The translations under genes and the position numbers were made by a program. This document shows, piece by piece, positions 1-64,000 of a stretch of 64,000 nucleotides of DNA. Position 1 is the stretch's first letter; each line of letters opens with the position of its first letter. The notes under the pieces were generated by a model. It saw only the letters and a list, made by a program, of their open reading frames with translations. It was not told the origin of the DNA and did not search any database. This stretch comes from Candidatus Hermodarchaeum yapensis (GTDB taxonomy: Archaea > Asgardarchaeota > Hermodarchaeia > Hermodarchaeales > Hermodarchaeaceae). Location: assembly GCA_016840405.1 (NCBI GenBank), contig JAEOSK010000006.1, forward strand, positions 1 through 64,000, written 5' to 3'.

Positions 1-1418
1 AGCCATCCTTGTGCATCACCGGTTGCTGTTTCAATTGACATAACTGTCATGAATCCAATCAACAATCCGTAAATCCCTAAAGCCTCAGCCAGCACCACGG
101 AGACCAAGCCTTTACTGAAGGTTTCTGGGCGATCTGCAATTGTCTCGCTCAACGATTCACCGGCATATGCGATACCAAAGCCAGCACCGATGCAAGCAAC
201 ACCGATTGCAATGCCCGACCCAATTGCTAGCAAGCCTTGGCCTGTTGTAATGGTCGGAGAGTCAGCACTCATGATTAACATGAATGCTAGTAATAGCCCG
301 TAAATACCAAGGGCTTCAGCGAGGACAACACTGACTAAGCCTTTACTGAAGGATTCTGGTGCACGTACGAGTGATTTACTCAATGCAGAGCCAGCTTTGG
401 CGATACCTAATCCTGCTCCGATTCCCGCGAACCCAATAGCGATGGCAGCGCCTATGGCGATCATTCCCTGTCCACTCTCGACACTGATTTCTCCCACTTG
501 CATAAGGAGCATGAAACTGACTAATAATCCGTAAATGCCCAAGGCTTCAGCCAGCACCACAGAGACCAAACCTTTGCTGAAGACCTCGGGTCGTTCGACG
601 AGCGACTCAGATAAAGCAGCTCCCCCTGAGGCAATACCGATCCCCGCACCGAGTGCGGCTAATCCGATTGCGAGACCAGCTGCAATGGCGACCCAGCCAG
701 CTGTGAGCGTAGTGACGGTTTCGATTTCCATAAGCAGCATGAAACTGGCGAGAAGGCCGTAGATGCCTAGGGCTTCAGCGAGAACGACGCTCACGAGCCC
801 TTTACTGAAAGTTTCAGGCGCACGAACGAGAGCTTTACTTAATGCAGAACCAGCTTTAGCAATACCAATCCCTGCTCCAATCGCAGCAAGGCCGATGGCG
901 AGTCCAGCAGCTATGGCGATATAACCGGATGCGATGTTTGTAGCGCTCTCGATATTCATGAGAAGCATGAAGCTGGCAAGTAAACCGTATATGCCAAGAG
1001 CCTCAGCGAGAACGACGCTGACGAGACTTTTGCTGAAGGTTTCAGGGGCTTCAGCGATGCTGGTGCACATGCTACTTCCCGCATATGCAATACCAATCCC
1101 CGCTCCTATTGCAGCGACACCGATAGCGAGGCCGGCACCGAAGGCAATGAGGCCTTGAGCGGGTTCGGTGATGCTGGGGAGTTGCATAAGGATCATGAAT
1201 GAAGCTAATAACCCGTAAATTCCAAGGGCCTCTGCCAAGACGACAGCAATCATGCTTTTACTAAAGGTTTCAGGGCGTTCAGCGATAGTACCGATCATGG
1301 CGCTTCCACTGAATCCAATGCCGATGGCTGCACCTGTAGCGCCGAGGCCAGCGGCGAGAAGGGCGCCGAATGTGGCGAGGACCTGTCCTAATGATTCAAC
1401 GGGAATCAGCTGGAGCAT
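1..1418 (-). CDS. atpK: A/V-type ATP synthase proteolipid (subunit c/K), multi-hairpin fusion, truncated by window edge
   Basis: Hand translation from ATG at 1418 gives an open frame to base 1 (MLQLIPVESLGQ...). Six repeats of GAGIGIA...PETFSK.LVSVVLAEALGIYGLL. Absent from the ORF track because no stop lies inside the window. Confidence 0.95.
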   Translation of the reverse strand, partial: MLQLIPVESLGQVLATFGALLAAGLGATGAAIGIGFSGSAMIGTIAERPETFSKSMIAVVLAEALGIYGLLASFMILMQLPSITEPAQGLIAFGAGLAIGVAAIGAGIGIAYAGSSMCTSIAEAPETFSKSLVSVVLAEALGIYGLLASFMLLMNIESATNIASGYIAIAAGLAIGLAAIGAGIGIAKAGSALSKALVRAPETFSKGLVSVVLAEALGIYGLLASFMLLMEIETVTTLTAGWVAIAAGLAIGLAALGAGIGIASGGAALSESLVERPEVFSKGLVSVVLAEALGIYGLLVSFMLLMQVGEISVESGQGMIAIGAAIAIGFAGIGAGLGIAKAGSALSKSLVRAPESFSKGLVSVVLAEALGIYGLLLAFMLIMSADSPTITTGQGLLAIGSGIAIGVACIGAGFGIAYAGESLSETIADRPETFSKGLVSVVLAEALGIYGLLIGFMTVMSIETATGDAQGW

Positions 1419-1424
1419 GGACTA

Positions 1425-3431
1425 TCACTTCTTTGGAGGAGAGGCAGTTGATGTTGTCGTCCATCGGTCGGGGAAGGCAAAGGGTTCATACTTGTGTCCT
1501 GTGCCTGCGTAGAATTTCAGGTAGGCTTCTACCCAGTGGAGACGCAGGGTATGGATGAATGAGAGGAGACCTTCCATGAGAAGGACGAAGATAGTACCCA
1601 CGATTATCATTATGATAAGCATAATGATAGTGAGTTCGCCACTGCTAAGTTGGGCGAATATGGTCATGATTTCAGCTGCAGCGACACCAGCGATGAAGAG
1701 GAAGGTTTTGGCAAAGCCGGCGTGGGCCATGTTAAGAGCGAGTATTCGGGTGTAGCTGATGGTGTTGCTAATACTTTCAATGAGTTTTTCTATGGTTTCC
1801 ATAAATCCGTCCATAAAGCCAAAGGCCATGATACCGCCGATTAGCATGACGAGGATAGGGGCAATTAGAAAGAGAAGCATATCAGTCATGGGCCAACTCA
1901 TGAAGTTGATGCCGTAGTTGAAGATCATGTAGGCGAGACCCCAAAGGAAGAGGAGCCAGATGATAGGACCAAAGATTGCGTGAATCCAATCACGGTGACG
2001 AAGTTTGTTGATGGCGTCGATTCCAATGGAAATGCTCAGGTGGATAAATCCTATCATGATGCTAAGGACGAATAGTATCCAGGTGGGGCTAGCGATCGTG
2101 GGGTCGAGGATTTCAGGCATTTCAAAAGCACTAAACCAGATAGCAGTAGGATGAGCGTGAGGTAATTGGTTAATCCAAGCGTTATAGGGACTGAAGGGGT
2201 TGAGGAACCAGTTGAGACCACCTTCGAAATCGAAAAATGCGAAGAGCTGGACGAGAATCTCTTTCATGAATTGCCCAAAGGGGGAATATTTGAGGATTTG
2301 ATAGGGGTAGACCGCTTCGGTGCCAACGTAAAAGTTGAAGCCTGTGATGTCAATTCCTAAAAATTCGCCATATAAGACACCAAAAAATATTGAAAATATT
2401 GCGATGACTGCGATGAGTCCAGAGCCTTGGATGAAGTAGTTGACCATTTCACCCGCGTCAACTTTACGGCGTTTAGCAATCATTCCAAGCATTGCAAAGA
2501 AGAGAAGAAGAATACCGTGGCCCACATCTCCGAACATCAACCCGAATATAATTGGAAAGCCGAGAGCCATGAACCAGGTGGGGTCGATTTCGGTGTGGTT
2601 GGGGAGCCCAAAAGCGTTGGTAAGGCTTTGGTATGAGAAGAGAGATTTTGGGTTGGTCTGCTTCGTGGGTGGTGCGGCGATTTCTTCAGGTGCAATGGCC
2701 CCTTCTAGAGGTCCTGTGTCACCAGGATAGTGATCAGCTTCTGGTTTGTCGATGTGTTTATGGATTTCTAGGGAAATTGCACCGTGGTTGAATTTGGTGA
2801 GGGATGTAGCGAATTTTTCGGCTTTTTTTGTAGGAACCCAGCCGTAAAGGAGGTAGGTGCGTTTGGTTTTACCGAAGAGGGTTTTGGTTTCTTCGAGGTG
2901 ATGTTCGCGTTTGACAACTTCTTCCCAGCCAAGGAGGTCGAAGCGCTCTTCTTTGGCGAGAGTCTCAATTTCTTTTTTTATTGCTTTTGCTGTCTTTTTG
3001 GCGGCTTTTCTTTCTTTTTTATCGTGTGAGTCTTGTGCAGTTTCTGCGGCAGCTAGTTTTCGATCGAGTTCTTCAAAATGGGCTTCGATGGTTTTAAGGG
3101 ATTGTTCAATTGATTGAAAATAAGTGCCATCGGGAACAGTGGGAACTTCGAGTCGGTGCTTCACTTTTCCGCCGCGATAGACCTGTCTATCGCTAATGAG
3201 GGTGCTTATGCGGGTGAGAAGGTTTGCGAGATAGTAGTAATGCTCGGAGGCTTCAACGGGTTGTAATTCTATGATGGACTTGTCTCCACTTTGTTTGAAG
3301 TCAGTGAAATGGGCGAGCTCGGTGCTTGCGATATGTCGAAGAGCCGCATCTAGTTGGGTGTCTAGTACCACGGCGGTGAAGCTACTCATTTTCGCTGGAA
3401 GCATTGGCGACAATTTTCCCACCATTAGCAC
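1425..3431 (-). CDS. atpI: A/V-type ATP synthase subunit I (a)
   Basis: Soluble N-terminal half; motifs IDPT..FP.IFGLMFGDVGHG, SNTISYTRILAL (essential Arg), HTLRLHWVE..KFY.G.G. Confidence 0.95.
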   Translation of the reverse strand: MLMVGKLSPMLPAKMSSFTAVVLDTQLDAALRHIASTELAHFTDFKQSGDKSIIELQPVEASEHYYYLANLLTRISTLISDRQVYRGGKVKHRLEVPTVPDGTYFQSIEQSLKTIEAHFEELDRKLAAAETAQDSHDKKERKAAKKTAKAIKKEIETLAKEERFDLLGWEEVVKREHHLEETKTLFGKTKRTYLLYGWVPTKKAEKFATSLTKFNHGAISLEIHKHIDKPEADHYPGDTGPLEGAIAPEEIAAPPTKQTNPKSLFSYQSLTNAFGLPNHTEIDPTWFMALGFPIIFGLMFGDVGHGILLLFFAMLGMIAKRRKVDAGEMVNYFIQGSGLIAVIAIFSIFFGVLYGEFLGIDITGFNFYVGTEAVYPYQILKYSPFGQFMKEILVQLFAFFDFEGGLNWFLNPFSPYNAWINQLPHAHPTAIWFSAFEMPEILDPTIASPTWILFVLSIMIGFIHLSISIGIDAINKLRHRDWIHAIFGPIIWLLFLWGLAYMIFNYGINFMSWPMTDMLLFLIAPILVMLIGGIMAFGFMDGFMETIEKLIESISNTISYTRILALNMAHAGFAKTFLFIAGVAAAEIMTIFAQLSSGELTIIMLIIMIIVGTIFVLLMEGLLSFIHTLRLHWVEAYLKFYAGTGHKYEPFAFPDRWTTTSTASPPKK

Positions 3432-3700
3432 AGATAGTTACTTATTCAAATGGAGATAAACCAGTAACAGTGTGGGTAGAAAAGGCTTACTCTTATTACG
3501 GGTTCTGACCCGTGCTTTGCCCATAAGATTTATTTGGGAACAGTAACTTAGCCAAGTTTGGTGAATACCATGGGGTATTTAGTTTGTTTCGAATAACCCT
3601 TCGGTGACACCACACGCCATCTTCTTTTCTGACAGGGTTCCTCTTTTACCGTGGATTTTCCATTTGAGAAGAGATACTCTTTCACTGAAAAACTCTGGAG

Positions 3701-5225
3701 GATGGTACCGGTGACACCAAGCACACAACGTCGAATGCCTCCTCTTCAACACACTCGTGATGTGGAGGCTCAAAAAGAACTGAAAGTCTATAATTCACTG
3801 ACGAAACGAAAAGAACTGTTCAAATCACTTGAACCCGAGAAGGTGCGTTTGTATACTTGCGGGCTGACTGTGAATTATTTAATGCATATCGGTCATGCCC
3901 GGACCTACATCTTCTGGGATGTAGTTGAGCGAATCCTCAGATACCTGCACTATGAGGTTGTCCATATCTCCAATGTAACTGATATCAGTGTTGATGATAA
4001 CATCCTGAAACGGGTTCGTGCCAGTGGCGAAGCCTTTCAACAACTCGTAACTCGTCATACTCGAGACTATTATCATGATCGGCGTCTCCTTGGCATCGCA
4101 GATCCGTACACGTATACGGTGGCAACGCAATACATCCAAGAAATGATTGAATTGGTTCAACAATTGTTGGAGAAAGGATACGCCTACGAAGCCGAGGATG
4201 GCATCTATTTCAGGATAAGTGCCTTTCCTAACTATGGGCGACTTGCAGGAATCAACCCGAAGCAATTGAAGGTTGGGGCGGGTGGTCGAATCGACCAAGA
4301 TGAATACGACAAAGAATCCGTTGGCGATTTTGTCCTTTGGAAACGGGCCAAACCGGATGAACCCTTCTGGCACAGCCCCTGGGGACCTGGTCGACCTGGA
4401 TGGCACATTGAATGCAGTGCAATGTCCAAAAAATACCTGGGTGAAACTATTGACATTTCAGGGGGCGGTGAAGATAATCTTTTCCCCCATCATGAAAATT
4501 CTATAGCCCAAAGTGAAGCTGCCAGCGGAAAACCCTACGTTCGCTACTGGATGCATGTTCGACACCTACAATTTGCAGGCGAAAAAATGTCAAAGTCCGT
4601 TGGGAATATCTTGACAGTTCGTGATGCCGTGAAACAATATGGTGCAGCAACTCTCCGTTTATTCCTCCTCTCAACCCATTATCGGAAATCGCTCACCTTC
4701 AAAGAGGAAGATCTTCAACGTACAAATTCGCAATTGGATAGCCTTCGATATGTCCTCACTCGACTTCACACATTCAAAAGCGAACAAAAAAAGTCTTCAA
4801 CAAGCGATGATGAGTTATTGGCAGAGCTAGAGAAAGCAAGAAGCACAATGGAAACAGCGCTCCTTGATGACTTCAATACTGGTCGAGCAATCAACCAACT
4901 CTTTCAGTTTGTCAAACATGTCAATCAGAAACTAGAAGCGTCTCAACTCATCAGTAATGATACGGTGGATAAATTACTTATCTTCTTTCAGGAAATGGGG
5001 ACCATTCTATTTGGCGACCAATACACCCGCGAAGTAGAACCCAAAACAAATTCTGTCATCGGTCAACTTGTGGAATTGCTTCTTCAGGAACGAGATCGTC
5101 TCCGCCAGAATCAGGAATATCAACAGGCGGATGCTATTCGCACAGCGCTCCAAAGGATTGGATTTGAAATCGCAGATACGAAAACCAGTACTCAATGGTG
5201 GAGAAAGGGAGCTTACGCTGATTGA
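3701..5225 (+). CDS. cysS: Cysteine--tRNA ligase (class I), with atypical active-site residues
   Basis: [34 protein letters not shown] and a C-terminal anticodon domain. Start uncertain; ATG near 3701 follows GGAGG. Confidence 0.9.
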
Positions 5226-5273
5226 AATGAAAAGAATGAGCGCTCAACCAATTCAGCGAGCGCATCGAAGAGC

Positions 5274-6881
5274 TTAGATTATTGGCATTGTCAGTGCACT
5301 TTCAGCCGCTAGCCTTGCTACGTCGAGGAAGAAGGTGGGGAAGATTCCAATGCCAATGATGAACAGTGTCATGACGACAATGACGAAGAGCATGAGGGGA
5401 TGGGGGTCTTTGGCAGCGGCAGCCTCTGGGCTGGGTTCAGAAAAGACGAGAATTTGAATCATGCGTAAGTAATAGACAACGCTGAAGGCGCTCATGAGAA
5501 CCAAGATTATTGTCGAAAGGTAAGCTCCGCCGATGATTGAGCCCCAAATGATGTAGAATTTGCTGTAGAACCCAATGAGAGGTGGTACACCTGCAAGGGA
5601 CAGGGCCGCAATAGTGAAACAGAACATAGTGATTGGCATGCGCCGACCTGCACCGCGAAGTAGATCGAGATCTCTGGTATGAAGCTGATGGATGAAGATG
5701 CCTGAAATCAAGAAGAGAGCCCCCTTCGCGAGCATGTGACTTGTGATATGGAAGAGGCTTCCTGTCAGAGCATATTCAACGGCGAATGGAGTTTCTGTTG
5801 CAGGGATCCAGTAACTTAGTGGCATCATGGCAATGGTGTATCCAAAGATGATGTACCCGACATTTACGATGGTCGAGTATGCAAGAAGACGTTTTATGTC
5901 CTTCTGAGTTAAAGCCATGAGGTTGCCAAATATCAGGGTGAAAATCGCAAACCAGCTCAGAATCATTCCATAGTACGTAAAGATGTAAGTAAGAGTAGTT
6001 GTTAGGAGTGCATTCCCATAAAAGTTCAAGAACAATCGAAGGATAGCATAGCTCCCTGTCATAATTACGACACCGCTCAGCATGGCACTAATTCCGCTGG
6101 GAGCAGCGGGGTGGGCATCAGGTAACCAAGTGGAGAGGGGAGCAATCGCCGCTTTTACACCGAAGCCGACGATTAATCCTACCATTGTGAAAAGAACCAG
6201 ACCGTAAAGGGGTGAAGTTGTGGCAGGAAGTGGAGAGAATAAAGCCTCAATAGCAGGACCAATCGCGTAGAGGTTGATTGTGCCAGTTATGCCATAGAGA
6301 ATGGACATAGTGAAGAGAATCAGGGTAGATCCGACAGCACTCAAAAGTAAGTACTTGATTCCTGCTTCTAGGGGTTCAGCCTCATCTTTGCGGAAGGCGA
6401 CTAGGACATAACTGCTTATTGACATAACCTCCCAGAGGATGAAGAGCGTGAAGAAGTCGCCAGCCATGACGACACCAATCATACCACCCACGAGTGTGAG
6501 GAGGAGGGCATAGAAAAGTGAGAGTCGAGTGTCATGTTCCATGTATTTGATAGAATAGATTGAGACGAAGAATCCGAGAAACGCGAAGACGACAGCCATG
6601 TAAACGGTGAGGAAATCGATGTAGAAGAAGGTAGCACCAGTAGTTGCGTCGAATGCGCCTTGAGGCCAATACCAGATGGTGATTGGCCCACCACCGAGGA
6701 CCTGGTACCAGAGGAGTATAAGGAACACTAATGCAACGAAAAAGAAGAATGCGGAAAGTCCGCCAAGAGCTGCTTTCCCTCGTTCTTTGATTCTCGTTCC
6801 AATAAGACCAATGATGAGGGCTCCAATAAATGGAAGCCATAACGGGATGAGCAGAATCCATTGTTCAATTCCTATAGCCAT
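5274..6881 (-). CDS. Antiporter-like membrane subunit (NuoN/MrpD/HyfB type)
   Basis: FILWEVMS, KY, WLPDAHPAAPS, DIKRLLAYS, GVPPLIGFYSK; highly hydrophobic; last gene of the JKLM run. Confidence 0.85.
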   Translation of the reverse strand: MAIGIEQWILLIPLWLPFIGALIIGLIGTRIKERGKAALGGLSAFFFFVALVFLILLWYQVLGGGPITIWYWPQGAFDATTGATFFYIDFLTVYMAVVFAFLGFFVSIYSIKYMEHDTRLSLFYALLLTLVGGMIGVVMAGDFFTLFILWEVMSISSYVLVAFRKDEAEPLEAGIKYLLLSAVGSTLILFTMSILYGITGTINLYAIGPAIEALFSPLPATTSPLYGLVLFTMVGLIVGFGVKAAIAPLSTWLPDAHPAAPSGISAMLSGVVIMTGSYAILRLFLNFYGNALLTTTLTYIFTYYGMILSWFAIFTLIFGNLMALTQKDIKRLLAYSTIVNVGYIIFGYTIAMMPLSYWIPATETPFAVEYALTGSLFHITSHMLAKGALFLISGIFIHQLHTRDLDLLRGAGRRMPITMFCFTIAALSLAGVPPLIGFYSKFYIIWGSIIGGAYLSTIILVLMSAFSVVYYLRMIQILVFSEPSPEAAAAKDPHPLMLFVIVVMTLFIIGIGIFPTFFLDVARLAAESALTMPII

Positions 6882-6896
6882 CTTTTTTAACCTCCA

Positions 6897-8405
6897 TTAG
6901 GGGATCCAGGTTATCGCTCCGAATAGTGGATTGAGTACGATCCATGGCCAGATTCCAAGGATGATGATGAATAAGGCCAGGAATATCATGGGGATGCGCA
7001 TCGTCAAGGGACTGTCCGTGACGTTTTCCAGATCATTCGGTGTGGCGCCAAAGAATACGCGTTTGACGAACCATAAGATGTAGCTGGCGGTCAGGGCTGT
7101 TGATGCAACGGCAAATATCAATATGTAGAAGGTGGAGGCAAGCGCAGCACCACCGAAGATAATGAATTCTGAGAGGAACCCAGCGAGCGGTGGAGTACCA
7201 GCAATGCTGAGACCTGCGATAAGGGCAATAGTAGCCGTCCAAGGCATCTTTCGAGCCAAGCCACCCATGACGTTGATATCACGACCACGCTCATGACCAA
7301 TCTGGAGGATCAACACACCAGCGACCATAAACAAGAGGCCTTTGCCTAGGGCGTGGGTAAAGATATGGAAGGTGGCACCCACAACCCCTAGAAGGATTGC
7401 AGTTCCGAGACCCAGGAAGATGTATCCCATTTGTGAAACCGAGGAATAGGCGAAGAGACGTTTGGTATCCTTTTGAGCGAGCGCCATGAGACCACCATAA
7501 ATCATGGTGACAAGGCCAAAGCCCATGAGGATGTATACGAAGATACTGTACGCAGGGAGTAGAAATGTCATGAGGATCCGTATCATGGCATAGGCTGCAG
7601 TTTCAATCATGACTCCGGATAAGATGACGCTGATGGGTGTAGGGGCTTCAGCGTGGGCGTCGGGAAGCCAGGTGTGTAGTGGGAAGATTGCCATTTTCAC
7701 TGCAAACCCGATGGTAAAGAGGATAACTAGAATTTTCATAAGTTCAAAGGCAAAGATCTGGGCGAGATTGGCTTGTGGGAATGCCCATGAGAGATTGATG
7801 ACGGGTGTTGTACCAGTGAAACCGTACATATTCAGAGTTGGTACACTGGAAAGGGCCCACATGCCTGCAATACCAACGATAATGAGGACAGCACCGATGT
7901 GGGTGAAGATGAAATATTTCAGGGCGATTCCCGTGGATTTGGGTTTGGTGCCCCATTCGGCAATCAGGAAATAGCTGGGAATAAGCATGAGTTCCCAGAA
8001 AATGTAGAACTGGAAGAGGTTCGTAGCCAAGACGACACCGAGAATTCCAGCATTATACATCAGTAAGAGGGCGTAGTATCGGTTTTTCCCATGTTCTTTG
8101 GACATATAGGCGAGTGAGAAACAGGTTGCTGCAGTGGTGAGTACTAACACGATTCCACCGACCGTAGCACTCAAGCCATCGAGAAGCCAGCCAAAGAGGA
8201 ATGGTCCCCAGAAGAAAGCTTCCGTATAATCACCAGCGACCACAAATTCCCACCAGGCTAAGCCAAAGGTGACAAGGCATGTCAACATAATCAGCAGTGC
8301 AAAGATTCCAGCGTATCGACCATTTCTTCGACCGATAATCCAAGCAATGGGAGCGCCAATCAGCATGAGTAAAACGGTGAATGTGAGATAGTTAAACAGA
8401 GCCAT
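6897..8405 (-). CDS. nuoM: NuoM-like antiporter-type subunit
   Basis: FYIFWELMLIPSYFLI, FPLHTWLPDAHAEAPTP, KRLFAYSSVSQMG. Confidence 0.85.
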   Translation of the reverse strand: MALFNYLTFTVLLMLIGAPIAWIIGRRNGRYAGIFALLIMLTCLVTFGLAWWEFVVAGDYTEAFFWGPFLFGWLLDGLSATVGGIVLVLTTAATCFSLAYMSKEHGKNRYYALLLMYNAGILGVVLATNLFQFYIFWELMLIPSYFLIAEWGTKPKSTGIALKYFIFTHIGAVLIIVGIAGMWALSSVPTLNMYGFTGTTPVINLSWAFPQANLAQIFAFELMKILVILFTIGFAVKMAIFPLHTWLPDAHAEAPTPISVILSGVMIETAAYAMIRILMTFLLPAYSIFVYILMGFGLVTMIYGGLMALAQKDTKRLFAYSSVSQMGYIFLGLGTAILLGVVGATFHIFTHALGKGLLFMVAGVLILQIGHERGRDINVMGGLARKMPWTATIALIAGLSIAGTPPLAGFLSEFIIFGGAALASTFYILIFAVASTALTASYILWFVKRVFFGATPNDLENVTDSPLTMRIPMIFLALFIIILGIWPWIVLNPLFGAITWIP

Positions 8406-8417
8406 CTTTGTGTCACC

Positions 8418-10667
8418 TCATGGAAAGGGGAGTGGTATTAGTAAACCTCCATAGAATTGAAAGAGCAGTAGGAGGAGGAGAAAAGCGAGCGCGCCTATGA
8501 GCAATAGAATCATGTTCCAGCTGTGCACGCCAGTTTGTAGTCGACGCCAGCCGCGGCTTGCCCCCATAGCAGAGTCAGCCACGACATAATTAAATTTGTC
8601 AATGCCCTTGGTTTCGATGTATTTGTACATGCCACGTGCTACTCGGAGCCCACCGTCAACGAAGATCAGGTACATGGCTCCGTTCCAGTACCAGCGGTTG
8701 TAGAGGAAGTTGTAGATTCGTCGCGCAAATCCTCGACCAGCAAAGTCTGTGCTCCGGCTTCCTCGAATGTAGAAGATGTAGCCTGGAATACCACCAAGAA
8801 GTAAAGCACCAATTGTGATTAGGAAGGTGGGTGAGGTAAAGACATGAATGAAGAATTCAAGATACATCTCCAGAAGGGGAGCAAGGTGTGGAGCGTGGGG
8901 AATGAGACTGTACTGTACATCCCAGAACTGATAGAAGAAGTTTTGAAGGAACGGCTCAGTGAAACCGATGATGAGGGTTGCTATGGCTAGGATTGCCAGT
9001 GGGACCCACATGATTCCGGGCGCTTCATGCACAGGCGTTCCCGCCGCTTCGAGGTCCTTGACGTTTTTACTGGGATTACCAAGGAAAGTTAAACCAATCA
9101 ATCGGAAGCTGTAGAAGATTGTAAAGGCGGCAGTAAGGGCACCGAAGAGGAGAAAGATCATGCCCCATAAACTTCCGGTTCCCCATAAGTGCCATGCTGA
9201 GGAGAAGATGGCTTCTTTACTCCAGAAGCCACCGAATGGCGGGACTCCACTGAGGGCTAGCGCGCCTATGAGCATCACGGCGAAGGTGATGGGCATAGCC
9301 TTTCGGATGCCTCCCATATCAGCTAGGTATTTGCTATGAACCGCATGGAGCACAGCACCAGCAGAAAGGAAGAGCAGGGCTTTGAAGATGGCGTGAGCCG
9401 CTAAGTGGAAGGCAGCAGCGGTGTAGCCATAAACACCATCAGCGGTGAAGGCGAAGATGCCAAGGGCCATGAACATGTAGCCTAGTTGGCTTATTGTGCT
9501 AAAGGCGAGGACCTTCTTGAGTTCGTTTGCCACTAACGCCATTGTTGCAGCCATGAAGGCAGTAAAGGTGCCGATGATAGCGATGATGAGGAAGAAGTTT
9601 AGGAGGGCATTTTGGGCAATGGCGTAGAGTGCGGGAATCATAATAGTACTGAGAGCGAAGTATCCTTGGACTAGAATGGGTGACATTCGGGCAACCAAGT
9701 ATACACCGGCTTTGACCATGGCGGCAGCGTGGATAAGTGCAGATACAGTAGTGGGCCCAGCCATAGCTTCTGGAAGCCAGAACTGGAGTGGGAATTGGGC
9801 ACTTTTACCAATGGGACCAAGGAAGAAGAGGAGAAATACCGTTAACAACAGAACACCATTCAGTACAATAGCCATTTGGCCAAGCCATGCATAGTCCGTG
9901 AGGAGTGCTTGATAGTTGAGGGTTGGATTTCCTGCGGAGACAGTGAAGAAGAAAATGAAGATAATGGAGATGAGGAGTCCGACATCACCGACGCGGGTGA
10001 CGATGAAGGCTTTCATACCGCTGTGTGAATTGAGCTCGCCTTCAGTTACATCCCCAAGCTGGTCATCATGAACCATATTGGATCGATTGTACCAGAAACC
10101 AATGAGTGCGTAAGAGCATAGGCCAACGATTTCCCAGCCAATGAACGTGAGGAGGAGGTTGTTGGCCATGACCAGGATGACCATTCCACCGATGAAGAAT
10201 TGCATGAAGAACCAATAGCGCGAGAGGGAAGAATCACCCTTCATGTAACCTAGGCTATAGGCGAGGATTAGGAAGCCGACGCCAGTGGCGACACATGCCA
10301 TGAAGACAGACAGGGGGTCAATGAGCATCCCCCAATCAATAGTGATCAAACCAGGAACCGAGATCCAAGGTGAAGTAACTTCTAGCCATTGTGTGCCATC
10401 CCAAGCCACTCCGGAAAAGATGGCAGAGATCATTGAGAAAGCCATGAGCATGCCGAGGTAGCCAAAGAGGATGGCGCTGTAGTCTCGGGCTTTTGGATGG
10501 AATTTCGCTAGAAGTGGAGCAAGGACGGCTCCAAGAATGGGGAATCCCCAGCAAAGCCATGCATTGTAGGGATAGAACATTTGACCAAAGATCACTGCAG
10601 CAATCAAGATTATGGCTGCAATTATGACAATGATTAACCCGACGACCCTATTCTGTGAGTTTGACAT
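8418..10667 (-). CDS. nuoL: NuoL-like antiporter-type subunit
   Basis: GWEIVGLCSYALIGFW, KAFIVTRVGD, GKSAQFPLQFWLPEAMAGPTTVSALIHAA, KKVLAFSTISQLGYM. Confidence 0.93.
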   Translation of the reverse strand: MSNSQNRVVGLIIVIIAAIILIAAVIFGQMFYPYNAWLCWGFPILGAVLAPLLAKFHPKARDYSAILFGYLGMLMAFSMISAIFSGVAWDGTQWLEVTSPWISVPGLITIDWGMLIDPLSVFMACVATGVGFLILAYSLGYMKGDSSLSRYWFFMQFFIGGMVILVMANNLLLTFIGWEIVGLCSYALIGFWYNRSNMVHDDQLGDVTEGELNSHSGMKAFIVTRVGDVGLLISIIFIFFFTVSAGNPTLNYQALLTDYAWLGQMAIVLNGVLLLTVFLLFFLGPIGKSAQFPLQFWLPEAMAGPTTVSALIHAAAMVKAGVYLVARMSPILVQGYFALSTIMIPALYAIAQNALLNFFLIIAIIGTFTAFMAATMALVANELKKVLAFSTISQLGYMFMALGIFAFTADGVYGYTAAAFHLAAHAIFKALLFLSAGAVLHAVHSKYLADMGGIRKAMPITFAVMLIGALALSGVPPFGGFWSKEAIFSSAWHLWGTGSLWGMIFLLFGALTAAFTIFYSFRLIGLTFLGNPSKNVKDLEAAGTPVHEAPGIMWVPLAILAIATLIIGFTEPFLQNFFYQFWDVQYSLIPHAPHLAPLLEMYLEFFIHVFTSPTFLITIGALLLGGIPGYIFYIRGSRSTDFAGRGFARRIYNFLYNRWYWNGAMYLIFVDGGLRVARGMYKYIETKGIDKFNYVVADSAMGASRGWRRLQTGVHSWNMILLLIGALAFLLLLLLFQFYGGLLIPLPFP

Positions 10668-10687
10668 TTTTCTTTTTCACCTCAGAG

Positions 10688-11023
10688 TTAATGACGTAGT
10701 TTGTTCAGTTTTCGGATGTCGAGGGTTCCGAATTTATTGTATGCTCGAATGATGAAGGCTAGCGCAATGGCAATGACGCCACCACCGATACAGATACTGA
10801 CGATGACGATTGCTTGAGCTAGTAGGTCAATGTAAAAGCCCTGCCAGGCAACGGCAAAGGTGATGAAGTTCAAGTGAGCTCCGTCAAGAAGTAATTCTAG
10901 GGCAATAAGGAACCTGATCATATTTCGCTTCGTCGCCATTCCATAAATTCCAATAGCATACAGGAAGACTGCGACGATGAGGAATACATAGATGGGGACG
11001 CCTAACAATTCAAGATATGACAT
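10688..11023 (-). CDS. nuoK: NuoK-like subunit
   Basis: Three TM helices; KRNMIRFLIALELLL; position in the operon. Confidence 0.85.
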   Translation of the reverse strand: MSYLELLGVPIYVFLIVAVFLYAIGIYGMATKRNMIRFLIALELLLDGAHLNFITFAVAWQGFYIDLLAQAIVIVSICIGGGVIAIALAFIIRAYNKFGTLDIRKLNKLRH

Positions 11024-11029
11024 TTTGAA

Positions 11030-11329
11030 TTACTCCTCCTCCATTGCTTCTGTTGACTTTGGTTCAGCCACGTGGAAAAAGATTGAGGCCGCCAGAGCGG
11101 CGACAAACAGAAACACGCCTTGTAGAACCATATCGATGCCCCGATAATGCCATAACATTTCACCGAGTGCATGGATCATATCATAAACGTCATCCGGTGA
11201 AACAAATCGAGTCAGTGGAATAGGATCCTGAGGAATCAACACTACTCCAGCCATTCCCATTACAATCAGATATGCAAAGAGAAGTCCAAACAACAATGTT
11301 AGGATAAAACCTACTGCTTTGATTCTCAT
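11030..11329 (-). CDS. Small membrane subunit (C-terminal half of a split NuoJ, or MbhE/F-like)
   Basis: Two TM segments; LWHYRGID motif; lies between the NuoJ-like and nuoK genes with overlapping stop/start. Confidence 0.6.
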   Translation of the reverse strand: MRIKAVGFILTLLFGLLFAYLIVMGMAGVVLIPQDPIPLTRFVSPDDVYDMIHALGEMLWHYRGIDMVLQGVFLFVAALAASIFFHVAEPKSTEAMEEE

Positions 11330-11700
11330 GTCACGTCCTCCTCTTCGATTTCACCAGTACCACGACGTGTCGATAACGAAACAGCAGCCACTAACAGAAT
11401 CGTAACTGCCCCCGCATAAACTGCGAGCTGGAAAAAGGCCACCCACGGGGCAAAAAGCGCCAAGTAAATTAATCCAAGCGCAATAGCGGATCCTGCCAAA
11501 TAGAGAGCAGAATGTAAGAGATCTTTATCTTCCATTGCTAGAATGGCAAATACCACCACAAGAATAAGCAGCCCATATAAAGAATACACGGAAAATGGTG
11601 GACCTAACAGCATAAACAAAGACAATACGATGGCTACGGCTATTATTGCCAGTAGCCCAACGACCACAGTTCGAGATAACGACATCGTTGGAATCTCCAT
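11326..11700 (-). CDS. nuoJ: NuoJ-like subunit (N-terminal half)
   Basis: DLLHSALYL...APWVAFFQLAVYAGAVTILL matches the NuoJ QxxVYxGA motif. Confidence 0.8.
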   Translation of the reverse strand: MEIPTMSLSRTVVVGLLAIIAVAIVLSLFMLLGPPFSVYSLYGLLILVVVFAILAMEDKDLLHSALYLAGSAIALGLIYLALFAPWVAFFQLAVYAGAVTILLVAAVSLSTRRGTGEIEEEDVT

Positions 11701-11822
11701 TACGGTAACTGGAGTACTTAGACCCGCCTTTTTCTTGCTTCTGCTTAAAAGTGTAGCTACAAGTTTGACTTTTTTTCATCACATTGAGCAACTTGACACT
11801 TTTCACAAAGTATTTTGAAAAG

Positions 11823-13250
11823 GTGAACTACCCCTGCTTTCATGCAGTGGTTTCCATCGAGTCCTCTACCCGGGGAACATGGGGGAGGGCTGTGTGTCGA
11901 TGTAAGCCATGCAAGAAAGCTTGTAATGGCTCCCCGTTTACTGGGGGTTGCTGCAATAGGAACCGCACCATAAGGTTTACTGCGGCATTCTGATCTCGAT
12001 TAAAGGGGGTTCCACAATCGCATTGAATAAGACGTTCCGATAACTGACGATCTCGAACCGTGCCACATACACAGCATCTCTTGGTTGCCTGCGTCTCGTC
12101 AATTCTTATCACTCTTTTACCTACTTTCTTGGCTTTGTAGGTCAAGAATTGGACGAATCGCCCCAAGAAGTCGGTGTTCTGGATAGAATGATGTAGTGTT
12201 CGAGTTGCTGCATCCTGTCGCCGACACCCCGACACTTGTTTTTTCCGCGCCATCTGTTTCACCACGAGATTCCCAACGATGATCGTGTTAGCCCGAGTAT
12301 TCATAACCACTGACTTGGAAATTTTATGTTGAAAATCCCGTAACTGGTTAGCCAGTTTCCGTCGCATCTTCAGCAATTTTCGCTGATAGAACCACCATCG
12401 ATTACTAGATTCTCGACAATGATCGCGTCGCGATTGTACTTCTCGAAGTTTGTCTTTCCAGTACAGGTCCGGACGACGATTGCGAATTTGGACGAACTTT
12501 CCCTGTGGGTTCACTGCCGTGACCAAATTGATCACCCCCAAGTCAATGGCTTGATACCGTCCATTGTCTACATATGGGGGAACTGGCACCTCGCAGGTGA
12601 TGGCGACAAACCATCGACGTCGTTGATCTTGAAAGATTTCCACCTGCTTGATTCTACCGCTTAGAGGTGGTAACTAAGATAACGCAAACTCAAGTTCAAC
12701 TCCCGAAGGATGACGGTGGGCGAAACGAATCTTCTGGTGATCAACATCAAATACAAATCCGGATTGATTATAGCACAATGTAGTAAAGTAGTGTTTGCCC
12801 TTACAGCGGGGAGGTCGGGCTTGGATATCGCCGCGATGCCAGCAGGCGAAGAACGACTTGTAATCGGCATCGAGACGTCGTAACACCATTTGCAGGACCT
12901 TTGAATAGACCCAGGCATATTCGGGATATTTTACTTTGAGAACAGGCAGGAAATTTTGTTGTTGTATGTACGTGATGTAGATGCGCTCGGTCTTCGGTTT
13001 CGTACGATTGGTTGCCCACCGTTGGCGTCTTTCGGCAAGGGCAAAGTTGTAGAGAAGGCGACATTTTTCGGATAACGCCCACAAGACATGGGCTTGTTCC
13101 GGCGTAGGAGCTATGCGGATTTTTCGTGTCAGCAGCATCCGGGTCATGGAACAATAAAAAAGTCATCGGCGTTTTTCAGTCTGTGGGAGAGGTGCTGATA
13201 ACTATTGGGCGATTCTTCTCCGCCTTGAAAAATGGGGACTTCTTGGCAAA
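11823..13250 (-). mobile_element. Non-autonomous IS200/IS605-family element (tnpB only)
   Basis: Minus-strand right end reads ...GAAACCACTGCATGAAAGCAGGGGTAGTTCAC (hairpin + TTCAC). A left-end-like hairpin CCAAGAAGTCCCC...TCAAGGCGGAGAAG follows TTTAT near 13250. Left boundary approximate. Confidence 0.8.
11840..13147 (-). pseudogene. tnpB: TnpB interrupted by an in-frame TAG at 12674-12676
   Basis: The two track ORFs share a frame (TCT TAG TTA CCA...CAG GTG). Motifs LYNFALAERR, AIDLGV, CCVCG..CDCG, NRDQNAAVN. Confidence 0.88.
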
Positions 13251-13308
13251 TAAATTAAATACGGTGAAAGCGCCCCAACTCCAGATAGGAAGTATTCTTC
13301 AAGGAGGA

Positions 13309-13866
13309 TTGCTAACCGTTTCGCTACCCCCCATCATCTCGGTATTTGGGTTTAAAGACTCAGGGAAAACGACAGTGGCTACAGGCATTATTAAGCATCT
13401 TAATAGTCTGAACCGTTGTGTTCTTAGTGCGAAACATGTTGGAGAACCTACCTTCTCAATTGATAGCCCAGGAACAGACTCATATCGGCATTTGGAAGCA
13501 GGTGCAACAGCAACATTTCTCCACAGTGAAACCTCAACCACACTACTTCTTAGCGAACCAGTCAAAGATTTATGGGCACTTTTAGAATTGGGTGTAAAGG
13601 CAGTCCCTGTTGATGTCATCGTTGTCGAAGGCTTTCGCACTTGGACACAACAAAACCAGCAAATTGCAAAAATCATCTGCATCCGAACAATAGAAGAAAT
13701 CTCTGAGTTTCAAGCCGAAACAGCAAGCCCTATTCTTGGTCAATGCACGCTGAACCCAGAGATCCAATCGGTCATCAATATTCCTGATGAATTGCCCTTC
13801 CTCCTCGAAGCTATTGACAAATGGCTTCTTACAGCCCCCTCCATACCTATAGGTGAAAAAAAATGA
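13309..13866 (+). CDS. mobB: Molybdopterin-guanine dinucleotide biosynthesis protein B-like
   Basis: SVFGFKDSGKTT P-loop, AKH, D.PGTDSYRH..AGA, VIVVEGFR. In-frame TTG at 13309 follows GGAGG; the upstream part of the track ORF is IS sequence. Confidence 0.85.
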   Translation: MLTVSLPPIISVFGFKDSGKTTVATGIIKHLNSLNRCVLSAKHVGEPTFSIDSPGTDSYRHLEAGATATFLHSETSTTLLLSEPVKDLWALLELGVKAVPVDVIVVEGFRTWTQQNQQIAKIICIRTIEEISEFQAETASPILGQCTLNPEIQSVINIPDELPFLLEAIDKWLLTAPSIPIGEKK

Positions 13867-14030
13867 CCAATGATGATAGGAAAACTACACTCATTGTTTT
13901 TGATCGTGAAATAGTAATAAACGATTACGTAGATGGTTTGCTCCAAAAGGTTGTGCTCGCTGTCGTCTCCGCACTTCGTGCACCAAAAACCAAGGGCACA
14001 GAAAAGGTTCGGATTGAAATATCTGATTAA
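13863..14030 (+). CDS. 55-aa protein resembling the C-terminal domain of archaeal MobB proteins
   Basis: ATGA overlap with the mobB stop; MTNDDRKTTLIVFDREIVINDYVDGLLQKVVLAVVSALRAPKTKGTEKVRIEISD. Below the track length cut-off. Confidence 0.6.
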   Translation: MTNDDRKTTLIVFDREIVINDYVDGLLQKVVLAVVSALRAPKTKGTEKVRIEISD

Positions 14031-14164
14031 CGCTTCATCAAAGACAATAGCAGGTTCGCAAGGTGAATTGCCCCTAAAGAAAAAATTCTAGTGGGAGCAA
14101 GCCTTTTATACAAAGCCAAACCCTTTGACTGCTAACGAGCCAAACCCCGTGGTGAACCCGGAGA

Positions 14165-14497
14165 ATGCAATTTACTTGGTTAGAAAACATCCAAGGATTT
14201 GGGTGGTTCCTTGCCGCCTTTGGCGTGATTCTTCTTATTGTTCTACTACTGTATTGGATTGGCAAACGAATCGCCCCGAGTAATCCGAACAAAGAAAAGG
14301 AAACAACCTATGCATGTGGTGAAGATATCCCAGGCGTGAAGACCCAATTCCATTCACACCTTCTTCGCTATGCTGTGTATTTTACGATTTTTGATATCAT
14401 AGCCTTTATACTGGCAACCTCGATGGGCATTTTCGGATGGGTTCCCCTCATCTATCTGGCCGTCGCCTTTGTAGCAATTCTAATCTTACGTAAATAG
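14165..14497 (+). CDS. nuoA: NuoA-like subunit
   Basis: Three TM helices; K..TYACGE; YAVYFTIFDI. Confidence 0.85.
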   Translation: MQFTWLENIQGFGWFLAAFGVILLIVLLLYWIGKRIAPSNPNKEKETTYACGEDIPGVKTQFHSHLLRYAVYFTIFDIIAFILATSMGIFGWVPLIYLAVAFVAILILRK

Positions 14498-14509
14498 GAG
14501 ATTAACAAA

Positions 14510-14944
14510 ATGGGTGTCGTTGATCGTCTTGTCACATGGGCTCGCATTAAATCCCCATGGATACTCCACCTGAACTCAGGGGGATGCAATGGATGCGATA
14601 TCGAAATCCTTGATGCATTAACACCTCGTTACGACCTTGAACGGTTTGGTGTCCTGTTGAAAGGCAGCCCACGCCATGCTGATGTACTCTTGGTTAGTGG
14701 GCCGATTACAAAACAGGTTGCAAAACGGTTTCTACGTATTTACAATCAGACTCCAGATCCCAAATTTGTCGTTGGAATCGGTGCCTGCACAATGTCAGGT
14801 GGTGTCTTCCGGGAATGCTATAACGTGATGGGGGGATTAGATGGTGTGATCCCCGTGAATGCTTGGATCCCGGGTTGTCCACCAAAGCCTGAGGCAATTA
14901 TTTATGGTGTTGCCGCACTACTCGGAAAGTTAGCAGGCGGATAG
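14510..14944 (+). CDS. NuoB / group 4 [NiFe]-hydrogenase small subunit
   Basis: SPWILHLNSGGCNGCDIE, SPRHADVLLVSG, PDPKFVVGIGAC, IPGCPPKP. Confidence 0.92.
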   Translation: MGVVDRLVTWARIKSPWILHLNSGGCNGCDIEILDALTPRYDLERFGVLLKGSPRHADVLLVSGPITKQVAKRFLRIYNQTPDPKFVVGIGACTMSGGVFRECYNVMGGLDGVIPVNAWIPGCPPKPEAIIYGVAALLGKLAGG

Positions 14945-14970
14945 GGATAAGTTTTGGTTAACGGAGGTAA

Positions 14971-15474
14971 ATGATTATGGCAAAAGAAGAGAAACCCCCA
15001 AAGAAGCCGACGAAGAAAGAAGGCGCAATGATGGCTGAAATTGAAAAAGCCATGGGTGATGATTTCATTTCATCCGAGTTCATGCGGGAACACAGTATCT
15101 ATGTGACCGTAAAAGCTGAAGCGGTTCGTAAAGCGGTTGATTGGATGAAAACAGAGTGGGGTCTTACCCACTTGTCATCGATTACAGGGATGGACCTACG
15201 AGGTGAACTAGCCGTGATTTACCACTTCGAAGTGAAAGCCGTCTCCGTGAGCCTTCACATCCAGGTGCCTACTTCACACCCTGAAGTCGATTCAATCACT
15301 CCCCTAATTCCTGGTGCTACGTTGTATGAACGAGAGGTTCATGACCTCCTTGGTGTTAAATTCAAGGGCCACCCGAACCTCAAACGATTAATTTTACCTG
15401 AGGACTGGCCCAAGGATGTATATCCTCTTCGAAAGGATTGGGAATCACCCCGTCTGGATAAGCCTGATAAATAG
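14971..15474 (+). CDS. nuoC: NuoC-like subunit
   Basis: HLSSITGMD, YEREVHDLLGVKFKGHP, LPEDWP..YPLRKD. Confidence 0.9.
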   Translation: MIMAKEEKPPKKPTKKEGAMMAEIEKAMGDDFISSEFMREHSIYVTVKAEAVRKAVDWMKTEWGLTHLSSITGMDLRGELAVIYHFEVKAVSVSLHIQVPTSHPEVDSITPLIPGATLYEREVHDLLGVKFKGHPNLKRLILPEDWPKDVYPLRKDWESPRLDKPDK

Positions 15475-15553
15475 TAAGTCACCTAATCTTCTCTAAGTAG
15501 TCTCATTATCAAATGATTAATGAGAATGATTACCAAGTGAAAATAGTTTAGAG

Positions 15554-16402
15554 CTATTTGGGTTTGGCAGGTTTACCTGCGAGTTTTGTTTTACCACCTA
15601 CGGTGCCATCATCAAAGTGGGGTGACCGATGAAGGCTATCACCATATTTTTCAATTTCTCTGGCTTCGTCTGCAAGAAGAGCAGCAGTTCGCATCATCTC
15701 ATGCGCAGAAGCTACTGTGGGGATGTATTTTTCGTGCTCTTTTTGCTTGAAACAACCCTTGATGGCAATGGGTGCGACGGCGGTGGCGATTTCGTAGGCG
15801 GCCATCGCTTTGGCACGAGCATAGGGATTTGTGAATTTACCTGCGCTGACAGCTCGTGAAGCATTAATCACTAAGGTAGGGACTTTCGGTTCTTTACCTG
15901 CAACAATATTAGCAATGGCTTCGTCTAATGCTTGTAGTACTCGACGAAGAGCTCCAGTAGCTGCTAATACACGGATGACATCAGCATTGAAGAGCACCAT
16001 TTCTGTCGGATCCAAGAATTCCCGACGCGCTCCAATCATGGAATCAGCAGGGATCAGGATGTAACCATAACCTTCAGCGGCTAGGGCTTCCCGTTGATCT
16101 TTGGGTAAGAGATCTGATAGAATAATGACAGGTATACCAGCTTTCTTGATCACTTCTCGGGCTTTGGCTGGACCTTTAAGTGCGGCATTCGGGCTGGGGA
16201 TTAATACAAGCTGAGGTTTCTGTTCAATAAGCTGTTGTGCGCTACGTTCGGCCACTTCCTCGTTCATCTTGGCACCGGAGCCAACAAGAACGACATCGAA
16301 GTTTTCGCGTTCAGCGCGTTCATCGAATAAGAGTTCGAGGAGGGGAGATGTTCCGATATTACCTAATTTCAATACACCAAGGAGAAAGGGAGTTGAACTC
16401 AA
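15554..16402 (-). CDS. mtd: F420-dependent methylene-H4MPT dehydrogenase
   Basis: KLGNIGTS..ELLFDERAERE, GSGAKM, SPNAALKGP, DSMIGARREFLDPTEM, ASAHEMMR. Probable TTG start at 16402. Confidence 0.95.
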   Translation of the reverse strand: MSSTPFLLGVLKLGNIGTSPLLELLFDERAERENFDVVLVGSGAKMNEEVAERSAQQLIEQKPQLVLIPSPNAALKGPAKAREVIKKAGIPVIILSDLLPKDQREALAAEGYGYILIPADSMIGARREFLDPTEMVLFNADVIRVLAATGALRRVLQALDEAIANIVAGKEPKVPTLVINASRAVSAGKFTNPYARAKAMAAYEIATAVAPIAIKGCFKQKEHEKYIPTVASAHEMMRTAALLADEAREIEKYGDSLHRSPHFDDGTVGGKTKLAGKPAKPK

Positions 16403-16511
16403 ACTAAGACCACCACAAAGTGTGTTGTATATGTAGCTGGTTCTGTCGTGGTTACATGACAAAAGTGTTTAGTTTCAAGTGAGAAAAACAAATGTAAGGG
16501 GTTCGGGGTGA

Positions 16512-17567
16512 TTATGGGTTGACTTTGGGAGCAGCGATTCGTCGGAGGCGGTCAAGGTTTTCTGCTTCGATTTCTTCATGAAGGAATAATTTGGCGGCAA
16601 TCATTTCTTCGATGAGGCTTTCACCTTGTTCGCTTCGAGCAAGGACGGTTGACCATTTTCCAGGAGTTCCAGCTCCACCTACAGAAACGTCGGCAAAGTC
16701 CGAAGAAAAATCGCGGCAATGATGACAGCCAGGATCCACCCAATCTTGGGCTTCTTTCAAGGGAATCTTCAACGATTCTTTAACACCCCGAGGGTAGACG
16801 AGAAGCTTTCCTTTGATGTCGAGTTTTCGGAGATTCTTCAGAGGAACACCTAGATCGTCGACGATTTTTTGTTGCATGAGTTCATCGAATTTGAAAGTCT
16901 CACTGCAAAAGAGTCCGATGGTAAACACGACCGTTCGATCAATTCGTTTCAGTGGGGCTAGTCGCATACGTTGTATTGCTTGGATATGACACGGTGTACC
17001 AACCAGTGCAATCTGTTTCAGTTTACGATCTTTGATTGCCTCCTTTAGTGCCACGAGATTCGGTGAGCGAGTGTAGCGGGATTTCGAAGCTGCAACGATT
17101 TCCTTTCTTGTTGTTGCCACTTGGGGCAAAGGATGCCATGGGTTATCCGGGTCAACTCCAGAGAGGACGGCACCTTCAATCTTACCCGTTTCTAAAAGAT
17201 GGACAAGCATGCCAGTAACAATTCCACCGTCTTGCGCACGTTTGCGAATTGACTCGTCAGCATTTCGAAGTGCGTATGCTTGACGGTAAACACCGAGTGC
17301 TGGATCACGTGTGGCATCCTCTCCAAAGACTTCGGTATAGAGGGGTCCATAATCATCAATCATCCTTGGACATGACTTCCAACAGAACTCACACTTATTG
17401 CACTCCTTCACCAACGTTGGTCGAAGGTTTTGCAGTTCTATTGCTCCGATGGGACATGCTGCTTCACAGCCACCACAGCTGCAGCATTTGCCAGCATCAA
17501 TGACATTTGCTTCTAAGTGCTCAAATCCAAGTTTCTCAGGCTTTTCCTTACTCAACGGAATCACCAA
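16512..17567 (-). CDS. FrhB/FpoF-family F420-interacting flavoprotein with N-terminal 2x[4Fe-4S]
   Basis: CCSCGGCEAACP..CNKCEFCWKSCP, AQDGGIVT, VGTPCHI, IGLFCSETF, GCHHCRDF..ADVSVG. Confidence 0.9.
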   Translation of the reverse strand: MVIPLSKEKPEKLGFEHLEANVIDAGKCCSCGGCEAACPIGAIELQNLRPTLVKECNKCEFCWKSCPRMIDDYGPLYTEVFGEDATRDPALGVYRQAYALRNADESIRKRAQDGGIVTGMLVHLLETGKIEGAVLSGVDPDNPWHPLPQVATTRKEIVAASKSRYTRSPNLVALKEAIKDRKLKQIALVGTPCHIQAIQRMRLAPLKRIDRTVVFTIGLFCSETFKFDELMQQKIVDDLGVPLKNLRKLDIKGKLLVYPRGVKESLKIPLKEAQDWVDPGCHHCRDFSSDFADVSVGGAGTPGKWSTVLARSEQGESLIEEMIAAKLFLHEEIEAENLDRLRRIAAPKVNP

Positions 17568-17658
17568 ATTTCAAGAACATATTTTTGTAGACAAAGAGGT
17601 GTTCTGTCTACTTAAACCTGCCATCCACACCAGCCATTGATGAATAGTGCGCTTGAGG

Positions 17659-18108
17659 TTAGTCCAGTTGGGTTATCTTAGGTTCCACATGAACCTTACA
17701 GACAATTGAACGGGTAATATGACAGTATTTTTCTGTTAGCGTGATAGCTCGTTTAACCTGAGAAAGCTTGGCGTTTTTGGGTACCGTGATCACCATGGTG
17801 ATGTAGATCTCTGTGAACTGCCAGCCACCTTCAGGATGTCTTTGGAGTACACCGTGTCCAGTAGCTTGATGAGCCACTAGTGGTTGTTTCATCCGATTCA
17901 TCATACTGGCAAAGGTGGTGATATAACAGCCCGTCACTGCTGACATGAAGAGATCATGGGGGGAGTATGCGTTTGGTTTACCTTCCCATTGAAGGGGGGA
18001 GGTGAGTGGAAGAGATGGTTTATCTTCAGGAGTAATAGTACCTTCTTTTCCACTTATCCAAGTGCTACTTGCATTGAACTCGTGAAATTCGACAGGTTTG
18101 TCACTCAT
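17659..18108 (-). CDS. OsmC/Ohr family protein
   Basis: SPHDLFMSAVTGCYITTF and EKYCHITRSI Cys motifs. Confidence 0.85.
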   Translation of the reverse strand: MSDKPVEFHEFNASSTWISGKEGTITPEDKPSLPLTSPLQWEGKPNAYSPHDLFMSAVTGCYITTFASMMNRMKQPLVAHQATGHGVLQRHPEGGWQFTEIYITMVITVPKNAKLSQVKRAITLTEKYCHITRSIVCKVHVEPKITQLD

Positions 18109-18254
18109 CTTGGACCCTCGGGCAGCCCTGAATTGAATTAGACTTTTAGCTGTTCGGGAGATTCAACACTTCACCAAGATGCAACAGCGAAAAAAGTATT
18201 AGGGCGCCTGTTGGACACAATCATATCTTCCTAGATGCTTCAGGTGAATCATGC

Positions 18255-19376
18255 ATGACTAGCAGTTTCGCAAATATGGATCCATTACAAGTGCAAAAAG
18301 GCTATCGAGATCCGAAACTCGCCCAACAAGCTGCACAAAAAATTAAAGAACTCGCTAAAGACGAAACTTACAAATTCATGCACTTGTGCGGCACTCACGA
18401 ATATACCATTACGCACTCAGGAATTCGTCAGCTTCTCCCAAAAAATGTCGAACTAATCGCAGGACCTGGTTGTCCTGTTTGTATTTGCCCACCAGAAGAT
18501 GTAGCGTTGGCAATTGAAGTGGCACAGCAACCAAACGCGCTTTTGACGACTTATGGCGATATGATGCGTGTACCTGCAGGAGATCTGGGTTCTCTGAATT
18601 TAGTTCGAAGTAAGGGTGCTAAGGTCCAAGTCGTGTATAGTATGATGGATGCGATTATTGCTGCAAAGGAAAATCCTGACAAGGAGGTTGTGCACTTTGC
18701 CATTGGTTTTGAAACCACTACGCCACCAACTGCCGCAGAAATCTTAGGTGATCCTCCGGAAAATTTCAGTGTTCTGGTTAGCCATCGACTCATTCCACCT
18801 GCAGAGGTATTTCTCCTCGAACAAGGTGAAGTGGGACTTCATGGATTCTTACTGCCTGGTCACGTTTCTGTGATAATTGGAGTTCAGGGCTATGTTTCGA
18901 TTTCAGAGCAATATGGAGTTCCTCAAGTGGTGGCCGGTTTTGAACCCTTGGACGTGTTATTAGGGCTGGTTATGCTCTTACGCCAAGTAAAGGAGGGACG
19001 GGGAGAAGTTGAGAACCAGTATACACGAGCCGTTACCTATGAAGGTAATGTGAAAGCTCGAGAGATGATTGACCAGGTTTTCCAGCCAGTTGATGCTCGA
19101 TGGAGAGGAATCGGACTAATTCCTGAATCGGGACTTGCATTACATGAGAAGTACATGAATTTTGATGTCCGGACCCGATTCGATATTAAAATTGAGCCAC
19201 AGAAATTTGAGATGCCACCAGGATGTAAGTGTGGTGAGGTATTGCGGGGGATTTTGCGTCCAGAAGAGTGCCCGTTGTTCGGTTCAGGGTGTACACCAGA
19301 GAATCCGATTGGTCCATGCATGGTGTCTACGGAGGGGACTTGCAGTGTGGTGTATGGGGCTCAGCCGATTCCTTAA
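18255..19376 (+). CDS. hypD: Hydrogenase maturation protein HypD
   Basis: CGTHE, GPGCPVC, GFETT, PGHVS, CKCGEVLRG..C..CTP..PIGPCMVS.EG.C. Confidence 0.97.
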   Translation: MTSSFANMDPLQVQKGYRDPKLAQQAAQKIKELAKDETYKFMHLCGTHEYTITHSGIRQLLPKNVELIAGPGCPVCICPPEDVALAIEVAQQPNALLTTYGDMMRVPAGDLGSLNLVRSKGAKVQVVYSMMDAIIAAKENPDKEVVHFAIGFETTTPPTAAEILGDPPENFSVLVSHRLIPPAEVFLLEQGEVGLHGFLLPGHVSVIIGVQGYVSISEQYGVPQVVAGFEPLDVLLGLVMLLRQVKEGRGEVENQYTRAVTYEGNVKAREMIDQVFQPVDARWRGIGLIPESGLALHEKYMNFDVRTRFDIKIEPQKFEMPPGCKCGEVLRGILRPEECPLFGSGCTPENPIGPCMVSTEGTCSVVYGAQPIP

Positions 19377-19713
19377 CTTTGGCTAGCTTTTTTGCAAGAA
19401 CTGCTTCGTGGAATCCTGGGCTTTCCAACCATTGGGCAGCTATTGTTTCAACTTCATCGACTTTAGCTCTAAGATAGCGGTCAATAAGGATTTCTCGATG
19501 AATGTTAGGAATGCCTTTGTCGCGCCAAAAACCCTCAGATTGTTCAGATGAGAGTTTTCGTGGATTTCCTCGAGCAATGGGTTGGTCGATCACATATCGG
19601 GCGAGCTGGGCTGCGAGAAGTTTAGAGTCTGTGCAAAGGAGGCGACCACGAATCCATAACCGACAATTGGTGCGACCTTGACAGGGACCTCGGGCGATGG
19701 AACAAAAAACCAC
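19327..19713 (-). CDS. Hypothetical protein with N-terminal Cys cluster
   Basis: GGTGA RBS-like sequence upstream; fills the gap; 50-bp overlap with the hypD 3' end. Confidence 0.45.
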   Translation of the reverse strand: MVFCSIARGPCQGRTNCRLWIRGRLLCTDSKLLAAQLARYVIDQPIARGNPRKLSSEQSEGFWRDKGIPNIHREILIDRYLRAKVDEVETIAAQWLESPGFHEAVLAKKLAKVKESAEPHTPHCKSPP

Positions 19714-19790
19714 TACAACTCACCTTTGTATAGTATCTCGTCGCAGGATTCAAAATGGCATAAACCTTTTGGTGCTACAGATAACTCGGA

Positions 19791-20735
19791 TTAGCCAATG
19801 GGCCAGTAAAGATCTTCAGTAGCTGTGGTGGCTTCGGCAATATCCCGCATCAGAGTGAGTAGAGCAAAGACATCAAAATTGGTGCCTTCACCAATGGTCA
19901 CAAATCGCTGATTTTCACTAGTAAAGGCATTTTCAGGATTCCAGTCAGTGGGCCAGGCAGGTACGGTTTCTAGTTGAATCATGGTTTGATTATCCCCAGT
20001 CACTTGGGTCACAATTAAGGGTACAGTGGGAAGACGGAGGAGAAAGGTTTCAGGGCGGAGAATATCGTCACTACCGCTACGCACGACTTGTAGGGGAGGG
20101 AAGAAGCGTGTGCCAACTTCACGTTCCAAGGGATAAGTGATGAGTTGACGAAGTGTGGCTTCGTCTTTAGGGTGGAGCGCCCGCGTCTCCAAGGATTCTC
20201 GAAGGAGTACAGCCGTTGTGATAAGATCATTGGGCTTCGTTACATTGGCAGGGAGTTTCGGAGCAGGACCACGATGAATATCAAATGCGCCGTTTGGATT
20301 GAAGCCTTCAGGCGTGATTCCTGGATGACTCGGGTTGAGTGTGAGCCAAAGAGCAAAGGGGAAAATGGGAGGCTCTTTGGAAAGCGCGGTAATTTTGAGT
20401 TTGTTCGAAAATGGACGAGTAAGGTATAGTGTATCAAAATGGTCCTTCGAGGAAAGCTGTACAACCAGGGTGAATCCTCCGAAATCGATTGGCTCAGGAG
20501 TTTTCCCACGCATTTCCATGTCGACTGCTGCTTCAGAAGATTCTTTGACACGACTAAACGCATTAGGCATGAGAAGAAGTTCAGGTTCCCCCGAGGAATA
20601 GGGTTCAAGTTGGTCAAGGAGTGAAGTAAGGAGTTCGGTATGTTGAGTAGTTGCAACTCGATCTAGAAGTGTGAATAATTCAGTGTTTTGTTTTCGAAGA
20701 CTTTCCATTGCACCAGCCAACTCAAAGATGAACAA
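19791..20735 (-). CDS. Hypothetical protein
   Basis: 314-aa ORF directly downstream of aor in the same orientation; no motif recognised. Confidence 0.6.
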   Translation of the reverse strand: MFIFELAGAMESLRKQNTELFTLLDRVATTQHTELLTSLLDQLEPYSSGEPELLLMPNAFSRVKESSEAAVDMEMRGKTPEPIDFGGFTLVVQLSSKDHFDTLYLTRPFSNKLKITALSKEPPIFPFALWLTLNPSHPGITPEGFNPNGAFDIHRGPAPKLPANVTKPNDLITTAVLLRESLETRALHPKDEATLRQLITYPLEREVGTRFFPPLQVVRSGSDDILRPETFLLRLPTVPLIVTQVTGDNQTMIQLETVPAWPTDWNPENAFTSENQRFVTIGEGTNFDVFALLTLMRDIAEATTATEDLYWPIG

Positions 20736-20739
20736 ACCA

Positions 20740-22587
20740 TTACTTATCTAAATCTGCGAGTCCCACTTTTTTAAGGGCAGCGGCTGATGGAAGCCCAGTT
20801 TTTCGATCCCAGTCTCGATAAGCGTAGTAGTCATTAAGTTGTTTTTCGAGATTGGGAACCATACCATTTGTACCTCCATCAGGAAGTGGTTGAAGGAGTA
20901 GTGAAGGAAGACTATCATCTTCAGATTTAAACCCAAGATTCAGATTAATGAGTCGTTTTAAAGTGATGATGCGGTCCCCAATGTGCATTAACTCTTGTGG
21001 GGTTGTATTACGACCAACCACTAAATTGAAGAATTGGGTGATTTCATCAACTGAATAGGTTGGGAATTGACACATTATCAATGAGTTGGACACTTGTCGC
21101 CAACTTTGCGATTTAGCGGCGACTTCACCCATCCCCTCGTCGGTTTGAGGGTCATCAGCGTCAATTCCTAGTTCCATTATGACCTGTCCCTGTAGGACCA
21201 TATACATATCGCCATCGAGATGAGTACCACCACGAGGACTTGTAGCATAGCTTGTTGCCATACCGAAAAGAGCACGCGGGTCCCAACAGGACACTTCTAA
21301 GCCTTTCACATGAACGGCTAAATCCGCTGCATCATATCGTTCACCCATTGACCGCGTTCCCTCAGCTAAAATAGCGCCGAATCCCTCACGGTATGCGATT
21401 TTGGGTATTAATTTAATAACAGGCTCAGGGTCACCCCAAACAAGGTTCATTCCTACCTCTTTGAAAGTGAGTTTATTTTGGTCCATGAGATAGTAGGCAA
21501 AACCGATGCTATTACCTGTACTGATCGTGTCTAATCCAAGATCATCACAAAGGTAACCGGCTTTAATCACAGCATCCAAGTCGTCTATGAGCATCATCGA
21601 ACCGAGAGCACCAATAGTTTCGTACTCAGGTCCATTTACTCGTGGTAACTTAAATTTCCCTTCGGAGACTTTGACTATCCGTCCACATTGGATTGGACAC
21701 CGATGACACCCATCAAAGCCGACCAAACGTGTTTCTGACATAGTTGCTCCGCTGATATTGTCATGAGTAGGAAATTCACCCTGGGTGAAGTATTTGTTGG
21801 GCATGGCTCCAATTTCCTGCGCAGGACCCACAGCAGTAGCAGTACCCATTATTCGATAACAGTCGGGCATGAAGTCTTTCATCATTATCTTATTTACAGG
21901 CCGCGCGAGTTCTACAATTGCATCATGATTCGCCACAGGAACCGGCTGATCTCCCACAACAATCATTGCTTTCAGATTCTTACTACCCATGACTGCTCCT
22001 AGCCCCATCCGTCCGGCAGCTCGTGCACCTTCTGACATAATATTAGCGTATTTGACTAGATTTTCACCAGCAGGTCCGATGCTAAGGGTAAAAAAACGCT
22101 TTTCATCGATATCTTTTCGTAAAAGCCGTTGTGTAGCAGAAATAGTGTGTGACCAGATGTGATTAGCATCCTTCAATTCAGCCTTACCAAAAAGCAGAGA
22201 AAGGTAAATGGGCTTCTCTGCTCGTCCTTTTATGAAAATTCCATCGTATCCAGCTTGTCGCATTTCAGCACCAAAATATCCACCAATATCGCTTTCACCC
22301 CAGAGTCGAGTGAGAGGTGAACGTGTACAGATAGCCATTCGACCAGAACTAGGTACAGCCGTTCCAACAAATGGCCCCGCCATTAAAAGCAGTGGATTGT
22401 CAGGTCCTAGCGGCTCGATTTTTTCTGTTAATAGTGGATAGAGCATCCTAGCAGCCAGTCCAGCTCCACCAATATATTGTCGTGCCCAATCAAGTGGTGT
22501 TGGTGAATCCTTGAGGGTTCCCGTTGTAAGGTCAACGTTGAGAATTTTTCCCGTGTAACCGTAGCTATCCTTTTTTGCCATATTCAT
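20740..22587 (-). CDS. aor: Tungsten-dependent aldehyde:ferredoxin oxidoreductase family
   Basis: GYTGKILNVDL, SPLT..WGES, AGRMGLGAVMGSKNLKA, CHRCPIQC, PEYET, DDLGLDTIS. Confidence 0.95.
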   Translation of the reverse strand: MNMAKKDSYGYTGKILNVDLTTGTLKDSPTPLDWARQYIGGAGLAARMLYPLLTEKIEPLGPDNPLLLMAGPFVGTAVPSSGRMAICTRSPLTRLWGESDIGGYFGAEMRQAGYDGIFIKGRAEKPIYLSLLFGKAELKDANHIWSHTISATQRLLRKDIDEKRFFTLSIGPAGENLVKYANIMSEGARAAGRMGLGAVMGSKNLKAMIVVGDQPVPVANHDAIVELARPVNKIMMKDFMPDCYRIMGTATAVGPAQEIGAMPNKYFTQGEFPTHDNISGATMSETRLVGFDGCHRCPIQCGRIVKVSEGKFKLPRVNGPEYETIGALGSMMLIDDLDAVIKAGYLCDDLGLDTISTGNSIGFAYYLMDQNKLTFKEVGMNLVWGDPEPVIKLIPKIAYREGFGAILAEGTRSMGERYDAADLAVHVKGLEVSCWDPRALFGMATSYATSPRGGTHLDGDMYMVLQGQVIMELGIDADDPQTDEGMGEVAAKSQSWRQVSNSLIMCQFPTYSVDEITQFFNLVVGRNTTPQELMHIGDRIITLKRLINLNLGFKSEDDSLPSLLLQPLPDGGTNGMVPNLEKQLNDYYAYRDWDRKTGLPSAAALKKVGLADLDK

Positions 22588-22618
22588 AACCTCAAGAAGT
22601 AGAATCCGTTCAGGTGGT

Positions 22619-23788
22619 TTAGAAGTCGATGGATTTTCCGTCGTACATGTAATGCCAGAAGCGTTTCATATCTTCAGTTGTGGGTTCTCGGCAATTGAAT
22701 ATGTTCACAGCGGATTCCGATGTCAGGCGGACTAAATCATCAAAGTTCTTTTCGAATTTTGCTTTTGGTATTCCATATTCTTTGAGACTACGAGGAACCT
22801 CTAATTCCTTCATTATCTTTACAATCTTATCGCGTAACTTGATGGTGGCGACTTTATCATCATCGCTTGACTCCGCCACGCCAACGGCTCGTGCAAGTTC
22901 TCCATAGAGATCCGAGTGAGTCTTCATGGCATATTCAATAGAATACGGAAGAACCAACCCGACCGTAATTCCATGGGGCATCTTAAAGATAGCTCCCATG
23001 GCATGACCAAATGAATGGGTGATGCCCAAGAAGGAGTTACTCCAGGCAAGCCCACTAATAGATGCAGCATTATGGAGCTTTTCACGTGCCTCTGAATCCT
23101 CAGGATTTTCATACACCCGAGGGAGGTATTCTAAGATCATTCGAGTACTGTGAATGCTTAATCCATTGCTGAAATCGTTACGCCATTGAACCGTATATCC
23201 ATCAATTGCTTGAGCTAGCGCATCCATTCCGGAGGAGGCAATGACCTTAGGAGGCAAGGATTTCGTGAGTAGAGGGTCCAAAATGGATACATGTGGTATC
23301 AAAACCGGGTGGTTGAGTTCCATTTTGTACTTTTCCTTACTGTTCGTAATGACCGCGGATGCAGTTGCATCAGAACCCGTTCCGGATGTCGTGGGGATGG
23401 CAATCAGAGTTGTTTTCTTGATAGTTATTGGTGTTAGCGGCATAATTTCCAGCATTGGGAGATCAGGGTGTTCGAATAGGACTTGGGTTACTTTGGCCAC
23501 ATCCAAAACTGAACCGCCACCTAATCCTATGATAAGGTCAGGCTTGAACTTCTGAGCTAGTTTTAGACTCTCATGCACCACTTCTTCGGGTGGTTCAGGA
23601 GTCACCCCATCAAAGCTTGCCACATCTTTTCCGCTTTCCTTGAGTTTCTCCATCACCAATTCCAAGAAGCCCAGTTTGACAATTGTTTTGTCTGTCACAA
23701 CGAAGGCACGGTTTCCTTCAACCTCTTTCAGATAATCTAAAGCACCTTCACCAAAAGCGAAAACCCGTGGAGAACGAAAATACCACAC
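22619..23788 (-). CDS. Iron-containing alcohol dehydrogenase
   Basis: GLGGGSVLDVAK, PTTSGTGSD, GMDAL, HSFGH..PHG. GTG start. Confidence 0.93.
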   Translation of the reverse strand: MWYFRSPRVFAFGEGALDYLKEVEGNRAFVVTDKTIVKLGFLELVMEKLKESGKDVASFDGVTPEPPEEVVHESLKLAQKFKPDLIIGLGGGSVLDVAKVTQVLFEHPDLPMLEIMPLTPITIKKTTLIAIPTTSGTGSDATASAVITNSKEKYKMELNHPVLIPHVSILDPLLTKSLPPKVIASSGMDALAQAIDGYTVQWRNDFSNGLSIHSTRMILEYLPRVYENPEDSEAREKLHNAASISGLAWSNSFLGITHSFGHAMGAIFKMPHGITVGLVLPYSIEYAMKTHSDLYGELARAVGVAESSDDDKVATIKLRDKIVKIMKELEVPRSLKEYGIPKAKFEKNFDDLVRLTSESAVNIFNCREPTTEDMKRFWHYMYDGKSIDF

Positions 23789-23926
23789 TTTACAACTACC
23801 TCAAAGTTATTTAGTCAACGATGAACTCTTCTACTGAACCTTAGCCCAAGTTCACCGTGCAACCAATAATCGGTTCACATAGAAAAGTAATAGGGATAGG
23901 GGACGAAATACAATCCCGAATTGTAA

Positions 23927-24334
23927 CTATGGAAATTCTGTTTTAATCATCTGAGCGGTTCGTACTAGCTCCTTAGCGGCACGGGTTGCCCGCATAACCT
24001 TTGCCCGGTCACCAATTAGTTTCATCCTACGGGTCAGTAATGCTTTGATAGGATCTAAGCGACCTTCAATGATTTCTTTCCAATTTGCATATTCTCCTTC
24101 ATAAACGAAAGCGGTCTCTTTTGCATCACGGTTGGGTAGCATTTCATAACCACGACATTTTCCATGCCACAGGTCCATATACATCACAACTTCTTCATTG
24201 ATTCCTTTTTCTTTGTCGGGCCATACGATGAAAAGAAAGTCGCCTTCCCATGTTGCGGCAGCGTCTTCATATGCTTCATTTTCATTTAGGGTTTTAACGA
24301 AGGATTCAAGCCAATCTGGTGTGCCAAATTCCAT
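23927..24334 (-). CDS. SCP2 (sterol carrier-like) lipid-binding domain protein
   Basis: FGTPDWL...AAATWEGDF...DLWHGKCR...WKEIIEGRLDPIKALLTRRMKLIGD. True ATG at 24334; the track extension overlaps the next gene. Confidence 0.8.
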   Translation of the reverse strand: MEFGTPDWLESFVKTLNENEAYEDAAATWEGDFLFIVWPDKEKGINEEVVMYMDLWHGKCRGYEMLPNRDAKETAFVYEGEYANWKEIIEGRLDPIKALLTRRMKLIGDRAKVMRATRAAKELVRTAQMIKTEFP

Positions 24335-24469
24335 TTTTTTCACCGGAGTGTTTTGATAACAAGTGAGGGTTATTGATTTATATCTGGTCTTGACGTTCAA
24401 AGAATTTTCATCCAAATTTCTTAATACTAAGTCATTGAAGATATTAGTTGTAATGTGAGATGAAACAAA

Positions 24470-25243
24470 ATGGCTAAGTATACGATCGTCCAAATTTCTG
24501 ATCTTCATGTCGGTGAAGCTGGTTATCGGCGTGACATGGTTGTTGCAGCAATCGAAGAAATAAACAAAATCAAACCAAATCTCGTCGTGGTGGCCGGTGA
24601 CTTGACATGGAATGCAGTGCGTGAACAATTCATAGAAGCCCGTGATTTACTGCAGAATTTAAACTGCCCACAAATCGTAACGATGGGAAATCATGACGGG
24701 TTTAATGTAGGATATCTGATGTTTGAAGAACTGTTCGGCCCTAGATATGCTGAATATCAGGATGAAAGCGTCTTTGTAATGGCAGTAGATAGCTCCGAGC
24801 CAGACTTAAACACGGGACATGTGGGCAGAGATGGGCGTGGGTTTATTGATAAAGCGTTTTCAAAGGTTGATGATGATCTATTGAAGATATTTACTTTACA
24901 CCATCATCTTGTTCCGGTGCCTCGTTCTGGTCGAGAGAGAGATAGTATGGTGGATGCAGGGGACTTGCTAGAATTGCTAATGCATAAAGGGGTGAGTCTA
25001 GTGTTAAGTGGACACCGACATTATCCCTGGGTATGGCGTCTTGAGAATATGGTGCTATCTTATTCAGGGACAAGTGGCAGTCCAAGATTACGAGGAAGCC
25101 CTTGTCAGAATTATAACATTATTAAAATCGATAAGAAAACTGTGGAAATTTCGACGAAGTTAATTGGTGGACCTCATCGTCGTCGAGGCAAATACCGATG
25201 GGGTAAACGCGGCATTACTTGGTGGAGCGAGATTAAGACTTGA
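24470..25243 (+). CDS. Calcineurin-like metallophosphoesterase (Icc/CpdA-like)
   Basis: SDLH, GDLT, GNHD, HHH, GHRH motifs. Confidence 0.9.
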   Translation: MAKYTIVQISDLHVGEAGYRRDMVVAAIEEINKIKPNLVVVAGDLTWNAVREQFIEARDLLQNLNCPQIVTMGNHDGFNVGYLMFEELFGPRYAEYQDESVFVMAVDSSEPDLNTGHVGRDGRGFIDKAFSKVDDDLLKIFTLHHHLVPVPRSGRERDSMVDAGDLLELLMHKGVSLVLSGHRHYPWVWRLENMVLSYSGTSGSPRLRGSPCQNYNIIKIDKKTVEISTKLIGGPHRRRGKYRWGKRGITWWSEIKT

Positions 25244-25274
25244 GAAGTTAGTGGATAGTCTCTTCTGCGTTCAG

Positions 25275-26255
25275 TTAAGTCTGCATTATACTGCGTAAGA
25301 GATCGATATCAATATTGCTTCCACTGGCAACAATTACAACGTTTTCGTCCGTATCGAGCTGAATTTTTTTCTCAAGAAGAGCCGCGATTCCCACGACACC
25401 AGCGGGTTCAAGAACACGACGTTCGTTTTCTAAGGTCCAACGAATCGCTTGACGCAACCCGGATTCTTCTACTAGCACAACGTCATCGACATACTGCAAT
25501 CCAAAATCAAGATTCAGTTGTTCTGTGTTTCCAGCTAGCCCATCGGCAATGGTTGGCTCTACGGGTACATAAAAAAGCCGTTTTGCTTTGAAATTTTCAT
25601 AGAATGCACGAGTCGCAGTGGTTTGCACCCCCACTATCCGGATGTGGGGATTCACCGTTTTAACCCAAAAAGAGATGCCAGAAATTAATCCCCCGCCACC
25701 AATGGGAACCACAACCACATTGACCTCCGGGTAATCCTCAAGAATTTCATAGCCCACTGTTCCCTGTCCAGCTATGACTAAAGGATCCGCATATGCGTGT
25801 ATTATGGTCGCTCCAGTTTCTTTAGCGAATTCCACACTATGAGCTGCAGCAACATCATAGTTGGCACCATGTTGAAGGATGGTCGCACCATATTGTTTGA
25901 TTTTGTTCATTTTCAGCTGGGAAGCTTCTTCAGGAACAACGACAGTCGCAGGAAAGTCTAGTTGTTGGGCAGCATAGGCCACTGCTAGTCCATGATTACC
26001 CGATGAGGCTGTAACAACACCTGGACCAGCCGTTTCCGGGGGAAGAGAAGCAGCTTTATTGTAGGCACCTCGAAGCTTGAAAACGCCAGTGCGTTGGAGA
26101 CATTCCCATTTCACAGATACCGATGCTCCACTAATACCAGAAAGGTTTGGTGAAAATTCAAGAGGGGTATGCAAAACAATTCCCTCAAGCCGTTTCCGAG
26201 CTTGCATGATCATAGCAGGTGTAAGAGGCAGCGATTTTTTTGTAGTCTGACCCAT
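25275..26255 (-). CDS. PLP-dependent threonine/serine dehydratase family
   Basis: LQRTGVFKLRGA, ASSGNHG, PIGGGGLISG, TIADGL; no regulatory domain. Confidence 0.9.
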   Translation of the reverse strand: MGQTTKKSLPLTPAMIMQARKRLEGIVLHTPLEFSPNLSGISGASVSVKWECLQRTGVFKLRGAYNKAASLPPETAGPGVVTASSGNHGLAVAYAAQQLDFPATVVVPEEASQLKMNKIKQYGATILQHGANYDVAAAHSVEFAKETGATIIHAYADPLVIAGQGTVGYEILEDYPEVNVVVVPIGGGGLISGISFWVKTVNPHIRIVGVQTTATRAFYENFKAKRLFYVPVEPTIADGLAGNTEQLNLDFGLQYVDDVVLVEESGLRQAIRWTLENERRVLEPAGVVGIAALLEKKIQLDTDENVVIVASGSNIDIDLLRSIMQT

Positions 26256-26389
26256 AGCATCAATCTCCTTAAACCGAGATATTCAGCGTTCTTAGATAAC
26301 GATTTCTCAGCGATTAATTCCAGTTTAGCGGGTGGTGCGATTGTTTATAAGCATGCTTTTTCGATAATGGAACCCAGAGCGTGACATTC

Positions 26390-26860
26390 ATGTCCTTAGA
26401 TGAATTTCAAGAGAAAATGAGTTGTCGACGATGTGGTCGACCACGAATCATAACGCGTGTTAGTAAACCGAAAACTGATCTGGTTAAGCTGTATATGCGT
26501 TGCCCAGTACACACTTCAGAAGTCGTCTATCGGATGCCTTTGAGTCTATATGATGCAGCCAGTGGAATAATCCGAGAACATGTGCTTTTGTGTCGAAAGT
26601 GTGGGCAACCTGTTGAAATTACCGGACAGCATGCAGGCAAATTATCGACAAAAGTTCGGATTCTATGCCCCGAGCATGGTGATGGAGAACGGTTGGTGAA
26701 TAATTCACTTTTTGATCCCATCCTTGCGGCTGTCCCTGCCAAAGCAGCACCAGAAGCCGCAGTGCCTACTGGTACCTCAAAGTTTTGTTCCAGTTGTGGT
26801 TCACCAGTTCCGGCCCCTGAAGCCCAGTTTTGTCATAATTGTGGGGCTTCGATAGATTAG
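26390..26860 (+). CDS. Multi-zinc-ribbon protein
   Basis: CRRC..CPVH, CRKC..CPEHG and CSSC..CHNC; TTTATAA box upstream at about 26344. Confidence 0.75.
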   Translation: MSLDEFQEKMSCRRCGRPRIITRVSKPKTDLVKLYMRCPVHTSEVVYRMPLSLYDAASGIIREHVLLCRKCGQPVEITGQHAGKLSTKVRILCPEHGDGERLVNNSLFDPILAAVPAKAAPEAAVPTGTSKFCSSCGSPVPAPEAQFCHNCGASID

Positions 26861-26913
26861 GATCATTCAGTTCAACCTATCTGAGAGGGAAGAGGTCCAA
26901 TCAAACGTCCCTC

Positions 26914-27705
26914 TCATTCAGGTTTATTTGATTTGGGTGGATACACCTTCCGTGCTGAGGTCACATATCCTGTATGACCGATCATGCGAGTTTCTGGACG
27001 TGTTTTCCCTTTTCGAACCATGATTTCTCTTTCAATAAGCTCTCGAGTAACGATTTCAGTGAAATGAGAGGTGTATAAGGCGTCAACGGTTTTCTGCGTT
27101 TGTTCAATAGTGGGTGAAAAAGAGACAAAGACACCACCACCTTTCAATACAGTATAAGCTAAGGGGACGACCTCCCACGGCACAGCTAAGTCTAACACAA
27201 TGGTATCAACATTCGTCTCCGTAATCCCTTCAAGAATATCCTGCTGTTTAATGGTCACAAATTCTTGAAGCCCAGCTTTCTTCAGATTCTTTGCTGCAGC
27301 CTTGGCGAAATCTTCACGAATTTCATATGAAAAGACATGACCAGCAGGAGCAACGTGATATCCAAGCAAGGAGGCGAGAGCCCCACTACCAGTCCCTGCT
27401 TCTACCACCACTGAGCCAGGTCCTATACCAGCCAACAATAGAATTAATCCAGCATCCTTCGGGTACACAATATTGGTTTGCCGCCCCATCTTCACCGCAC
27501 GATCACGAGGTAGTGGAGGCAATGCAGCAACTTTTACTCCTAAACTCGTTGAAATCAGACTGCCATACTCTTGACCGATAACATCATCATATTGTAGAAT
27601 TCCTCGATGGAGATGAAAAGAAGACCCTGCATCAACTCGGCGTAACCAATTTCTCCGGGCATCCAAATAGAAGAGAACTTGGTCACCATCTTTTATTTCA
27701 GTCAT
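26914..27705 (-). CDS. trmI: tRNA (adenine-57/58-N1)-methyltransferase
   Basis: VYPKD, VEAGTGSGAL, SYEIRED, LDLAVPW, FSPTIEQ, MIGHTGY. Confidence 0.93.
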   Translation of the reverse strand: MTEIKDGDQVLFYLDARRNWLRRVDAGSSFHLHRGILQYDDVIGQEYGSLISTSLGVKVAALPPLPRDRAVKMGRQTNIVYPKDAGLILLLAGIGPGSVVVEAGTGSGALASLLGYHVAPAGHVFSYEIREDFAKAAAKNLKKAGLQEFVTIKQQDILEGITETNVDTIVLDLAVPWEVVPLAYTVLKGGGVFVSFSPTIEQTQKTVDALYTSHFTEIVTRELIEREIMVRKGKTRPETRMIGHTGYVTSARKVYPPKSNKPE

Positions 27706-27823
27706 AACGCCTTCACCAATGTGATTTTATTCAATGCCCTTTTTCAGCCTTCTGTACATGAGAGAAAGGACGAGTAATAGACCCCAAAGGCTCAAATTCT
27801 CCTTTGTGAACTAATCTCATAGA

Positions 27824-28873
27824 ATGAACCTGCAAAATCCAAATCCTTGCCAACGCCCTGCCCTCCATTATGAACAGCTTGCTTCAGACAAAGTTCAGTG
27901 TGGTGTGTGTGAACGCCGATGCACAATAGCTCCAGGGAACCGGGGAGTGTGTGGAGCTCGAAAAAACCTTGATGGCAAATTAATTGTCCTTACCTATGGT
28001 GACATCAGTTCAATTAGTGCTAATCCCATCGAAAAAAAACCACTTTTCCATTTTTATCCAGGATCCCGAGCACTCACTATAGGCAGCTGGGGATGCAATT
28101 TTGCTTGTCCCTGGTGTCAGAACTGGAGTATTAGCAAACGTCACGCAAATCCTAGTCAGTGTAACCACCTCTCACCTCAGGATTTCATTGAGGAAGTTCA
28201 CCGAACCGGTTGTCAGGGGACAAGCTTTTCCTTCAATGAGCCTACAACCGCTTTTTTCGAATACGCTCTTGATGTTATGCCAATCGCTCATAACGCGGGA
28301 TTGTATAACACATTCGTGTCCAATGGTTACATGACAGCTTCAACGCTACGTCGATTAGCAGAAGCAGGATTGGATGCTATGAACATAGACATCAAGGGCT
28401 GCCGAACGGCGGTGCAGAAGTTATGCAAAATTGATACGGAAAAAGTGTGGAGCACGGCTCAATTGGCACGTGACCTGGGTATTTGGATAGAAGTTACTAC
28501 TTTGGTAATCCCGGGGTTCAATGATTCGAATCGATGTTTAGCACAAATAGCACATCGTATTCATGATGAACTGGGAGAAGAAGTCCCGTGGCATGTGAGC
28601 GCGTTCTATCCCGCATACAAAGCCCGAGAACATGGCCTGAATACTCCCACCCCAACCTCAACCCTTGAACATGCCTACGCCCTAGGAAAAAAGGCAGAAC
28701 TCTTCCATGTCTATTTAGGAAATGTGCCTGGTAACACCTCAGAAAACAGCTACTGTCGACAATGTAATGCATTACTCATCAAGCGGCGAACTTACGATAT
28801 CACACTTGTACATCTTGATAGGCAAGGCGCGTGTAAGAAATGTGGATCGTCGAACCATTTCATTTTCTCTTAG
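27824..28873 (+). CDS. AmmeMemoRadiSam-type radical SAM enzyme
   Basis: CGVCERRC..CGAR, NPIEKKPLFHFYPG, GCNFACPWCQNW, FNEP, VYLGNV. Confidence 0.9.
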   Translation: MNLQNPNPCQRPALHYEQLASDKVQCGVCERRCTIAPGNRGVCGARKNLDGKLIVLTYGDISSISANPIEKKPLFHFYPGSRALTIGSWGCNFACPWCQNWSISKRHANPSQCNHLSPQDFIEEVHRTGCQGTSFSFNEPTTAFFEYALDVMPIAHNAGLYNTFVSNGYMTASTLRRLAEAGLDAMNIDIKGCRTAVQKLCKIDTEKVWSTAQLARDLGIWIEVTTLVIPGFNDSNRCLAQIAHRIHDELGEEVPWHVSAFYPAYKAREHGLNTPTPTSTLEHAYALGKKAELFHVYLGNVPGNTSENSYCRQCNALLIKRRTYDITLVHLDRQGACKKCGSSNHFIFS

Positions 28874-28996
28874 GGGCTTTAGAAGAGTCGACAGAGTAGA
28901 GGAAACAGTTAAGGGCATTCTTTGTAATGTTGGAGTTAAGGAGGAAGCAGAGAAGTTTGGGGATTTATAATGCTTATTCAAAAGTAAAGTAGTGAA

Positions 28997-30384
28997 ATGC
29001 CATCTAAGAGGGCCAATCATCAACTCTCCTTAAGTTATCCTTGTGAATCAACCTATCATCCCGGTTGTATTGAGGAGTATCAATCTTCAATTGCAATTAC
29101 CATCCCTGGCTATCTCTGTGATCTTACCATTGCTCAGGAAAAAGCATTAACAGATCTAATGCGACAATTCTGTATTGCACGTCGTTTAGCCTTTACTTTG
29201 TGTAATAAGGGAATTCCATATTCATTGATTGAGAAGCACCTTCAAGAAAAAACAGGTTTAAATTCCCGTTATATTAAGGATGCCATCTACTCAGTGAAGA
29301 ATCTCCCTTCAACAGGTGTTACTTTTGGTGGCAAGAATAATCAATTTAGTAGAATGACAGGAAAAATTTCTCAGGAGGAATACACGAAGCGGAGAAACTC
29401 AATCCTCATATCACGCGGGGACAAAACGAAGAAAGGCAATCTCAATCTTCGAGTTATTAATGAAAATACTAGTATCAAACTTGCATTAATATTGGCAGAA
29501 GGTTCTGGATTGTTACGACGCTATTCATTCCAGACAAATACTATGCTGAATTTAAGGAAATATTAGATGGACAAAAACCATATCAAGTTATAATAAAGCG
29601 CCGTGAAAACGATAAAAGGTTTGATGTTCGAATTACGGTTACAATAACGCCAAAGATTATTAGCAGAAGTCGTGTAATGGCACTTGATATAAATTCAGGG
29701 CATGTTGACTTTGCTATTCTTGATGATAATCTGCAATTGATTCAATTGGGACGAATTAATTGTTTCACCCTTTTGTTTGCGTCAGCAAAAAAACGTGCAC
29801 ACTATCTTTTCAAATTTGTTAATCTTATAACAAGAATTGCACAACATTTTGATGCAATGGTCATAGTAGGGAAGTTAAACACAGGAAGATTTCGTTCTCG
29901 GAACAGGCATGCAAATCGACGAATAAAGCAGATGCCTCAATATAATCTTCGACAGATTCTCAAATATAAGCTATTACTCGAAGGCATTCCAGTTGAAGAA
30001 CGTTCAGAAGCATATACTTCAAAAATTGGAAAAGACTTAGCAGCATTGATTGGAGTAGATACTCATAAAGCGGCGGCAATTCTTTTTGCCCTCAAATTTC
30101 TTGATTATCCGAAATTCATGACATTACGCTCATCAACCCAAGATGAGAAACATCTCCCACTCCGTGTTCAAGCATATAATGAAGGCAATGGAAGTCGGAG
30201 TACAACAGAGCTAAGAGTGGGAAGCGGACTTACTGTCCTATCCAAGACTTACCGTCTAGGATACTATGACACCACAGATGGTGGAGGCTACCCGGCAATA
30301 CCAAGTAGCTGGGGGCTCTCCAATTTTGCTGAGAGCCTGAAGCCAAATTTAGTCCAAAGAATCGTTAAAATTGTTTTAGACTAA
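28997..30384 (+). pseudogene. TnpB-related IS200/IS605 accessory protein (zinc-finger-less type), frameshifted near 29475-29485
   Basis: LNSRY, TFGG, SRGDKTKKGNLNLR in the first ORF. A -1 frame continues CINIGRRFW...VMALDIN...EAYTSKIG..HKAAA. The region is visibly AT-rich. Confidence 0.75.
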
Positions 30385-30460
30385 GTTTTCGGTAACTTGG
30401 AAGCAGTGTGGAAGCATCCTCAAGGAACCCTAATAAACTAAGTGTAACCTAGGAAAAGTC

Positions 30461-31459
30461 ATGGAATCCACAACTAAGCCTATTGAAACCATGACAGCAT
30501 TGAAGTGCCAATCTTGCAATGCTCCTCTCACCGTCTCACCAGATGACGTGGTTATTGTTTGTGGTTACTGTGGATACACAACTACAATTGAAGGAGATAA
30601 AATTGATAATCACTTCGTGTTGGAACCCACCGTTGACGCTTCAGATGTTAGAGAGAAAGTCACTGACTGGGTAGGACGAGGTGGTAAAGCTCAAGTGACA
30701 GAAGCAATTCTTCGATTCGTACCCTTTTGGGTTGAAGAAATGCACGCACACTCGACATATCAAGGATACAAAAAACATCAAGAAACCGAATACTATACGG
30801 ATTCACAGGGTAAACGCCGCTCACGGACCAAAATCGAATACGAACCGATTCAAGGAACTTTTGATGAGAATCGCTCCATCAATGTGCTATGCCGACGTGG
30901 CGCCACATTCTATAGCCAAGGTGAGCTGGATAAGGCACTTCAAGTAACGAAGAGGGAGGTTAAACCTTTCAATTATAATTCGATCACTGCAGCTGAAAAG
31001 AATCCCCTCTTTTTGAATAGCGAATTAACCGACGCCGATGCGTATGAAATTGCTGAAACCTATGTTGAAGATGACCATCGAAGCCGGGCTGATTCGAGGG
31101 CAACGGAGATTTGGGATTGTCATACGAGAATCCAAAAAACCGGTTCCTACCTTCTCCACGTCCCTCATTGGCTCGTTCGATATCGATTTGGTACTGAAAC
31201 CTATCGAGTTGGAATTGATGGTTATACAAAGAAGGTGCTGAAAGGCGAAGTCCCCGTTACCACCGCCTTTCGCGCAGCAATGTATTTTGTCAGCATCCTC
31301 TTTCTGTTCATCGGTACGGTGGGAACCTACTTCGTAGCTGAATTTCTTAGACCGCAAGGGCTAGAAATGCTATCCTTTGCCGTAGTTATCCTTAGCCTTA
31401 TCATTGCAGCCTTTGCAATTAGGCAAACGTTCAAGATAAGCTCAGAGAAGCGTGAATAA
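30461..31459 (+). CDS. Zinc-ribbon protein with C-terminal TM helices (YdjG-like)
   Basis: CQSC..CGYC, FVPFW, HVPHW..Y, IDGYT.KV, two C-terminal hydrophobic helices. Confidence 0.75.
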   Translation: MESTTKPIETMTALKCQSCNAPLTVSPDDVVIVCGYCGYTTTIEGDKIDNHFVLEPTVDASDVREKVTDWVGRGGKAQVTEAILRFVPFWVEEMHAHSTYQGYKKHQETEYYTDSQGKRRSRTKIEYEPIQGTFDENRSINVLCRRGATFYSQGELDKALQVTKREVKPFNYNSITAAEKNPLFLNSELTDADAYEIAETYVEDDHRSRADSRATEIWDCHTRIQKTGSYLLHVPHWLVRYRFGTETYRVGIDGYTKKVLKGEVPVTTAFRAAMYFVSILFLFIGTVGTYFVAEFLRPQGLEMLSFAVVILSLIIAAFAIRQTFKISSEKRE

Positions 31460-31490
31460 ATCCAAAATGGAGAAAATGGGTGATTAAAAA

Positions 31491-32477
31491 ATGGCAAAGA
31501 AACATTGTCCGAATTGCGGTGGAGCACTGGATATCCATCCAACTGATGCAATCATTACCTGTTCATATTGCGGGACATCCTTCACACCTGATGGTACAAA
31601 AATGAAGGAACATTTTGCTCTCCAAGTTAATTACTCAGAGAGTGACGCACTGGACACACTCAAAGCCTATCTTGTCAAGGTGCCTGGCGTAGCTAATGAC
31701 CTCGCACAGCAAATTTCCTTGAAAGAGATCTCCATGACGTACTATCCATATTGGGTCTATACCGTGCAAGGTGACGTTTCCTATCGGGGCATCGATAAGA
31801 AGGCAAGTTTCCGTGGTCAGTCAGGAGGACGATATTCAAGCATTCACTGGGAGTGGGTTGCAGAATCGGGTCATCAAGAACAAACCCGACAAATTCGTCT
31901 CTATGCTGGCCCCAAGGTTCGAGGAGAAATTGTGAACTATCCTATCGCAACCCGATCTCGTCGTTACTTCAATTTCGAAGAAGCCAAACAACATACCGCC
32001 AACGTGCTATTTTCGAAAGTATCAGAGGAAGCAGCAAAACAACAAGCAATAGGAACTACAAAGAACATCATCTATTCACGGATTAACCGGGAAACGGAAC
32101 GAGTTGAAGAAGCCAAGGAGAACTTCGTTGTTACAGATCATGCCTACATACATGTACCCATCTACCACATTCAATTTACTGTGGGTGGAGGTAAAACATA
32201 CGAGGCTGCACTCGATGCTTCAAATGGCCGGGTAATCTACACAGAGATTCCGCGGACTACAGGGTTCAAACTGAAGGCTCTAGGCTCTGCAGCCTTTTGG
32301 TTTATACTCACAATAATTGGCGCGGCTGTTGCCTTCTTGTCATACCAAGGGATTCATCTGATATCAGGATTGGATCTCTTTTATCCAGCAATTGGCTTAA
32401 CGACAATTTCAGGCATCCTTGGAATACTCACGCTCTACTATGTTACCCGAGGAGTAACCGCGGAAAGAGCACGCTAG
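31491..32477 (+). CDS. Paralogous zinc-ribbon protein with C-terminal TM helices (YdjG-like)
   Basis: CPNC..CSYC, YYPYW, HVPIY, LDASNGRV, two TM helices. Confidence 0.75.
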   Translation: MAKKHCPNCGGALDIHPTDAIITCSYCGTSFTPDGTKMKEHFALQVNYSESDALDTLKAYLVKVPGVANDLAQQISLKEISMTYYPYWVYTVQGDVSYRGIDKKASFRGQSGGRYSSIHWEWVAESGHQEQTRQIRLYAGPKVRGEIVNYPIATRSRRYFNFEEAKQHTANVLFSKVSEEAAKQQAIGTTKNIIYSRINRETERVEEAKENFVVTDHAYIHVPIYHIQFTVGGGKTYEAALDASNGRVIYTEIPRTTGFKLKALGSAAFWFILTIIGAAVAFLSYQGIHLISGLDLFYPAIGLTTISGILGILTLYYVTRGVTAERAR

Positions 32478-32594
32478 ACTCTAGCCCTCCAAACCATTAC
32501 AGGTTCGATTCACTACACACTAATAGAGGATACTATCAACAAAGTGGTCCACAACGAGTCCCAGCAAGCGATTCAGTGAGACTAACAAGATTTT

Positions 32595-33885
32595 GTGAAC
32601 TACCCCGCCCTGAAGCTTGGGGCTTCCTGCTTCGACGCTTCAGCCAGTGCTGACAGCTCCACAGGCTCTTCCCGAGGTTCCCTCGGTGCCATGATGGATC
32701 GTAATCCTATCATCTTGATGTTTTGGGCAGCGTTAGAGTCCCGATCATGCTGCTTATGACACTTAGGACAGGTCCATTCTTTTTCTGAGAGAGTTAACGC
32801 GTTATACTTGAAGCCACAGGCTGAGCAGAGCTGGCTCGTTGCCTCGAACCGCCCTAACGTTATGAATGTCACGCCATACCACTCAGCCTTATATTTTAAC
32901 ATCCTGTGAAAGCTAGCCCACGCCGCGTCTGAGATATGTCGTGCTAGTCTACGGTTTCGGATTAAACCTTGTACATTCAGGCTCTCCATTATGATCGCTT
33001 GGTTCTCGCGTATCAGTCGTGTTGAGAGCTTCTGTTGAAAATCCACACGCTGGTTAGTGACGCGCTCATAGCATCGTGCAAGCCTCAGTCTAGCTTTCGT
33101 TCGATTTTTTGATCCCTTTTTCTTTCTACTCAGTCTTTTGTGAAGACACCGTAATCTCATGAGCGCGCACCGAAGGTGCCTGTGATTATCGATTTTCTCA
33201 CCACCCGACAAGGTGGCATATGTGGTGATACCGACATCAATTCCAATCGAACTCTTTGTAGTGACTCTTCTCTTCCTGGGAGGAGATTTTCCATCCTCGA
33301 CCACAATAGAGATGAAGATCTTGCCAGTGTTGGTTGAGACAACGGTGCACGTTTTTGGAATGCCCTCAAATCTTCGATGAAAGACGGTTTTTACTTGACC
33401 AATCTTTGGTAGTCGCACTCTTCGGGTATCAAAGTCGACTGTAAAGAATTGTGGGATATCAAAGGACTGTCTGTGTTGTTTTCTACTCTTGAATTTAGGA
33501 TATCCGTACCTTTTTTCATCGTGATTGGCGCGTTGAAAGAAATGTTTGAAAGCTAGGTGGAGCCGCTTGACTGCCTGTTGGAGGGACTGGGAATTGACAT
33601 GCTTAAGAAATGGATGGTCCTGTTTAAGTTGTATGAGGAGGTGGTTCAGGTCGTACCAGCTCAGACTCTTGCCGTCCTCATCATACACACGCATCTTTGT
33701 TTCTAGTGCCCAGTTATAAACGAACCGACAGGCATCCGTGTTTTTCCGAATTCGTTCGCGCTGAATCTTGTTTGGATACAAACGATACCTGTAGGTTCGC
33801 AGTATATGATTAGGTTTCTCAACGGGCTATTCGAAGATCTTGATTCACTCCCCACCAGAAAGAAGGGTTCTTCACGAGATTTTAT
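32595..33885 (-). mobile_element. IS200/IS605-family element (tnpB only)
   Basis: Minus-strand right end GAAGCCCCAAGCTTCAGGGCGGGGTAGTTCAC; left-end-like hairpin around 33845-33880. Left boundary approximate. Confidence 0.8.
32600..33805 (-). CDS. tnpB: RNA-guided endonuclease TnpB
   Basis: (I)LRTYRYRLYP, CRFVYNWAL, RuvC motifs GIDVG / MESL / DRDSNAA, zinc finger CSAC..CPKC. The expected start position is ATA rather than ATG. Confidence 0.9.
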   Translation of the reverse strand: MLRTYRYRLYPNKIQRERIRKNTDACRFVYNWALETKMRVYDEDGKSLSWYDLNHLLIQLKQDHPFLKHVNSQSLQQAVKRLHLAFKHFFQRANHDEKRYGYPKFKSRKQHRQSFDIPQFFTVDFDTRRVRLPKIGQVKTVFHRRFEGIPKTCTVVSTNTGKIFISIVVEDGKSPPRKRRVTTKSSIGIDVGITTYATLSGGEKIDNHRHLRCALMRLRCLHKRLSRKKKGSKNRTKARLRLARCYERVTNQRVDFQQKLSTRLIRENQAIIMESLNVQGLIRNRRLARHISDAAWASFHRMLKYKAEWYGVTFITLGRFEATSQLCSACGFKYNALTLSEKEWTCPKCHKQHDRDSNAAQNIKMIGLRSIMAPREPREEPVELSALAEASKQEAPSFRAG

Positions 33886-33959
33886 AAGCCCTTAGCACAA
33901 TGCCTAGATAGTGATTGTCGAGGTGACTCCCGTTGGGAGATGATGATAAACCCTCTATT

Positions 33960-34478
33960 ATGGAAAAAGTCGATGACGAACGCACCCTTACACAAAAAAT
34001 TATGAAATTGATCCCAGGATGGCGGGGATACCGGATTAAGGAAGAACGGCGCAACGCTGATCGAATCCTTCGTGACCAAATAGTTAACCGTCTTCGTAGC
34101 TGTCAAGATACCATTCAAGACATCCGAGTAGCTGTCGTTGATGCAGAAATTGAATATGCCTACCGTACTGTTGATTCTCTAATGAGTCGGACTGAAAAAA
34201 TCATCAGTCAAATTGAACATGCAGATTATGGATACAGACCCTTTTTCGATGCTATCAAAATTAAAGAAGATGACCTCATGAACATGCTCAGATTTGACAC
34301 ATGGTTCACTGAACAGGTTCAAGAGTTTGACCGGCGTTGTAGTGACACTCTAACGCTTGTTGAAGATGCACCTGATGAAGCCGTTGGACACATCAAAGAT
34401 CTTCGGAAAATGGTTTCAGAAATGAGCCGAAAGTGGAAAGATCGAGAGCAAGTGATAATGGGTGTTGAAGTAGTCTAA
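33960..34478 (+). CDS. Alpha-helical hypothetical protein
   Basis: IPGWRGY..KEERRNADRILR and HADYGY..FFD; charged helical composition; upstream of the SPFH gene. Confidence 0.75.
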   Translation: MEKVDDERTLTQKIMKLIPGWRGYRIKEERRNADRILRDQIVNRLRSCQDTIQDIRVAVVDAEIEYAYRTVDSLMSRTEKIISQIEHADYGYRPFFDAIKIKEDDLMNMLRFDTWFTEQVQEFDRRCSDTLTLVEDAPDEAVGHIKDLRKMVSEMSRKWKDREQVIMGVEVV

Positions 34479-34486
34479 ATGGATCT

Positions 34487-34520
34487 GGGTCCTTTTTTGG
34501 ACCCTGATTTTCTTTTCTTT
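34487..34520 (+). terminator. Hairpin plus T-rich tract
   Basis: GGGTCC-TTTTTT-GGACCC followed by TGATTTTCTTTTCTTT just after the stop codon. Confidence 0.55.
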
Positions 34521-34777
34521 ACTAACCAAAAACAACCAAGTTCCTTAAGCGGAAAATCGGTTGGGCCATTTGCTGATATCATGAATGGTGGCTATGGTTA
34601 ATCTTTATACGTCAGCGGGATTTCACAAGTGTGATTTCTTCGAAATATTGTGGTGTAAATTTTTTGCATTCGTTTAAAATTAATTTGAGTGATGTAGTAA
34701 AGTTGAAAAGGCTGGGCACGAAAGACACCTCAAACCTTCTATAACCCCCAACTGGATTTCCAGGGGGAGAAAGAATC

Positions 34778-35767
34778 ATGCCAGAGATTATTGAATGGAA
34801 GAAAATGCGTAAGGACGATATGGTCTATCGTTGGCCTAATGATCTCGTGAAATGGGGCAGTCAGTGTCTCGTTCGCGAAAACCAAGCAGCCGTCTTTTAT
34901 CGTGATGGAAAAGCCCTTGATGTAATGGGTGTTGGCCGTCACACACTCACCACAGCTAATGTACCTATTCTCACAGGAATTCTTCGAAGGATTGCCGGCT
35001 TTGACAAGTCACCCTTTACTGCTGAAGTCATCTTTATCAACATGACCAAATTCCAAGGGAAGTTTGGCGGTCGAGGGCAGACACGTGATTTAGCACCCCT
35101 CATGTTTCATGGAGAATTCTGGTACGAAATCGACGACGCTCAAATCTTCGTCAACGAAGTCGTAGCAGGAGAGAACTATACAACCCAAGACGCCACGACC
35201 TTTATTCGATCCAAATTCGTCGAATTGGCGATGGACGAATTGTCAGGTTATTCACTTCAAAATGCCATGACCAGGCTTGATGAGACCAGCATGAAGGCAA
35301 AGACTCGATTAGCTGATAAATTCGAAGAATACGGTTTGAAATTGTTAGACATGGCCTTTGCCGGCATGGATACTGAACCCGAATACCGTGAACGGCTCTT
35401 CTTCGCTGCTCAAGGTGTCACTGGTCAGCAGGTCCTCACCGCTGAGACAATGCGTCGAAGTGCCGAAGCCCTAGGTCAAGGTGGAGGAGCAGCCGCTGCC
35501 GGTTCAGGAATAGTGCTCATACCACAACTCGCCGATATGATGCGCCAGTCACAGAAACCACAAGATGCAGGGGTCACTGCTGTAATGTGTCCCTATTGTG
35601 GTGAAGCAGCTCCACTCCACAAGAACAAGGCGCCCAAGTTCTGTCCGAACTGTGGAAAGGTTCTCCGGAAACAAGTCGAAGCACAAGCGAAGGCGAAGAA
35701 GTTCTGTCCGAACTGTGGTGCCCCTGCAAAGGGTAAGTTCTGCGCTGAATGTGGCGAAAAGCTTTAG
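34778..35767 (+). CDS. SPFH-domain protein with C-terminal zinc ribbons (YdjI-like)
   Basis: GSQCLVRENQAAVFYRDGK..G.HTL.T.N.P, SPFTAEVIFIN; CPYC, FCPNCG x2, FCAECG. Confidence 0.88.
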   Translation: MPEIIEWKKMRKDDMVYRWPNDLVKWGSQCLVRENQAAVFYRDGKALDVMGVGRHTLTTANVPILTGILRRIAGFDKSPFTAEVIFINMTKFQGKFGGRGQTRDLAPLMFHGEFWYEIDDAQIFVNEVVAGENYTTQDATTFIRSKFVELAMDELSGYSLQNAMTRLDETSMKAKTRLADKFEEYGLKLLDMAFAGMDTEPEYRERLFFAAQGVTGQQVLTAETMRRSAEALGQGGGAAAAGSGIVLIPQLADMMRQSQKPQDAGVTAVMCPYCGEAAPLHKNKAPKFCPNCGKVLRKQVEAQAKAKKFCPNCGAPAKGKFCAECGEKL

Positions 35768-35776
35768 GTGGACACT

Positions 35777-35808
35777 GGGGCTTTCGCCCCTCCTTCTTTC
35801 TTTTTTCC
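35777..35808 (+). terminator. Hairpin plus pyrimidine tract
   Basis: GGGGC-TTTC-GCCCC followed by TCCTTCTTTCTTTTTT. Confidence 0.6.
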
Positions 35809-35855
35809 ATCAGTTGTAGTTTTTGCCAACTAGAATTATCTAGGTTGTAAGTTAT

Positions 35856-35875
35856 ACTTTTCAGCTTGTTTAAAT
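35856..35875 (+). promoter_or_regulatory. Conserved promoter with TTTAAAT TATA box
   Basis: ACTTTTCAGCTTGTTTAAAT; 18/20 identical to 38324-38343 upstream of the paralog. Confidence 0.6.
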
Positions 35876-35930
35876 ACAGCTAATCAGCTGGTAGTAATGA
35901 ACACGTGTTTCCTACTTAGTGGTCCCAATC

Positions 35931-37325
35931 ATGAAAGGATACGCTAAAAACCTATCATTTGCCCTCTTCGGATTTTTGCTACTCTTCCTTCTTGTTCCTG
36001 GTCAATCTCAGGCACTTCCTCCTCAATACTGGACACCAGGAATTGAACAACAATTCTTTGGTCACACCTTTGCGGAGCATATGTGGACCAACGATTCCAT
36101 CGTCTTCGAGTCGGAGAACAACGACACCGTTCAGTTCATAGCGAGCTACTTGAATTACGAAGATGCAGGAAAAAGCTTTCAGGCGATGCTCATCGCCTTG
36201 GGTGTTGTAGAAAACGAAAATGGCACCCAATCAACTCTTCCATACCAGCTTTTTGGTCTCCATTTCACGACCAAAGATAACAAGGATGTCTTCGCTGGAT
36301 CCTTGCTGGCCTTCCTCTTCGGGTTCAACGACACAGACCACAACGGTGTGCCAAGTCCCGGGGAAAACCGGTTCTTCATCATTCCATATGGTTTCAACGA
36401 AGGCAATTCTACAGCCCCTCTGAGCATCGAAGCGATTCCTGTAACGAAACTATCTGAAGACCACTACCAGTTTGGCATTCGTTATCAAAATCTGTATGGA
36501 CGACTGATTTCGGCCAACGATGCTGGGGAATTTTTACTAACTTTGCTCATGCCGTTATTTGAAATCACATTCAGTGAATTAACAGTAATCTATGATATTC
36601 AGATTGATCGTGAAACAGGAGAAATTACCACGGAGACATATTATACGATTGGACAGGTCACTGAATTTCTATTTCTAGGGACATCAGTTCCCAACTTTCA
36701 TGAAGCCTTAGGTGATATTGGAATTGGTGTCGCACATCTTGGCATCGTATTAACTCCGAGATACTACGTCCGTACAGCAGGTGGACTTCCAGTCAGTGGA
36801 ACCGACCAATCCTTAGCCAACATCACAACGGATTTGCGAGGACGACAACGAGCCTTTGCTCTGACAACACGAGGAACCTACGATGTCATCAATGAAACTA
36901 CTGATCCTGATACAACAATTCAATCGAATCTTCCCGCGTACAGTTGGATTCTCTCTCCAGAGCCAATTGACCTAATCCTAATGCTATGGCAATTACCAAT
37001 TTCAGCGACTATCTTCAGTATTTTTGCATATGCTATGAGTGATTATCTACAAAATCTCTTCAGTGGTCCACTCGATGTGTTGAATCATGCAGATACGATT
37101 TTCAATACGGCCGCCTTTTGGTTTGGCATCACATTTCCCGAATCCAATGGCTATCGTGTTGAACACGACCCTGTGTATACTGCATTTTCGAATATAGGAC
37201 AATTCGCCAGTCCCCTTGGGTTAGTTATCTTGGGATGCATCGCGTTAATCGCCCTCATCATTGTAGTTCTTCAAGTCATCCGAGCGAATGGGCGAACGAA
37301 AAACAACCACACCAATCAAAAATGA
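35931..37325 (+). CDS. Secreted, membrane-anchored surface protein (paralog 1)
   Basis: Signal peptide ending SQA-LPP; several NxS/T sequons; EHDPVYTA; C-terminal TM helix. Confidence 0.85.
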   Translation: MKGYAKNLSFALFGFLLLFLLVPGQSQALPPQYWTPGIEQQFFGHTFAEHMWTNDSIVFESENNDTVQFIASYLNYEDAGKSFQAMLIALGVVENENGTQSTLPYQLFGLHFTTKDNKDVFAGSLLAFLFGFNDTDHNGVPSPGENRFFIIPYGFNEGNSTAPLSIEAIPVTKLSEDHYQFGIRYQNLYGRLISANDAGEFLLTLLMPLFEITFSELTVIYDIQIDRETGEITTETYYTIGQVTEFLFLGTSVPNFHEALGDIGIGVAHLGIVLTPRYYVRTAGGLPVSGTDQSLANITTDLRGRQRAFALTTRGTYDVINETTDPDTTIQSNLPAYSWILSPEPIDLILMLWQLPISATIFSIFAYAMSDYLQNLFSGPLDVLNHADTIFNTAAFWFGITFPESNGYRVEHDPVYTAFSNIGQFASPLGLVILGCIALIALIIVVLQVIRANGRTKNNHTNQK

Positions 37326-37504
37326 ATCTAATTCTATGGAGTGCTCTCCAATGCGATTTCCCCGTCCTTTGTTTACCGAAACCCTCAACGACCCTCAGAT
37401 TTGTGACGATATGTATAAAGGCGTATCATCTTCAGGGAATATAGAACCAGGATAGTATCGGTAGCTAGCTACCAAATCATGATTTGACGGGGATGAGCTG
37501 ACCA

Positions 37505-38251
37505 ATGACAGACCTTGACGAATTCCTCACAGCCATTGGACATCCATTACGCCGTCAAATCCTCGAAACCGTTTATTCTCATCCCGATATCTCGTATTCA
37601 CAAATCCTAACTCGAGTAAATATTTCAAGTGGAAAACTGAATTTCCATTTACAGAAATTGGAACCTTTTCTAGCCCAAGTGGAAGGGCAATATCGCATTT
37701 CAAAAGAAGGATTGAAACTTTATCGCACGTGGCAACAGCTTGAAGGTCGATTAAGTGGTACTAAAACTCCAAAAAGTGAAAGACCAGGATTCTTCGCATT
37801 TCGTCGGACAATAGCGTTTTTCATTGATATTGCATTGATTCTGTCCCTTTTATTCATCGCAGCAGATGTATCTTCGCTAATTTTTGAACCCGCTTGGTGG
37901 CTCTGGAGTATACCAGTACCTGTTTTTTTAACGCGAATTATTGAGATGATGGTGTTATACCCTCCCGATTTGACTGTAGTGTTAATCCGAGCTTTTGTAC
38001 TAGCGATTTTGTGGATGTATTTTACAATTATGGAAGGGTATCGAGGGCAAACAATTGGTAAGATGATGCTTGGTGTTCAAATTATCCAAGTTGGTGGGGC
38101 TCGCATGATACCCCATGCTGCAGCCATTCGCGCCTTGACAAAAGTACTCATTCTTCCTTTTGATCTTCTTGTTGGTCTGATAAAATCGCGTAAAGCGGGT
38201 TTTCTCCGGTTCTTTGGCCAATATACTAGATCTTGGGTTATTCGAGCATAA
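37505..38251 (+). CDS. ArsR-like winged HTH fused to an RDD membrane domain
   Basis: AIGHPLRRQIL..SSGKLNFHLQKL; RRTIAFFID, EGYRGQTIGKMMLG. Confidence 0.85.
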   Translation: MTDLDEFLTAIGHPLRRQILETVYSHPDISYSQILTRVNISSGKLNFHLQKLEPFLAQVEGQYRISKEGLKLYRTWQQLEGRLSGTKTPKSERPGFFAFRRTIAFFIDIALILSLLFIAADVSSLIFEPAWWLWSIPVPVFLTRIIEMMVLYPPDLTVVLIRAFVLAILWMYFTIMEGYRGQTIGKMMLGVQIIQVGGARMIPHAAAIRALTKVLILPFDLLVGLIKSRKAGFLRFFGQYTRSWVIRA

Positions 38252-38301
38252 GTGGTCGAGGACTACTACACGAATTTTTTACCGATTTCTTAGTTAACCG
38301 C

Positions 38302-38343
38302 AGTTTTCTAGATAGAAAACTAAACTTATCAGCTTCTTTAAAT
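38302..38343 (+). promoter_or_regulatory. Inverted repeat adjacent to a conserved TATA promoter
   Basis: AGTTTTCTA-GA-TAGAAAACT (38302-38321), then ACTTATCAGCTTCTTTAAAT. Confidence 0.6.
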
Positions 38344-38408
38344 TCGCATTTTGAGAGGGAAAACTAACGAGCTTTATCAAACCCAAAGCGGTTTGGGTGA
38401 GCTAAAAA

Positions 38409-39794
38409 ATGAAACTAAAATGGAAAATTCTTCCCGCAGTGTTTCTAATGTTTGCATTCGTACTTCTCTCTCCAGCGACAACCCAAGCACTCCCCCCAGA
38501 AACTTATAATCCAGGCGATGAAGCAGCCATCTTTGACGGCCACACTTTCACTGAGGATTATTGGACCGTTGAGAAAACATTCACGGATGATGCAACTAAT
38601 GATAGTGCAGAGATCATCATGAGCTACGTCAATTATGGTGGAACGGGCGGATTTCATGCAGCCCTATTAGCTCTTGGTGATGTTTATGACTACTCAGAAG
38701 ACACCAACTCAACACTTCCTTACCAGTTGTTTGCGATGCACTTCACGACTCCGTCCGGTAAAGAAATCTTTGCTGGGGCAGTCTTTGCCTTCCTCTACGC
38801 TTTCAATGACAGTAACTTGAATTATGTTGTTGATGGCGCTGAAGAAAGATGGTTCCTTGTTCCCTTCGGTTGGAATGGTGGTAACCGCACAGCTGATCCT
38901 GTTGCTAGTGCCGTTGAAGTGACCAATCCTGAACCAGGACATTACCGATTTGGTGTGACTTACGAGAATCTGTACTGCCGAATCGTCATCCCCATCGAAA
39001 CGGGGCTTGTCGAATTCTTAGCTTCTCTCCATCTTCCACTCTTCGAAGTGCAAATCAGTGAACTGACTTTCACCTACGACATTGAAGTTGACACAGACAC
39101 GGGTGAGATTACCGCAGAAACCTTCTACACTATTGGTCAAGTCCAAGCATTTTATGCCTTGGGTCAGACCTTCAGTGACTTTGCGGAAATCAACGCAGCT
39201 CTCACAAACGTCACCGTGGGGGCCGCTCACTTTGTGACGGTCTTTGGCTCCAACTATTGGGTCGAAGAAGGAACAACCACTCCTATGCCAGCAGCGGATT
39301 GGATTACTGCCAACGTTACCACAGATCCTGCAGGCAATGAACGTGCATTTGCTGTAGGAGTTCGAGGTACATACGACCTCATCAACGAGACAGATTCCAC
39401 CACTGTTGAATCAGGTCTACCTGCTATCAGTTGGATCTTCTCGCCAGTACTTAGTGACCTCCTCTTTCTTGCCTGGCAACTACCAATTTCTGCGGACTTT
39501 CTCTCCGTCTTCGCTTATGCAGTAAGTCCTACCCTACAGCTGTTCTATGACGGCCCACGCGATGTCTACGACAATGCTAATACACTCTATGGAGCTCAAG
39601 CATTCTGGTACGCAATTGCCTTCCCACGTTTCGGCGGGTATCGAATCGAACACGACCCAGTGTACACCGCCTATTCAAACATTGGCCAAGCAGCACCGCC
39701 TGGTATCCCTGGATTTCCATGGGAAGCCGTAATTATCGGTGTGGTTGCCTGTTTAACAGCGGTCTTCCTCGTGCGTCGCCGTAAAAAAGCTTAA
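38409..39794 (+). CDS. Secreted surface protein (paralog 2) with IPGF-TM-basic C-terminal sorting signal
   Basis: Signal peptide TQA-LPP; shares GHTF, STLPYQLF.HFTT, ETFYTIGQV and EHDPVYTA with paralog 1; ends IPGFPWEAVIIG...VRRRKKA. Confidence 0.88.
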   Translation: MKLKWKILPAVFLMFAFVLLSPATTQALPPETYNPGDEAAIFDGHTFTEDYWTVEKTFTDDATNDSAEIIMSYVNYGGTGGFHAALLALGDVYDYSEDTNSTLPYQLFAMHFTTPSGKEIFAGAVFAFLYAFNDSNLNYVVDGAEERWFLVPFGWNGGNRTADPVASAVEVTNPEPGHYRFGVTYENLYCRIVIPIETGLVEFLASLHLPLFEVQISELTFTYDIEVDTDTGEITAETFYTIGQVQAFYALGQTFSDFAEINAALTNVTVGAAHFVTVFGSNYWVEEGTTTPMPAADWITANVTTDPAGNERAFAVGVRGTYDLINETDSTTVESGLPAISWIFSPVLSDLLFLAWQLPISADFLSVFAYAVSPTLQLFYDGPRDVYDNANTLYGAQAFWYAIAFPRFGGYRIEHDPVYTAYSNIGQAAPPGIPGFPWEAVIIGVVACLTAVFLVRRRKKA

Positions 39795-39822
39795 ACCACA
39801 TAGTGGTGATCCGGTTCCAAGC

Positions 39823-39870
39823 ATCCGTTCGTCCAGCGGGGTCGGGCGGATCTCTTCTCTTTTTTTCTTT
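39823..39870 (+). terminator. Hairpin plus T tract
   Basis: ATCCGTTCG...CGGGCGGAT followed by CTCTTCTCTTTTTTTCTTTT. Confidence 0.55.
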
Positions 39871-39952
39871 TGTTGAGTGCGAGAACTGTTGATTTTCAAT
39901 ATGATTGGTAATTCGGAACGAATTAAAAGTAGATAAAATTAACAGTGTTAAC

Positions 39953-40648
39953 ATGCCTGTTCGTGAAATTATCGAAATAGATGAAGAGCTGTGCAACGGC
40001 TGTGGGGAATGTATTCCCAATTGTGAAGAGGGGGCCCTGCAAATAGTCGACGGGAAGGCTCGATTAATTCGAGATGACTTATGCGACGGGCTAGGAGCTT
40101 GTTTAGGTCATTGCCCAACAGGAGCGCTCAAAATTATCCACCGTGAAGCACCAGATTTTGACCATGCAGCAGTTGAGGAACATTTGGGGAAAATGAAAAC
40201 CACCGACTGTGCCTCCTGTGACGTGGTTGTGGATGCTTCTGCAGCCGAAACAGCAACTCGGATAGAAGGAAAAGTTGTGCCTATTGGACAACGCCAATGG
40301 CCCATTGCATTGCGATTGGTGTCAATCAAAGCACCCTTCTTCAAAGATGCTAGTCTGTTGTTGACAGCCGATTGTGTACCCTTTGCGTACCCAGAGTTTC
40401 AACAGAAATATTTGCCTGGGAAAGTGTTAGTTTTTGGATGCCCGAAATTTGATGATGCTCAAGGATATGTAAATAAATTGACACAGATTTTTCAGCAGAA
40501 TGCGATTCAGAATGTAACTGTCGTGAAGATGGAAGTCCCGTGCTGTTCTGGGCTTCAGCGAATTGTGGAAATCGCCATTAATCAATCTGGAAAAAAGATC
40601 CCAGTCGAAAACGTTACGATTGGATTATCAGGTTCCGAAAAAGCCTAG
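39953..40648 (+). CDS. 2x[4Fe-4S] ferredoxin-domain protein with Cys-rich C-terminal domain
   Basis: CNGCGECIPNC, CDGLGACLGHCP, QWP, ADC, GCPKFD, MEVPCC. Confidence 0.88.
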   Translation: MPVREIIEIDEELCNGCGECIPNCEEGALQIVDGKARLIRDDLCDGLGACLGHCPTGALKIIHREAPDFDHAAVEEHLGKMKTTDCASCDVVVDASAAETATRIEGKVVPIGQRQWPIALRLVSIKAPFFKDASLLLTADCVPFAYPEFQQKYLPGKVLVFGCPKFDDAQGYVNKLTQIFQQNAIQNVTVVKMEVPCCSGLQRIVEIAINQSGKKIPVENVTIGLSGSEKA

Positions 40649-40671
40649 ATAACGAAAATTAGAATAGTCGA

Positions 40672-41172
40672 CTATTCTGATTCTGCTCGTGTGCGTCCGA
40701 GGTCATCTACTGCGTGTTGGATCTCACCATAGGGTGGTTCTACCAAGGGATTATTCGTTATCCATTTCCATCGAATGAACCCTTCTGGACTGATTACGAA
40801 TACTGCTCGTTTAGCTGCTGTGTAGTCTTTGAGTTTTCCTAATCCATCCTGGACGACATCATAGGCACGGACGACTACTCGGTTGTAGTCACTAAGGATT
40901 GGGAACATGAGCCGGTTTTGTTCCTTGAAGGCGCGATTAGTGAAAGGATCATTTACACTGATAGCTAGAATCTGTGCATTCATGGATTCGAAGTTGGCTA
41001 GGGAGTCTCTGAAATGACATAACTCTCGTGTGCAGACTTCAGTAAAAGCGCCTGGAAAGAATGCAAGGACAACAATTTGTCCTTTGAATTCTTTGAGTGT
41101 TCGTTGTTCGATGTCTGTATCATAGAGTTTGATTGGTGGGGCGGATTGACCAATTTGTAATCGTGAAGACAC
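40672..41172 (-). CDS. Peroxiredoxin (AhpC/TSA, BCP-like)
   Basis: FFPGAFTEVCTRELC (PxxxTxxC), ILSD, KRAVFVI. Confidence 0.9.
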   Translation of the reverse strand: MSSRLQIGQSAPPIKLYDTDIEQRTLKEFKGQIVVLAFFPGAFTEVCTRELCHFRDSLANFESMNAQILAISVNDPFTNRAFKEQNRLMFPILSDYNRVVVRAYDVVQDGLGKLKDYTAAKRAVFVISPEGFIRWKWITNNPLVEPPYGEIQHAVDDLGRTRAESE

Positions 41173-41335
41173 AAGTTTTCCTCCTAAACGGGATAATGCG
41201 CGTGTTTTGTCAAAAGCCTTTTCATAAGGAAACGGAAATACTCCACGGTCTTACTACGGGGTCTTTGCCTAAACGCTTTTGAACGGGCAACCCCGCATCT
41301 AGGCGTAGTCATTGGAGTTCTTGGAGGTAAATGGC

Positions 41336-42739
41336 ATGCCACAACCAAAGCTAGGATTAATCACACCAAACGAGCTGGCTCTGTTTTTAGATTATTATGA
41401 GTTAACCAGTGCGAAAACCGACTTCGATTATGACAATCATGCCGTCGTCACGCAAGAATATTTTGTCAGACGGTTACCCTTTGGAAGCTACCTTGTTGCT
41501 ACTGGCCTTGAACAAGTCATCGCCTTTATCATGAATCTGCGATTTGAAGAGAAAGATTTGGGATGGCTGGAAGCAACTTCAGGTCCGGATTTCAGAAATG
41601 GGTTCTTAGACTACCTCATGAACTTCAAATTTAGTGGAGACATTCATGCGGTGCCTGAGGGAACGATTGTCTTTCCAAATGAGCCAATCATCAATGTCAC
41701 CGGCCCCACAATTGAAGTCCAAATTCTTGAAACGTATTTGCTTAACGTTATGAACTTCCAGTCACTTGTGGCTACGAAAACTGCAAGGATGGTTGACATT
41801 GCAGACCAGCGAACCATAGTGGATTTTGGCGCCCGACGCGCTCACGGTCGTGATGCCGCCATTCTTGCAGCCCGGGCAGCCTATTTAGCAGGTGCGACTG
41901 GTACATCGCTAGTATTGGCTGGTAAGAAATGGGGTATTCCGTATATTGGCACGATGCCCCATGCCTTTATCATGAATCGTCCAACCGAACTTGAGGCATT
42001 TCGTGAATATAGTAAATCTTTCCCACATAACACCATTCTTCTGGTCGACACTTACGACTCGCTAGAAGGAGTGCGAAATGCCATCATTATTGGTAAAGAA
42101 CTCCGAGACCAGGGATACAGATTGCAAGGAATACGATTAGATAGTGGAGATTTAGTGCCCCTTAGTTTTGAAGCCCGAAAGATATTGGACAAGGCTGGAT
42201 TTGAAGATGTGAAGATTTTCGTAAGTAGTGATCTTGATGAATATCGAATCGAGGAGATGATTCGGGAAAAGGCCCCGATTGATGGATTTGGTGTCGGAAC
42301 CCGGCTAGTTACAGGTGCTAACTTCAATCCCATTACCCGAGAGGGAGGAGTTTCAGCGCTACCAGGCGTGTATAAACTCGTCGAACGCATCGGAAAAGAC
42401 GGTCATGCTATTCCAAAGACTAAACTCAGTGCAGATAAGATTCTGGTACCTTATCGCAAGCAGATTAATCGCCTTTTAGACGACGATAGCCTGTTTAATC
42501 GTGATGTAATTTCAAGATGGGATGAGCCGATTGCTGATGCAGAACCCATATTGATCCCCATCATTGAACAAGGACGTCTAACATATAACTTCCCGACCCT
42601 AAAAGAAAGTCGAGCATACTGTACACAACAAATCAACCGATTACCTAAACCCTATCGATTACTCTCCGATTCCCCAATCTACCCTGTTAAACTCAGCCCT
42701 AAACTAGAACAAGCTAGTGCCTCCCTTCACAGTGAATAA
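41336..42739 (+). CDS. pncB: Nicotinate phosphoribosyltransferase
   Basis: DYYELT, DFGARRAH, GTMPH, LVDTYD, GIRLDSGD, FGVGT, VYKL. Confidence 0.93.
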   Translation: MPQPKLGLITPNELALFLDYYELTSAKTDFDYDNHAVVTQEYFVRRLPFGSYLVATGLEQVIAFIMNLRFEEKDLGWLEATSGPDFRNGFLDYLMNFKFSGDIHAVPEGTIVFPNEPIINVTGPTIEVQILETYLLNVMNFQSLVATKTARMVDIADQRTIVDFGARRAHGRDAAILAARAAYLAGATGTSLVLAGKKWGIPYIGTMPHAFIMNRPTELEAFREYSKSFPHNTILLVDTYDSLEGVRNAIIIGKELRDQGYRLQGIRLDSGDLVPLSFEARKILDKAGFEDVKIFVSSDLDEYRIEEMIREKAPIDGFGVGTRLVTGANFNPITREGGVSALPGVYKLVERIGKDGHAIPKTKLSADKILVPYRKQINRLLDDDSLFNRDVISRWDEPIADAEPILIPIIEQGRLTYNFPTLKESRAYCTQQINRLPKPYRLLSDSPIYPVKLSPKLEQASASLHSE

Positions 42740-42780
42740 TGTGTGAATTCTTCTAATGCTTCATAGCCTTATTTCGAGGC

Positions 42781-43308
42781 TTATTTGAGGACGGATTTTG
42801 CGTCAGTAATTTTGGCACCATAATATTCTTTGAGATACGCTAATCCGGATTCATGATCTTCAGCTGTAAACGAGTCCACGCCATCTTCAGGAATGAGGAT
42901 TTTGTAACCTCGAAAGAATGCATCAGCGGCCGTGTGCCGTACGCATAAATGGGTGTGGAGACCGGTCAGGACAACCGTGTCAACTTTTCGACTTCGTAAT
43001 ACTGAATCCAATGGAGTTTCGAAGAAGCTACTGTATACGTGTTTTCCGATTACAATATCCTCTTCTTCAGGGGTAAGCTCGGGAATAACTTCGGCACCTT
43101 CTGTGCCTTCAATGGCATGGGGTCCCCACTTAGCCATTTCAAAATCAGTATCCAGATGGCTGTCATTGGCAAAGATCACTGGAAGTGCCTTTTTATGGAA
43201 ACTGTCGATGAGCGTACGAATATTGGGGATAATTCGTTGGGCTCGGTCGCATTTGAGTGAACCCGTGACAAAGTCATTTAACATATCGATGATAATTAGG
43301 GCTTTCAT
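42781..43308 (-). CDS. pncA: Isochorismatase-family hydrolase / nicotinamidase
   Basis: IIDMLNDF, DSH, WGPH, K..YSSFF, CVRHTA; convergent with pncB. Confidence 0.8.
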   Translation of the reverse strand: MKALIIIDMLNDFVTGSLKCDRAQRIIPNIRTLIDSFHKKALPVIFANDSHLDTDFEMAKWGPHAIEGTEGAEVIPELTPEEEDIVIGKHVYSSFFETPLDSVLRSRKVDTVVLTGLHTHLCVRHTAADAFFRGYKILIPEDGVDSFTAEDHESGLAYLKEYYGAKITDAKSVLK

Positions 43309-43473
43309 TGTGCTCAACACTGTTTAGATTTCTCTGTGTTAAAAGAGTATTGAACTAATTAAAAAAAATCGGAGTCAGAAAACAAGGAGGATGGTGTGCG
43401 AAGTTCACTACAAATATAAAGCAGAAGTATTATCGCTTGCATCAATTTATCAAAATTATAGAAGTGATGATAC

Positions 43474-43968
43474 ATGGAAATTAGCAAAGAGCTTCAAGAA
43501 GCAATTAATGATCAACTTAACTTTGAACTTTACTCAGGCTACATCTACCTTTCGATGGCAGCCTATTTCGAATCCATTAATTTGAATGGCATGGCTCACT
43601 GGATGAAAATCCAAGCTAGTGAAGAATACGAACACGCCATGCGTTTCTGGGAACATATTTCGGATCGTGCAGGACTTGTGATTCTTAAAACCATTGAAGG
43701 TCCAACCAGGGAATGGGATTCGCCCTTGGCTGCATGGGAAAATGCCTACGAGCATGAGAAGATTGTAACGGAACGTATCTTCAAGATAGGAAAACTCGCA
43801 GAGAAGTTGGGTGATAAATCAGCTATTCCATTGCTCAATTGGTTCTATGAAGAGCAGGTTGAAGAAGAAGAACAAACCCAAAAAGTAGCCGATCTTCTTC
43901 GCATGATTGGTGATAATCAAGGCGCTTTATTCATGCTTGATGGTCGGCTTGGAAGCCGAGAAAAATAA
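43474..43968 (+). CDS. ftn: Ferritin (non-heme)
   Basis: NDQLNFELYS..YLSMAAY, EEYEHA, HEKIVT, WFYEEQVEEE. Confidence 0.93.
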   Translation: MEISKELQEAINDQLNFELYSGYIYLSMAAYFESINLNGMAHWMKIQASEEYEHAMRFWEHISDRAGLVILKTIEGPTREWDSPLAAWENAYEHEKIVTERIFKIGKLAEKLGDKSAIPLLNWFYEEQVEEEEQTQKVADLLRMIGDNQGALFMLDGRLGSREK

Positions 43969-44073
43969 TCCCTGCATTTCTTCATTCACCAATAATCCCA
44001 CAGTAATTCGAAAGCCTTTATAGAAAAGGCATCCCTATCGTTTTCCAATCACTTGACTTGAGGTGATAGGACA

Positions 44074-44490
44074 ATGGCGAGTAAAAAGCTCATAGATATG
44101 TTAAACCAAGCAATCTCAATGGAGCTTCAAGTTAGTATCCAATACATGTGGCAACACGTTCGGATATATGGAATGCATTCAGAATCAGTAGGTGGCATCC
44201 TCAAAGAAGTTGCAATAACCGAGATGAAACATGCCGAGGAAATCGCAGAACGCGTAGACTACCTCGGTGGAGAGCCCACAACGAAACCAGCCCCCATCAC
44301 TGTTGGAAAGACACCTGAAGAAATGCTCAGCCTTAATAAGAAAGCAGAAGAGGGGGCAATCGCCTTCTACCGAGAAATCATCAAAACCGCATCCGATGAA
44401 GGTGACATCGTCACACGAAAACTCTTCGAAGACATCTTGGCAGATGAAGAAGACCATCACAACACTTTCAGTGGACTCTTAGAAAAATAA
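44074..44490 (+). CDS. Short bacterioferritin-like protein 1
   Basis: ELQVSIQY, EMKHAE, AEEGAI..Y, DEEDH. Confidence 0.88.
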   Translation: MASKKLIDMLNQAISMELQVSIQYMWQHVRIYGMHSESVGGILKEVAITEMKHAEEIAERVDYLGGEPTTKPAPITVGKTPEEMLSLNKKAEEGAIAFYREIIKTASDEGDIVTRKLFEDILADEEDHHNTFSGLLEK

Positions 44491-44511
44491 CATGATGGAG
44501 CACGGATCAAA

Positions 44512-44928
44512 ATGGCTAGCAGGAAGCTACTTGACCTCTTAAATAAAGGAATCGCCCGGGAATTACGAGTGTCAGTTGAGTACATGTGGAACCACGTAAA
44601 GATAGCTGGAATGGAATCAGAATCACATGGAGATATATTCAAAAAAATCGCGATAACCGAGATGAAACATGCCGAGGAAATCGCAGAACGCGTAGACTAC
44701 CTCGGTGGAGAGCCCACAACTGAACCAGATCCAATTACAGTTGGAAAGACTCCACGTGAAATGTTTCAAATCGCTCTCGAAGCAGAGGAAGGAGCGATTA
44801 AACTCTATCGAACCATAATCAAACAGGCTGATGAAGAGCAAGACTTTGTCACCCGTCGCTTGTTTGAAGGAATTTTAGCTGATGAAGAAGACCATCACAA
44901 CGTGTTTCTCAAACATTTGAAGAAGTGA
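44512..44928 (+). CDS. Short bacterioferritin-like protein 2
   Basis: Tandem paralog with the same ferroxidase motifs. Confidence 0.88.
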   Translation: MASRKLLDLLNKGIARELRVSVEYMWNHVKIAGMESESHGDIFKKIAITEMKHAEEIAERVDYLGGEPTTEPDPITVGKTPREMFQIALEAEEGAIKLYRTIIKQADEEQDFVTRRLFEGILADEEDHHNVFLKHLKK

Positions 44929-44937
44929 TCCACCATT

Positions 44938-44985
44938 GCAGTTGATGGTGAAATCCCACTCAACTGCCATTCCTCTTTTTCTTCC
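44938..44985 (+). terminator. Hairpin plus pyrimidine tract
   Basis: GCAGTTGA...TCAACTGC followed by CATTCCTCTTTTTCTT. Confidence 0.55.
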
Positions 44986-45040
44986 ACTCCAACTAGCATG
45001 ATGTTTATTGACACCATTCCTGTGAATTGGTCAACGATTT

Positions 45041-45964
45041 CTAAAATCCGAGGATTACAAGCCAAATTCCTAGCACAGTAAACAGTGTTCCCAAGAGAAT
45101 CAGTGGCGTAATTTTTTCTTTCAAATAGAAGATCGCCAAGGGAAGGGCAAATAAAGGAGCTGAAGCAGCAACAACTGAAGTAACAGCCGCTCCCGTAATT
45201 GCCACCGTGGAAACATACAAAAGTGAACCTATACCCATTCCGAAAAACCCAGCAACCAGTACGATTTTTGATGCCCGTTTAGTCGGCTTTGGCATTCCAC
45301 GCTTACGAGCAATGAGAAATATCGGAAGAAGAAAAAGCGAACCAACCGTGATTCGAATCAGGTTGGCATCGATTGGATCCACTCCAATTAGACCGATTTG
45401 CAGAATCACAGTTGCCGTCGCCCAACAGAACGCCGCGAGTACCGCGAGGGCTATACCGATTTTATCCCAACTTTTCTGAACCTCAGATTCCAAACTTTGT
45501 GACGCTGCTTCTTGTTTTGCCTGTTCTCTCGTGATGAGGCTCACTCCTACTACCGCAAGAAGAGCCCCTGCAAGTCGGATAATTCGTAAGGCTTCACCGA
45601 GAAAGATGATAGAGAACAAATAGGTGACAAGGGGAAAAATCATGGCAATTGGAAATGCTCGCGAAACGCCAATACGCGACTGGCTTGTTAGATACATCAA
45701 GTCACCAAGTCCCGCTCCAAATATGATTGACCCAGCCAGAAAAGGAATTGAAGTGAGGGGAACGTTGAACCCCGTTGGGTAGAGCAGAAGAAATACAGTA
45801 ACAAATATGACTGGAAGCGCAATCCACATTTTGAATGCATTGATTGCTGTCGGTTGGATTTCAGCACTCTGTGATTTATAGACAACATTAGAGATACCGA
45901 ATAGCGCCGCTGCTGTGATTCCCATGAAGACACCAGCAAGAAAAAGCTCGGGAGGCACTGCCAT
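45041..45964 (-). CDS. DMT/EamA family transporter
   Basis: About 10 TM helices in two repeats; GVSRAFPI..FP..LGE; APLFA..LKEKIT. Confidence 0.88.
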   Translation of the reverse strand: MAVPPELFLAGVFMGITAAALFGISNVVYKSQSAEIQPTAINAFKMWIALPVIFVTVFLLLYPTGFNVPLTSIPFLAGSIIFGAGLGDLMYLTSQSRIGVSRAFPIAMIFPLVTYLFSIIFLGEALRIIRLAGALLAVVGVSLITREQAKQEAASQSLESEVQKSWDKIGIALAVLAAFCWATATVILQIGLIGVDPIDANLIRITVGSLFLLPIFLIARKRGMPKPTKRASKIVLVAGFFGMGIGSLLYVSTVAITGAAVTSVVAASAPLFALPLAIFYLKEKITPLILLGTLFTVLGIWLVILGF

Positions 45965-46113
45965 AATGAACTACCAACACTTTCACAATAATTCCTATAG
46001 AGACTCTGATGTGTGGTTTTAGACTAAAAGTTGTGTCCATGTTGCAGAGAGGCAAGTTTTTTGAAGAGGATGTGAACAAGGTGGGTACACTTTGGAACTG
46101 GAGGTGCCCTCCA

Positions 46114-46671
46114 ATGTACCCAATTGACATCCTACTTGAAGAACACAAATTGGTTGACAGAGTTTTCGAAATTATTGAGAAGGTCCGCGATAAGCTTGAG
46201 GATAAAGAAGAAGTACCTGCCACCGTTTTCTGGAAGATCGTTGATTTCATTCGCGGTTACGCTGATGTGATACATCATAGCAAAGAGGAAGACATCTTAT
46301 TTGATCAAATGCGTGAGCACGATGAGGAACTGTCAGACGATGTACAAGATAACATCGCTGTCCTCATTGAAGAGCACATTGAAGGTCTTGACTACGCCAA
46401 TGAGATGCACAAAGGCATCCGAGCCTATCGGCGTGGAGATCCCGATGCTCGGGAAGAAATACTAGATGCAGTGAATAATTATCTCAAGATTATGAAACCT
46501 CACTTTAAGATGGAAGAAGACGACGTCTTTCCAGCAATGGTGGGTGTTCTTAGTAAAGAAGAGAAAGACAAGATGAAAGCTGATTTCGAGCGATTCGACG
46601 AGATCTTGGGTGGTAAGGAAGTTCATAAACGCTACGCCAAAATTGTTGATGAGCTGGAAAAAGCGTTTTAA
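46114..46671 (+). CDS. Hemerythrin-domain protein
   Basis: LLEEH, HHSKEEDILF, EEH, HFKMEEDDVFP; ATG after GGAGGTG. Confidence 0.9.
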   Translation: MYPIDILLEEHKLVDRVFEIIEKVRDKLEDKEEVPATVFWKIVDFIRGYADVIHHSKEEDILFDQMREHDEELSDDVQDNIAVLIEEHIEGLDYANEMHKGIRAYRRGDPDAREEILDAVNNYLKIMKPHFKMEEDDVFPAMVGVLSKEEKDKMKADFERFDEILGGKEVHKRYAKIVDELEKAF

Positions 46672-46863
46672 CCAGTTCTAATTCCAGGAACCATACGAAA
46701 GGAAGACTTGATTCTAGAACCAAGTGATAATGACATGTGTGCCTTGTTTTTTCTTTTCTGGAAGGCGGCTAGGAGCTTTTTATTCATTCTATAAGAGAAA
46801 AGCAAATCTTTTTCGACCAAACCGCAGTTAGTAGTGGATTAACACTTCAACACTGTGATAATT

Positions 46864-47478
46864 ATGACTACAACGAAAGAGGAAAAGCGTTCATTTGACT
46901 GGGATCGCGTCTTCGGTGGAATTGGATCGATAACCTTCGGTTTGCAACTTCTCTCGTTTCTGATACTTCTAGGAGCGGGTATTGTATTTTTGCTCATGCT
47001 ATCTGGCATCTGGGGATACCTAGTAGCCAATGAAGACATCTTTATATTCGTCTTATTACTCGCAGGTGGCTTTGCATTTCTTGTCTTCGTTTGGTTGCTC
47101 GGAATCTTCCTTCGCTTCCATCGGGGAGTAAGAAAATTCATTGTTGGGCAAGGCGTCGGTGATATCGATGCTGACGATTCAGCGACAAAAACCATTCTTG
47201 CACTCTTTGCGATTTCTGTGCTATTTGTGTTAGTTGCAGGAATCTATGGATATTATCTGTTTTGGAAATACATCCTAGATTCATGGGGTGTCGCCTGGCT
47301 AGCCTCAATGGGATTGACTGGAGTGTTCTTCTACGAGATTGGATTACTAACCGTTTGGATTGCTCTCGGAGTGATTATCATCACTTTCATCATGCAGATT
47401 CTAACACTCGCCATTAATCGGTATGCGGGAAGGCTCGTCGCTTCTGTTGACAGTGAAGCTGAACACCCGGGATCATGA
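46864..47478 (+). CDS. Hypothetical membrane protein
   Basis: About four hydrophobic helices. Confidence 0.7.
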   Translation: MTTTKEEKRSFDWDRVFGGIGSITFGLQLLSFLILLGAGIVFLLMLSGIWGYLVANEDIFIFVLLLAGGFAFLVFVWLLGIFLRFHRGVRKFIVGQGVGDIDADDSATKTILALFAISVLFVLVAGIYGYYLFWKYILDSWGVAWLASMGLTGVFFYEIGLLTVWIALGVIIITFIMQILTLAINRYAGRLVASVDSEAEHPGS

Positions 47479-47530
47479 CAAAGAGTCTAGACGTCACAGT
47501 CTAATAGATCGTTATCCACAAAACTGGAAT

Positions 47531-48298
47531 ATGACCACCAATCTTCGGAGTCAATGGCAGGCTAATGCGAGGGCTTATTCCAAGTTAATCGCGGAGAAAG
47601 GCACCCCACATCATCGTGAGATTCTCAACCCATGCATTGAACGGCTAATGGGAGATGTGCTAGGAAAATACATTCTGGATGCTGGTTGTGGAGAAGGCTA
47701 CCTTTCGCGTTTGTATGCACAAAAAGGCGCAAAAGTTACTGGGGTTGATTTTTCTCCTAGCCTGATTTCAGAATCCAAACAACGCTCCCAAAACTTCGAT
47801 ATTACATATCTTGTCGGAGACATTTGCCAGTTAGAAGATATACAGGCAAACCAGTTTGACATTGTTCTCTGCAATCTTGTACTTCTCAATGTGAATTGCT
47901 TAGAAAGCAGCCTTCAAGAATTTCATCGTGTGTTACGGTCAGGAGGTTTTCTCATCTTTTCAGTTGTCCATCCTGCATTCAACGTGTATGGACCTGGCCA
48001 ATGGGAACTTGGAGAAAAAGATCCTACAACAGGTCGGCGAAAAGGGCAATATTTTAAAACTGATAATTATCACACTGAAAAAGAGTTCCAGATAAGATGG
48101 AATAGTCGGACAGGAGAGGGATTTCCAAAGAAGTTCAGTTTCTTCCATCGAACAATAAGTACCTATGTTAATACGGTTATCGAATCAGGGTTTCAGTTAG
48201 TAGCTTTCGAGGAACCGCTTCCATCAACGGACGCACCGTTTTTTGAACGCGAAAGACGTGTGCCATTCTTCCTTGTAATTAAAGCTGAAAAATCTTGA
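47531..48298 (+). CDS. Class I SAM-dependent methyltransferase
   Basis: ILDAGCGEG, GVDFS, FDIVLCN, LRSGG, HP, FHRTIS. Confidence 0.88.
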   Translation: MTTNLRSQWQANARAYSKLIAEKGTPHHREILNPCIERLMGDVLGKYILDAGCGEGYLSRLYAQKGAKVTGVDFSPSLISESKQRSQNFDITYLVGDICQLEDIQANQFDIVLCNLVLLNVNCLESSLQEFHRVLRSGGFLIFSVVHPAFNVYGPGQWELGEKDPTTGRRKGQYFKTDNYHTEKEFQIRWNSRTGEGFPKKFSFFHRTISTYVNTVIESGFQLVAFEEPLPSTDAPFFERERRVPFFLVIKAEKS

Positions 48299-48305
48299 AC
48301 CACGC

Positions 48306-48944
48306 TCAGGTACGAATCTTCTGAGGAAGAAGTAGCGAAACTTCAGTAAACCGGTGAGGCCGCTTTAGCAAACGGGAGATAAAGCGCGTGAAAAGACGTT
48401 TATCTTCACCACATGCTGCAGCGAAACCTACGGGTGAGAGGCCCACTAAGATGAAACGAGTCGTTGCATTTAGAAGAGATGATTCAGTATACGGAGCTTT
48501 GGCGGTTTGTGATTCACTGTTTTCGAGCCCAGAGTCTTCGGTGATAAAAAGCGCTCCAGCTGATAGTCCACGAGGATGACTTTTTGTAAGTATTACGAAT
48601 AATGGTGTATCCAGGGTGAGAGTAATTTCCTGAGGAGTTCTCACTTCTTCGATGACAGTTTTAATGGCCCATTCATCGTTTTGGCGAATTAATTCTAACA
48701 GTTGATTAAGAAAGGATTCACCTACGACCACCGTAGATGGAGAAAGGAGGGATTCTGCATCCTGAAAATCGAGTGCCACCCGAATCTCTTGTCCTTCGGC
48801 CTCGCCTCGAATTATAACAACCCAGTTACTAGGTTCCTCCACCTTATTACACCTGAATGATTTAGAGAACTTGTAGATTGATGAAGGCACAAGAAGAAAT
48901 AACTCTTCGTACTTATGGCGTGATGAACGGAAAACCACGAGCAT
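48306..48944 (-). CDS. Hypothetical protein
   Basis: ORF fills the gap; true start probably downstream of 48944. Confidence 0.5.
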   Translation of the reverse strand: MLVVFRSSRHKYEELFLLVPSSIYKFSKSFRCNKVEEPSNWVVIIRGEAEGQEIRVALDFQDAESLLSPSTVVVGESFLNQLLELIRQNDEWAIKTVIEEVRTPQEITLTLDTPLFVILTKSHPRGLSAGALFITEDSGLENSESQTAKAPYTESSLLNATTRFILVGLSPVGFAAACGEDKRLFTRFISRLLKRPHRFTEVSLLLPQKIRT

Positions 48945-49317
48945 ACACGGTTACTGTGCCTTCTAGACTTCCTAGAGCACAGACAATCGTAATGGTGTAG
49001 GTACCAGTAATATCGAGCCATGGAGTCGTAACGGTTGTTGTTGATGTATCAATAGAAAGTGAAGCATTGAGCACGGTATTCGATGCATCTCGAATTTCAT
49101 AGCCCCAGACGGCAGTAACGGACGTGAGTGTTATAATAACCTGCATCTGAGAATTTGGCCAATTGATTGCTCCTGGAATATTCGTTGAAGAAAGAACCCC
49201 AGTAAGACTAACTGGCGTCGATTGTACCGCAGAGGGGAATGCTAATCCGAGGTAAATTCCAGCGGAGATTATTACTATGATGATGATCCCAATGGCAACC
49301 TTTTTTCCTGTTTTCAT
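48913..49317 (-). CDS. Small secreted or membrane-anchored beta-rich protein
   Basis: MKTGKK plus hydrophobic helix; Thr/Ser-rich; GGTGA RBS. Confidence 0.7.
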   Translation of the reverse strand: MKTGKKVAIGIIIIVIISAGIYLGLAFPSAVQSTPVSLTGVLSSTNIPGAINWPNSQMQVIITLTSVTAVWGYEIRDASNTVLNASLSIDTSTTTVTTPWLDITGTYTITIVCALGSLEGTVTVYARGFPFITP

Positions 49318-49458
49318 TATCTACTCACCTTCAGAATTTTCTTCTATTAGGTCCATGTTCTATTTATCATTCTTGCATGCTATGAGTAACTTTGTTATTC
49401 GTCCGAATAAAATATGAAAAAGATCTGAACCATAAGAGGCGCAAGGAGTCAGAATAAC

Positions 49459-51018
49459 TTGCCATTTCAGATTGATCTCATTATTCATAATGTTAACATC
49501 ATCACCATGGATCCTGCTATGCCTAGAGCTGAAGCGATGGCGGTTACGAATGGACGGATTATCGCGCTTGGCTCAGAGGAGGAATTGAAACCGCTTTTTG
49601 AGAATGCCAAAGATATCATTGATGGAAAAGGCCATACGGTGCTTCCGGGATTCATTGACACTCATGCCCATTTGGCTGGACTTGGTCGCAAATTATTTCA
49701 CCTGGATCTTGGCGACACTACATCCGCAGAAGAAGCTATTCAATTAGTTGGAGAACGGGTGAAAAAGAGTCCACCTGGTAAGCTCATATTAGGTTACAGC
49801 TGGGATGAAAGCAAATGGACAACTCCTCGTTACATAACAAAAGATGACCTAGACCTGATTGCTCCTGATAATCCAATCGTGTTGATTCGAGTTTGTGGTC
49901 ATCTAGTAAGCACAAATTCAGCAGCGCTTAGGCAATTAGACATTGATGCAACGCATCCAGGAGTTGACAAAGACAATGACACTGGTGAACCAACAGGAGT
50001 TCTCCGGGATATTCCCATTGATACTAGGAAATTAGAAACCGATGAGGAAGATTTGGCTCAATCTATTATTGCTGCATGTCACTTCGCAAACAGCGTTGGT
50101 GTCACATCCGTACATGAGAATCTATACCGCCAACAGTTACAAACCGTTGCAGCGTTCATTAAAGTCCGACAAGCACAACAACTTACCGTGAGAGTGTATG
50201 CCAATCTTGAAACTCAACTATTGGATAAGCTTGCAGGGCTAGGCTTACCTACCGGACTAGGAGACGAATACTTCAGGTTAGGCGGTGTGAAGGTTTTCAT
50301 AGATGGATCCTTCGGAGCCCAAACCGCAGCACTTTCTCAACCTTACCAAGACCACTCAGAATCTGATGGCCTCCTACTCTTCGATGAAGAGGATTATCGA
50401 TTTCTTCTCAAAACTGCCAACCAATTGGGGCTCCAAGTGAGTACTCATGCTATCGGTGACCGGGGGATTGACATGGTTTTGAGAGCGCATGAACAAGTGA
50501 GCAAAGCTAAGTTCGTGAAAGAACTTCGGCACAATATCATTCATGCTGAATTTCTTACACAACCGTTAATCGACCGAGTGAAAAAGTTGGATATACTTTT
50601 ACTCCAACAACCGAATTTTGTGCATCGATGGGGACTCCCCGGAGAGATGTATTATTCCCGTCTGGGCCCGGAACGTGCTCAGCAATTAAACAATTTCCGG
50701 AAAATTTTAGATGCCGGTATCAAAATCGCGTTTGGATCTGATTGTATGCCGATGGACCCGATTTATGGAATCTATTCGGCTGTGACACACCCTAACCCTG
50801 CGACGCGAATTACTGTGGAGGAGGCAATTCGACTCTATACTGCTGATGCAGCATATGCCAGTTTTGAAGAACAAGATAAAGGAACGCTTGCCCTCGGAAA
50901 ACTAGCTGATTTCATACGCATTTCCGGAGATCCCTTCACCCTGAAACCTGAGAACTTACGGAATTTGAAAGTACTTGAAACCTATGTTGGTGGACGTCAG
51001 GTCTTTTCAAGTCTCTAA
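49459..51018 (+). CDS. Amidohydrolase (YtcJ/Amidohydro_3-like)
   Basis: PGFIDTHAH, KVFIDGSFG..TAAL, HAIGD, GSD, GKLADF. Confidence 0.9.
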   Translation: MPFQIDLIIHNVNIITMDPAMPRAEAMAVTNGRIIALGSEEELKPLFENAKDIIDGKGHTVLPGFIDTHAHLAGLGRKLFHLDLGDTTSAEEAIQLVGERVKKSPPGKLILGYSWDESKWTTPRYITKDDLDLIAPDNPIVLIRVCGHLVSTNSAALRQLDIDATHPGVDKDNDTGEPTGVLRDIPIDTRKLETDEEDLAQSIIAACHFANSVGVTSVHENLYRQQLQTVAAFIKVRQAQQLTVRVYANLETQLLDKLAGLGLPTGLGDEYFRLGGVKVFIDGSFGAQTAALSQPYQDHSESDGLLLFDEEDYRFLLKTANQLGLQVSTHAIGDRGIDMVLRAHEQVSKAKFVKELRHNIIHAEFLTQPLIDRVKKLDILLLQQPNFVHRWGLPGEMYYSRLGPERAQQLNNFRKILDAGIKIAFGSDCMPMDPIYGIYSAVTHPNPATRITVEEAIRLYTADAAYASFEEQDKGTLALGKLADFIRISGDPFTLKPENLRNLKVLETYVGGRQVFSSL

Positions 51019-51999
51019 TGGCCGCTTCCGCATCAAAAATGCAGTCGTTTCTTGAAGGTTAGGAAATAGCGTTTGGCCAGGCTGTCGGGATACTCGTAAA
51101 GCAGCTACCGCATTGGCGAAGACTGCAGCCCGACCCATAGTGGCTCCAGAAATCATACTCACAGCAAAGCCAGCATCAAAGGCATCACCGGCCGCTGTAG
51201 TATCCTGAACCTCAACATCGAAGGCAGGTATATGATGTTGATCACGTTTTGTTGCTAACAAACAGCCTTTCTTGCCTAGTTTTACTACGAGAGCAGGAGC
51301 TCCAGCTTCGATGAGTAGTTGAGCTCCTTTCCGTGGACTACGCTCACCTGTTAGCGCCTTGACTTCATCACCATTTGGAAAAAACACATCAACAAATTGA
51401 AGAATTTCTTTTACCTCTTCAACAGTATCGTCTGACCAGTCAGCAGGATCCCAGCCTGTGTCGAAAGATGTTGTTGCTCCCCGTGATTTTGCTAGTTTTA
51501 ATAATTCTACTAAAGGTCGACCTTGAAGAGCATCTAGAAGGTGATACCCAGCTAAATGAACCCATCGCGGTGGTGGATCTTGTTTGAGACATACTTCAAG
51601 GTCATCCAGTTGGAGTTGGGCGTTCGTTCCTTTGAAGGTGACAAAAGCCCGTTCACCATCTTCGCGTATCATGGCAATTGTGACTCCTGTCGAGGAATCC
51701 TCGGCGAGTCGTAAGCATTGAGTATCGACATCAACCTCTCGAAAAGCTTTCAACACGACTTCGCCAAATTGGTCAACCGCTAGACGACCTGCAAATCCTG
51801 TTTTGACACCAAGGCTAGCCGCACAAAGGGCAAAATTCGCCGCAGATCCTGCAGCCCGAGTCAGCATTTCAGGCACAACAACTTCGCGACCAAAACCTGG
51901 CATCTTTTCCAATTGTGGAAATACAAATTCAGCATTTGCATCCCCAATTGCCAATATTTGTACTACCGTCGGGATGACCACTCTTTTTTGCTGATTCAT
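51007..51999 (-). CDS. PfkB-family carbohydrate kinase
   Basis: AGSAAN, D.FG, FFPNGDE, VKLGKKG, DTTAAGDAFDAGF. Confidence 0.9.
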   Translation of the reverse strand: MNQQKRVVIPTVVQILAIGDANAEFVFPQLEKMPGFGREVVVPEMLTRAAGSAANFALCAASLGVKTGFAGRLAVDQFGEVVLKAFREVDVDTQCLRLAEDSSTGVTIAMIREDGERAFVTFKGTNAQLQLDDLEVCLKQDPPPRWVHLAGYHLLDALQGRPLVELLKLAKSRGATTSFDTGWDPADWSDDTVEEVKEILQFVDVFFPNGDEVKALTGERSPRKGAQLLIEAGAPALVVKLGKKGCLLATKRDQHHIPAFDVEVQDTTAAGDAFDAGFAVSMISGATMGRAAVFANAVAALRVSRQPGQTLFPNLQETTAFLMRKRPLET

Positions 52000-52044
52000 T
52001 TTTCTGACCCCGTAACCAACTCTAAATGTTGAGTGGACTAAGTA

Positions 52045-52345
52045 TTGACATTCTCCACGATTGAAATCGGGAGATTTGTGGATTTATGATACTCCAAAGG
52101 GTATGCCACCACCCTGTTACCCAGTTCCACCTCATGACCGTGCTAGCTGATTCGCCACCGAATCCGTGAGCGCAGTCATCACGGGTGCAAGCCCTATTCT
52201 AGCGAGGGGTCGTTGCTTTGCGGTGAAGAATAGTCCGCTGCCTGTTAAGAGGGGTTGCCGTGGTGTTGAAAGACACGCCAGGTGGGATAAGGTTTATTAT
52301 GTTCCCTTGGAGACTGCCAAATCTTCAGCGGCTCACCGCACTAGC
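52045..52345 (-). ncRNA. Candidate structured RNA ending in an IS200/IS605 right end (stand-alone omegaRNA-like element)
   Basis: Minus strand ends AATCTCCCGATTTCAATCGTGGAGAATGTCAA; several perfect stems; TTTATATA at 52368-52361; no tnpB ORF. Confidence 0.55.
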
Positions 52346-52481
52346 TTTTTAGCGTGAATCTATATAAACGCCGCGGCGATAAATCAACCCGAATAAATGC
52401 GATGCCCTGATCGCTAAAGTTAGCCTAATATTAATATTGGGAATATCCGCTCCGCTTACTCGGCTAAAAGAAGAAGGGGAT

Positions 52482-52513
52482 GAACGCTCTTGCCTGTTGG
52501 CAATGAGGCGTTC
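52482..52513 (-). terminator. Hairpin downstream of alba
   Basis: On the minus strand, GAACGCCTCATTGCC-AACA-GGCAAGAGCGTTC followed by CCCCTTCTTCTTTT. Confidence 0.5.
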
Positions 52514-52592
52514 TCACCTGCCGGATTGGCTTTCAAGCGATATCTGATTGTTTGGTTGATTCGTTGTTCGTAGATGGCACTTAGACCTGTTT

Positions 52593-53033
52593 CTACCCGC
52601 GAACCAATGTGATTTCCATAGCTGAGACGTTTGCGACGTTACCCTCTGCAGTTTTGACTTGTTCAGTGGAGATCTCAATTTCGCTGACGACAAGATCAGT
52701 CATGAAGCGATTTCGGAGAACTTCAGCTACGTCCACAGCACGACTGATGGCTCGACCACGCGCTTTAATGACTAGTTCCTCTGGATTTCGATTGAGTTGA
52801 GTAACACAAGCAGTAATGTAGCTCATTAGCGGTTTACTGCCCACGAATACGACGCTTTCATCACGCCGGGTCTTTGGTGCTTCAGCCTTTTTCTCCTCTT
52901 TCTTCGGAGCTTTTTCGGCCTTTGGTTCTTCAGCTTTCACTTTTTCAGCTTTGGGTTCTTTTGCTTTGGGTTCTTTTGCTTTTTTAGTCTCAGCAGACTT
53001 GGATTCTTTAGACATTTTGGATATTTCCTCCAT
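52593..53033 (-). CDS. albA: DNA/RNA-binding protein Alba with N-terminal Lys/Glu/Ala/Pro-rich extension
   Basis: VFVGSKPLMSY, IKARGRAISRAVDVAE, NVSAMEITL. Confidence 0.95.
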   Translation of the reverse strand: MEEISKMSKESKSAETKKAKEPKAKEPKAEKVKAEEPKAEKAPKKEEKKAEAPKTRRDESVVFVGSKPLMSYITACVTQLNRNPEELVIKARGRAISRAVDVAEVLRNRFMTDLVVSEIEISTEQVKTAEGNVANVSAMEITLVRG

Positions 53034-53202
53034 CTCTGGTTGTATTGTATTCTAGTTTCACCAGATTGTCTTGTGACCTATTGCAGAAGGAGTTAGAAAC
53101 CTCCTCCGCAATATTGGTGAGTGGAATCGATACTCTGGCTATAACTTTAAAATGTTTGGTTTAACCCCGATTTTCGTGACTTCAAGGAGAGAGCCAATTT
53201 GA

Positions 53203-54282
53203 TTAATCAAAACTTTGACGTTTTCGCCAAAGAACTAATAGAATCAGCACAATTACAACTATAACAAGAATCATTAATGCAAAAATGAGGGGTAAAAACC
53301 ACGGATCCGTTACTCGGAAAATGGTGGGGGCAACCAGTTGTTTTTGTACGAAAGCTTCAACGACTCGTCCTACGGCTTCTAAGGATTCAGGTGAGCACTT
53401 ATCGGGCGTATCCTCTAAAGTGTGCCATGGAGGATAATCAAAGTCAATAATATCAATAGCGGGAATTCCTGCCCTCAAGAATGGGCGATGATCATCACCG
53501 ATGTTATAGCCAGGAACATCGAGAAACACATCATCATATTGAAGATCTGCCGCAATTTGCCAAATGGCATTGACGAGGGAGGGGGTAGAACTGAGCTCGT
53601 GTTTCAATTGTAAATCTGCATCACCCATCATATCAAGAAGGACTGCTGCCTGGATGTTGTTTTTCTGATACTCCGTTAGACTGTTCACGTAATAGGTTGA
53701 TCCAACAATATAGTCCCATCCATTCCAATTTCCTGAATCCTCGGCATCAACAAAGAGAAGAGTGACTGCGTTTTGTGCCCCCTCAGGAAGAACACAGGCT
53801 AGCTCAAGAAGTGCAGCGACACCACTGGCGCCGTCGTTAGCCCCTAGAATTGGTTGTGCCCGATTTTCCAAGTTTGAATCCATATCAGCTATGGGTCGAG
53901 TATCGTAATGAGCAATTAATACATAACGTGGTGAGCTACTCGCACCTGCGATAATATTACGAAGCGGCGTATCCAAGTGTGTCCAAGTTTGCCTTTGTAT
54001 GTTCCAACCTTGGTTTTCCAGTGATGCAATAATGTAATCGCCACAAGCCGTAAGGTTGCTTGAACCCGGCGGACGTGGACCAAAGGCACATTGATCTTCT
54101 AAATATGTGAAGGCGCGAGTGCCGTTAAATTCCAAACAACATTGTTGCGGAAGAATTGAATATTCATTAACGGCTGTGAATTCTTTTGATGAATTCACTG
54201 GAAGTGGGAGAAGCAAGAGTGTCAGTAATACAACCATTGTGAAGACAATAATCACCGAGTGAGATTTTGAATGACGGTTCAT
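53203..54282 (-). CDS. M28-family peptidase / glutaminyl cyclase-like, membrane anchored
   Basis: Signal helix; AHYDTRP, GANDGASG, DAED, DMMGD, DDH, WHTLEDT; C-terminal TM plus RKR. Confidence 0.88.
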   Translation of the reverse strand: MNRHSKSHSVIIVFTMVVLLTLLLLPLPVNSSKEFTAVNEYSILPQQCCLEFNGTRAFTYLEDQCAFGPRPPGSSNLTACGDYIIASLENQGWNIQRQTWTHLDTPLRNIIAGASSSPRYVLIAHYDTRPIADMDSNLENRAQPILGANDGASGVAALLELACVLPEGAQNAVTLLFVDAEDSGNWNGWDYIVGSTYYVNSLTEYQKNNIQAAVLLDMMGDADLQLKHELSSTPSLVNAIWQIAADLQYDDVFLDVPGYNIGDDHRPFLRAGIPAIDIIDFDYPPWHTLEDTPDKCSPESLEAVGRVVEAFVQKQLVAPTIFRVTDPWFLPLIFALMILVIVVIVLILLVLWRKRQSFD

Positions 54283-54387
54283 AGATGCACCCGAATTGAT
54301 GACTACGCCCTTAGAAAGGAATTGAGCAAACCCGAAACCTATAAAAGTAGTGGACTGATGCCAACCGTCACAGCCTGGTGCTCTAGT

Positions 54388-54780
54388 ATGTCGAAAGAAT
54401 CTGATGAACTCAAACGCATCCGTGAACGGAAAATGCAAGCGTTAATCAAAGAGCAAGAGCGCCGTGAAGCCGTCGAATCATTAGTAGCTGATCGTGAAAA
54501 AGAAAGGGAACAACTGATTCAACAGTTATTCCTGCCGGATGCCGTGTCATATCTGGAAGAACTCAAGAAAACGAAACCGAAGATTGCAAATCGCATTGAA
54601 GATCTAGCCATTGCACTCTATTTGCGACAGCAACTGATTAACCGCATCCCCAAAACTGGCGTTATTATGGTTCAACGCAAATTAGAAGGAGTCGAACCAA
54701 AAATCACCGTTAAACGCCGCGGAGAAGATGAAGTAAGCTTTTATGAAGCTGTAAAAAAGGACCTTGCGGATAAGCACTGA
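54388..54780 (+). CDS. PDCD5/TFAR19-like protein
   Basis: DELKRIRERKMQAL, QLFLPDA..L..LK..KP.IA..IE, KITVKRR. Confidence 0.75.
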   Translation: MSKESDELKRIRERKMQALIKEQERREAVESLVADREKEREQLIQQLFLPDAVSYLEELKKTKPKIANRIEDLAIALYLRQQLINRIPKTGVIMVQRKLEGVEPKITVKRRGEDEVSFYEAVKKDLADKH

Positions 54781-54845
54781 AACCCAAGAAATCCACTATG
54801 ATTTCTTAGAAAATTTCCGTTGGTTCAGGGGTACATTTATTGTTC

Positions 54846-55331
54846 TTAATAAGCTGCCGAGGGTACGGTCCCAGCGGAGGTTTCTTTTAAAACCCGACCT
54901 TGTTGATTCTGGAGAGCAACTCGAATCACACTTACTGCATTTGCACCCCAGACAGTTCGTTTGATATCTCGCTCCAGCATTTTCACTGCAGCACCATTGG
55001 TTAGCTCCTGAAACGCCGTTGGACCCATGTGGAGTAATAGATGAAGAACTGTACCTGATTCGTGGAACAAGGGATCAGGGGGGAGGTCAATTTCAGGGGT
55101 TTCAATGGATGAGGCAATGGTTGATGGTTTCCAATGGAAATAGCGTTTACGGGCTTCTCTTCGAATATCCACGAGCCCTGCGCAACATAACACTTCAATG
55201 ACATCGTAAAGACGTCGTTTTTCTTTAAGTGGCAATCCTAGATGCATGAGGAGTGTATTGGCCGTGTATTCCTGCTGAGGATGTTCCCGCAAAAAACTGA
55301 TTACATGGCTAGCAATTTCGCCTAATTTCAT
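54846..55331 (-). CDS. E2F/DP-like winged-helix DNA-binding protein
   Basis: LGEIASHVISFL...KRRLYDVIEVL..AGLV......YFHWK parallels the E2F pattern KRRIYDIxNVLxGxGLI.....I.WKG. ATG follows GAGG. Confidence 0.7.
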   Translation of the reverse strand: MKLGEIASHVISFLREHPQQEYTANTLLMHLGLPLKEKRRLYDVIEVLCCAGLVDIRREARKRYFHWKPSTIASSIETPEIDLPPDPLFHESGTVLHLLLHMGPTAFQELTNGAAVKMLERDIKRTVWGANAVSVIRVALQNQQGRVLKETSAGTVPSAAY

Positions 55332-55611
55332 GGTGATATCCTCGCCCAGTCCAAAGAATTTCAAGGGTTCGTGAGGGCCCACTCAGAGGAAGATGATAAG
55401 CCAACCTCATCACCTTTGGACCCAGTACTCACTTCCCTCGAAATCTAAGTGATGTTCCTATCTCTTCTCCCTTCTTGTTAAAAAGTGCTGGTAATACGTT
55501 TCGTGCCATTCGTCCAAATTGCAGTAACATTAGGAGTTCATTATAAATCAGGAAAAGGACAGAGCTTAAATCAGTAAATTCCCAGCTATTGGGTGGGGTT
55601 CTTCAGTCGGA

Positions 55612-56832
55612 ATGAGGAAATATCGTTTGTGGCAAATAGCAGTGTTTCTCCTCTTGATTTTCCTCGTAGCACTGCCTCCCCACCGAGTTAATGCCTTTCA
55701 ATATTTTCATTATTGGCGAGTAACCTTTTCTGGCTCGATAGAAGTCCATGGGAATGAATCGCTCCCAATTTCTTCTTACTGGAATTATATTGGAAATCGA
55801 TCATGGCAAACCTGCGAACAACTTTCTTTCAATATAGTTCATAACTCTGAAACTATCGTGCCCTCAGAGCTTGGCGAAGATATCGATGGCAACCCTAGGC
55901 TTAGTTTGGACATTGGACCTCTTTTAGAGCCAAATGACACCCTGCAATGGGAGGAGGAATGGCTATTTACTGTCTCAGATAGGCGACCTAGTCTCCCTCA
56001 AATTAGTATCGAACAGTCAGGGACCCTTGAAGAAGTTGAATCTCTATTAGGAACAGAAGATTACCTGCGTTATACTTCTGGGACAATGTTATGGAAGACT
56101 TGGAACCAGTCCTTGCTCGATCTTGCACAAGTTATCCAAGAGGGAATTCCAGAAGAGTCTCAAAATAATATTCTCGCCTTGGTTCATGCGTCGATTGCGT
56201 GGATTCAAGCAAATATCACAAGATCGACTGGGATAACTGAACCCCAATATCCTGAGGAGACCGTAGATAGTCAAATGGGCGATTGTGACGATCAGTCTAA
56301 TTTGCTTATTACACTTCTGCGGATTCACAATATACCCTGCTATCTCTTGACTGGTCACTGGTTTCAGAATGCTGCCCGAACGCATGGATATCTTTGGGGG
56401 TCCGTCGAAGAAGATGCCTATCTTTATGTTGATTGGCAGAATTCAAATGGTCATGGTTGGGCAATGGTTTATGTTCCACCCTGGGGATGGCTTCCGTTTG
56501 ATTTAATTGCAGCCGGACCAGGGAGTGACCCGATTGATACATACTACAATTCACTGTATGCTACTGGAGGACCATTTGTAACCTTATGGCAAATTTTAGC
56601 CAGCGATTATATTGCCGAACGGCGAACAGAAAAAGTTGAACTCTTTGCTCATCAACTCCATCGAGTGGAAGAAGAAGTATGGCATAGCTTTGGCTCACTG
56701 CCAATTATTGACAATCAGTACCTAACAACAAATGTTGCCACAATACTTGCCCTCACTACTACTCTAATATTATTAACCAGCCTTGTTGTAGTTGCGTATC
56801 GACGCCAACCGGAGGAGGACCCGGAACAGTGA
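55612..56832 (+). CDS. Transglutaminase-like protein, secreted and membrane anchored
   Basis: Signal peptide; GDCDD, GHGW and PFD catalytic triad motifs; C-terminal TM helix. Confidence 0.85.
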   Translation: MRKYRLWQIAVFLLLIFLVALPPHRVNAFQYFHYWRVTFSGSIEVHGNESLPISSYWNYIGNRSWQTCEQLSFNIVHNSETIVPSELGEDIDGNPRLSLDIGPLLEPNDTLQWEEEWLFTVSDRRPSLPQISIEQSGTLEEVESLLGTEDYLRYTSGTMLWKTWNQSLLDLAQVIQEGIPEESQNNILALVHASIAWIQANITRSTGITEPQYPEETVDSQMGDCDDQSNLLITLLRIHNIPCYLLTGHWFQNAARTHGYLWGSVEEDAYLYVDWQNSNGHGWAMVYVPPWGWLPFDLIAAGPGSDPIDTYYNSLYATGGPFVTLWQILASDYIAERRTEKVELFAHQLHRVEEEVWHSFGSLPIIDNQYLTTNVATILALTTTLILLTSLVVVAYRRQPEEDPEQ

Positions 56833-58598
56833 CCCCACCGGTAATGCCGAGTAAGCTGTATTCAGAGTACGTATTCGATGGTCATGAGGTTGCCCCCCGA
56901 TTTTGGGGACCAATCCCTCTTAATATGAAGGAAGCCGTGACCATCAGTCGTCCTCTAATCAAAGGATATCGCACCAATCAACAACCCCTCTTTTCCCCAG
57001 AGCGATTTAGCCGATTTTGTGATGCATTACGAAATATTCATCGAGAATATCAAGGACTAACTCCGAAGGTGAAGAAGAACTTAGACCTCCTAGAAGAACA
57101 GATAGCAGTTGTAGAGGCAGGACACCAACCAGCTTTGTTTGGTGGCCCCGGCTTTGTAATTAATAAACTCACCACCATTGCCCGACTCGCAACTTTACAG
57201 AACACCGCTCCCATCATGTTTGTGGGCGACCACGACCATGAACAAAAGGAATTAACCGTAATTCATTTGCCTAGCCCAGGACCCCGAGGAATCACATTCT
57301 CGATGCCTGTCCCCCGTGAATACAAACAATCACCTATGCATGTGTTACCACTCCCCACACAAACCTGGTTTAGCCAAGCACTAACGAAGATTTCGTCAAC
57401 CTATCATGAACTAATTGCAGGAATGCCCAAGAAACAAAAAAGCCAATACGAGAATCGAATCCAGACGCTTACCAGCATCCTTGAATCAACATTCACCCAG
57501 GCAAGCACTATTTCGGAGTGGAGTATACTCCTATGGATGCAGATCGTTAATCTCTCGCAGGATAGTGGAATCTTATTCCAAATTTTTTCGAATTCGAGCA
57601 TACGCCAACTCATGCTCCCAGCTTTTGAGTATCTATTGAAATCCCAAACCCGCTCTCGCCTCATCCAAGCCCTAAATCATAGTGGAAGCCAACTCAAAGA
57701 ATTTGGCTATACTCCAGGCATTGGTGTTCGCGCTGAAGATTACGTACCCTTTCATCTTGAATGTCCAACAAAGGGCTGCCACCGAACCCGTTTGGATCCT
57801 ACTCTCACTCACCCATCGACTAACAGCAAGGTTGAGATAAGCACCCGTTGTCCTAAATGTAGAACCGAGCATTCAATCCTGATAAAAGAAAAATCCCCGG
57901 ACCTCAGCCCTTGGGCTGACTTTCTTTCACCCCGAGTTGATACACGTGCGTTTCTCGTACAAAGCTATACACCCGTGATTCTACATGTGGGAGGCGCTGG
58001 CGAAACGGATTATCACGCCCAAGTGTCCCCCGCACTCGAAGCAATTCAAAGCATATCTCCAATCTTCTTTCGATATAATCGTCTTTATTATGGAAATCCT
58101 TGGACTCGACGCCAAGCACAGAAACTCTCGAGTGAAAACCTCAATTCACTTCAACCGAGTGAACTTCATTTCCATACCTCTGCAATAACAACTGGATATA
58201 ATGAAGACAATCCCGGAGTAACTCGTTCTCTCTTTGCAGCAAGTGGAGAATATATTCTAGAAACCGCAGCACAACTCATCTCAGATGAATCCCGACTTGA
58301 GAGGGAACGAATGGATACAATCATACAACAACGTGAAGCTACAGACCCAACATCCAAAGAAGAGCTGCAATCAAAGGTAGGTGTTCTAACACGTAGACGC
58401 CAACTAGTCCAAACCTATCTTTCACAAATGTTCGGTCGATATTCTCCCGAACGATTGGGACAAGAATCAAGTTTTGTATGGATAGACAGCGCCATTTCCC
58501 TTGGTCCCAATGAACTCTTCAATCGTCTTTCAGCGCATTATCAGCCGCTGACACCACCGGCTGCCACACACTATCTCTTTGATGAACCTAATGAATAG
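56829..58598 (+). CDS. bshC: Bacillithiol biosynthesis cysteine-adding enzyme BshC
   Basis: AGHQPALFGGP..INK, DHDH, SPRVDTR, VGGAGETDYHAQ, helical region, QE. Confidence 0.85.
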   Translation: MTPPVMPSKLYSEYVFDGHEVAPRFWGPIPLNMKEAVTISRPLIKGYRTNQQPLFSPERFSRFCDALRNIHREYQGLTPKVKKNLDLLEEQIAVVEAGHQPALFGGPGFVINKLTTIARLATLQNTAPIMFVGDHDHEQKELTVIHLPSPGPRGITFSMPVPREYKQSPMHVLPLPTQTWFSQALTKISSTYHELIAGMPKKQKSQYENRIQTLTSILESTFTQASTISEWSILLWMQIVNLSQDSGILFQIFSNSSIRQLMLPAFEYLLKSQTRSRLIQALNHSGSQLKEFGYTPGIGVRAEDYVPFHLECPTKGCHRTRLDPTLTHPSTNSKVEISTRCPKCRTEHSILIKEKSPDLSPWADFLSPRVDTRAFLVQSYTPVILHVGGAGETDYHAQVSPALEAIQSISPIFFRYNRLYYGNPWTRRQAQKLSSENLNSLQPSELHFHTSAITTGYNEDNPGVTRSLFAASGEYILETAAQLISDESRLERERMDTIIQQREATDPTSKEELQSKVGVLTRRRQLVQTYLSQMFGRYSPERLGQESSFVWIDSAISLGPNELFNRLSAHYQPLTPPAATHYLFDEPNE

Positions 58599-58652
58599 TA
58601 GGACATTGAAAGTATATTTTTACTAGACAAGAACATGGAGTGCCGAACAACC

Positions 58653-59165
58653 ATGAATTTGCTTGATATCATTAAAGGTCGACGTAGCATTCGCAAGTAC
58701 CAATCCCGGGAAGTAGAACAAGAGAAGATTGAAAAAATTCTCGAAGCTGCACAATGGGCACCTTCAGCGTCGAACCGCCAACCCTGGCATTTTATTGTAA
58801 TTCGGGACCCTGAGACACGCAAGAAGCTCGGTGCTATTCATTCACATGGCAGATTCATGAAAGAATCTCCAGTGGTAATTGCCGTGCTTGGAGACCCTGA
58901 AGCTCACGAAAAATATTTTCTATGCGACCCTCATCAAGCGATCCAGAATCTCATGCTTATGGCACATTGGCTTGAATTAGGAACTTGCTGGATGGGTGTT
59001 CGGGGAACTTCATTTGAACCAAAAATGAAAACACTCCTAGGTGTCCCAGATTCACTCCACCTAATTTGTACGATTTCTCTTGGATATCCGAATGAGGAAC
59101 GAACGAAAACACGCAAAGCATTATCAGAGATTGTATCCTGGGAACGCTACGGACAAAGAAAATGA
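58653..59165 (+). CDS. Nitroreductase family protein
   Basis: RRSIRKY, APSASNRQPW, QNLMLMA..LGTCW, LGYP. Confidence 0.92.
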   Translation: MNLLDIIKGRRSIRKYQSREVEQEKIEKILEAAQWAPSASNRQPWHFIVIRDPETRKKLGAIHSHGRFMKESPVVIAVLGDPEAHEKYFLCDPHQAIQNLMLMAHWLELGTCWMGVRGTSFEPKMKTLLGVPDSLHLICTISLGYPNEERTKTRKALSEIVSWERYGQRK

Positions 59166-59174
59166 ATTGTTAGT

Positions 59175-60281
59175 CTAGGTTTGAAGCACTTTTTTGTAGA
59201 TAGCTTCGTATTGTGGCACAACTTTGTCAACCGTATGGCGTTCAATAATGGTTTGACGGGCCTTCGTCCCAAGGTTGTTTGCTAGCGTTTGATCTGTGAG
59301 TATCGCATACAATTTGTCTGCCAACGCATCGATATCCCCAAAGGGCACCAGAAGCCCATTTTCCCCATTATCAATTATTTCTGGAATGCCACCCACTGCT
59401 GTTGAAACGACGGGTAATCCAGCACTCATTGCTTCTAAGAGTGATAATGGGGCGCCTTCGAGTTCGGAGGTTAAGGCAAAAGCGTAGCCACAGCGTAGAT
59501 ATTGATAGATGTCCCGTTTAAAACCGGGACATTTGACCCTGTCATTCAATTCGAACTCGCGAATCAAGCGGTCGACCTCTGGTCGTGTTGGACCATCACC
59601 AAGCAGAAGTAATTCGACATCATCCAGCTTATCAACAATCTGTGCAAATGCGGTTACTAAGTCTTGAACGCGCTTAACGGGACGAAAATTGGACACATGT
59701 ATCACTTGGCGTTTTCCATCATTTGTGGTAAATTCACACGCGTTTGGTTTGTATAATTCAGTGTCAGTAAAATTCGTGATTGGTTCAACCACACATCGTA
59801 TTCCCAAAGTTTGTTCAGCAGTTTGACAGATATGTTTAGTAACGCATGTAACTGCATTGGCACTCTCCACTGAATAGCGCGTAGCAAGTTGATAGGAAGG
59901 GTCTGCGCCCAGAGTATGCACATCAGAACCATGTAATGTTACAACATAGGGAATGCCCGTCATCTGCTGAGCCATATTAGCAGATACGGCATGCGGGATA
60001 GCATAGTGAACATGTAACAGGTCCAATTCATATTTTTGTGCGACTTGAACCATTCGAGATGCAAGAGCAACAGTGTAAGGAGGATATCGAAAGAGGGGGT
60101 ATTCTAGCACATCAACGAGATTTACAGTGACGTTCTCGTATTGACCTTCTTGGAGCTCGAATGGCACTTCGTAAGTGATAAAGTGCACTTCATGTCCTCG
60201 TTTACCAAGTTCGACCCCTAACCTTGTGGCCAGAAGTCCAGAACCTCCGACTCCAGGGTAACATGTAATTCCAATTCGCAT
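59175..60281 (-). CDS. bshA: N-acetylglucosaminyl-L-malate synthase BshA
   Basis: MRIGITCYPGVGGSG..AT.LG..L..RGHEVHFI, YPLFRYPPY, HVHYAIPHA, TLHGSD, HVSNFRPVKR. Confidence 0.93.
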   Translation of the reverse strand: MRIGITCYPGVGGSGLLATRLGVELGKRGHEVHFITYEVPFELQEGQYENVTVNLVDVLEYPLFRYPPYTVALASRMVQVAQKYELDLLHVHYAIPHAVSANMAQQMTGIPYVVTLHGSDVHTLGADPSYQLATRYSVESANAVTCVTKHICQTAEQTLGIRCVVEPITNFTDTELYKPNACEFTTNDGKRQVIHVSNFRPVKRVQDLVTAFAQIVDKLDDVELLLLGDGPTRPEVDRLIREFELNDRVKCPGFKRDIYQYLRCGYAFALTSELEGAPLSLLEAMSAGLPVVSTAVGGIPEIIDNGENGLLVPFGDIDALADKLYAILTDQTLANNLGTKARQTIIERHTVDKVVPQYEAIYKKVLQT

Positions 60282-60396
60282 TGTCTGTCGAAAGGCATCC
60301 TGTCTTTCCTACCCTTATGTGTTGCTCTATACGTCTGTTAACACTCCACCCTAAGACGAGGAAACCTTTAGGGAGAGAAACAGCGTAATATTCAGT

Positions 60397-61074
60397 ATGT
60401 CCGATTCCTCGTCTCACCACCTTCTAGTCGTGGCAGCCCACCCCGATGATGAAACATTCGGATGCGGAGGCACCATTGCCCTTGAAAGGGCAAACGGAAA
60501 CCCAGTTACAGTGTGCTGTCTTACAGGCACCGTCGCCCGACACCGAGAATTAGAAGCTGCCTGCGAAACGCTAGGTGCAAAAGTTATTGCACTGAAAGCC
60601 AAAGATATGACGCTAACAATTTCGGATGTAACTAAAACCCTCATTCCGATTATTCATGAGAAACGTCCAGAAGTCATCATTTCCCACAGTGCCGAGGATT
60701 ACCATCCAGATCATCGCATCGTCCATGAAGCAGTTCTCCGTGCAGCAGAATGGGCAGGTCATTCGACACAATATAAGAGTAAAGCTTGGCGCCCGAAGCG
60801 CCTTCTCTTCATGGAAATCAACAACCTTCTCTCCATGCCTACGGTGCTAGTCGATATTTCTGATTATATTGAGCTGAAAACTGATGCGATTTATGAATAT
60901 GCGAGTCAAATGAAAAAAACCGAGGAATACTATCTCTTCTTCAATTTACAGAAAGGACGATTACGGGGTCTGCAAGCAGGAACTGAATATGCTGAAGCCT
61001 TCCAAGAAATCCTCATGCCCATTCATGGACCTTTCTATTCCCCGACACCAACTGTCAAAACAATATTTTCCTAA
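60397..61074 (+). CDS. bshB: PIG-L family deacetylase (BshB-like)
   Basis: AHPDDETFGCGGT, HPDH, VDIS, SQ, AEAF; divergent from bshA. Confidence 0.8.
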   Translation: MSDSSSHHLLVVAAHPDDETFGCGGTIALERANGNPVTVCCLTGTVARHRELEAACETLGAKVIALKAKDMTLTISDVTKTLIPIIHEKRPEVIISHSAEDYHPDHRIVHEAVLRAAEWAGHSTQYKSKAWRPKRLLFMEINNLLSMPTVLVDISDYIELKTDAIYEYASQMKKTEEYYLFFNLQKGRLRGLQAGTEYAEAFQEILMPIHGPFYSPTPTVKTIFS

Positions 61075-61096
61075 TCTGAGCCCTTCAACCAAATGA

Positions 61097-62131
61097 TTAG
61101 TCAAGAGGCGGCGGAATTTCAATCCGAGACCCCCGAATTTTTTTTACCCAGTCCTCAAACGCTGGACCCGTTGGCTTCTGTTGATAGAGATCTGCCCGAT
61201 TTGCTTCAAGGAGATTTTCGGATAAACCTAACACCTCAGCTATTGTAAGAATCTGATGCCCCCGATTACTCGCTAACCTCTGAATAGGATTCAACCAATT
61301 CAACCAGTTTTGATCTCGAAGCAAATGATGGTCAACAACGATCATAGGGATCTTGTCAGCAAGCAGCCCTAAGTTTTCAGTAGCGTTTACTAAAATTTCA
61401 GGCCTGACCTTCTCCGGTGAAAGATATGTGGGAGGACCCGCCAGAACCAGCACATCGGGGTTTTGCCCTATAATCCATTCTGCGGTGGATTTCACCATTG
61501 GACCTTGGACATCTGAAGCATGAACCAGCGTAAAATCTCCACATCGGATGGTCGTCATAATTACCCATCCGAGTTTCGTTCTATCTTCACCATGAGGAAC
61601 AGCAGGCGAAAACCGAATCACCGTTTGTCCAATCTTTAAGGCTCTACCATCAGCGTACACAACTTCTTCAGCGACTTTCCTGACACTCCTAACGAAATTA
61701 TATCCTCGCCGTTGTTGAGAGTAATTAATGTGGAGACGAATATCCTTACAATAAATTCGATGGTCTTGATACAGGCTAGAAGCCTCGTCACGTGACGACC
61801 AGAAATAGGCGAAATTTTGGAAGAAAGGCATGAAATGATCATGGTGAAAATGAGAAACCACAATCAAATCTGTTGATTGAGCCACTGAATCAATTTTCTT
61901 CCTAATAGATTTCAGTAACCGATATTCCTCAGGATGAGGGTGATAACTATCTCGAAACCCAAGAGCTGCACTAGGATCGATGAGTATGGATGTATCATCG
62001 GTTTGAACATGAACCGCTAGACTTCGAACACCAAGACTTTCTGCTGCTAATGGCGTAATCACCATATCCTTACTAAGTTGGATATTTCCAGAGGTAACTG
62101 ATGGTGATTCGCCCATTGTAACTGACTCCAA
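61097..62131 (-). CDS. Metallo-beta-lactamase-fold hydrolase (UPF0282-like)
   Basis: AAESLGVRS, SHFHHDH, PHG, ASDVQGP, GPPTYL, DHHLLRD. Confidence 0.85.
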   Translation of the reverse strand: MESVTMGESPSVTSGNIQLSKDMVITPLAAESLGVRSLAVHVQTDDTSILIDPSAALGFRDSYHPHPEEYRLLKSIRKKIDSVAQSTDLIVVSHFHHDHFMPFFQNFAYFWSSRDEASSLYQDHRIYCKDIRLHINYSQQRRGYNFVRSVRKVAEEVVYADGRALKIGQTVIRFSPAVPHGEDRTKLGWVIMTTIRCGDFTLVHASDVQGPMVKSTAEWIIGQNPDVLVLAGPPTYLSPEKVRPEILVNATENLGLLADKIPMIVVDHHLLRDQNWLNWLNPIQRLASNRGHQILTIAEVLGLSENLLEANRADLYQQKPTGPAFEDWVKKIRGSRIEIPPPLD

Positions 62132-62264
62132 ATACGGAAGATTGTGATAATCTACCTACTAATTCAATCACTTGCGCATATATGCTCCCCATCCTTTACT
62201 TGGGAAAAAAATGAAAAAGAGTATTGGAGTTCGGAACTTGATCTTTATCCCGAACCCTTGAGTT

Positions 62265-63467
62265 TTAGTCTATACGTTTTACTAATTCGTCAGGATTTGG
62301 TAGCTTTTTAACCTGCTCAGGTTCTTTTCGGAAGCGAACACCAGATTCGGCTTCTATGCTTTCTGTGTAGAGGACTTCACCTTCTATGGTCACATCTCGT
62401 TCAATGTAAATTACACGACCATAGAGGTTTTTCACCCGAGCACGTTCTTCAACCCGAATCGTATCACCATAAAAGGACTCCCCACGGACCCGTTCCGAAA
62501 CCGTGATGTCAGGACTTTCAACAAAGCCAGACACCTCACCCCGACGCCCGATTCGAAATTCCTTTACTGCTTTGATGCGAGTACCCTTAATCGATCCACC
62601 AATATCAATGATAGGAGATTCGATAAGATTCCCTGCTCTGAGCGATCCACCTACCTCAATTTCCCTTGCTACGATGAGATCTGTATTCACAACAACCGAT
62701 CCACCAACATCTAAATTCTCAGCTAGAACTAGTGATGCTTCAGCTTTTACGGACCCACCTACATCAACAATTCTACCCGTGGCTTTCCCCCCGAGTTTCG
62801 CTGCACCACCACAATCCAGCATTTCAAATGTCAGGTCACCTTCGCTCTTGAAAGAGCCCCCAACATCAATATTAAGTACTTTGGAGCCAGGACCAACAAC
62901 CACAGCCCCACCGACATCGATGTCTCCAATCTCGACAGCCCCTTCAGCTTTGAATGCCCCGCCAACGTTTACTTTCCCAATGGTGCCTGTATTGCATTTT
63001 ACGGCGCCACCAACATTAATGGTCTTTGAATCAACTTTCCCCTCGATTTTCACTGCACCACCAACGTTAATGTCCTCAACGGTAGCATCGCCTTTGACAG
63101 ATAGTGCACCTCCAATCGATACTTTTGAGGCCTGCAAATCCTTACCGACAGAAAGAGCAGCCCCAACATCAAATTTATTCGCGGTCGCCGAACCCTCAAT
63201 TTCAAGCTTCCCATTTTTGACACGAACCGACCGGGTGACGACTAGATCCCCGTGGATTTCTGTGGTGTTGCGGCCATCAATTTCAAGATACTCAGCTTTC
63301 AAGGATCCCTCAATCACAGTATCTTCGCGAATAAACAGTTCACCATCGATGACGATTTCCTTCCCTTTTTCTGGGACGATCGTTCGACAGTTCTCAACTT
63401 TCACATCACCTTTGATGTGACCCAATTTGAGTTCATGTTCATTTTTGAACTGTAGTTTTTCACCCAT
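62265..63467 (-). CDS. Bactofilin-like (polymer-forming) beta-helix repeat protein
   Basis: About 12 repeats of (D/N/S/E)(V/I)GG(S/A) at roughly 16-18-aa spacing; V/I/G-rich. Confidence 0.75.
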   Translation of the reverse strand: MGEKLQFKNEHELKLGHIKGDVKVENCRTIVPEKGKEIVIDGELFIREDTVIEGSLKAEYLEIDGRNTTEIHGDLVVTRSVRVKNGKLEIEGSATANKFDVGAALSVGKDLQASKVSIGGALSVKGDATVEDINVGGAVKIEGKVDSKTINVGGAVKCNTGTIGKVNVGGAFKAEGAVEIGDIDVGGAVVVGPGSKVLNIDVGGSFKSEGDLTFEMLDCGGAAKLGGKATGRIVDVGGSVKAEASLVLAENLDVGGSVVVNTDLIVAREIEVGGSLRAGNLIESPIIDIGGSIKGTRIKAVKEFRIGRRGEVSGFVESPDITVSERVRGESFYGDTIRVEERARVKNLYGRVIYIERDVTIEGEVLYTESIEAESGVRFRKEPEQVKKLPNPDELVKRID

Positions 63468-63629
63468 TTTACATGTCTCCAGACATTTCGCTAATGAAAC
63501 CAAGGTATTAGTTATTTAAAAGGCGGACTCACAATTTGGGGTCACATAATGTTACTTTACTCACATTTTGTAAAATAGTACCAATTGAATGATTTGATAG
63601 CCTAGGAGTTCTCCCTTTACCAGCACGGT

Positions 63630-63938
63630 TTACTGTTGGTTGACCTTTTTTGATTTCCGTTTAGAACCCAGTTGACAATATGAACCGACAATCACTAGAA
63701 GCAAGCTGCCTCCCACGATAGCTACAATGATGCCAATAATCATAAACGGAATGTAGATAAGTGTGGCTTTTCGTTTTTCTTTCTTCGTTTGTGGTGGAAC
63801 ATGCTCAGTGATTTCAGGAGGATAATCACTCATCGCCCACACACGGGGGCTAAACCCGATCATTACTGCAAGTAAATACAATGTGAAAACAATTGCGAAG
63901 ATGGAACCATGAACGACGATATACAAAAAGAGACTCAT
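63630..63938 (-). CDS. Hypothetical membrane protein, possibly truncated
   Basis: TM helix, PRVW..DYP..I...VPP.T, then a second TM helix. Confidence 0.55.
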   Translation of the reverse strand: MSLFLYIVVHGSIFAIVFTLYLLAVMIGFSPRVWAMSDYPPEITEHVPPQTKKEKRKATLIYIPFMIIGIIVAIVGGSLLLVIVGSYCQLGSKRKSKKVNQQ

Positions 63939-64000
63939 TGTCGAATTCTACCGATTTTAAAATTATGTTTTTGTTTCCTACTTGAGAATTAAAAAGGTGT

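What the first reader, a model, noticed from the sequence alone, without database searches (positions are those of the whole stretch)
1..1418. Giant fused ATP-synthase c subunit: at least six hairpins in one polypeptide
Seen: an uninterrupted minus-strand frame of at least 472 codons right after atpI. Glu codons of the AEALGIYG motif lie at 1230, 1002, 774, 546, 315 and 84 (spacing 228, 228, 228, 231, 231 bp), and a seventh unit starts at the window edge. The repeats differ at synonymous sites and in the loops, which argues against a collapsed or expanded assembly repeat. Known: c subunits usually have 1-3 hairpins; Methanopyrus kandleri is the classic exception with 13. Inference: much or all of the rotor ring may be a single chain, fixing the ion/ATP ratio genetically.
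Basis: partly seen in the sequence, partly recalled or inferred. Interest (0 to 1): 0.88.

Follow-up and report, generated by a model that had tools for sequence, protein, structure and literature searches.

The report
Eight-hairpin ATP synthase rotor gene
An Asgard archaeon (Hermodarchaeia) encodes the proton-carrying rotor subunit of its only rotary ATP synthase as one 613-residue protein of eight fused, all-active hairpins; the gene is cut by a contig end, and its nearest sister species carries a 15-hairpin version at the same place.

Summary
Window 3..1418 (-) is the first 472 codons of an A/V-type ATPase proteolipid (subunit K/c) gene, with six complete PF00137 hairpins, 6 nt after subunit I.

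The window starts at a contig end. The rest of the gene lies on another contig of the same genome (C73:1-772). The joined gene is 1842 nt, or 613 aa, with exactly eight hairpins, each keeping its Glu. An identical 613-aa protein is encoded intact on four contigs fetched from other assemblies, with the same neighbouring genes. The break comes from a strain variant (nine synonymous SNPs), not from a collapsed repeat.

The genome holds one rotary ATPase and no other c gene. Within the genus the gene occurs as an 8-hairpin or a 15-hairpin form. The nearest relative (flanks about 92% identical in DNA) has the 15-hairpin form, and exactly the a (I), c and d genes drop to 59-80% (one 200-nt window in I reaches 86%).

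I infer H+ coupling. I think two chains forming a 16-site ring is most likely (about 0.55), and a single-chain c8 ring less likely (about 0.25). Ring size could not be tested here.

The scan found the 8- and 15-hairpin forms before on other DNA. The papers I read stop at 13 hairpins (Methanopyrus).

The parts
1..1418 (-). 5' 1418 nt (codons 1-472 and two bases of codon 473) of the proteolipid gene atpK/c. The remaining 424 nt are off-window on G000:C73:349-772 (+). The whole gene is 1842 nt, 613 aa, eight hairpins.
   Evidence: An identical 613-aa protein, P0116, is encoded intact on other assemblies.
1191..1370 (-). Hairpin 1 (N-terminal type); Glu63 codon at 1230-1232.
   Evidence: PF00137 match; Glu position; terminal-type clade in the hairpin tree.
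963..1142 (-). Hairpin 2; Glu139 codon at 1002-1004.
735..914 (-). Hairpin 3; Glu215 codon at 774-776.
507..686 (-). Hairpin 4; Glu291 codon at 546-548.
276..455 (-). Hairpin 5; Glu368 codon at 315-317.
48..224 (-). Hairpin 6; Glu445 codon at 84-86.
1..348 (.). Overlap with the start of contig C73 (reverse complement). It has nine differences, all at third codon positions and all synonymous. This is a strain-variant allele and explains the contig break.
   Evidence: Four other assemblies carry the C73 allele at 8-9 of the 9 sites.
1425..3431 (-). Subunit I (a, the stator) of the A/V-type ATPase, 668 aa, 6 nt upstream of the c gene. Together with c it forms a patch of low identity to the sister species.
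   Evidence: PF01496; tree; identity profile.

Best explanation
This is the 5' three quarters of the only proteolipid (K/c) gene of the single A/V-type ATP synthase of a Hermodarchaeia (Asgard) archaeon. The complete gene, rejoined across a contig break, encodes 613 aa: eight covalently linked helical hairpins (16 membrane helices). Each hairpin carries the ion-binding Glu in VVLAEAL(G/A)IY, and each lacks the polar residues of a Na+ site, so the protein is inferred to carry eight protons. The first and last hairpins are special 'seam' types, conserved in every chain of this family. Inferred, not shown: two chains assemble head to tail into a 16-site ring. That would give about 5.3 H+ per ATP, close to the 5.0 of the 15-hairpin single-chain ring of sister species, and would allow ATP synthesis at a low proton-motive force. 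The 8- and 15-hairpin forms behave as alternative alleles that are exchanged between close relatives together with the a and d genes.
For: Gene and join:
- Contig C73 overlaps by 348 nt with nine differences, all synonymous, and adds two hairpins and a stop.
- The joined protein is colinear, hairpin by hairpin, with complete 8-hairpin orthologues inside long contigs of four related genomes.
- An identical 613-aa protein (P0116) is on record for five contigs. The four fetched come from ENA, NCBI and JGI assemblies and show the synteny nuoN-CysRS-I-c-orf72-orf132-radical SAM. A 20.8-kb JGI contig whose protein differs by 2 aa spans both sides.

Function:
- The genome has one copy each of A (with an intein), B, F, D, E, C/d and I, and no other PF00137 gene.
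- The AF2 model has pLDDT 89.1 and pTM 0.88, with 16 long membrane helices in eight hairpins. Pairs of hairpins superpose on V-type c subunits (TM-score 0.92 by target, rmsd 1.5 A).
- The nearest solved sequences are H+-pumping eukaryotic c''/c.
- Selection is purifying: 89% aa against 73% nt identity to G012.

Ring size (inference):
- Solved A/V rings among the hits have 12 chains of one hairpin (6qum) or 10 chains of two hairpins (2bl2).
- On the subunit-I tree, c8 and c15 genomes are interspersed; G000 is sister to a c15 genome with 98% support.
- The d clade that goes with c8 also serves a 15-hairpin chain in G011, on the same contig.
- A complex-I-like membrane arm lies next door, and Hermodarchaeota are described as anaerobes with several energy-conserving complexes (PMC8163825), so synthase mode is expected.
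- Physiological driving forces are 90-150 mV (PMC9171764). By my own calculation for 50 kJ/mol, eight sites would need about 194 mV and sixteen sites about 97 mV.
Against: - No tool here showed the ring stoichiometry. The model's coordinates cannot be inspected, and two copies (1226 aa) exceed the limit of complex prediction.
- Against the sister species G002, exactly the I-c and d genes are replaced while the flanks stay about 92% identical. The d clade follows the c type in 10 of 11 genomes with a known type. Such co-replacement would also be expected if the c8 ring had a different geometry.
- The 15-hairpin gene is not a clean fusion of two 8-hairpin genes: it has no H8-like or H1-like unit in the middle. 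That would-be support for a 2 x 8 ancestor is missing.
- F-type c8 rings do exist (2xnd, 8 chains per entry).
Confidence: 0.55

Rival explanations
1. One chain closes on itself into a c8 ring. This would be the smallest A/V-type rotor, with 2.67 H+ per ATP. The enzyme would then work mainly as an ATP-driven proton pump, or as a synthase only at high proton-motive force. Sister species would shift gear between 2.67 and 5 by swapping the a-c-d set.
For: The best AF2 monomer model has a high global confidence (pTM 0.88). The a, c and d genes are all replaced between G000 (c8) and its nearest relative G002 (c15), while the genes in between stay 80-94% identical. The d clades follow the c type almost perfectly. 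c8 rings exist in F-type enzymes (2xnd). No second c gene was found in G000. In the three other c8 genomes of the genus (G012, G010, G003), the protein search hit only the c8 locus.
Against: Eight hairpins is below every solved A/V ring among the hits (12 and 20 hairpins). The a-subunit lineages are not sorted by c type. The clade-A d subunit works with a 15-hairpin chain in G011. By my calculation, a ratio of 2.67 needs about 190-230 mV for synthesis, against the 90-150 mV called physiological in PMC9171764. A monomer prediction has no second chain to choose, so a closed model would prove little.
Confidence: 0.25
2. The polyprotein is cut after translation into single or double hairpins, which then form an ordinary multimeric ring of undetermined size.
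For: Nothing direct. The linkers on the outer face are short and variable, so a protease could reach them.
Against: There is no conserved cleavage motif in the linkers. The first and last hairpins are distinct types conserved in the 3-, 7-, 8- and 15-hairpin chains, which points to a role for the chain ends. The exact unit numbers are conserved across species.
Confidence: 0.06
3. The repeat number is an assembly artefact: a collapsed 15-hairpin gene, an expanded smaller gene, or a chimera of two contigs.
For: The gene is cut by a contig end, and the overlap between the two contigs is only 97% identical.
Against: The units share 49-68% of their bases, and the longest shared word is 23 nt. All nine overlap differences are synonymous. 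The identical 613-aa gene is encoded intact on four contigs fetched from other assemblies. Four related species have colinear 8-hairpin genes.
Confidence: 0.02

Closest known systems
Methanopyrus kandleri A-ATP synthase subunit K (13 hairpins, 1021 aa, deduced monomeric rotor; cited in PMC9171764 and 10.64898/2026.10.01.756066)
   Same: Many proteolipid hairpins are fused in one A-type c gene, and hairpin number is fixed by the gene. The Methanopyrus protein is found as P0130, with 13 hairpins by my count.
   Different: Identity is only 33%, so this is an independent fusion. There are eight hairpins here, not thirteen, too few for any solved A/V ring among the hits, so probably more than one chain per ring. 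The host is an Asgard archaeon, not a methanogen.
15-hairpin proteolipid of sister Hermodarchaeia (about 1147 aa; G002, G011, G001 and others)
   Same: Same locus, directly after subunit I. The N-terminal and C-terminal seam hairpins are the same types. H1-H4 and H13-H15 correspond to H1-H4 and H6-H8 here.
   Different: It has seven more internal units, derived from segmental duplications of H3-H6-like units. It can close a ring alone. Except in G011, it is linked to another d clade.
Eukaryotic V-ATPase proteolipids c and c'' (e.g. 6wlw, 9bra)
   Same: These are the nearest solved sequences (E 6e-18) and the best structural matches for a pair of hairpins (TM-score 0.92 by target, rmsd 1.5 A). 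The motif around the Glu is similar.
   Different: Eukaryotic c has two hairpins and one carboxylate. Here eight hairpins keep all eight carboxylates, the pattern of a synthase rather than a pump.
Engineered fused c subunits of bacterial F-ATP synthases (E. coli c2/c3, Bacillus PS3 multimers; from my own knowledge, not checked here)
   Same: Covalently fused c oligomers assemble into working rings made of several chains when the total fits the preferred ring size.
   Different: Those are artificial, F-type, and made of identical units. Here the units are natural, diverged, and have special end units.

Membership tests
A/V-type ATPase proteolipid, subunit K/c (Pfam PF00137) | Sequence match to the ATP-synt_C hairpin profile above the curated cut-off | tested here: met
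   332.5 bits against a cut-off of 24, with six stretches in the window part. Eight distinct hairpins are found on C67 plus C73.
A/V-type ATPase proteolipid, subunit K/c (Pfam PF00137) | Helix-loop-helix hairpin with a membrane-buried carboxylate in the second helix | tested here: met
   Glu at 63, 139, 215, 291, 368, 445, 521 and 596, each in VVLAEAL. The AF2 model has 16 long membrane helices, and the fold matches solved c subunits.
A/V-type ATPase proteolipid, subunit K/c (Pfam PF00137) | Encoded with the other subunits of one rotary ATPase | tested here: met
   The gene lies 6 nt after subunit I. A, B, F, D, E and C/d are present once each in the genome.
A/V-type ATPase proteolipid, subunit K/c (Pfam PF00137) | Assembles into a ring that rotates against subunit a and carries ions | not testable with these tools
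   Needs a structure or biochemistry.
Monomeric-rotor proteolipid (Methanopyrus type: the whole ring in one chain) | More than three hairpins fused in one reading frame | tested here: met
   Eight hairpins in one 613-aa frame.
Monomeric-rotor proteolipid (Methanopyrus type: the whole ring in one chain) | Enough hairpins in the one chain to make a complete A/V-type ring | tested here: inconclusive
   Eight is below the 12 and 20 hairpins of the solved A/V rings among the hits and below the 15 of the sister allele. A c8 ring is known only in F-type enzymes. Ring closure could not be inspected.
Na+-coupled c subunit | Gln/Glu in helix 1 and Ser/Thr right after the carboxylate in helix 2 (motif from my own knowledge of the I. 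tartaricus and E. hirae sites) | tested here: not met
   All eight sites read A-E-A-L. At the matching helix-1 position every hairpin has a non-polar residue (Ile in most units, as in GIGIA). The alignment to Na+ sites was done by eye, not by a tool.
V-type (eukaryote-like) c with a reduced number of carboxylates | Loss of the carboxylate in part of the hairpins | tested here: not met
   Eight of eight hairpins keep Glu.

The most novel reading that the evidence does not exclude
The eight-hairpin chain closes alone into a c8 ring, the smallest rotor of any A/V-type enzyme. Hermodarchaeia would then keep two alternative 'gear boxes' (a + c8 + d and a + c15 + d; 2.67 against 5 H+ per ATP) as exchangeable allele sets, which sister species swap by recombination.
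Probability: 0.22. Interest if true: 0.88.

Novelty: new variant of a known kind. Interest (0 to 1): 0.62.

Why it matters
The number of ion sites in the rotor sets the ion cost of ATP, a basic parameter of any cell's energy budget. It is normally known only after a structure is solved. In this Asgard family the number is written in the gene, in blocks of 8 or 15.

Sister species that are about 92% identical around the locus carry different blocks, together with different a and d genes. That gives a natural experiment on how rotor size, stator and central-stalk socket co-evolve. It also gives a simple target: one 61-kDa protein for expression, native mass spectrometry or cryo-EM, which would settle whether a ring can be built from two half-ring chains.

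The reviews I read still give 13 hairpins (Methanopyrus) as the only large fusion, and the paper that described Hermodarchaeota does not mention the ATPase at all.

Tried and rejected
- Tandem Repeats Finder found no array, because the units are too diverged.
I used other public assemblies instead.
- An '11-hairpin' relative (P0128, 829 aa) is only an N-terminally truncated gene call of a 15-hairpin protein: 99.9% identical, with the first 317 aa missing. Rejected.
- Origin of the 15-hairpin gene as a head-to-tail fusion of two 8-hairpin genes minus one unit: not supported. No terminal-type unit lies in the middle. The best colinear reading is H1-4 / H3-6-like / ? / H3(4)-8. The only hints are the longer linker after unit 8 and a faint likeness of unit 8 to the C-terminal type.
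Foldseek aligns only two hairpins at a time, and by my estimate an rmsd of 1.4-1.5 A does not separate an 8-ring from a 20-ring.
- Complex prediction was not sent. Two copies are 1226 residues, over the 1000 limit, and cut-down constructs would not distinguish cis from trans closure.
- dS between G000 and G012 is saturated, so no dN/dS value is given.
- G017 seems to hold both an 8- and a 15-hairpin gene. The latter and its subunit I are practically identical to those of G002, so I read it as bin contamination, not as two ATPases.

Full report
**The observation**

On the minus strand, 3..1418 is an open frame of 472 codons. It starts at ATG 1416-1418 and runs off the window. Pfam finds six ATP-synt_C (PF00137) stretches, 332 bits. 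The gene just upstream, 1425..3431 (-), is subunit I (PF01496) of an A/V-type ATPase, 6 nt away. The units share 49-68% of their bases over 213 nt, and the longest exact word common to two units is 23 nt. Tandem Repeats Finder reports nothing. These are therefore old, diverged repeats and not an assembly echo.

**Completing the gene**

- The window is bases 1-64000 of contig C67, so the frame is cut by a contig end.
- A second contig of the same genome, C73, begins with 348 nt that match window 1-348 in reverse complement at 97%. All nine differences are at third codon positions and are synonymous.
- C73 continues the frame for two more hairpins and a stop at base 772.
- The joined gene is 1842 nt and 613 aa, with Glu at 63, 139, 215, 291, 368, 445, 521 and 596.
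- It aligns hairpin by hairpin, without a missing or extra unit, with complete genes lying inside long contigs of four related genomes: G012 (89% identity), G010, G003 and G017.
- The public protein collection holds a 613-aa protein identical to my join (P0116), plus near-identical ones.
- P0116 is encoded intact on four contigs fetched from ENA, NCBI (GCA_030587465.1) and JGI assemblies. These show the order nuoN-like, CysRS, I, c, orf72, orf132, radical SAM, ThiF, which links the genes of my window to those of C73.
- Those contigs carry the C73 allele at 8-9 of the 9 variable sites.
- The contig break is therefore due to a co-occurring strain variant.
- Another first-stage note on this genome had listed the C73 piece as a separate '>=4 hairpin' gene. 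It is the 3' end of this one.

**What it is**

- Related records name the organism as Hermodarchaeota/Promethearchaeota, that is, Asgard archaea.
- The genome (86% complete) has PF00137 only at this locus and one subunit I.
- It has one A subunit, interrupted by a LAGLIDADG intein, and one B and one F. It also has one D, one E and one C/d. This is a single, scattered but complete A/V-type ATPase.
- An AlphaFold2 model built on 14 eight-hairpin sequences has pLDDT 89.1 and pTM 0.88, with 16 long membrane helices in eight hairpins.
- Pairs of hairpins in the model superpose on solved V-type c subunits. The best match is 6wlw_1, with a TM-score of 0.92 by target and rmsd 1.5 A. The E. hirae K subunit (2bl2) scores 0.91.
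- By sequence, the nearest solved chains are eukaryotic c'' and c (E 6e-18), ahead of the prokaryotic K subunits.
- Every site reads VVLAEAL(G/A)IY. The residue after Glu is Ala, and the matching helix-1 position is non-polar. By the known Na+ motif (my own knowledge), I infer H+ coupling.
- Selection is strongly purifying: 89% aa against 73% nt identity to G012, with saturated synonymous sites.

**The family**

- Among 18 other genomes of the same GTDB family, complete genes have 8 hairpins (G012, G010, G003, G017 contig 318) or 15 hairpins of about 1147 aa (G001, G002, G004, G006, G011, G014; G007 is split by a contig end).
- In two genomes of the second genus the c gene has 7 hairpins. It is followed by a gene for a signal peptide, about 320 aa rich in N-glycosylation sequons, and 3 hairpins.
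- Other Asgard genomes searched have matches that look like one- or two-hairpin genes.
- A hairpin tree and identity matrices show that the first and last hairpins are distinct types, conserved in the 3-, 7-, 8- and 15-hairpin chains (96% support).
- Units 1-4 and 13-15 of the long form correspond to 1-4 and 6-8 of the short form. The extra units look like segmental duplications of H3-H6-like units. No end-type unit sits in the middle, so the 15-hairpin form is not a simple fusion of two 8-hairpin genes.

**Exchange between close relatives (new here)**

- G002 is the nearest relative of this genome in flanking and other genes: nuoN-like 96%, CysRS 92%, orf132 95%, ThiF 87%, B subunit 98% (aa). 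Yet it has the 15-hairpin form.
- Along the aligned locus, DNA identity is 89-94% up to the start of subunit I. It drops to 60-80% through I (one 200-nt window reaches 86%) and to 62-70% through c. It returns to 86-94% right after the c stop codon, and drops again to 59-74% over d alone.
- On the subunit-I tree the two c types are interspersed: G000 groups with the c15 genome G002 at 98% support, and the other c8 genomes are sister to a c15 clade.
- The d tree has two clades. One goes with all four c8 genomes plus the c15 genome G011, on the same contig as its c gene. The other goes with six c15 genomes.
- So the a, c and d genes, the three proteins that touch at the rotor-stator interface, are exchanged as patches within the genus.

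**How it most likely works**

Shown: one chain of eight active hairpins belonging to the only rotary ATPase.

Inferred: the ring size. The arguments for two chains (16 sites) are these.
- Solved A/V rings among the PDB hits have 12 one-hairpin chains (6qum: 132 chains in 11 entries) or 10 two-hairpin chains (2bl2: 50 chains in 5 entries). Eight would lie outside this range, and sixteen within it.
- The a-subunit lineages do not sort by c type.
- A clade-A d subunit serves a 15-hairpin ring in G011.
- A swap between 15 and 16 sites is nearly neutral, whereas repeated swaps between 15 and 8 would halve the H+/ATP ratio between sister species.
- A complex-I-like membrane arm lies beside the gene, and Hermodarchaeota are described as anaerobes with several energy-conserving complexes (PMC8163825), so synthesis is the expected direction.
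- At 50 kJ/mol, eight sites need about 194 mV and sixteen about 97 mV (my calculation). The range called physiological is 90-150 mV (PMC9171764).

Against this reading, the co-replacement of a, c and d, and the near-perfect match of d clade to c type, are also what a different ring geometry would produce. Nothing here measured the ring. My odds are:
- two-chain ring: 0.55
- single-chain c8 ring: 0.25
- processing into smaller units: 0.06
- assembly artefact: 0.02
- other stoichiometries: the rest

**Comparison with what is known, and novelty**

- Reviews state that archaeal c subunits have 1, 2, 3 'or even 13' hairpins (PMC9171764). An October 2026 preprint still names Methanopyrus as the extreme.
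- The paper describing Hermodarchaeota does not mention the ATPase.
- Searches for Asgard with proteolipid, c-ring or hairpins found nothing on this.
- Public protein data are richer than the literature:
  - 6-hairpin forms in Methanocalculus and Methanomicrobium
  - PKD-domain plus 6 hairpins in Thermoplasmata
  - 8-hairpin forms at 32-34% identity
  - 12-13-hairpin forms labelled Woesearchaeota or Nanoarchaeota
  - the 15-hairpin Hermodarchaeia form
- NCBI labels the close orthologues 'hypothetical protein'.
- The scan had already reported the 8- and 15-hairpin genes on sister genomes.
- I class this as a new variant of a known kind, the fused multi-hairpin A-type proteolipid.
- What this report adds is the completed gene for this genome, the rejection of an apparent 11-hairpin form, the internal-duplication origin of the long form, and the patchwise exchange of a, c and d between sister species.

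Noticed in passing
L036:6519-8138 (-) (G015 contig 7); also G018, and proteins P0030, P0032, P0034, P0038: In the second genus of the family, the 7-hairpin c gene is followed by a gene for a signal peptide, about 320 aa with many N-x-S/T sequons and no Pfam match, and three c hairpins (N-terminal type, internal type, C-terminal type). This would put an extracellular glycoprotein domain on the rotor. It also implies rings built from more than one kind of chain.
   Followed up: partly
Proteins P0043-P0059 and P0053 (Thermoplasmata); P0033, P0041, P0071 (Methanocalculus, Methanomicrobium); P0133, P0137 (Woesearchaeota / Nanoarchaeota labels): Multi-hairpin proteolipids are far more common in public data than the literature says. 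Examples are PKD domain plus 6 hairpins, plain 6-hairpin forms in cultured Methanomicrobiales, and 12-13-hairpin forms in DPANN-labelled MAGs.
   Followed up: partly
L055:11051-14455 (-) (G000 contig C3): The catalytic A subunit is a 1134-aa frame interrupted in the P-loop region by an intein with a LAGLIDADG homing-endonuclease domain. A 330-aa gene with a weak MazE-like match sits between A and B.
   Followed up: no
window 11840-13147 (-): An IS605/TnpB-type element (OrfB_IS605 plus the Cas12f1-like TNB domain, with the HTH part in a separate frame, so probably broken) lies next to the complex-I-like membrane-arm genes.
   Followed up: no
window 5274-11700 (-) and 15554-17567 (-): Next to the ATPase genes lie three antiporter-like subunits (NuoL/M/N type), NuoK-like and NuoJ-like genes. 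Further on are methylene-H4MPT dehydrogenase (Mtd) and an FrhB-like F420 protein. Together these look like an Fpo/complex-I-like ion pump with a Wood-Ljungdahl methyl branch.
   Followed up: partly
G017 contigs C282 and C318 (L028, L027): One MAG holds both a 15-hairpin locus and an 8-hairpin locus. The 15-hairpin locus is practically identical to that of G002, from another genus. This is most likely bin contamination rather than two ATPases.
   Followed up: partly
L054:789-1007 (-) (G000 contig C73): A 72-aa, very hydrophobic protein is encoded convergently, 17 nt after the c gene. It is present at the same place in every assembly of this species and in G002 (83%). It has no family match.
   Followed up: no

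Follow-up and report, generated by a model that had tools for sequence, protein, structure and literature searches.

A probable protein-less miniature IS200/IS605 transposon with a candidate internal promoter upstream of pfkB in Candidatus Hermodarchaeum yapensis

TnpB omegaRNAs derive from the right end of the element, with the flanking DNA as the guide. IS608 of Helicobacter pylori, the type element of IS200/IS605, encodes both tnpA and tnpB, inserts 3' of TTAC without duplicating its target, has a right end in which an imperfect hairpin with one T bulged out precedes the final TCAA, and excises seamlessly. The criteria for PATEs were laid down in Haloquadratum and haloarchaea (Dyall-Smith et al. 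2011, PMC3119063): these elements are too short for a transposase, lack terminal inverted repeats, cause no target duplication at their short oligonucleotide target, carry near-terminal palindromes related to IS605-type tnpB elements, and occur as heterogeneous copies; one of them, HqIRS71, keeps part of the tnpB C-terminal coding region as non-coding DNA. PATEs often encode omegaRNAs, which TnpB must then use in trans (Meers et al. 2023, 10.1101/2023.03.14.532601).

We analysed a 64-kb stretch of DNA from Candidatus Hermodarchaeum yapensis (64,000 nucleotides, hereafter the window) and found a 380-bp element upstream of pfkB that shares every one of these PATE features, including the non-coding tnpB remnant of HqIRS71, its own left-end palindrome being weak. 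In contrast to the haloarchaeal PATEs, it resides in a non-halophilic archaeon with eukaryote-like genes, and it has a conserved internal TATA box and a structured 5' domain of ~150 nt without counterpart in tnpB elements. With IS608 it shares the insertion 3' of a TTAC-type target, the absence of a duplication and the TCAA end behind an imperfect hairpin with a bulged T; unlike IS608 it encodes neither tnpA nor tnpB, and having no TnpA it is not an autonomous IS200/IS605 element. Like TnpB omegaRNAs, it has a right-end scaffold that shows homology to the sequence overlapping the tnpB 3' end, stops at TCAA and has the flank in guide position, and as with omegaRNA-bearing PATEs the matching target is the empty donor joint next to TTAC and TnpB is needed in trans. 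Unlike the described omegaRNAs, this one is predicted from sequence, is accompanied by no intact cognate TnpB in the assembly, and is predicted to start from its own promoter rather than to be processed from a tnpB mRNA. The element belongs to a known kind and is not a new RNA class: we consider it highly probable that it is a complete protein-less miniature IS200/IS605 transposon (PATE), derived from an IS608-like, tnpB-only insertion sequence and equipped with an omegaRNA module and a candidate internal promoter.

The insertion between alba and pfkB

The genes alba (53033 to 52593) and pfkB (51999 to 51007) both lie on the minus strand, and the element sits between them in a region holding no minus-strand ORF of at least 40 aa. 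With its 380 bp and no gene inside, the element is too short for a transposase; it has no conserved ORF, the reading frames vary from copy to copy of the gene-less element, and a Pfam search of the ORFs spanning the gene-less copies returned nothing.

We compared positions 51900-53100 with congener pfkB loci by BLAST. The closest relatives are the sister species G002 and G005, whose PfkB proteins are 95% and 92% identical, respectively. In both of them the flanks are joined at an empty site, which reads ...ATAATTAC/TACTTAGTCC on the minus strand, that is, TTAC/TACTTAGTCC. In the junction alignment of the same strand, the relatives have ...ATAATTAC/TACTTAGTCCACTC..., and the window has ...ATATTAG/GCTAAC..., the 380 bp of the element, and ...GGAGAATGTCAA/TACTTAGTCCACTC.... 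The stretch from 52424 (left end) to 52045 (right end) on the minus strand is the whole gene-less IS200/IS605-type element, and its ends, GCTAAC... and ...GTCAA, are not inverted repeats. The earlier note had described an orphan right end fused to another element; what we found instead is a whole mobile element, with its left end present, that is absent from the sister-species site. The hairpin with TCAA that it had placed ~45 bp upstream of pfkB does exist (52074 to 52045, 45 nt ahead of the pfkB ATG at 51999), and both the homology of the copies and the empty site identify it as the true boundary. The features of the locus are as follows.

52045..52424, minus strand: gene-less IS200/IS605-type element (PATE), 380 bp, missing from the orthologous pfkB-alba spacers of G002 and G005
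52425..52428, minus strand: target tetranucleotide 5' of the left end, TTAG here, from the junction comparison; TTAC in the empty sites and at both other copies
52370..52424, minus strand: left-end region; the MAFFT alignment has a block GAGAAAG-hairpin-ATGAAT in common with the G010 and C14b tnpB elements
52361..52368, minus strand: TATA-like box TTTATATA, an archaeal promoter candidate; GTTT(A/T)TAT in three of three copies
52228..52340, minus strand: 5' RNA domain, a stem-loop plus a small hairpin in the alifold consensus, only in the three gene-less copies
52122..52193, minus strand: long imperfect stem-loop of 26 pairs (90-100% paired), its tip being the GATTCG/CGAATC hairpin (52149-52164)
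52079..52115, minus strand: two small right-end-core hairpins, AGGGUG/CAUACCCU and UGGA/UCCA, common to tnpB-linked right ends
52052..52074, minus strand: subterminal right-end hairpin TCTCCCGAT-TTCA-ATCG-T-GGAGA with a bulged T (DNA fold z -3.39)
52045..52048, minus strand: terminal TCAA, the right-end cleavage site; the homology of all copies stops there and the empty-site junction agrees
52029..52044, minus strand: 16-nt would-be guide flank UACUUAGUCCACUCAA, ordinary host DNA that follows TTAC in the G002 and G005 empty site

The more distant congeners G010 and G013 also lack the 380-bp stretch, as judged from spacing. Four assemblies of the same species, obtained from different samples, all carry the element, and their pfkB-alba spacers differ by a single SNP.

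These comparisons also bear on the idea of a new host structured RNA, for example one like RNase P or MRP, which the G+C-rich, ORF-free and hairpin-dense nature of this stretch beside alba might suggest. This has next to no chance of being right: an Rfam search of positions 50000-54000 at E<=1, which the earlier note had called for, gave no match, there are no orthologues at syntenic sites, and the insertion is missing from every relative examined, which rules out a host RNA gene. RNase P RNA itself (RF00373) was likewise ruled out, the archaeal RNase P RNA of this genome being located at C17:9705-10091 (166 bits).

Further copies and tnpB-carrying kin

The genome assembly (G000; 2.7 Mb, 86% complete) contains two further full copies, at C14:129807-130179 (373 bp, hereafter C14a) and C65:73499-73879 (381 bp, hereafter C65). 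Relative to G002, both are clean insertions after TTAC, with gtTTAC before C14a and ttTTAC before C65. The C14a site is also empty in G005, the contig of which stops before the C65 site; the C65 copy (L003:1505-1885) is an insertion relative to G002, G010, G011 and G013. No target duplication was found at any of the three gene-less copies, all of which are inserted 3' of a TTAC-type target; the pfkB copy has TTAG where the empty sites, C14a, C65 and G010 have TTAC. Downstream of C65, at a distance of 66 nt and on the same strand, is a class-II aminoacyl-tRNA synthetase gene. C14a (L002:1282-1654) has a ThiN-domain gene on one side and a convergent Ras-family small GTPase gene on the other, and it points into the 3' end of the latter.

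A right-end nhmmer profile found exactly five copies in the genome, namely the three gene-less ones and two directly downstream of tnpB genes, C27 and C14:94.6-95.9 kb (C14b). The subterminal right-end hairpin type is likewise confined to these five in the genome, all at right ends of the same family, and their homology ends immediately after TCAA. This agrees with the original reading of the locus as IS605-derived, with an IS608-like hairpin and TCAA end and with a 3' part homologous to tnpB 3'/right ends. The proposed search for tnpB genes with the same right end was also productive, yielding C27 and C14b in the genome and tnpB-linked right ends in the relatives G010 and G002; the G010 tnpB element is likewise flanked by TTAC. 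The assignment of the copies to an IS605-type tnpB family rests on right-end and left-end homology. The right-end hairpins of all copies fold well, unlike the left ends, where a palindrome is clear in C14a (the best-kept left-end hairpin, TCCCCG...CGGGGA), reduced to a different 5-bp palindrome, GCGAT/ATCGC, in the pfkB copy, and not evident in C65.

The three copies have diverged strongly, with identities of 35-52% (left end), 54% (5' domain), 62-72% (long stem) and 72-80% (right-end core). Since copies that are 54-80% identical all seem to be younger than the split from G002 and G005, a single recent burst does not explain them. Such diverged yet young copies imply either that they came from a source pool that is diverse and unsampled, or that the relatives have repeatedly lost insertions by seamless excision.

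To what extent the element is tnpB-derived differs along its length. With the tnpB-linked right ends (C27, C14b, G010 and G002), the match of the full-length nhmmer profile is limited to its last 76-85 positions. On its right-end side, the gene-less element has homology to tnpB-carrying members throughout the final ~85-150 nt. The stem base ATAGGGCTTGC...GGAAGTCGGTAAC has its homologue in the 3' coding end of the C14b tnpB; the block ATAGGGCTTGC...GGAAGTCG(G/T)TAAC, which closes the long stem of the gene-less copies, is recognisable in that coding end, where the enclosed stem beside the core is ~45 nt shorter than in the gene-less copies. The refuting result that the earlier note had named, an element that is only a decayed tnpB 3' end, therefore describes the last ~150 nt and not the 5' ~150 nt, which have no tnpB similarity as DNA or protein.

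We confirmed the minus-strand TATA-like box that had been pointed out, TTTATATA at 52368 to 52361: the block GTTT(A/T)TAT is kept in all three full copies, with a surrounding identity of just 57-68%, and the tnpB-carrying relatives have no TATA-like box at the equivalent place. This box, together with the next ~150 nt, is confined to the three gene-less copies. Neither BLAST nor nhmmer found a counterpart of the 5' domain in tnpB elements, and when the element was compared by blastx with every stop-to-stop ORF in the genome, no similarity to TnpB or any other protein emerged. A covariance model of the 5' domain (R1), run on 19 genomes of the family and 150 of the phylum, recovered only the three copies of this genome. 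A strict middle-domain pattern applied to public genome and metagenome contigs returned chance bacterial matches plus two contigs 100% identical to copies of this genome, which probably come from its source metagenome, and the right-end pattern had no matches in viral contigs. Two origins for the 5' half were tried and dropped: a decayed coding tnpB, for which there is no similarity at the DNA or protein level, and the start-codon region of the cognate tnpB, a brief likeness to which failed on alignment.

Another gene-less derivative of the same family was observed in the congener G009 (C62; L061:1155-1580). It has a left-end-like hairpin and an unrelated interior, and of the coding sequence for the TnpB C-terminus it keeps a short piece, together with an intact right end. 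Protein-less forms therefore seem to have arisen more than once.

Fold of the predicted RNA

All six pairs of complementary strings listed in the earlier note are present at the plus-strand positions that it gave; the fold built from them mostly does no better than chance. Only the GATTCG/CGAATC hairpin is conserved, being 100% paired in the three copies, and three of its pairs differ on both sides. The pseudoknot and the long-range helices proved specific to the pfkB copy and were rejected as family features. The five helices other than the hairpin are largely unpaired in the other two copies: they are paired in 54-72% of the cells of the three-copy alignment, a figure that counts the reference copy, which is fully paired by construction. 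By RNAduplex, the long-range TGCGGTGA+CCGCTG helix, a complementarity of 14-15 bp between 52219-52240 and 52326-52340, reaches -27.2 kcal/mol with a z of -4.45 in the pfkB copy, against a z of ~0 in the other two. The single-sequence minimum free energies are in no way unusual, with a z of -1.23 for the pfkB copy, and of -2.65 and -1.37 for the other two.

The RNAalifold consensus differs from that first fold and consists of a 5' stem-loop plus a small hairpin, a long stem-loop and three terminal hairpins. In the 5' domain, 86% of the cells are paired and six pairs are changed on both sides, compared with one to three when partners are slid. In the 3' domain, which comprises the long stem-loop (52193 to 52122) and the three hairpins up to TCAA, 94% of the cells are paired with 10 compensatory pairs, compared with one to three when partners are slid, and none of 500 shuffles reached 10. 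Six of the 26 pairs of the long stem-loop carry compensatory changes. For the right-end core with its three terminal hairpins, we used an alignment of nine sequences (A4) that includes tnpB-linked copies not used for deriving these hairpins: 93% of the cells are paired, with eight compensatory pairs against one to three after sliding. The AGGGUG/CAUACCCU and UGGA/UCCA hairpins are 98% and 87% paired in these nine sequences, with five compensatory pairs, and the subterminal hairpin is 95% paired with three. These covariation figures are based on three full copies and nine right-end sequences, with the consensus fold derived from the same sequences on which it was tested; the signal is good, but so small a set makes the statistics weak and falls short of what R-scape-type analysis needs.

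As TnpA needs only the subterminal hairpins, compensatory changes in the long internal stem point to selection on an RNA during the divergence of the three lineages. The omegaRNA-type scaffold is recognisable in the element: it is homologous to the tnpB 3'/right end, stops at the TCAA boundary and has the flank in guide position.

Present state, neighbouring genes and proposed life cycle

The genome holds ~30 tnpB loci. Within the window, tnpB loci were observed at 32603-33826 and 11843-12673, including one intact-looking TnpB of 408 aa. Several tnpB matches of the genome carry in-frame stops of all three kinds, for which reason they look like pseudogenes rather than recoded genes. Both cognate tnpB genes of the genome are pseudogenes: C14b (C14:94646-95839) has lost its start, has two in-frame TGA codons and shows a D to G change of the first RuvC aspartate (RuvC-I; AFVGLGV, against AFIDIGV in C27), and C27 is interrupted by in-frame TAG codons at two places. 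The G000 assembly contains no intact cognate TnpB, and all other TnpBs are at most 31% identical to the cognate type. Homologues closer to intact are held by G010 and G002, the one in G010 being two same-frame ORFs one codon apart. No Y1 (HUH) TnpA domain (PF01797) turned up in any part of the assembly, which is 86% complete. Considering the dead cognate tnpB genes, the failure to find tnpA, the change of TTAC to TTAG and the weak left-end palindrome, the pfkB copy is probably stranded and immobile now.

The same facts favour an inert fossil, that is, a deletion remnant of a tnpB element that has no present function and whose stems record past selection in an active family, and so does the single-sequence fold, which is not unusually stable (z -1.23). 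On the other hand, all three copies, although diverged, have kept the TATA box and the RNA-type stems intact. The element is also fixed, being identical in the four conspecific assemblies, but a neutral recent insertion predicts that too. We regard the fossil as a genuine possibility, if a doubtful one, and it departs from our best explanation on present activity alone.

The 16-nt flank bears on another proposal of the earlier note, a guide RNA acting in trans. Such a stand-alone RNA would send a nuclease, or else a TnpB relative with a dead nuclease, to another locus, and the omegaRNA-like scaffold, the candidate promoter of its own and the ~28 further tnpB genes of the genome are in keeping with it. 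However, the would-be guide is simply the insertion flank and equals the empty site of the relatives, as expected for any IS605 element. In the genome it has no other match at up to two mismatches, the matches at three mismatches are not credible, and no second target lies next to TTAC. Moreover, the right ends of the other tnpB genes are unrelated, the nhmmer profile finding only the five copies. We therefore hold a stand-alone guide to be very improbable.

There is no oligo-T stretch from the TATA box to pfkB, so the predicted transcript probably reads into this gene, and the pfkB copy may matter mainly via its effect on pfkB transcription. This leads to an exapted promoter and leader, in which the TATA box of the element would drive pfkB, or at C65 the class-II aminoacyl-tRNA synthetase gene, with the structured RNA as the 5' leader. 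Congruently, two of the three copies lie upstream of a same-strand gene (45 and 66 nt from the ATG), and the insertion parts pfkB from an AT-rich block, AATATTATAATTAC, which is located ~55 nt upstream of the ATG in G002 and G005. Yet the third copy points into the 3' end of the convergent GTPase gene, the downstream genes are mutually unrelated, and the placement can be accounted for by TTAC targets in AT-rich promoter DNA. A TATA-like CATTTAGA ~25 nt before the pfkB ATG may also serve instead. When 51999-52044 is compared with L069:2488-2532 of G002, the 45 nt before the pfkB ATG differ markedly (CAACATTTAGAGTTGG here, CGACAACCAAGGTGG in G002), and they differ from G005 as well; this change creates the TATA-like CATTTAGA, possibly a replacement promoter that arose after the element had displaced the AT-rich block. 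Overall, we judge the exapted leader decidedly unlikely as the whole explanation.

Returning to the miniature transposon, its life cycle would be as follows. The conserved internal TATA box would start an RNA of ~300 nt near 52340, which would run past the right end into the flank and so be an omegaRNA made without a tnpB gene or a tnpB transcript. A Y1 TnpA acting in trans would excise the element in single-stranded form, and a cognate TnpB, likewise provided in trans, would take up the RNA and cleave the empty site after its rejoining (TTAC plus flank), whereupon recombination would restore the element.

More speculatively, the three copies could be RNA-only parasites of the IS605 type, forming a lineage that acquired an archaeal promoter plus an additional structured 5' domain of non-tnpB origin, made an omegaRNA free of tnpB mRNA, and hijacked the TnpB and TnpA of other elements; once stranded, they would have been co-opted to transcribe pfkB and the aminoacyl-tRNA synthetase gene, whose native promoter spacing they had disrupted. 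We offer this scenario tentatively and consider it rather unlikely to hold in full.

The locus documents omegaRNA-bearing PATEs in an archaeon with eukaryote-like genes, and its clean pairs of empty and filled sites define the TTAC and TCAA junctions for the tnpB family concerned. If the internal promoter is real, the element would be a natural case of a guide RNA uncoupled from its nuclease gene. As such it would bear on how TnpB guides became separate genes en route to CRISPR-type systems, and would show such insertions rewiring the promoters of neighbouring genes.

Follow-up and report, generated by a model that had tools for sequence, protein, structure and literature searches.

An E2F/DP-like winged-helix protein of Hermodarchaeia with a lineage-specific C-terminal domain

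The gene and its surroundings

The window, that is, the whole stretch of 64,000 nucleotides of Candidatus Hermodarchaeum yapensis DNA that was analysed, carries at 54846-55331 an open reading frame for a protein of 161 aa, which a sequence-only reading had picked out without giving its strand. It lies on the minus strand, and its translation is identical, letter for letter, to the one reported in that reading. The genome to which it belongs (G000) comprises 2.7 Mb with 44.7% GC and is 86% complete. The neighbours of the gene are Alba, an M28 peptidase, a convergent PDCD5-like gene, a divergent transglutaminase-like gene and a bshC/A/B cluster. At 55612-61074 the transglutaminase-like gene is accompanied by bshC, a nitroreductase gene, bshA and bshB, a synteny observed in Hermod-type and not in Odin-type genomes. 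The features of the locus are the following.

54388-54780, plus strand: divergent paralogue of PDCD5 (dsDNA_bind, PF01984), tail-to-tail with the E2F-like gene, with 65 bp between the stops
54846-55331, minus strand: coding sequence of the E2F/DP-like protein of 161 aa (stop codon 54846-54848; homologues at 57-94% identity; overall dN/dS 0.07)
54876-55073, minus strand: lineage-specific C-terminal alpha/beta domain, residues 87-152 (conservation in alignments; model; dN/dS 0.06)
55074-55127, minus strand: Pro-rich variable linker, residues 69-86 (pLDDT <50 for residues 72-85; dN/dS 0.35; variable in alignment)
55128-55331, minus strand: N-terminal winged-helix DNA-binding domain (E2F_TDP), residues 1-68 (Pfam PF02319; AF2; PDB profile matches)
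55203-55217, minus strand: RRxYD codons, R39-R40-L41-Y42-D43, in the recognition helix (read from the sequence)
55339-55343, minus strand: Shine-Dalgarno-like GAGGA, 7 nt 5' of the ATG
55477-55497, minus strand: conserved upstream block GTAWTACCAGCNYTTTTTAAC, ca. 150 nt before the ATG (footprint over five Hermod-type loci)

The true start is the ATG at 55329-55331, as indicated by the GAGGA upstream of it and by the presence of MKL at the aligned position in all Asgard homologues, in which initiation is often at GTG or TTG. AGAGG is kept in the Shine-Dalgarno region of the five orthologous loci, and the full GAGGA in four of them, the fifth (L037) having GAGGC. A longer, GTG-started ORF of 178 aa is unsupported, since the sister genus has an in-frame TGA immediately 5' of the ATG. 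Further upstream, the GTAWTACCAGCNYTTTTTAAC block is a candidate promoter or operator of the E2F-like gene, as judged by its conservation. At the five loci, the upstream region contains a GTAWTAC palindrome and, after it, a T-rich box, and a similar block, GGTAATACT, is conserved upstream of cdrS (G000:C3). In a genome-wide count GTAWTAC was not enriched in intergenic DNA, so that conservation of these blocks may be due to chance.

Homologues with identities of 57-94% (n=33) all carry PF02319 as well as both domains. Over 13 orthologues, at a dS of ca. 1.5, the winged helix has a median dN/dS of 0.04 and the C-terminal domain one of 0.06, both being under strong purifying selection; the linker has 0.35.

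Assignment of the winged helix to the E2F_TDP family

The sequence-only reading had described an RRxYD recognition helix with Glu in place of Asn, a GL(I/V) stretch and a wing Trp, followed by a linker rich in Pro and by another small domain, and had taken the protein for an E2F/DP homolog, naming the PF02319 profile as the check and TrmB as the alternative. All of these elements are present, including R39-R40-L41-Y42-D43, a Glu at position 46, where E2F and DP carry Asn, a GLV stretch and W67, together with the linker and the second domain downstream. The homology is supported both by PF02319 and by reciprocal profile matches in the PDB. The E2F_TDP profile matches residues 3-67 with 33.4 bits, above its gathering cutoff of 25.7 (E 3.7e-8; model positions 5-63 of 65), and in a six-frame search it rendered a single match in the genome, with 34.9 bits. 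TrmB (PF01978), the second-best Pfam match, stayed below its gathering score (13.4 bits against a cutoff of 25.6), and the 161-aa protein matched no NCBIfam model.

When the protein served as a single-sequence query, E2F4 ranked first among the PDB sequences. A profile built from the winged helices of 29 divergent Asgard sequences matched E2F8 (1.6e-8), E2F4 (1.2e-7) and, marginally, DP2 (0.019), and a profile of the Asgard coiled-coil subfamily described below matched E2F8 (2.7e-12), E2F4 (7.7e-8) and, again marginally, DP2 (6.5e-3); among 177,635 distinct PDB sequences, no MarR, TrmB, ArsR or other winged-helix chain was matched by the Asgard profiles at E<=10. The alignment of the 29 sequences, which includes subfamilies that share only ca. 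30% identity, has no invariant columns other than the four of RRxYD (R, R, Y and D); W67, the wing Trp, is nearly invariant across the Asgard subfamilies. The RRxYD residues make base-specific contacts, at the CGCG core, in the E2F4-DP2-DNA structure (1CF7).

The AF2 model of the winged helix has a pLDDT of ca. 85-94 and comprises helices at residues 3-16, 24-31 and 35-50 and strands at 54-59 and 62-67. In fold comparisons (Foldseek, VIA), 1cf7_A was found with a TM score of 0.73 but at rank 50, with Hop2 and Z-alpha scoring higher and ArsR and Fur domains equal or better. Because the winged helix is a common fold, the fold search does not discriminate in favour of E2F, and membership in the E2F/DP family was therefore made to rest on sequence profiles and not on structure.

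It could be argued that the protein is a generic archaeal regulator of the TrmB/MarR type, whose RRxYD-like helix arose by convergence and which would not be homologous to E2F/DP. TrmB is indeed the second-best Pfam match, and it reaches 25.2-25.8 bits in two members of the coiled-coil subfamily; generic winged helices are structural neighbours that score equal to or above E2F4; and the similarity to E2F is concentrated in the recognition helix, of which ca. 20 residues carry much of the profile match. However, the E2F4 alignment extends over residues 3-68 and so over the entire domain, every Asgard member tested scores above the E2F_TDP cutoff and at or below that of TrmB, and the Asgard profiles match only E2F8, E2F4 and DP2 despite the hundreds of MarR, ArsR and TrmB chains in the PDB. 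We consider convergence highly improbable. The archaeal TrmB (PF01978), MarR and Lrp/AsnC regulators resemble the protein in their small size and in combining an N-terminal winged helix with a C-terminal domain, which serves in oligomerisation or effector binding in those proteins, but no PDB member of these groups is matched by the Asgard profiles, and the C-terminal domain of the window's protein matches none of their effector domains. By profile, the N-terminal winged helix is a member of the E2F_TDP family rather than of TrmB, MarR or ArsR.

Distribution and architectures in Asgard archaea

Of 400 genomes of the phylum, 136 have PF02319 above its cutoff, usually in one copy per genome; they represent 40 of 85 genera. 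The 14 control genomes gave no match at E<=0.001. The full-length architecture of the window's protein is present in its own genome and in 16 of the 18 other genomes of its family, as well as in all seven genomes of two families with small genomes that are assigned to Odinarchaeia by their source names. Homologues came in all cases from Asgard MAGs, those recorded as Hermodarchaeia or Hermodarchaeota being YT2_032, YT1_028, FT1_005, YT1_014 and H02S_Hermod_124.

Most Asgard members of E2F_TDP are proteins of ca. 170-183 aa in which the winged helix is followed by a heptad-rich helix and then by a small beta-rich domain, as exemplified by L030:1114-1662 (minus strand), L008:1144-1692 (minus strand), L031, L015, L026 and P0038; some members of ca. 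120 aa lack the heptad-rich helix. The order of helix and beta-rich domain recalls the layout of DNA-binding domain, coiled coil and marked box of eukaryotic E2F/DP. No member of this coiled-coil subfamily matched the dimerisation domains PF16421 or PF08781, and no CC-MB chain of the PDB was listed at E<=10, so that homology of the subfamily to the CC-MB module is not detectable by sequence. Members of the subfamily (e.g. L030, L008 and P0038 of Baldrarchaeia; ca. 170-183 aa) share with the window's protein a homologous winged helix, the MKL start and RRxYD, whereas the C-terminal halves are unrelated in sequence: where the subfamily has its heptad-rich helix and beta-rich domain, the window's protein has a Pro-rich linker and a small alpha/beta domain. 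Accordingly, hhalign aligned the window's family with the coiled-coil subfamily only over the winged helix (98% probability, E 1e-13, 70 columns). The window's protein further differs from most Asgard members by a 3-residue insertion before KRR.

The C-terminal domain is restricted to the window's own family (f1) and the two Odin-type families (f26 and f27). Modelled alone from 29 sequences, it has a mean pLDDT of 80, with a core above 90, and it has no sequence match and, in the PDB, no fold match: Foldseek gave E>1, and the best result of VIA over 48,161 chains, with SEA-like or ferredoxin-like pieces, was a Z of 3.4. Conservation is highest in a charged helix, M-x-E/R-R-D-x-K-R, common to the Hermod-type and Odin-type forms. 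A resemblance of the C-terminal part to DP-family clusters (Atlas score 0.77) was discarded, being below the reliability line and having no Pfam or hhalign support. It is only in its DNA-binding domain that the 161-aa protein is E2F-like.

A deep profile search over 1.8 billion representatives rendered 10 matches, which are Asgard proteins and five small tandem-domain proteins. The latter (P0039-P0043), which come next after the Asgard proteins, are metagenomic, measure 195-248 aa, carry two E2F_TDP domains in an E2F7/8/DEL-like layout and are encoded on contigs of up to 73 kb; they were not found in the viral contigs scanned.

It could also be the case that the domain is a true E2F/DP domain acquired by Asgard archaea from eukaryotes through horizontal transfer, in which case it would say nothing about the state before eukaryotes. 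The distribution is patchy enough to invite this explanation, since several large Asgard families are almost or completely devoid of PF02319 (e.g. 0 of 31, 0 of 22 and 3 of 135 genomes). Against it, the 40 genera with the domain are spread over many Asgard classes, the subfamilies are deeply diverged yet have the MKL start in common, accessory domains of the eukaryotic type are missing, the synteny with a PDCD5-like gene is kept between two classes, and Eme et al. 2023 (PMC10307638) infer inheritance from Asgard archaea. Transfer from eukaryotes thus seems very unlikely to us.

Partner gene, candidate sites and relation to eukaryotic E2F/DP

The tail-to-tail PDCD5-like gene is the only neighbour kept beside the E2F-like gene between Hermod-type and Odin-type genomes, whose E2F-like proteins are ca. 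25% identical; it scores 24-25 bits with PF01984 in the window and 26-37 bits in its orthologues. Other loci with this arrangement are G095:C21:200796-201041, G108:C119:8236-8475, G300:C2:73843-74142 and G303:C1:19863-20162. A canonical PDCD5 (ca. 90 bits) is encoded elsewhere in every genome checked, in the window's own genome at G000:C20:4609-4911. In two genomes with the coiled-coil type, 7-11 kb separate the PDCD5-like paralogue from the E2F-like gene, and in three others the two are far apart. The conserved tail-to-tail pairing suggests that the E2F-like protein and this putatively DNA-binding PDCD5 paralogue work together.

Alba genes were observed within 1-2 kb of E2F-like genes in the window (52593-53033) and in three other, unrelated Asgard lineages (L022 599-1183, L023 2001-2585, L005 2935-3162, and L010 and L011 17-249). 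A 123-aa form of the E2F-like protein is flanked by two tandem copies of Alba, and the Alba of the window has a Lys/Glu-rich N-terminal tail of ca. 55 residues.

The E2F_TDP gene is present in a single copy in the 86%-complete genome of the window and likewise in the closed Odin-type genome G303, and this predicts a homodimer. The CC-MB (PF16421) and DP (PF08781) dimerisation domains are absent from the protein and were not found above cutoff in the 86%-complete genome, in which the best score for the Rb pocket was 12.4 bits (RB_A; cutoff 25). Since this genome has no second E2F/DP domain and none of the CC-MB, DP and RB_A domains, the eukaryotic circuit of heterodimer and Rb is taken to be absent. 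The 161-aa protein would be a sequence-specific regulator, probably a homodimer, that binds DNA through helix 3 and regulates transcription without the Rb/cyclin layer. In the simplest model, its private C-terminal domain would mediate dimerisation, taking the place of the eukaryotic module of coiled coil and marked box, and the likely site of such a homodimer would be a short palindrome with a GC core.

Words of the E2F type occur in the genome near genes for replication and division. In the region G000:C3:43806-44362 upstream of orc1/cdc6, which is likely a replication origin, a classical ORB (GTTCCAGTGGAAAC) is accompanied by several GTTCACA repeats, and AACGCGCC is flanked by the two arms, GTTCACAATT/AATTGTGAAC, of a perfect inverted repeat. 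Here, 149 nt before orc1/cdc6 (G000:C3 around 44213), AACGCGCCAA lies inside a perfect 10-bp inverted repeat in ORB-rich DNA. The palindrome TTGGCGCCAA is found ca. 440 nt before ftsZ and ca. 250 nt before cdrS (G000:C3 around 7449). The SGCGCCAA words at orc1/cdc6 and ftsZ keep their positions in three genomes of the genus, with otherwise diverged sequence around them. GCGCCAA-type words upstream of orc1/cdc6 and in the intergenic region between the tRNA gene and cdrS-ftsZ are, on these grounds, tentative candidate targets. Other roles can be envisaged for both: the word at orc1 directly adjoins an ORB-like GTGAAC repeat and may thus belong to an Orc1 site, and TTGGCGCCAA precedes a divergent tRNA gene by ca. 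60 nt and may thus serve the tRNA promoter.

Genome-wide counts gave no enrichment of such words in intergenic DNA, either for SGCGCSAA (28 observed against 22.9 expected), for TTTSSCGC (ratio of intergenic to coding density, 0.85) or for SGCGCS and TTSGCGCSAA. The genes adjoining the remaining intergenic words of this type have no relation to replication or division and form no coherent set, and no such word was found upstream of the E2F-like gene itself. Neither word was found at the orc1 or ftsZ loci of the Odin-type genome, and orc1 and ftsZ were not found in the incomplete assemblies of the sister genus. This negative evidence tempers the idea of a regulon, and a real E2F-like regulon in the window's own genome is doubtful. 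Unlikelier still is the complete scheme, in which a factor of the Hermod/Odin form, pairing with itself through its private C-terminal domain, would bind, with its PDCD5-like neighbour, GCGCCAA-type palindromes at the orc1/cdc6 origin and at cdrS-ftsZ.

A different role, as a chromatin or replication-associated protein that binds the origin or bulk DNA together with the PDCD5-like protein and perhaps Alba, without being a gene-specific factor, seems to us improbable. It would agree with the conserved pairing with a dsDNA_bind paralogue, with the repeated proximity of Alba and with the one conserved GCGCCAA word within the ORB-rich origin region. However, the RRxYD residues, which are established as base-specific in E2F4-DP2, are invariant here, the gene is single-copy and the high-abundance features that mark chromatin proteins are not in evidence, and the linkage to Alba may merely reflect a conserved housekeeping neighbourhood. 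We favour, with a probability of about four in five, the reading of the protein as a small, single-copy DNA-binding regulator that represents Hermodarchaeia in the published Asgard E2F/DP-like family.

In eukaryotes, factors of the E2F/DP family drive the G1/S switch, and to our knowledge no Asgard E2F-like protein has been characterised. The eukaryotic proteins (PDB 1CF7; the tandem domains of E2F8, 4YO2) have in common with the window's protein the winged helix, RRxYD, the hydrophobic VL/GL positions and the wing Trp, and the proteins of 1CF7 and 4YO2 are the best and the only significant PDB sequence matches of its E2F-like domain. Unlike them, the window's protein has only 161 aa, begins with the domain at residue 1, carries Glu for the Asn of RRxYDxxN and is devoid of coiled coil, marked box, DP partner and transactivation or Rb-binding tail, in a genome (86% complete) in which no Rb was found.

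The E2F/DP reading is correct but already published, the Hermodarchaeia version included. Asgard homologues of E2F/DP were described by Eme et al. 2023 (Nature 618:992, PMC10307638) in Supplementary Information 4.1.5 (ESP 'E2F/DP', PF02319, arCOG02749), and the ESP table of that work lists Hermodarchaeia_WORB2_22320 under PF02319. The family and the lineage are the same as here, and the Hermodarchaeota MAGs of that work (YT2_032, YT1_028, FT1_005 and YT1_014) contain close homologues of the window's protein. According to those authors, the DNA-binding domain is conserved with its base-contact residues, homology is confined to it and no regulator-binding domain is present, a description with which the window's protein agrees; they proposed that the eukaryotic E2F/DP proteins arose by duplication of an Asgard gene. 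A 2024 review also states that Asgard genomes encode E2F homologues, and the main text makes no mention of E2F in either the 2021 or the 2023 paper. Whereas the homologues were treated as one group by Eme et al., the Hermod-type and Odin-type proteins constitute in our analysis a separate architecture with its own C-terminal domain, and the pairing with a PDCD5-like gene is not mentioned in the literature that we found on Asgard E2F/DP.

An archaeal relative of E2F/DP bears on the origin of the transcriptional control of the eukaryotic cell cycle, a point already made in the literature. What is added here for the Hermod/Odin form is its two-domain layout, with a C-terminal domain that has no fold match, its single-copy state, a PDCD5-like partner gene and two conserved candidate sites. 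If a self-pairing factor of this kind did act at orc1/cdc6 and cdrS-ftsZ, E2F-type control of replication and division would be older than eukaryotes and than the Rb/cyclin layer.
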